Shown here one piece after another: positions 1-64,000 of a DNA stretch of 64,000 bases. Each line of letters opens with the position of its first letter. Within the stretch, counting starts at the first letter, position 1. This DNA comes from Octopus bimaculoides (Eukaryota), in NCBI RefSeq assembly GCF_001194135.2, contig NC_068989.1, positions 74,641,930 to 74,705,929 of the forward strand, read 5' to 3'. The position numbers and the translations under genes are program-made. The notes beneath the pieces were generated by a model. The model saw nothing but the letters and a program-made list of their open reading frames with translations, was not told the origin of the DNA and ran no database searches.

Positions 1-13329: not shown

Positions 13330-13690
13330 AGTTAATTATGATTTTATTCAACATATCCACACACCCAGCCTTTCTCAGCTTCACACACTTATTGCACCGA
13401 TCTTTCAGTTTTTCTAAGCCCTGCAAAAGAACTCAGAAGGTTGGGCCTCCAACCACTTTCGCGATACCCTTTCAGACAGAAATTTTTCAGCTCACCCTCG
13501 TAGATATCACAGCACTTGTAATACACTTTAATGCGGTTCATATAAGCTCCAATATCCTATGCAATGGATCGAACAAATTTTATAATGAATTGTTGGAATC
13601 TGGTTGTTTTCTTTGCTTATGAATTTACAAGTTTCCGTCATCGGAATTCAATGATTCCGTGGGTTTCCTTTGAAGGGTTACCATAGCAAT
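13330..13690 (-). mobile_element. Probable mariner 3'-end remnant
   Basis: Minus strand reads DRCNKCVKLR...GYVE*, resembling the mariner transposase C-terminus. Extent uncertain. Confidence 0.4.
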
Positions 13691-14040
13691 CGCCCTAGTC
13701 AGTACCAAATTTGGTGGAGGGATGATTTTTGCACAAATAGATGATGATCTTTCCTTGGCGCGTTCGAAGTAACACTAGGGTCTATAACCATGACATATAA
13801 TCTCGTACATTGTTTTCTTACACATAAGAGCAATAAAGGTAGGTTATGGTCGAGTGAAGTCGCCATCCCTGGCCGCTTGGACGACTAGGTGCTTTGTTGG
13901 AGTGTCATCAGTATCGAGGAGGTGGCATTTTAGACCGAGCATGCATCTTCACGTCTGCACCATAACGGGAGCCTATGAGATAGAATCGCTGTATTGTATA
14001 TTAGAGTAAAAGGAGGTTATCAAGATAACGAAACATATAT

Positions 14041-14071
<31 letters not shown>

Positions 14072-14572
14072 CACGTGCGCATGTATGTATATATGTAGAT
14101 GGATACGTGTATGTATATGTATGGGTAAATATATACATATCGACATGGGCATGTATATGTGTATATGTGTGAGTGTATGTATGCATGTGGACACGTATAT
14201 ATAGGCATAGAGGTGTGTGATTCACCCTCAGTAATATAGATGTGAAGCGATTCAGATGACAGGCTTATGGTGAGATTGTCTTCCAACCATAAACTATACG
14301 AAGTACAACTGAAATTGACCATATCGGCGGGTGGACCGAGATTCCTTGTGTGAGTGTATGTACGAGCGTATATGTGCGAATGGATGTATACGCATCTCGA
14401 CCTAAGATAGCTAGTTTAACAACTTTTCGCCCCTAGACATTGTAGCCTGCATAGCTTCCGATTTCTTTTTTCTAGTAGCATTCCTTTGTATTAAACCCAA
14501 TTTATCATCCCCTCAGCAGGCGGCCATATAGTAACATGACAGCCAACACTATACATATTATACACACACACA

Positions 14573-14606
<34 letters not shown>

Positions 14607-15318
14607 NNNNNNNNNNNNNNNNNNNNNNNNNNNNNNNNNNNNNNNNNNNNNNNNNNNNNNNNNNNNNNNNNNNNNNNNNNNNNNNNNNNNNNNNNNNNNN
14701 NNNNNNNNNNNNNNNNNNNNNNNNNNNNNNNNNNNNNNNNNNNNNNNNNNNNNNNNNNNNNNNNNNNNNNNNNNNNNNNNNNNNNNNNNNNNNNNNNNNN
14801 NNNNNNNNNNNNNNNNNNNNNNNNNNNNNNNNNNNNNNNNNNNNNNNNNNNNNNNNNNNNNNNNNNNNNNNNNNNNNNNNNNNNNNNNNNNNNNNNNNNN
14901 NNNNNNNNNNNNNNNNNNNNNNNNNNNNNNNNNNNNNNNNNNNNNNNNNNNNNNNNNNNNNNNNNNNNNNNNNNNNNNNNNNNNNNNNNNNNNNNNNNNN
15001 NNNNNNNNNNNNNNNNNNNNNNNNNNNNNNNNNNNNNNNNNNNNNNNNNNNNNNNNNNNNNNNNNNNNNNNNNNNNNNNNNNNNNNNNNNNNNNNNNNNN
15101 NNNNNNNNNNNNNNNNNNNNNNNNNNNNNNNNNNNNNNNNNNNNNNNNNNNNNNNTATATATATATACACATATGTATGCATATATGTATGTATATTATT
15201 TTCTTGTCTACGTTTTGTTTGCAATGTCCTGTACCCAGATATGCACCTATATATACAGGTAGACGTAGATATGCACATACCTGTACGTATATATGCATAT
15301 ACTCATTTATTATTGTTT

Positions 15319-15384
<66 letters not shown>

Positions 15385-15906
15385 CATATTTATACACATA
15401 CATACATATACACGCGCACACATACGCTTATTCACAAATAAATTCGTTATAATACAAGTATATGTGTGTATATACATACACACACACATACATAGACACA
15501 CAATATACCTCGCTGTATAGACATATACATATTGACAGATATAAGCGCAAACACATAAACATGCTTATATGCATGGAGAAATGTAGCATATATATACACT
15601 TACATAGATACACACATACATTCTTCCACACATACATATATACATACACCCATACATACATATACATAGACAGACAAAACTTTTAAAATACACAAATAAG
15701 TCCATACTGACGTTTGTAAATCCTAGCACGTATATAACAACGAAAACACACTTACACGCAGAAAAAAATTAGATAAATCAAAATTTGTGTTAAGATGATG
15801 CAATTGTATATCGTTCACTTTATTTTAGATGAAGCACGCTTGTAAACAAATATGCATATATATATGTATTCATACATATAGATGCATATATACATATATG
15901 CAGATA

Positions 15907-15969
<63 letters not shown>

Positions 15970-16679
15970 GAGGTGTGTTCTGTTAAGAACGTATAAAAGT
16001 ACAAATAGAGCTCGTTCACCCTTAAAATTCCCAAATACCCGGTAGTATTCTTACGGTATGCTACCAATTCTAGTCTAAGAATTAGTAGCATACCTAGTCC
16101 TAGAATTGAAACTGTGAGCGTTTGTTGGTTTCAAAGAAGAATGTCATGGATGTTGTAGCATGGAAATCTAAAAATAGAGATACAGGAAAAAACATAAAAT
16201 ACGTAGAAATCTACATAAGACTGCAAAGAAACGAACGAATTTAGATGACAATATGGGCATAAATATGTGCGCGCGAAGTTGTGTGTTTGCGTGCGCGCGT
16301 AATGCTTTTTTTTTTAGATCTCAAATCGTTTAAGCAAAACTATCATTTAACTTAATTTTTTAACGTTACTGACTGGCAGCTTTCTTGCAGTAATAACAAT
16401 ACTTAGTTTGCTATTTATTCTAAGGTTGTTTTTTTTTCTGAATAAATGATTTGCTGCTGTAAACCGAATGTAAACTTCTAAAGCGTAAGTAAAATATTTA
16501 CAGTGATGTTGATATTATGGACGTTGTCCATCATTATAAGAGTGCACATAAACACACCAACAGAAGATGTTTAACATTTGCTTAACTTTTACTTCCCATT
16601 GGATACTTGAATAAACAGATGGAATGCATTGGGGCAATGTTTACATGATAGCTTTTAGCTTGAAACATGTTAGATAACA

Positions 16680-17332
16680 AAATAAACTTGAGATACTGAT
16701 GTGGAGTCGTGACTCCTGATGGTGGCTATAATGATGGTGATGTCGAGGAGTCCTAAGATCCATAAACATATAGCTTGAGTCTCCTGCTACATTTACAGAT
16801 TTCTATGCATGTAATGTATCTTTTACAAGTCAGACTTGTAATGTCAACCTATATGTATGTTATGTATTTTAGTCGTACAGCAGAATACACTTCTCTGCGA
16901 AAAATTACTTACCTCAGTTACGCAACAGTTCTGAAGCGTCTTTTGTGTTAATGCACATTTAATCACCGAATAACGGATAAGTTAATTTGAACGATTTGAA
17001 TGTTAATTAGGTGAACTGTATCAGTGTTTTATTAAGAACATAATGCAAAGGCGATGATCCACACAAAAGATCAGTCGTAGTTTGGTTTCTGACAGATTTT
17101 ACTATTAACTATAAGTGTAAACACTTCGTCATTGAAAGCAGCGTAAATATTGTGTATTTCTCGTATATTAAACTTAAGTTGGTTTCCATGTCCACATTTT
17201 TAAACGTCAAGGTCTACATCCATGTTTTTTGCACTAACAGCTCTGTGTAAGTAATGCCACGAATCGTAAGACAATGTTTAGATCCATGTGCACATGATAA
17301 GGAGGTAGGATTCAAATATAGAAATCAAGAAT

Positions 17333-17378
<46 letters not shown>

Positions 17379-17477
17379 CATACACGCACTCACACTCACA
17401 CACACACACACACACATACACACACGCACGCACACANNNNNNNNNNNNNNNNNNNNNNNNNNNNNNNNNNNNNNNNN

Positions 17478-17529
<52 letters not shown>

Positions 17530-17831
17530 AAATTAGGAAATGGTGAAGATAAAATCCAGGATACATATGTTTCATAGTTAGCGAAACCCCAGAAGTAGTT
17601 TCATAGTTAGCGGAACCTCGGAAATAGTAAATTCTCCAAACGAGGGATAGACCGCAAGCAAAGGACACATTACAATTCTGACTTGTAAAATATGCATTAC
17701 ATGCAGAGAAATTTGTAAATGTAGCAGGAGACTCCAGCTTTATGTTTATGGATCTTAGGACTCCTCGACATCACCATCATTATAGCCACCATCAGGAGTC
17801 ACGTCTCGGCATCAGTATCCCAAGTTTATTT
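16680..17831. repeat. 165-bp inverted repeat pair (16680-16844 / 17667-17831) around an about 820-bp spacer
   Basis: The arms are reverse complements with roughly 90% identity, read directly from the sequence. Confidence 0.9.
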
Positions 17832-18850
17832 CAGGCAAAGGATACCTTCTTTCGAATCCCCAACGAGTTAACACGGGATATCCTAACGGCTATGTAAACT
17901 TCACGCCAATATTAAAAAAGATAGATATGTTAAGAACAGTCGCTACCCATGAATTTATTTAGAGCAGTACCTACCATTACTGCAACAACCACAACAGGTC
18001 ACTTTTAGGTCACTTGACCATTAAAGTAGATTCCACAGACAGCCTCTACAACAGGGTCATACCACTCCCGTAGTCGTCTTCTTCTTCTTCTCCTTCGTTT
18101 TCTTCTCCTTCCCCTCCTTCTTCGCCTTATCTTCCCGCGACGAAATTCAAACTCGGAAAGTACTTACGGACGAAATGTTGTTAAGTAATTTGTGGGGCGT
18201 ACCAACGATTCTGTTAGTATGCCACTGTAAAAGATATTCATAATAGAATACAGAACTGCAACGCTGGACAAATAGTTACACTGTCATTGAATATTATCAT
18301 ACTGAAAGGATAAGTCTCGAGCAAAGTTTGATATCGTCCACTCGATAGATAATGCAAAGAAGTTCGCTAGAAAATAGATCACTAATGACCAAAGAGAAAA
18401 GAATTCCTAGTCTTCGCAGAGAAACATTTCCCCAATAGCTGTAAATGTTAGAAACTATTCAATAGGCATTCTGTGAAAGCTTTCTACAGCTGTTGTTATG
18501 AAAAGAAAACATAAATGCTCACGTATGACTTTAACTCTGAGAGTCCAGATACTTGACCTCTTGACCAGAGGTGCAAGGGACTTCAAAAATAAATACGCCA
18601 ACCCCCAGTCTTCTGTCATACACGTAGACATTTTTGTCTAAATCGAACACAAAGCAAGAAAGTCATATCTGGAACCCAAAGGACTGCAGTATGCCACACT
18701 AGACATAGACATTTCTAGATTTAAGATCAACATTAACAATACTCTTCATTTAACTTGTTGAAGGGACATGATCTAGATGCCATGAACAGATTTATACCAC
18801 TTCCTTTTTAAAATATTTCTTCGGGGTTTCTTCTTGTAATTTTCTTTGTT

Positions 18851-18891
<41 letters not shown>

Positions 18892-18962
18892 ATGACTGAG
18901 TACTCGTGAGCAGACAGACACCATCTATACTTCCCTATTGTTTGAAATATTAGCATATTTAG

Positions 18963-19008
<46 letters not shown>

Positions 19009-20499
19009 GTATCAGCACACAGCTGGTGTACATTTTCTATTGAACAGACTGGAGCAATTTAAAATGAAATACCTTACTCAAAGTCAGACCGTGTCGTCCG
19101 GTTCAAAAATTGAACCTAAGCTCTTATGATGGCAAACCGAACACGTTAACCACCCTAACTAGACCGCGCATTTTTACATAATAAAGAAGAAATAGGCATA
19201 TAAGAGTAATGAACAGTTTTGATTTTGCTCTTTTTTCTCCAGATCAAAATCGCGATGGATGCGATTCTCAAGTTACTTCAAACCTTTTCCAGTGAAACCA
19301 TATGTTTTAATCAGTTATAAAATAAAGCGATGCAATGGTATGCGAACCGGGGTTTAATACCTCATCCTGTCAGCAATTTCTCTCTTTATCTCTCTCTCTC
19401 TTTCTCTTTCTCTCTCCCTTTCTCTCTCTTTCCCTCTTTCGGTTCAAAACAGATCTACTTTAAATATACACACACCGCACACACACACACACACACACAC
19501 ACACGCATACAGAAAGTATGTGCACAAATTTAGATGCGTGCTTCCCGTATAAAATAAGGATTAGTTAACAGAATAGTAATTGCAATCAAAAGCAAACATT
19601 ATTAAAATTCTTATACATCAGGAAGTTTGTATTAAATTGCTATCATGATAAATAAGCTGAACAATTGCTGAAACCGAGTTAACACAAAAAGCCACTATTT
19701 TCTTCTAACATTGCTAGAATTAGCAGTCAAATCTTGCTCAAATTATACGTTCCAAGCTTAAATGTTGTACATAATGTCCTAAACACAAGGTTTCTTAAAA
19801 TAAAAAAGAAAACGAAGAAAAATTATCATGGCTGCCATCCCTCTGATCATATCTGTATTTGATCGATGTTGATGTGTTGGATAAACAATAGCAACACCTA
19901 AACTGCATTTCTAAAGTATCTGTTATTAAACCGTATGATAACTGATGAAGTTGGATAAAATTATTTTATATATTAGTCGTAGATTCGAACTTGTCATGGG
20001 ATTATTTAACATGAAAATGCACTTTTCTCTCAAACTCTCTATATCTTCCAGCCAAAGTCACTTCAATAAATAATTGGTTCATGTTTCTACTGTGTTTCCA
20101 TGACGATTATCTTGATTGTTTTAAAGCAGGGACATGCGAATATTCGTCAGAACCCTTGAGTATTACAATTTTAACAAACTGCTCGTCCGATTATCAAATG
20201 TTTTTGAAATAGAGAGTTAGAACATACAATGATCAATTTAGATGAGTATTCATATTAGAAGTATTGAAAATATACAAATCTTAGGTGAATTGAATAAATA
20301 TGTTAAAGCGTCCACTTTATTAAAAACACAAATTATTGAATAGTAAACTTTGTAGCATAATAAAATAAATGTGAGCATGCAGAAGGTAAATTTGATTGTC
20401 AATATTACTATTAATGTAATAGGTGTAAGTGTATCATCGTTATTATTTTATAAGAGACATACGATTAACGGGATTGTATTGAAACCAAAAGCATATAAA

Positions 20500-20830
20500 A
20501 TAAATGAAATAGAGTAAAACCAAGACCAAATATTGCATACGTCTTCAATGAACTCTAATGACGTTATAAGCTCCCATTGGCTAAATCTTTTTTTTTTTTT
20601 TATATATTTCACTTCATTTTATTTCATACATTACTATAAAATAAATAACTTGAGGAAAAAACTTTCAGAATCAGGAATTACAATCTCAACAGCCAGAAAC
20701 TGTTTACAGTCCTGGAAGATATACAATTGAAATCAGCAAGTAACATTCCAGACGTAGTTGGCGGAACAGCTTCCTTCTCCCACTTTTAGGAGTGTCATGA
20801 GGACTTGAAATATGTTCCTGTCACGTAAGT
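20500..20830 (+). promoter_or_regulatory. Putative promoter plus 5' non-coding exon of paralog 1, donor at 20825
   Basis: Homologous to 39150-39482 and about 5000-5241. Contains TGACGT (20559), ATTGG (20576), TATAAA (20635) about 32 nt before TCAG, and CAC|GTAAGT. Exon status is inferred, with no transcript data. Confidence 0.55.
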
Positions 20831-21163
20831 TGCCAAATCGTTTACTAATTTGTAATTGTCTGATTACAACTTGTATTTCTAACAATTTCTTCGAGGGCAC
20901 AATTTAGAAACGAAGTTTTACGTTCTATAATACATACTATGTATAATATCATGTAGAGGAGACGAGGCAGATTGAGAATAAAGTTGTCGGAATACATGGT
21001 TGTTATTTGTACATTCGGCGCGTCTCTTGCTGTGTTTTGCGTTTGGAGACAAATAAAAAATACATTTTATAATATATATTTGAACCTCGATATCTGCAAA
21101 AGTTGGAGACGTTATAAGAGATTCAAGTGAAGGTTTAGGTTAATTTAATAGGTAGGCGTAAGA

Positions 21164-21202
<39 letters not shown>

Positions 21203-22066
21203 TACGTATGTGTGTGTGCGTGTGTGCGCACGCGTGTGTGTCAGCGCTTGTGTGTGCATGAGTATGCGTGTATGTATATATATGTATATATATATATATA
21301 TGTATGTATATANNNNNNNNNNNNNNNNNNNNNNNNNNNNNNNNNNNNNNNNNNNNNNNNNNNNNNNNNNNNNNNNNNNNNNNNNNNNNNNNNNNNNNNN
21401 NNNNNNNNNNNNNNNNNNNNNNNNNNNNNNNNNNNNNNNNNNNNNNNNNNNNNNNNNNNNNNNNNNNNNNNNNNNNNNNNNNNNNNNNNNNNNNNNNNNN
21501 NNNNNNNNNNNNNNNNNNNNATATATATACACATACGTATGTGTGTGTGTGCGTGTATGCGTGCATATATATAAGTGCGTGTATATGGGATAGGCTGTAC
21601 GTGTGGGTGTGTATGTGTGTGCGTGCGCGTGCACATGCTTCTGATTTCCGAGTCGTTACATCACTAAATTGACAGACTTACTCAATTTGTTGTAGCTGTC
21701 TGGGTTTTGCTTCAGATACCATTTAGGTAGTTCGTGTACTTTTCATTCATTTCAGGTAGGTAAATACCGTCCTGTGTGGTGGGCTGTCAGGAATTGTAGA
21801 GTGTCGAAGGAGACACCTTGTGGTACCATTATCGGTTGTGTGCATTATGATGAGAAAGTCTGACCTCCTGCCACCGGCAAAAAGCGGTTATAGGACTTGA
21901 GCGCCTTTACCCATTTACAGATGCCGTTCAGGTGATGACTCGTAATGCTAGCAAACCAGTTTGAAGAAATTTAAAGAGACGTTAAAGTGACATACGATCA
22001 ACGGATGGACGAATACACACAGACATACATGCATACATACATACATACATACATACATACATACAT

Positions 22067-22101
<35 letters not shown>

Positions 22102-23132
22102 TACATACATATGAATCAGTTTTAAAATGAAGNNNNNNNNNNNNNNNNNNNNNNNNNNNNNNNNNNNNNNNNNNNNNNNNNNNNNNNNNNNNNNNNNNNN
22201 NNNNNNNNNNNNNNNNNNNNNNNNNNNNNNNNNNNNNNNNNNNNNNNNNNNNNNNNNNNNNNNNNNNNNNNNNNNNNNNNNNNNNNNNNNNNNNNNNNNN
22301 NNNNNNNNNNNNNNNNNNNNNNNNNNNNNNNNNNNNNNNNNNNNNNNNNNNNNNNNNNNNNNNNNNNNNNNNNNNNNNNNNNNNNNNNNNNNNNNNNNNN
22401 NNNNNNNNNNNNNNNNNNNNNNNNNNNNNNNNNNNNNNNNNNNNNNNNNNNNNNNNNNNNNNNNNNNNNNNNNNNNNNNNNNNNNNNNNNNNNNNNGAGA
22501 GAGAGAGAAAGAAAGAGAGAGAGAGAGAGGTGTTTATAATCTAAGACTTTTGGAAACTGCAGGTGATATAGGAATTGTTTTGCGCGTGGGTCAGACATTG
22601 ATTTGTTTTGTTTGTTTTTTTTTTGTTACCATCCAAGTACTTTTTAACCTAATATTCAATACGCGCTATTGGTCATAGTTTTATCGACTTCGAGTTTCAC
22701 TGTTAAAAGTAATTTGCTTCTTATATACACCTATGCAAACACACGCGCATACACGCACGCACACAGGGGTATTTTATATATCAGTGGGGTATTTAATATA
22801 TCAAGCTCAATCGTTGTTATATGTTTATTTACATCATTATCTCTCTCTCTCAAAGGGGATATTTTCTATTAATTTAACTAAAGCCTCTTCTATGTTCTAA
22901 AGTTAATGACAGAATGAATGGCTAGAACTCTACCATATCGAACAACATGAATTTTCAAACTGTCCCTTTTATCTTTATAGCTGAACCATCCGACAGCGAG
23001 AAAAAGTGGTGAAGTAACATGTTTATTAGTAGAAATTATCATACAATTTTAAATATTTGAAGGACCCTGCGTTCCTTACTTTTTCTGCATATATTACTCA
23101 GTGTTTACATCATGTTTTATGATAATGTATGA

Positions 23133-23299
23133 AGCACTTAGATATAAAATGACTCAAGTAGCGCTTAGATATAAAATGACTCAAGTAGCACTTAGATATA
23201 AAATGACTCAAGTAGCACTTAGATATAAAATGACTCAAGTAGCGCATAGATATAAAATGACTCAAGTAGCGCATAGATATAAAATGACTCAAGTAGCGC
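23133..23299. repeat. 27-bp minisatellite, about 6 copies
   Basis: Unit tagc(a/g)c(t/a)tagatataaaatgactcaag repeated head to tail. Confidence 0.95.
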
Positions 23300-23545
23300 T
23301 GAATGTTCTTTTCCATAACCCATTTTGAAGTTGTTGGAAATTTATTAGCATGGTAACAGTTAGAGTTGGTTTTCATGTAGGCTGTAGTAATATTGTTAAC
23401 AAGATACTTATGGGATGCGCAGTTAAGAGTTTTGTGCATAAATTTTCTTTCGTTTGAAGAAACAGTGTCATTTCCGTAGTCATTAACATGGAAACGTTAA
23501 AATACGAAAAAAAAAAACCTCACCTTCTAATAAAATATGTATATA

Positions 23546-23952
23546 GGTGCAGGAGTGGCTGTGTGGTAAGTAGCTTGCTCACCAACCACATGGTTCCGGG
23601 TTCAATCCCACTGCATGGCACCTTGGGCAAGTGTCTTCTACTATAGCCCCGGGCCGACCAAAGCCTTGTGAGTGGATTTGGTAGACGGAAACTGAAAGAA
23701 GCCCGTCGTATATATGCGTATATATATGTGTATGTGTGTGTATGTGTGTGTATGTGTTTCTCCCCCAACATCGCTTGACAACCGATGGTGGTGTGTTTAC
23801 GTACCCGTAACTTAGCAGTTCGGCAAAAGAGGCCGATAGAATAAGAATAAGTACAGGGCTTCCTGGGGTCGATTTGCTCGACTAAAAAGGCGGTGCTCCA
23901 GTATGGCCGCAGTCAAAAATGACTGAAACAAGTAAAAGAGTAAGAGTAAAGA
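23546..23952 (+). mobile_element. tRNA-derived SINE, family B (CORE-like domain, internal microsatellite)
   Basis: A box tggctgtgtgg, B box ggttcaatccc, CORE-like ccttgggcaagtg, and tail gactgaaacaagtaaaaga. Related copies occur elsewhere in the window. Confidence 0.85.
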
Positions 23953-24796
23953 GTATTCTACTTTATACATCGAGCGATTTCCTCTCCGACTATAAATACA
24001 AACGTTCACCAATCCAACCTCCTTTGTCTTTTCATCCACTACCAGCCGCCACAGATTTTCACCAAGTCTGACCTACCACAAAGCGCTTTCTCTTCTACTA
24101 TACCAATTTGTTATCCTTTTACTTTAACCTCAAACGTACTACCCTATTTCGCCTTTTGACTTTTCTGCCACTTGCCGCTTATTCCCAAAGTCACTTTTGC
24201 TTTAAAAGTAGCAGGAACAACCGTGTCTTATTGTTTAGTAACTCTTTCTCCACCACACCTATCCCAAACCAATCCTGAGCTACCATTTCTCGTTACAGCT
24301 ACTCACTGACACCATCAGCTCCATCGTCATCACTGTTTCTTTTAGCTAAGCCTCTACAAGCCTCGTCTATTGCTTTTTTACGTTTCGAACAGTTTTGTCG
24401 ATGTCTATGCGACTGCTTCTCGGAGCACATACGAGATATTCAGCTCAACAATGAGCCACCCATCTCACACTATTCTCTCTGTCAATTTCGATCGCGTTTG
24501 GCTCATCGAATCGCCACCGATCACTCGTCACCACAGAAAGGGAACAGGAGTTTCTCTTCCCTGCAAACTTCTACCTCCTCGCATTGTCTAAATTTGTAGA
24601 TACTTTATCTGTAACATACTTTCCATATCAACTTACACATACATGTCATAGTCACCTACAGACATACAAGCACCACACATGCAAAACTAACACACAGACA
24701 TTCCACGCCCACAAACACAAATGCTAATCTCGCATACACACACTAACAAACATACATAACATGCACACAGGCAAAAACACACATACACACATGAAT

Positions 24797-24841
<45 letters not shown>

Positions 24842-26119
24842 NNNNNNNNNNNNNNNNNNNNNNNNNNNNNNNNNNNNNNNNNNNNNNNNNNNNNNNNNNN
24901 NNNNNNNNNNNNNNNNNNNNNNNNNNNNNNNNNNNNNNNNNNNNNNNNNNNNNNNNNNNNNNNNNNNNNNNNNNNNNNNNNNNNNNNNNNNNNNNNNNNN
25001 NNNNNNNNNNNNNNNNNNNNNNNNNNNNNNNNNNNNNNNNNNNNNNNNNNNNNNNNNNNNNNNNNNNNNNNNNNNNNNNNNNNNNNNNNNNNNNNNNNNN
25101 NNNNNNNNNNNNNNNNNNNNNNNNNNNNNNATATGAGAACACGCATACACACACACACAAATACCGCCAAAATACCAATCAACACCAACTCGAAAAAGCA
25201 ACACATAAAAAAATTTAAACACTCACAAAATTCCAACACACACAAATAATTCAGGAAACAAGTTGAGAAAAAAAACGCTATAAGAACCGAAACATATTCG
25301 GCAGAGTAACTAAGCTACAAAAACGACAGAGATCAACTATTAAAGAAAAAAAATCACTTTTAGACATGCTAACGTCGGTAACAGGAATTCACAGATTCAC
25401 AGAGTCGTACTATACATAACAAAGCAGCAAACCTCATTATTAATACTACACACAGTATACTCCTTGTATTGAAGGAGCATGCTACAAATACTTTTACAAG
25501 GCAAAACACCCCGCTAGGTTTAGATAATTATTTAATACAACTTCGTCTTAGAGTATCTTACCCATCAATGAACATACATGAAGGATTGCAGACGCTTTGT
25601 TGCAATAGTATTATAAAGATTCACCAAATAAAAATACCACACATGGATACAAGGTCGAACATCAGACTCATTTGTGCGAATCGCACAGGCCAAAGAAGAG
25701 GAAATCTGTCATCTTCAACTGAGATTCTGTTAGAAACATATTTTAACGAGCCTAAAGTTCGTTTATTCATCATTTTATAGCGAGTATCTCATTGTATTTA
25801 CTCCGAGCAGGTTGTACGCGAGCGCAACTCAGTCACTGATGCTGTTTGTTAGAAGATGAAGCTTAGACTTTAGAATCTACTCTGGTTATTTCTCTTCCAT
25901 ATCTCCTACCGAGGGAGGTTAAAAAACCAGCAATGTGTGTGGGAGTTCAATAAGGGGGAATACTGAGCAGATATGATGCTTCTGCACCTTTTTCTTAAGG
26001 GAGAACTTTCTCCATGGTAACTGCAGTGAATTTGCCTTTAGAAGTTGAAATATGTCATAAAGCTATTCTAAAACTAAACTTCGTTTATTACTCATCTGCC
26101 TGTTACATATATATATACA

Positions 26120-27420
26120 GATGCTGCAAGTTTGAGATTACAAGTGAGTTCAGGTGGTATATTTGCAGTGCTTTTCTTCTTTGCCTTGCAACCCTAAGTC
26201 TGTTAATGCCGGTTGCAACAAAGTTTCTTATACCATTTTGACACAACGATCTCCATTTTGTTCGCTCCGAGGCTGTTCGCATAAAATTGTTGTGAGCTAT
26301 CATCACTGCTGAGAGATTACTCTTCAGTTTGTCCCTATATCTGAGCCATGGTCGACCAACATTCCGCTATCTGGCTGGCTATACATGTGGACTTTGGGTA
26401 TTTTTTCGTCATTCATTCTGATGACATGGCCAGCCCAGTGCAATTGCGACTGCATAAGGAAACTCTCGACTCCACCAATCTTATACTTGCTGAACAGGTC
26501 GGCATTCGAAACTCTGTCATTTAGTGAATAACCGCAGACTGAAACAGCCCTTGTGGAAGATGTCGAGTTGGCTAATGTGTCATCAATAGGGTATCCACGA
26601 TTCTGAACCATACAAGAGAATAGTAAAAATGGCAGCTTTATAGACCTGTATTTTGGTGTCAAGTTTAATCCCCCTTTCATTCCATAGGCGATGACGGAAT
26701 TTTCCAAATGCGCTGGTTGCCTTTGCAACACGGTTGGTGATTTTATCATCAACGGAAGCACTCGAATTTACTTTACTACCAAGATATGCAGTTCACATAA
26801 TTTAGCTTTTTCCCATCAACCTGTATAGGAATGTCAGGGAAATTGTGAACCAGTCTTATGATCAAATTCCAACGTTAGTGTCATAATACGATCAGAAATA
26901 CCTTTGGGTAGAAGAAGAAGGAATCTGACTATTTCTGTCTTGATGGCAAAACCAACACCAGAGCAGCGAAGCTCGTCCTCATTTCTTCCACACCTGGAAA
27001 ATTACGTATTCAACTTCCAATTATGATGATCCTGTCCTGCAAAACGAGTTTTACCGAGTGCAGCTATGTCAATATTGCATTCCTTTAGTTCAAGGGCAAC
27101 CAGTGCTATTTTTCGTTCTGGTGCTGGGTGACTGTCGTATTCCAATAACCAAGGTTAATATCCTTAGATTTCCTCATGTTTCGACTGCGTTACTGAATAA
27201 GCAGACAGCTGCAGGGAGTTGTCATGTTTAAGGTGAGTACGCAATGTTTAGGGTTCCTTTTATCACCCCCTCTCTCTGTTAGGAAAAGTTGTGCTGTGTC
27301 TACATAGAGCTACTCTGTTACCACTGGAGGAAACGGACAGCGAAGTTACTCACAAGTTCTGTGCTGGAATGGCCATAACCCAATGGTCACCAACTGCGTA
27401 GAGATCTAACAAGAGTCTTC
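26120..27420 (-). mobile_element. Internally deleted RTE-clade LINE
   Basis: APE N-terminus (NIDIAAL..TRF; GVGFAIKTEI; ISDRIMTL) at about 26860-27200, followed within a few hundred bp by the post-RT C-terminus (QLHWAGHVIRMNDEKIPK; RYRDKLK...WRSLCQNGI). Confidence 0.8.
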
Positions 27421-28072
27421 CAGTATTCTCCTTTACCTCTTTACCTCTCCCTGCTGCTTTCACTCACTCGCCAGAGGCCTTTTTGTTTTTGCAAGTTGGG
27501 ACTGCGCAGTACTGAATGAATAAAACCCACACATGATTTGATTTTACCGTTGAAATCTTGTGTAGAAAGAGCCACATATTCTGGAAGTGATGATAGCAGG
27601 TATATGGTGCATATATGTGTCACAATACCAAGAACAACACATCTCAGGTTTTTTTCTTCAGATATTTCTATCTCCTAAACAAAGTACTATAAACAAGCTG
27701 GAGAACCTGGTCTACCATATCAGTCAGAATTTACTGATAGAATTTGCTGATAGGTCAGACGAAGAATTGTGAAGGTGCCAGATTGGGGGTCAGGTCGAAG
27801 GTCTAGAAAGTATTTCAGTGTAGGTAGTCCTTCGTTGTCTGGGATCACTGCATATAAAGTTTTGATATCAAGAGTGGAAAGAAATTTAGAGGAGCCAGAA
27901 GGGAAGGAGAATGAGTTAAAGAGACGAAGAGCATGGTTTATGCTGTGGATGTGGGATGGAAGCTGCTAGGGGGCAAGAACATAGTCGAGGTATATAAACT
28001 CAATAAACTATTAAAGATAGAGAAGAGATGTCAGAAGTTCTAAAAAATTTTAATCCATGCATAAAGTAAATA

Positions 28073-28143
<71 letters not shown>

Positions 28144-28772
28144 ACATGTTTACATATTGAGTTATATTTGTTTAATGCTACTGCCAATACAGTTGTCATT
28201 ATGTATGGTATTAGAATATCAATAGCCAACCAAACTAAATGCAGCTAAATGCCATTTCAAATTTAGTATTTGTCTTTAATGCTCTGAGCTCTTTATTAAT
28301 GAAAATGTTATATAAGCATTTAATATCTTAATTTGTAGAGCAAGAGATAGACACATGATAATCCCATGTCATTTTAATCTTATGGTCTCCATTTTGCATA
28401 TACGTTACTGTTACCTTTACAAAACTTATGGAATTCGATAATTTCCAATTACCAATTACATGACATTTTTCTGACTTACCTTTCTTACCTTTGCAAAGGT
28501 CATATTAGAAACAAAAAAGCAATATTTTTGAGAATGATTATTTGAAGCTGCTTTGGGTTAGGATATTGTATTATCAATATTAATATACTGGTTATGTTCT
28601 GCATCATGGTATTTTCTAAATATTATCTTAATATATACCTTCTTTATTTTCAGATATACAACAGTTGATTGCTTCAAGGGAAAAACTGTCTACCTATTTA
28701 AGAAACAATATTTTATTATCGAAAATATAAAAACACTAACTCAAGGACAAAGTTCTCACACCGGAATTCAAA

Positions 28773-30737
28773 ATGTTCCAGTACTCCAAGAATCTACTAA
28801 TCATTTTTCTGATAGCTCTTGGCGACGAAGTTATTCAACAGTCAAGTTGTTTTACAAACAATCCCGAATGTAATCCAACAATGTGTATCAGTTGTTCGTG
28901 TAACAATTATTGTTACCTGTATAATGAATGTTGCTCACATTCGGTAAATCAAACTATTATAAACCAAAGAACATTGTCAACAGATTACAGTTGCAGGAAA
29001 ATTGATGCTAACAGTTATTTCATGTTTGACCGCTGTCCAAGCGACCATTCATTTACAGAACACATTACCTACTGTGAAGCACCAGATGAGAATGATCAAT
29101 TATACAACATACCTGCTTTTGGAAAACAAACTAAAAGACTTTACAGGAATTTGTTCTGTGCTCTGTGTAACGGAGAGGAATACATATTATGGACAGTTCA
29201 CTACAAATGTAATCAGGTGATGGATATAGATTTCTCTCTCTTCCCTGACAGACAGATACAGAATCACTGTCAAGTATTGTTTGAAGCGCCATCAGACTAT
29301 ACAGATTACAAATACCAATGTATTCATTACGTTGCAAAATGTCCTCCAAACGTTACCAATACTTCTTTAGTTTCTTCGTGTATGTTTGGGCCAATGGCTA
29401 TTGTGGAATCAAATGGAACTACTTTTAGGAACACTCACTGCGCCATCTGCAACGGTATTCATATTAACGATATTCTCTGTAATGCATCTATCTATGGAAA
29501 TATTTCATATGGAACGCCCAGACAACAATATCCTCTAACAATAATATTTAACTATAATAATAATAATTTTGAAGTTTCAAATAATGGGCAACATAAACTT
29601 TATTCGAAAAAGCTACCCTCTTGTTCACAAGGATTTATTTACGATGAAAAAATGAAACAATGTCGGCAAGTTTACTATAATTCTATATTAAATTGTACAG
29701 CTAAAAGACTGGAAAAATCTGAATATTACATCACCAGTGATGGGTATCTTTATCTAAATGCTTCCCACATTCTGCTCAACCAATCAGCATTCATTCAAGA
29801 TCCACAAGGCATAAGTATTTGTGTAAATAACAGAACAGAGGTGATGGGAAAATATTATACTTTTGCAAGCTATATCACATTAGTAGGATTAGTGACTTCT
29901 ATTCCTGCTCTATTCATCACTATCATAGTTTATTTTTGTATACCTGATCTCCTTACATTACCAGGTAAACTTCTCATTAGTCTTTTAGTATCATTGTTTA
30001 CAGCAGAACTCCTGCTACTTATCTCACCACAAGTTACATCAAGTTCCTTGTGTTCAACAATAGCTATTATGATGCATTATTTTTTCCTGGCGGCTTTCTT
30101 CTGGATGAATGTCATGTCATTTGATGCCTGGTACACTTTTTCAGGATTTACACCGCTTCGAAGTACAGAAAAAGATACAAAGAGACTTGTCTACTATTCT
30201 TTATATGCTTGGATATGTCCCCTTATAATTGTGACAGTGTCACTCATATTTCAATATGCACCCGGGAACCATGGACTTTCTCCAGAATATGGAAAAGGAT
30301 TTTTTTGTTGGATTACAAATATAAAATCTCGATTGTGGCTCTTTGCAGCGCCCGTAATAATAATTTTGTTACTTAATATATGTTCTTTCATACTCACTGC
30401 CAGAGGTCTCTATTTAGCAAGTAAAAACTCCTCTAAATATCTGGAAGTAAAGAATAAGACGAAATTTAAGGTTTATTTTAAGCTAAGCCTTTTAATGGGC
30501 TTAACATGGATATTTAGCTTCTTTCCAAAATTGAATGAAATCGGTGTAGTTTTTCTTATATCCTGTATTTTAAATTCCTTTACTGGGTTAATAATTAGCA
30601 TATTCTTTTTGTCAACGAAAATTGTAAGACGTCATTTTCGTCTTAAATGCTACCAAAGATATTACAAAAAGGAATGCAAACATACTGACATATCTATCAG
30701 TTCTAACAAAACGCAGTTGACTAATGTACATATATAG
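28773..30737 (+). CDS. Family-B (7TM_2; Methuselah-like/adhesion-like) GPCR with SMB-like Cys-rich ectodomain, paralog 1; single coding exon, 654 aa
   Basis: Uninterrupted ATG-to-TAG ORF. Hydrophobic N-terminus (LLIIFLIALG). SMB-like CSCNNYCYLYNECCS. Two [YF]RNxxCAxCN motifs. Seven hydrophobic segments with family-B-like motifs (LPGKLL; HYFFLAAFFWMNVMSFD; YAWICP; CWI; LMGLTW; LNSFTG). A pyrimidine-rich CAG acceptor lies 119 nt upstream (28651-28653). Confidence 0.9.
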   Translation: MFQYSKNLLIIFLIALGDEVIQQSSCFTNNPECNPTMCISCSCNNYCYLYNECCSHSVNQTIINQRTLSTDYSCRKIDANSYFMFDRCPSDHSFTEHITYCEAPDENDQLYNIPAFGKQTKRLYRNLFCALCNGEEYILWTVHYKCNQVMDIDFSLFPDRQIQNHCQVLFEAPSDYTDYKYQCIHYVAKCPPNVTNTSLVSSCMFGPMAIVESNGTTFRNTHCAICNGIHINDILCNASIYGNISYGTPRQQYPLTIIFNYNNNNFEVSNNGQHKLYSKKLPSCSQGFIYDEKMKQCRQVYYNSILNCTAKRLEKSEYYITSDGYLYLNASHILLNQSAFIQDPQGISICVNNRTEVMGKYYTFASYITLVGLVTSIPALFITIIVYFCIPDLLTLPGKLLISLLVSLFTAELLLLISPQVTSSSLCSTIAIMMHYFFLAAFFWMNVMSFDAWYTFSGFTPLRSTEKDTKRLVYYSLYAWICPLIIVTVSLIFQYAPGNHGLSPEYGKGFFCWITNIKSRLWLFAAPVIIILLLNICSFILTARGLYLASKNSSKYLEVKNKTKFKVYFKLSLLMGLTWIFSFFPKLNEIGVVFLISCILNSFTGLIISIFFLSTKIVRRHFRLKCYQRYYKKECKHTDISISSNKTQLTNVHI

Positions 30738-30918
30738 TGTTATTTATAAACGTATCCTAAACAACTTTACGGGTTTAAATTAATATTCAGTCTATGGTAA
30801 AATCTAGTCCACAAATCGCTTACCGTCGTAATCATGTAAATGCATTGCTTGAAAGCTAAATGCAAAGCAGGTACACCTGTATTCAAACAGTTGATCACAT
30901 TCATATTTACACACATGC

Positions 30919-30953
<35 letters not shown>

Positions 30954-30969
30954 ACACACACATACACAC

Positions 30970-31015
<46 letters not shown>

Positions 31016-31577
31016 ACACGGATGGGCCCAACCTATCAAGTTTACCTGTCATTAAATATGGACAAGCTAGAAAGCAATGCGCTAACATCCATTATTCCCG
31101 CACTTTTTCCAAATACCTATATCACATTCTGGTGCTGAGCTTTCCTTGTGAAGAGGCAATTAATATATGCAATATATCCAACAATAAGGGGTGAACACAT
31201 AAATTTCGAAATAGTATATCCTGACGACACATCAAATCTCTTTATCTCTCTTTTTCTGTCTCGTTCCTTCTCGCTCTGTTATTCCCTCCTTCTCTTTATC
31301 TCTCCCCCATCTCACTCTGCTCCATTTTCAGTTCAAATCACAGAGAAGGTGATCTTCAAAATCAATGTTTAGCAGAAAACTGCCTGCAAGGGTTTATTTC
31401 TGCACTACAAATCCCCAGTACTTCCCAGGTCTAATATTGATTACATATGATAAAACTGGCAAAACTAAAACTTCCAATGCATGGTAACATTCAACGTCTC
31501 CCCAACATCTTTTACTAGAGAGCGTCTAGATAATATTGGTTTAGAACAAGGCTAGCAATTTTCAGGGGAGAAATATT

Positions 31578-31735
31578 TTTGTTGAAATATTTTAGTTGAA
31601 ACACGCTGTCTTTTATTTCAGTTAATTTTTAAAATAAAGATTGATCGGATTTTTGTTGAAATATTTTTGTTGAAACACGCTGTCTTTTATTTCAATTAAT
31701 TTTTTAAATAAAGATTGGTCGGATTTTGTTGATCA
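31578..31735. repeat. About 72-bp direct tandem duplication
   Basis: ttgttgaaatattt..gttgaaacacgctgtcttttatttca.ttaatttt..aaataaagattg.tcggattt occurs twice in succession. Confidence 0.85.
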
Positions 31736-31822
31736 CGTGTGCGATATTCTAGCGAATCGTGAGGCAATATTGAAAATACTCTGCCGGCTCACCATCTTCG
31801 TGTATGTTATATTATTGGTTTC

Positions 31823-32027
31823 AAATGTTGGCACAAGGCTGGCAATTTCGGGAGAGAAGTTAGATAGATTGCATCGACCCCTGTGTTTAACTGATAATTA
31901 TTTTATCGTCCTCCAAGGGAATGAAAGGCAAAGTCGACCCCGGCAGCATTTGAGCCCAAAATGTAAAGACTAACGAAATGCAGCTGTTTTTGCTCGATGT
32001 GCTAACGATTCTACTGGTTAACCGCCT
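31823..32027 (-). mobile_element. Diverged SINE, family A
   Basis: Reverse complement contains gaatcgttagcac head and gtcgactttgcctttcatt core. Confidence 0.7.
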
Positions 32028-32061
32028 TCTTGTATGTTATAGTATGAGTCAGACATTTTAA

Positions 32062-32275
32062 GCAGCCAGCTGGAAGAATCGTGGGCACGCCAGGCAAAAT
32101 GCTTAACGGCATTTTGTCTGTGTTTACGTTTTGAGTTCAAACTCTGCCGAGGTCAGCTTTACCTTTCATCCTTTCTGAGTCGATAAAATAAGTACCAGTT
32201 GAACACTGGGGTCGATGTAATTGACTTGCACCGCTCCTGAAATTGCTGGCCTTGAGCCAAAATTTGAAACCAATA
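32062..32275 (+). mobile_element. SINE, family A
   Basis: gctggaagaatcgt head, gagttcaaact B box, and cctttcatcctttc.g.gtcgataaaataagtacc core. Confidence 0.8.
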
Positions 32276-33999
32276 TCATAACATAGTTCTTCAGACGTCC
32301 TACAATCACTTCCTATCAGCTCTCTACAGTGACTTCCTATCAACTCTCTAGTAAACGTCTCCAACACAGCAGCAACATTTGTAAGTTAGCCTACTAACCC
32401 ATCAGCAATGTGCACATGTGTTTATTTGCCTTCGTATTATATTTCTCATAAATATGGAGATTTTACATTGGTAGCACTACCCGTACCCTACACTTTCGAA
32501 TTAAATAACACATTTATACAAATACCTCCTTTGTCAAAAAGAATCTGGAAAAATGCCATAACATAGAGATAACGGTGGTTACCAAAGCCATAAAATGAAA
32601 TATTTGAAATCTGAGGAGTAAACAAATCATTTTGATTTAAAAAGAAAAAAGTTTAATCAGTATTATTAATAGTAGAATTATCTAAACAACACTGATTGGC
32701 TGATTTCATTAACACAAAAAGTCAGCATCTGCCACAAATTCTCCCCAAGATTTTACCGTTCAAAATGTAACTGATTCCTTATTTTAACTTGTTATGATTT
32801 TGACTCTTCTGATAATTTGGAAATTGATTTTTAAATCTACAAGGCTATCAGCAGTAAATGGGTAGATATAAAACTGGCTTACTTAATCAGAAACTCTCCT
32901 GTTGAAATTACTAACGAAAGGACATTTTTCGAACACAGAGACTTAAACATGGCGGCCAATTTCACCATTCGCAATACACGCATGCGAGATCCATTTCACT
33001 AAATGCAATATCTGCTATACCGGTCGTATGGTTCAGGAGCTTTTATATCCTAATACAAAAACATCTCCCCACATGGGCATATCCTTCAAAAATCTCTGCA
33101 ACACATACAGCCACGGGAAAATGGACATTGATATCAGCATCAAAGTCGCATAAGTAACTTGGAAATGAATTGTATAACCCAAGTTTATACAATTTTACAA
33201 CTCAACACGCTATCTTTGAAATTTATTCACACAACGCCACGAGGCTAACTTAAGCTGAAAATTATTTTCTCTCCTTATTTTGTCTTCGTGTACATTTGGG
33301 AAGAGTTATTCTAACTAAAATATCAGGATTATTAAACATCTTTAAGGTAATGATTCAAAAGTTTTATTTTTTCATTAGTAATTATTTTCCTATATACTGT
33401 CACATTCGATCACACAAACACACAAACACATATATACATATGTGTGTGTGTGTAAGTATATACACATTTAGGTGTGTGGGCGTTTGTGTAAGTGTGTGTG
33501 TGAGCGTATGTGTGTGTGTGCATGTGTGTGAGTGAATGAATATGTATTTGTTTTATGAAATACATGTTAAATTATCTGTAACATACAACTTTGTAACAAA
33601 ATGTTGGTTTCTCACAAATTTAGTTACTTGAATGCAATCGAATGTACATTATGCATTGCACGAGCACTCGTGTATGTATGTTTGTGCATGTATGTATATA
33701 GGAACATATAATTCTTAATGTCTAAAATGTACTAAAAGTTATATTTTCGTTACAATCGCATTCGAAGTCAACAATAATGAAATGTTGTCTATGCTAGTAT
33801 AACTAAAGAAAGTTTGGTCAATCCTTAACTTTAGAAAGATGTATTTAATAATTCCTATGGGGTTGAATTGTTCCGACAACACTAGAAGGGAAGATGATTA
33901 TACACATTCCAATGAATANNNNNNNNNNNNNNNNNNNNNNNNNNNNNNNNNNNNNNNNNNNNNNNNNNNNNNNNNNNNNNNNNNNNNNNNNNNNNNNNN

Positions 34000-34036
<37 letters not shown>

Positions 34037-35150
34037 CTAGCTGGTGTACCCGGTAACTCCAGGGAGTGGGTAAAGATGTTGTATTTAAACGCCTTATTAT
34101 TCTGATATTATAAGAAAGCAATTTCGTTATAACTGTCACAAAAGATGTATTTTCCGTCGCGAAAAAGCATAAAAAATTGTCAACTGGAGGAGGGAGAGAT
34201 TGTCGGAGGTTGACGAGAGAAATTGTCGGAGGTTGGCAATAGTGGTTGTCGGAGGTTGGCGAGAGAGGTTGCCGGAGGTTGGCGAGAAACGTTGTCGGAG
34301 GTTGGTGTGAGAGATTGTCAGAGATTGACGAGAGAGGTTGTCGGAGATTGGCGATAGAGGTTGTCGTAGGCTGGCGAGAGAGGCTGTCAGAGGGAGAGGC
34401 ATCTTTATTCCAAAATTTCAGTCTTGCAGGGCTTCGTGATACACAATGTTTTGGGTTTTGCTGTTGGGTGCATAGATGAATAAATTTTCCGGACTTTCAA
34501 AATGACTGGTGTGTTTTTTTAATAAATGATAAATGGTTGAGAATGATGTCTCGTTCGCCGTGCTGTTCTCCAACCATAATGATGGCCACCTCATTTATTA
34601 GCAGGTGCATCGAATCGGTGCATTAAATCGCCGAGCATATTCGCCAGCTAATCTTTTGTCAGCTGTGACGACGACTTTGAGGTCAGGCGCCTCATCCATC
34701 CCCTCCAGAGCGCATTTCAAGCTATTCACAAACTTATGAGTTGAATGAAGCATTGTCCGTAATTTTGCAATCAAACGTTTGTCAACACGTTCAGTTTGCA
34801 CCTCTGGTCAACTTCTTCCTCGTCACCTCCCATAAAATACACCTGGACATATTTCGGCTCTGCATCTGGTAAAGGTCTTAGGCTCCCCACTCGATGATAG
34901 TATTGACCCCTGATTTTGAAAGTTGAAAAGAGACCTTGTCGGGTGAACTCTTCTTCTGCACCGAATGATGTCATCACGAAGGATGCGCTGCATTTCAATA
35001 TTTTATGACGGAAATCGATGCCATCGAGAGTGTTTTGTCGAAGAAGTTGCAATAATACGTCTGGTGGATCTTGCAGTCTGTACATACATTATGTACATTT
35101 AAATCTGAAATTCAACGACTGTTGTATGCTGAAGCAGCTTCGTCTCTGCA
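34037..35150 (-). mobile_element. Non-autonomous Helitron fragment with intact 3' terminus
   Basis: Minus-strand peptides MTSFGA..FKIRGQYYHRVGSL.P..EPKYVQVYF and ARRFNAP resemble the Helitron Rep/Hel N-terminal region. The minus strand ends in an imperfect GC hairpin followed by CTAG|T at 34037. 5' end not located. Confidence 0.8.
34195..34395. repeat. About 22-bp degenerate minisatellite inside the Helitron
   Basis: About 9 units of ttgtcggaggttggcgagagag-like sequence. Confidence 0.85.
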
Positions 35151-36112
35151 GGGTCTGTTTGCTCCAGTTGCTTCAATAACCGAAGGGTGATGGAAATGAT
35201 AATTGATATTAAAATCTTTTGTAGCTGAAGTTAATAAAGATGTATCAAAATTACATATACACACTTAACGAAATCTCTACCTAAGTCAATATCAAGTCGC
35301 TCGTGAACACTACTGGAAACATGTAACCCAATTGTAACCTGTTACATAGTCGGGTGGTCGACGACTAAGCTAACAGTCTCGCCAAATATTCTCCTTGGAC
35401 ACCTCGTAATGTGAAAAATAACGTTTTCAAAGGCTAGATGAGTCCAAGAGAACCAACCCAACCACATTTGAATGAACAGAAAAACGCAATCTAGTAACGA
35501 AATCTAGCTGTGTGACTTGTATCTTAGCTCTATGTGTCTCACTATTTGAGACACATTGATCAATCTAGTCACCTCATTTTATCTCTGATAATACTCTCAA
35601 TATCTCGGTCACCTTATAGCTGGTCCAGGAAGTCTGAGACAAGAGAGTGAGTTTGGTCATCCTGTGCAGCCGTCCTGCAATATAATCGAAGATCAGCGCA
35701 AGTCAGTAGTTGCAAGTCAGAACTCAAACTTCTTCAAACCACAAACACACGACGAAACTTTCTTTGCTGTGGCAGGGGTATCACATGCCTTTGCTGCAAT
35801 GAAACACCGTCACTTTCGTGGCTCCATCGCTCAGATGTACTGTAAGCGGAAGTAGCAACGACTCTCCAGTTGCTTGCACTGCCGAATCTTCTGCTGCTGT
35901 TCATAAGAGATGGACTCTTAGATATATTCAATAACTAATGACGGACAACACCCATGTCAATAATTAATTCCTTTTGACTAAATACAAAGCCATTTTTACT
36001 TAAATAAAATATAATCAATTACGGAAAAGATAAGACTAATGAAGTATTAGTACTAGAGTAATGAGGTATTAGTCCTAGTATTAGAGTATTAATCCTTGTT
36101 ATGGGTAGTAGT

Positions 36113-36499
36113 GTGGAGGCGCAATGGCCTAGTTGTTAGAGCAGCAGACTCGAGGTCATAGGATCGCGGTTTCGATTCCCAGACCGGGCGTTGTGAGTGT
36201 TTATTGAGCGAAAACACCTAAAGCACCACGAGGCTCCGGCAGGGGATGGTGGCGAACCCTGCTGTACTCTTCCACCACAACTTTCTCTCACTCTTACTTC
36301 CTGTTTCGGTTCTCCCTGTACTTCAAAGGGTCAGCCTTGCCACACTGTGTCACGCTGAATATCCCCGAGAACTACATTAAGGGTACACGTGTCTGTGGAG
36401 TGCTCAGCCACTTGCACGTTAATTTCACGAGCAGGCTGTTTCGCTGATCGGATCAACTGGAACCCTCGACGTCGTAAGCGACGGAATGCCAACAACAAC
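36113..36499 (+). mobile_element. tRNA-derived SINE, family C
   Basis: A box tggcctagttgttag, B box ggtttcgattccc, and tail gtcgtaagcgacggaatgcc(aac)n. Confidence 0.85.
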
Positions 36500-37359
36500 G
36501 AGTAGTAGTATAATGAGAGCAAGACGAAGAATGTATTTTGGCAAACATTCCACCTAACTTCATTATCAACTCTGAATCTGTGTGTTATACTTGAGTAGGC
36601 TTCGAAGTTGTGAGAGACATTAAGGTAATACTGTCCGTTTGCTTGTTAATGTATGTATTTGTGTATACACAAATACACTCACAAACATGCGTCGACAGGA
36701 TACGACATGAAAATCTAGTGCAAACGAATAGAGTAGTTCTCTATTTCTGGTAATACTATTAGTTCAGAGAGTGGGAAGTAATTATACCACATGAAAGAAA
36801 GAAGAGGAAAATATTATCGGAAGAATAGTTAGGGAATAGCTAGAGTGAGGGAAAATGGTTTTGTGTAACTGAAGAATAAGAGAGGCGAAGTAACGGACGT
36901 GGTAACATTAGTAGGTGAAAGGAACGACGATCAGATCAAGAGGGAAATAGAAAGAATTCTGAGAGATCTTTAAGCCAAAACCGTTGTGGGGGGCGAGGAG
37001 TTTGTAAACAAGGAAAAACGATATACACGCATACATGTACTAATACATATATATATATATATATNNNNNNNNNNNNNNNNNNNNNNNNNNNNNNNNNNNN
37101 NNNNNNNNNNNNNNNNNNNNNNNNNNNNNNNNNNNNNNNNNNNNNNNNNNNNNNNNNNNNNNNNNNNNNNNNNNNNNNNNNNNNNNNNNNNNNNNNNNNN
37201 NNNNNNNNNNNNNNNNNNNNNNNNNNNNNNNNNNNNNNNNNNNNNNNNNNNNNNNNNNNNNNNNNNNNNNNNNNNNNNNNNNNNNNNNNNNNNNNNNNNN
37301 NNNNNNNNNNNNNNNNNNNNNNNNNNNNNNNNNNNNNNNNNNNNNNNNGGTGGTGGTGG

Positions 37360-37402
<43 letters not shown>

Positions 37403-39149
37403 CGGCGGCGGCGGTGATTGGCATCGGTGATGATTGGCAGCGGTGATAATGATGCTGCTGAAGGTGATGAGACTGGTCGTGATGGTGGAACTGTTGCTGG
37501 TATTGTTTCTACGTTCTATAAACCATTGGATTTTGTAACCAGCCACATTAAAAAATTTCATGTTAGAGAAACTCACATTTCACTGAGTTATTTGCTTAAA
37601 AAAAACAGCAAAGTTTTCATTAATTATACAACTCCGGTGAATCCTATCGTGAAAAGATAAGGTTCATTACTATCTTGGCGTTTGGTTAGTGTAGACAATT
37701 TTAACGTTAACTGGGCTGGTTTAGAATGGAAGTTCACTGTTTCAGATTTAGCGAAATGAAATTATGAAATAAGTGACAGAGAATTAAAAACATGTATCAT
37801 CAAGAAATGTTATGCTGTTGTTACCGTTTTGTCTGTTTCGAAATTGCTCAACGTTTTAGTTGGTCAACGTTTAACTGAATAATACTTGCAAACATAATCA
37901 AAATTATTAAAATAGTTACAAAAAAAGATTACTAAAATAGCAGTTATCGTATATGGCGTGCAAATATCATAATCCTTGCTTTAATTCATTGACCAATAGA
38001 AGAGGTTAAGCCAACAAGGTTACTTGCACATATACACCCTAGAAATAGCAACGAAATCTCCTTCCAATCCCACGCTTCCACGTTTGAAAATGATCTTGTT
38101 GTCCTTAACACACTGATTGAAAATGAAAAAGATAGTGTCACCAAGGATGCAACAATTAGCATCAAATTTTCATTGGATTGAAATTGATAGGAGTGAAATT
38201 GGTAGAAGTGAAACGACTCTGCTATAGCTGAATTTACATGATTCGTTCTTAATCCGGGTGATCATTGATACAGTTATCAGAATGGTGATTAGAGGTCGTC
38301 ACAGGTTCGAGTCTATAATGAAAACATTTAACAGGGAGATGCACATAGTACTTTCACAGTCATAAGCATCTAAATAAGTGAGTTAGTTTATGTTTTTGTT
38401 ACGTTCAGATTTCGATTGCGATGCATGTTTGTCAAAAACCGCCAGACAGTTTAGCACAACGACAGACATATGAACATTGTTTCATTATCACAACCCTGGA
38501 GTATTGCAAGAGTCACAGAGTGGACGTCCGGTAATACACTACTCTTGGAATTACGAGCATGAAAAAACAAGGAACAATTCAGTAAAGTAATTTTTCAATA
38601 GCAGTTTTTATATGAGAAGAGATTATCACCTTACTCAACCCGTCCCCGATTTTAGTCAAAGAGACATCACACCAAGAGCATCACACGGAGAAACGTAACG
38701 AATTTCGACAGATGAAAGTAAATACTTAATTAGATCGGTAAATAGACAGAGAGAGAGAGAGAGAGTTAGAGTTGAAGGATAGCAAAAGATTGGCGTTTTA
38801 TTTATCGATTTTGGAAGAATTAAAAGCAATGATGTGTCCAAGCAGGAGTTGAACTCAACTGGGTAGATAATGCAATGTATTCTGTACGACGCTCTAATGA
38901 TTCCGCTAATTTCTCACCTGATATGTAGACGAACTGAAAATATATAAATCATACTTTAAAGACAAACTATGTATAATTAAGTACTAGCACCCAATTCACA
39001 GAAATTAGCCTGGATACAGAAAAAAATGTAGTGCAATAACATATGTACCTAAACGTACATGTAGTAAGTTCGATTATTAATAGCACAATCAACAGCAATA
39101 TAAACTAATTTACCTTGATTGCTAAAGAACGTATCATTATCTAATAATA

Positions 39150-39482
39150 AACAGTAAATAAAATAGGGTCAACACTGACCAGAAATATAGTTTCTGTGAT
39201 CAAAAATGACGTAACGAATAGTGTCATTGACTGACACCTTTTTTCTTTTTATCATTATTTCCTTTTTATTTTATGTATTGCTACCCATTAGTAATTTAAG
39301 AAGAAAGATTCAGGAATGAGATTTATGATCTCAGCAGCCAGAAATTTGTTTACATCCCTGGTATACAGACAATGTAAAACAACGAACATATCAAACGTAC
39401 TTTACGGATTAATTTTTTTTTTTTTACTTCCTTAATTTTACGAGTGTTATGAAGCTTTGAAATAGGTTCCTACCACGTAAGT
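39150..39482 (+). promoter_or_regulatory. Putative promoter plus 5' non-coding exon of paralog 2, donor at 39477
   Basis: Aligns with 20500-20830 (aatgacgt; tcaggaat..atctca.cagccagaaa.tgtttaca; gagtgt.atga.g..ttgaaata.gttcct..cacgtaagtt). The TATAAA is not conserved here. Confidence 0.55.

Positions 39483-64000: not shown

What the first reader, a model, noticed from the sequence alone, without database searches (positions are those of the whole stretch)
29129..29215. 87-bp perfectly identical tract between the two intact receptors
Seen: 29129-29215 equals 52390-52476 base for base, including all synonymous positions (encoding about TKRLYRNLFCALCNGEEYILWTVHYKCN). The preceding about 78 nt differ at about 13 positions and the downstream ectodomain is more divergent still. 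Inference: recent ectopic gene conversion homogenising one ectodomain module while neighbouring loops diverge.
Basis: partly seen in the sequence, partly recalled or inferred. Interest (0 to 1): 0.7.

Follow-up and report, generated by a model that had tools for sequence, protein, structure and literature searches.

The report
Gene-conversion footprint in octopus receptor paralogs
Two neighbouring Methuselah-like receptor genes of Octopus bimaculoides share an exact 87-base stretch, best explained by one copy overwriting the other (gene conversion) at the family's most conserved motif; this is ordinary in tandem gene families, and here it cannot be shown to be recent.

Summary
Window 29129-29215 equals 52390-52476 exactly, and the 87-bp match cannot be extended. 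The two genes (A and B) are otherwise 76% identical, with dS 0.53. They are intronless class-B (7tm_2) Methuselah-like GPCRs in a tandem cluster on an Octopus bimaculoides chromosome.

The tract encodes the family's most conserved Cys-rich ectodomain motif. Protein constraint therefore explains the missing non-synonymous changes. The case for conversion rests on about 16 synonymous sites: 0 differences against 6.2 expected (P about 4e-4 locally, 0.003 by permutation). Other family pairs accumulate synonymous changes at these codons at the normal rate, so a family-wide nucleotide constraint is unlikely.

A pseudogene copy (C) carries the tract with one mismatch. It lies inside a roughly 250-bp block that is 98% identical to B, against about 72% elsewhere. 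That shows conversion operates in this cluster.

"Recent" is not supported. The O. vulgaris ortholog of A has all 87 bases and O. sinensis has 86 of 87. The zero-difference bound (pS below 0.17) is older than the species split (pS 0.14). Direction and date remain open, because no B ortholog could be retrieved.

Verdict: an ordinary interlocus gene-conversion footprint at a constrained motif.

The parts
29129..29215 (+). 87-bp tract in gene A (codons 120-147, TKRLYRNLFCALCNGEEYILWTVHYKCN)
   Evidence: Exact, maximal match to 52390-52476. Identical to both O. vulgaris A copies, and 86/87 to O. sinensis.
52390..52476 (+). 87-bp tract in gene B
9859..9945 (+). Tract copy in pseudogene C, with 1 mismatch at 9895 (CTG to CTT, synonymous Leu)
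   Evidence: The first 35 tract bases (plus the G just before the tract) are also present before the gap, at 9812-9847.
28773..30737 (+). Gene A: intact single-exon 654-aa Methuselah-like class-B GPCR (Cys-rich DUF8401 ectodomain plus 7tm_2)
   Evidence: ORF. Pfam 7tm_2, E = 3e-28. DUF8401 comes from the precomputed hits. AF2 model and Foldseek matches to class-B 7TM structures.
51995..53959 (+). Gene B: intact single-exon 654-aa paralog, 62.5% aa and 76% nt identical to A, dS 0.53
9583..11649 (+). Pseudogene C: 5'-truncated, with frameshifts, in-frame stops and a SINE insertion
   Evidence: tblastn pieces fall in alternating frames. Stops appear in the translations, and the insert has a target-site duplication.
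52256..52512 (+). B side of the B-C near-identity block (5 mismatches over the 245 sites compared; about 28% divergence outside the block)
   Evidence: Mismatch list. Binomial P about 1e-27.
9679..9981 (+). C side of the B-C near-identity block. It includes the 10-N gap at 9848-9857 and the 36-nt overlap duplicated on either side of it.
9583..9680 (+). 'Native', diverged copy in C of the segment just 5' of the tract (about 80% to A 29044-29138). It is retained upstream of the B-like block, so C carries a partial tandem duplication, as expected if C was the recipient.
   Evidence: blastn; junction sequence.
29067..29128 (+). 5' flank in which O. bimaculoides A differs from B at 9 sites, whereas the O. 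vulgaris A ortholog differs from B at only 3

Best explanation
The 87-bp identity is the footprint of interlocus (ectopic, non-allelic) gene conversion between tandem, same-strand Methuselah-like GPCR paralogs A and B, whose starts lie 23 kb apart on an Octopus bimaculoides chromosome. A short heteroduplex or synthesis tract copied one paralog's sequence into the other. It lies at the family's most conserved ectodomain motif (K-x-LYRNL[FY]CALC[NH]GE-x-[FY]ILW, which holds two invariant cysteines). That motif is where two 76%-identical genes offer the longest stretches of matching sequence for strand invasion. Purifying selection on the protein then blocks non-synonymous change, leaving only about 16 synonymous sites free to diverge.

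Shown here: the identity, its significance at synonymous sites, the lack of synonymous constraint on these codons elsewhere in the family, and an independent and much larger exchange between B and pseudogene C over the same spot.

Inferred: that A and B exchanged sequence, as opposed to never having diverged there.

Not determined: the direction and the date. The event may be as old as, or older than, the O. bimaculoides / O. vulgaris split. It most simply precedes the B-to-C exchange, because C carries the same tract and the B-C block has since diverged by 2%.
For: 1. Synonymous sites. In the tract's 28 full codons there are 0 synonymous differences at 15.7 sites, where 6.2 are expected from the rest of the gene (pS 0.40). 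P = 3.6e-4. A gene-wide permutation of the longest run of identical codons gives P = 0.003.

2. GENECONV-style test. Over 1066 sites polymorphic in a six-gene family alignment, A and B agree at 34 consecutive sites spanning 29131-29215. None of 5000 permutations reached this.

3. Control for constraint. At the homologous codons, other family pairs show synonymous differences at or above their gene-wide rate: P0006 vs L4a 3.0 observed against 2.5 expected; P0006 vs P0007 8.5 against 7.8; A vs P0006 12.0 against 9.7 (codons shown). Single synonymous changes also occur in the tract in O. sinensis A (AAC to AAT) and in pseudogene C (CTG to CTT).

4. Conversion demonstrably operates here. B and pseudogene C are about 72-74% identical overall but differ at only 5 of 245 sites in a block that contains the tract (P about 1e-27). 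Constraint cannot explain this in a pseudogene. C also keeps its own diverged copy of the 5' segment next to the B-like block.

5. Comparison with the ortholog. O. vulgaris A differs from O. bimaculoides B at 3 of 149 sites across 29067-29215, while the two A orthologs differ at 6 there. The paralog-to-ortholog ratio is far below the gene-wide 461:142 (Fisher P = 0.008). A and B therefore share more recent ancestry in this block than elsewhere.

6. Geometry fits. The copies are tandem and on the same strand, and the tract length is typical of conversion tracts. Another pair in the family (P0006 and its neighbour) also shows a significant identity run, 79 sites with 0 of 5000 permutations reaching it.

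7. No support for an embedded RNA element. RNA-folding z-scores are -0.36 and +0.22, and there is no Rfam match.
Against: The evidence specific to A versus B rests on only about 16 synonymous sites.

The tract is equally invariant in the O. vulgaris A ortholog (87/87) and nearly so in O. sinensis (86/87). There is therefore no species-specific (concerted) signature inside the tract, and a constraint limited to the A/B/C clade cannot be excluded.

If a single event predates the species split, three lineages then stayed unchanged at synonymous sites, which has a probability of only about 0.03 (my arithmetic).

The flank pattern is not explained by one simple event. In 29064-29237, all 9 sites that can be polarised show B matching O. 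vulgaris A and not O. bimaculoides A. Polarising with distant paralogs as outgroup gives mixed answers.

No B ortholog could be retrieved, and B's tract has no confirmation from a second assembly. The assembly is short-read based and breaks inside this very tract in copy C.
Confidence: 0.75

Rival explanations
1. No conversion took place. The tract has simply not changed since the A/B duplication. Strong purifying selection on the core Cys-rich motif removes amino-acid changes, and the roughly 16 synonymous sites stayed identical by chance or through weak clade-specific synonymous constraint such as codon preference or an exonic regulatory signal.
For: The motif is the most conserved part of the ectodomain family-wide and the best-predicted part of the ectodomain model. 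The orthologs in O. vulgaris and O. sinensis are also invariant or nearly so. The paralog-to-ortholog comparison within the 87 bp is uninformative, 0 against 0.
Against: Synonymous P = 3.6e-4 locally and 0.003 gene-wide. The homologous codons in other family pairs show normal or above-normal synonymous divergence. Synonymous changes are seen in O. sinensis A and in pseudogene C. The 149-bp block around the tract shows a shallower paralog than ortholog relationship (Fisher P = 0.008).
Confidence: 0.12
2. Assembly artefact. The short-read assembler collapsed or gap-filled the tract of one paralog with reads from the other, for example by popping a bubble, so the true copies are similar but not identical.
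For: The assembly has many N gaps. In copy C a contig break falls inside the tract, with a 36-nt unclosed overlap. This shows that the assembler saw the tract as a repeat.
Against: Both the A and B tracts lie inside gap-free stretches of 8.8 kb and 3.8 kb. The A tract is confirmed base for base by an independent assembly of another species. Copy C, assembled separately and B-like in its flanks, has the same tract apart from one private SNP, which shows that the assembler can separate copies differing by a single base. At worst an artefact could hide one or two differences, and the island of similarity would remain.
Confidence: 0.05
3. A functional nucleic-acid element overlaps the coding sequence and holds the 87 nt fixed in the A/B/C clade. 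One candidate is one arm of a long-range dsRNA used for coleoid A-to-I editing. Another is an exonic enhancer or splicing-type signal.
For: The tract is invariant in A, in B and in O. vulgaris A. From general knowledge, coleoid cephalopods are reported to show reduced sequence change around RNA-editing sites.
Against: There is no excess local RNA structure (z = -0.36 and +0.22) and no Rfam match. The genes are intronless. Homologous codons in sister subfamilies are not constrained. Pseudogene C keeps the tract only as part of a larger B-derived block.
Confidence: 0.05

Closest known systems
Region-restricted interlocus gene conversion in tandem receptor or adhesion gene clusters. From general knowledge, not tested here: vertebrate clustered protocadherins, where conversion homogenises particular coding segments while other ectodomains diversify; olfactory-receptor clusters; red/green opsins.
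   Same: Tandem, same-orientation paralogs. A short tract of identity that includes synonymous sites, set in otherwise diverged coding sequence. The tract coincides with a conserved segment while neighbouring ectodomain parts diverge. A pseudogene takes part in exchange.
   Different: Only one short tract (87 bp) is seen between the two intact genes. There is no species-specific concerted pattern inside it, because the ortholog in another species has the same sequence. Direction and age are unknown.
Suspected gene conversion in cephalopod tandem clusters: reflectin and tyrosinase genes of Argonauta argo (PMC9635652)
   Same: An octopod genome with tandem duplicates in which parts of the gene bodies are kept highly similar.
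   Different: Those cases involve shared sequence of more than 1 kb and multi-exon genes, and were inferred from dot plots. Here the tract is short, lies in intronless GPCR genes and was tested at synonymous sites.
Octopus-specific Methuselah-like GPCR expansion ('group 4' of Ritschard et al. 2019, PMC6408891)
   Same: Same gene family: class-B 7TM, tandemly co-localised and under overall purifying selection. That paper reports omega 0.31; here omega is 0.43 for A vs B and 0.22-0.56 for the other pairs.
   Different: That study did not analyse gene conversion within the family. It names it only in a general list of rearrangement mechanisms.

Membership tests
Interlocus (ectopic) gene conversion tract | A segment whose identity between paralogs is significantly higher than in the flanks, including at synonymous or otherwise unconstrained sites | tested here: met
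   0 synonymous differences at 15.7 sites against 6.2 expected, P = 3.6e-4. Permutation P = 0.003. Polymorphic-site run test, 0 of 5000 permutations.
Interlocus (ectopic) gene conversion tract | The identity is not explained by constraint on the nucleotide sequence itself | tested here: met
   Homologous codons in four other family pairs diverge synonymously at or above their gene-wide rate. No RNA structure and no Rfam match. A constraint specific to the A/B/C clade is not excluded.
Interlocus (ectopic) gene conversion tract | Phylogenetic incongruence: within the tract, paralogs of one species group together against their orthologs | tested here: inconclusive
   In the tract, A of O. bimaculoides, B of O. 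bimaculoides and A of O. vulgaris are identical, so no tree can be resolved. In the wider 149-bp block the paralog-to-ortholog ratio is abnormally low (Fisher P = 0.008). The B ortholog is missing.
Interlocus (ectopic) gene conversion tract | Donor and recipient are physically linked, similar in sequence and in the same orientation; tract length runs from tens to hundreds of bp | tested here: met
   C, A and B are all on the + strand with gene starts about 19 and 23 kb apart. The tract is 87 bp.
Interlocus (ectopic) gene conversion tract | Independent evidence that conversion occurs at the locus | tested here: met
   The block shared by B and pseudogene C has 5 differences at 245 sites against about 28% outside, P about 1e-27.
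Interlocus (ectopic) gene conversion tract | The tract is confirmed in reads, so it is not an assembly collapse | not testable with these tools
   No read data are available. Indirect support comes from the O. vulgaris and O. sinensis assemblies for gene A only.
   The O. vulgaris A tract is 87/87 identical. The 95% bound from 0 differences at 15.7 sites is pS below 0.17, against pS 0.134-0.139 between the species.
Methuselah-like class-B GPCR (octopus 'group 4' expansion) | Secretin/adhesion-type seven-transmembrane domain | tested here: met
   Pfam 7tm_2, E = 3e-28 and 5e-28. Foldseek top hits are adhesion and secretin GPCR 7TM structures, E about 1e-8.
Methuselah-like class-B GPCR (octopus 'group 4' expansion) | The family-typical Cys-rich ectodomain (DUF8401, PF28443) and homologs named Mth-like | tested here: met
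   Precomputed Pfam hits and source names for A, B and their homologs. Invariant cysteines in the alignment.
Methuselah-like class-B GPCR (octopus 'group 4' expansion) | The Drosophila Methuselah N-terminal ectodomain fold | tested here: not met
   hmmscan against Pfam found no Methuselah N-terminal domain. The Foldseek matches cover only the 7TM part. 'Mth-like' therefore applies to the 7TM domain, not to the ectodomain.

The most novel reading that the evidence does not exclude
The 87 nt are held invariant by a nucleotide-level function specific to this sub-cluster and are not merely the residue of a past exchange. One possibility is one arm of an RNA duplex used for coleoid A-to-I editing. 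A milder version is that the motif is a recurrent conversion hotspot. Repeated re-homogenisation would then keep one structural module of the ectodomain identical across C, A and B over times longer than the species split, while the rest of the ectodomain diversifies.
Probability: 0.1. Interest if true: 0.55.

Novelty: new member of a known kind. Interest (0 to 1): 0.25.

Why it matters
The finding shows that paralogs of the octopus-specific Methuselah-like receptor expansion do not evolve fully independently. Short exchanges, including exchanges that involve a pseudogene, occur at the conserved Cys-rich core of the ectodomain.

This matters in practice for anyone building trees, dating duplications or running dN/dS tests on this family. 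Mosaic genes violate the single-tree assumption behind those analyses.

It does not reveal a new mechanism.

Tried and rejected
1. RNA element. Folding 231 nt around the tract in A and in B gave z = -0.36 and +0.22, and Rfam gave nothing relevant. Rejected as far as local structure goes.

2. B ortholog. The O. vulgaris locus (L001) and the O. sinensis locus (L002) are collinear with the window. L002 ends at about window 39.1 kb. In L001 collinearity is lost after about window 45.5 kb, and the locus ends before the position where B would lie. No B-like protein is among the 46 homologs found. Look-ups of two further paralogs landed about 500 kb away. The ortholog test for B therefore failed.

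3. Second O. vulgaris A copy as a possible overwritten B. Rejected: it belongs to a 15-kb tandem duplication that is 99.2-99.5% identical, flanks included.

4. Polarising the flank differences with distant paralogs. The answers were mixed (about 3-4 sites each way), because synonymous sites are saturated at dS about 1.6. This gave no direction.

5. Exact-run test on the four-sequence alignment (A, B, C, O. vulgaris A). It has little power in the tract, because almost no site there is polymorphic among those four. The six-gene family alignment was used instead.

6. Structure. The AF2 model has moderate confidence (mean pLDDT 68), and Foldseek matched only the 7TM domain, so no known fold could be assigned to the ectodomain.

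7. Other large ORFs in the window. None has a Pfam domain.

Full report
**What is there.** The window is AT-rich, repeat-rich, gap-rich animal DNA. Protein searches place it on a 96.9-Mb chromosome of Octopus bimaculoides, at roughly CM046609.1:74.64-74.71 Mb. It holds three same-strand copies of an intronless gene.
- Gene A (28773-30737) encodes an intact 654-aa protein.
- Gene B (51995-53959) also encodes an intact 654-aa protein.
- Copy C (about 9583-11649) lacks its 5' end and carries frameshifts, in-frame stops and a SINE insertion with a 16-bp target-site duplication.

A and B have a Cys-rich ectodomain (DUF8401 in the precomputed Pfam hits) followed by a secretin/adhesion-type 7TM domain (Pfam 7tm_2, E about 1e-28). 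Foldseek matches only class-B 7TM structures. Public sources name the homologs 'Mth-like'. The family corresponds to the octopus-specific, tandemly arranged Methuselah-like expansion ('group 4') of Ritschard et al. 2019, which is reported to be under purifying selection (PMC6408891). More members lie 66-115 kb downstream on the same chromosome.

**The observation.** Positions 29129-29215 and 52390-52476 are identical at all 87 bases, and the match cannot be extended. The 78 nt before the tract differ at 15 sites and the 78 nt after it at 19. A and B are 76.4% identical overall, and the next longest exact run is 40 nt. A third copy of the tract, with one mismatch, sits in pseudogene C at 9859-9945.

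**How much needs explaining.** The tract encodes the most conserved motif of the ectodomain. K-x-LYRNL[FY]CALC[NH]GE-x-[FY]ILW recurs in paralogs that are only about 50% identical. N126, C129 and C132 are invariant across 21 family members, down to 26% identity. In an AlphaFold model it is the best-predicted part of the ectodomain: pLDDT about 77-84, with a short helix at 127-132 and a hairpin at 137-146. Purifying selection alone therefore accounts for the absence of amino-acid differences.

What remains is about 15.7 synonymous sites with no difference, where 6.2 are expected from the rest of the gene (pS 0.40). That gives P = 3.6e-4. A gene-wide permutation of the longest run of identical codons among conserved residues gives P = 0.003. 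In a GENECONV-style test over 1066 sites polymorphic in a six-gene family alignment, A and B agree at 34 consecutive sites (29131-29215), and none of 5000 permutations reached this.

**Constraint or shared history.** The decisive control is how the same codons behave elsewhere in the family (codons).

| Pair | Synonymous differences observed | Expected from gene-wide rate |
|---|---|---|
| P0006 vs its neighbour L4a | 3.0 | 2.5 |
| P0006 vs P0007 | 8.5 | 7.8 |
| P0007 vs L4a | 9.5 | 7.8 |
| A vs P0006 | 12.0 | 9.7 |
| A vs B | 0 | 6.2 |

Synonymous sites of this motif are thus free to vary in the family. Single synonymous changes also occur within the tract in O. sinensis A and in pseudogene C. 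Local RNA folding shows no excess structure and Rfam has nothing.

Conversion also demonstrably operates in this cluster. B and pseudogene C are about 72-74% identical overall, yet differ at only 5 of 245 sites in a block that contains the tract (B 52256-52512, C 9679-9981; P about 1e-27). Constraint cannot explain that in a pseudogene. C additionally keeps its own diverged copy of the 5' segment (9583-9680) immediately upstream of the B-like block, which suggests that C was the recipient. I therefore take gene conversion as the best explanation of the A-B tract (confidence 0.75).

**Why 'recent' is not supported.** The syntenic O. vulgaris locus has two copies of the A ortholog, inside a 15-kb tandem duplication that is 99.2-99.5% identical, and both carry the identical 87 bases. 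The O. sinensis ortholog has 86 of 87.

The A orthologs are 92.4% identical, with dS 0.147, against dS 0.53 for A vs B. Their identity in the tract is not remarkable in itself (P = 0.10; run test P = 0.44). It does show that the tract sequence already existed in the common ancestor.

Zero differences at 15.7 sites bounds pS only below about 0.17, which is beyond the between-species value of 0.134-0.139. The event could therefore be an A-to-B conversion in the O. bimaculoides lineage or an exchange before the split. A pre-split event requires three lineages to have stayed unchanged, with probability about 0.03 (my arithmetic). C has the same tract inside a block that has since diverged 2% from B. 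The A-B homogenisation therefore most simply precedes the B-C exchange.

**An unresolved complication.** Where the two A orthologs differ within 29064-29237, B agrees with O. vulgaris A at all 9 polarisable sites and never with O. bimaculoides A. O. vulgaris A differs from O. bimaculoides B at only 3 of 149 sites across 29067-29215. The A orthologs differ at 6 sites there, a paralog-to-ortholog ratio far below the gene-wide 461:142 (Fisher P = 0.008).

Two readings fit. In the first, the ancestral homogenised block was about 150 bp, and O. bimaculoides A later changed unusually fast in its 5' part. In the second, a separate B-to-A exchange occurred in the O. vulgaris / O. sinensis lineage. Polarising with outgroups is uninformative because synonymous sites are saturated. 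A B ortholog would settle this, but I could not retrieve one. Either way the motif region looks like a repeated site of exchange in this sub-cluster.

**Artefact.** The assembly is full of gaps, and in C a contig break lies inside the tract. The same 36 nt flank a 10-N gap on both sides, and the upstream contig stops just before C's private SNP. This shows that the assembler saw the tract as a repeat.

Against an artefact, A and B run through the tract in gap-free sequence. A's tract is confirmed by another species' assembly. C, which is B-like in its flanks, independently shows the same tract. I give an artefact about 5%. At worst it would hide one or two differences.

**Verdict.** It is best read as an ordinary interlocus gene-conversion footprint at a strongly constrained motif in a tandem GPCR family. 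It cannot be dated as recent, and its direction is unknown. It counts as a new example of a known kind, since similar exchanges have been proposed for other cephalopod tandem clusters (PMC9635652). Its main relevance is to phylogenetic and selection analyses of this octopus-specific receptor expansion.

Noticed in passing
window 9583-11649: The third copy (C) is a pseudogene. Its first ~53 codons are replaced by a CA/TA microsatellite (9520-9582). It has at least three frameshifts and several in-frame stops.
   Followed up: yes
window 10042-10297: A SINE-like insertion at 10058-10281 interrupts C's ectodomain and is flanked by a 16-bp target-site duplication (ATATCCATATACAGAT). The same element family occurs at L001:33816-34044 (O. 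vulgaris) and L002:18624-18852 (O. sinensis), about 87% identical.
   Followed up: partly
window 9583-9981: C has a partial tandem duplication. Its own diverged copy of the pre-tract segment (9583-9680) is followed, from 9679, by a block 98% identical to B (5 mismatches in 245 bp). This looks like a B-to-C conversion or templated repair that was resolved with a duplication. The junction lies 10 nt into the tract.
   Followed up: partly
window 9812-9893: The 10-N gap at 9848-9857 has the same 36 nt on both sides (9812-9847 equals 9858-9893), so it is an unclosed contig overlap. The true sequence probably has neither the gap nor the duplication. The upstream contig ends just before C's only private SNP in the tract (9895).
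   Followed up: partly
L001:1-29985 (O. vulgaris OX597822.1): A 15-kb tandem duplication, 99.2-99.5% identical, carries two A orthologs that match at all 1961 aligned bases (one single-base indel). The annotated protein P0002 fuses two ectodomains and has no 7TM domain, so it is probably a gene-model error. The duplication is either very recent or a haplotype artefact.
   Followed up: partly
L002:9555-11514 (O. sinensis CM016868.1): The A ortholog needs two frameshifts to be read through, and the annotated protein (P0005) starts just after the tract. This is either a real pseudogene or indel errors in a long-read assembly.
   Followed up: no
window 30086-30161 vs 53341-53416: This is a second low-divergence stretch between A and B: 76 bp with 3 differences, including a 40-bp exact run. 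It lies in a conserved transmembrane motif (LAAFFWMNVMSFD.WYTFSGFTPLR), and synonymous divergence dips to pS 0.11-0.2. It could be an older conversion tract or simply constraint. It is only weakly significant (P = 0.02 in the four-sequence run test).
   Followed up: partly
L004:344-2329 vs L004:10001-12055: Two neighbouring family members (dS 0.2) agree at 79 consecutive family-polymorphic sites in the 7TM region, and none of 5000 permutations reached this. Conversion-like mosaicism is therefore not confined to the window's sub-cluster.
   Followed up: partly
window 29148-29174 and 29430-29456 (gene A residues 126-134 and 220-228): The ectodomain contains the motif N-x2-C-A-x-C-N-G twice (RNLFCALCNG and RNTHCAICNG). 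The cysteines are invariant family-wide, which suggests that DUF8401 is built from two related Cys-rich modules. The two copies differ at synonymous sites.
   Followed up: no
window 30896-31020: Just downstream of gene A lies a low-complexity repeat that matches dozens of other places in the window at 75-100% identity (for example 1888-2087, 3596-3690, 48235-48337 and 49571-49684). It is probably a dispersed microsatellite-like element.
   Followed up: no
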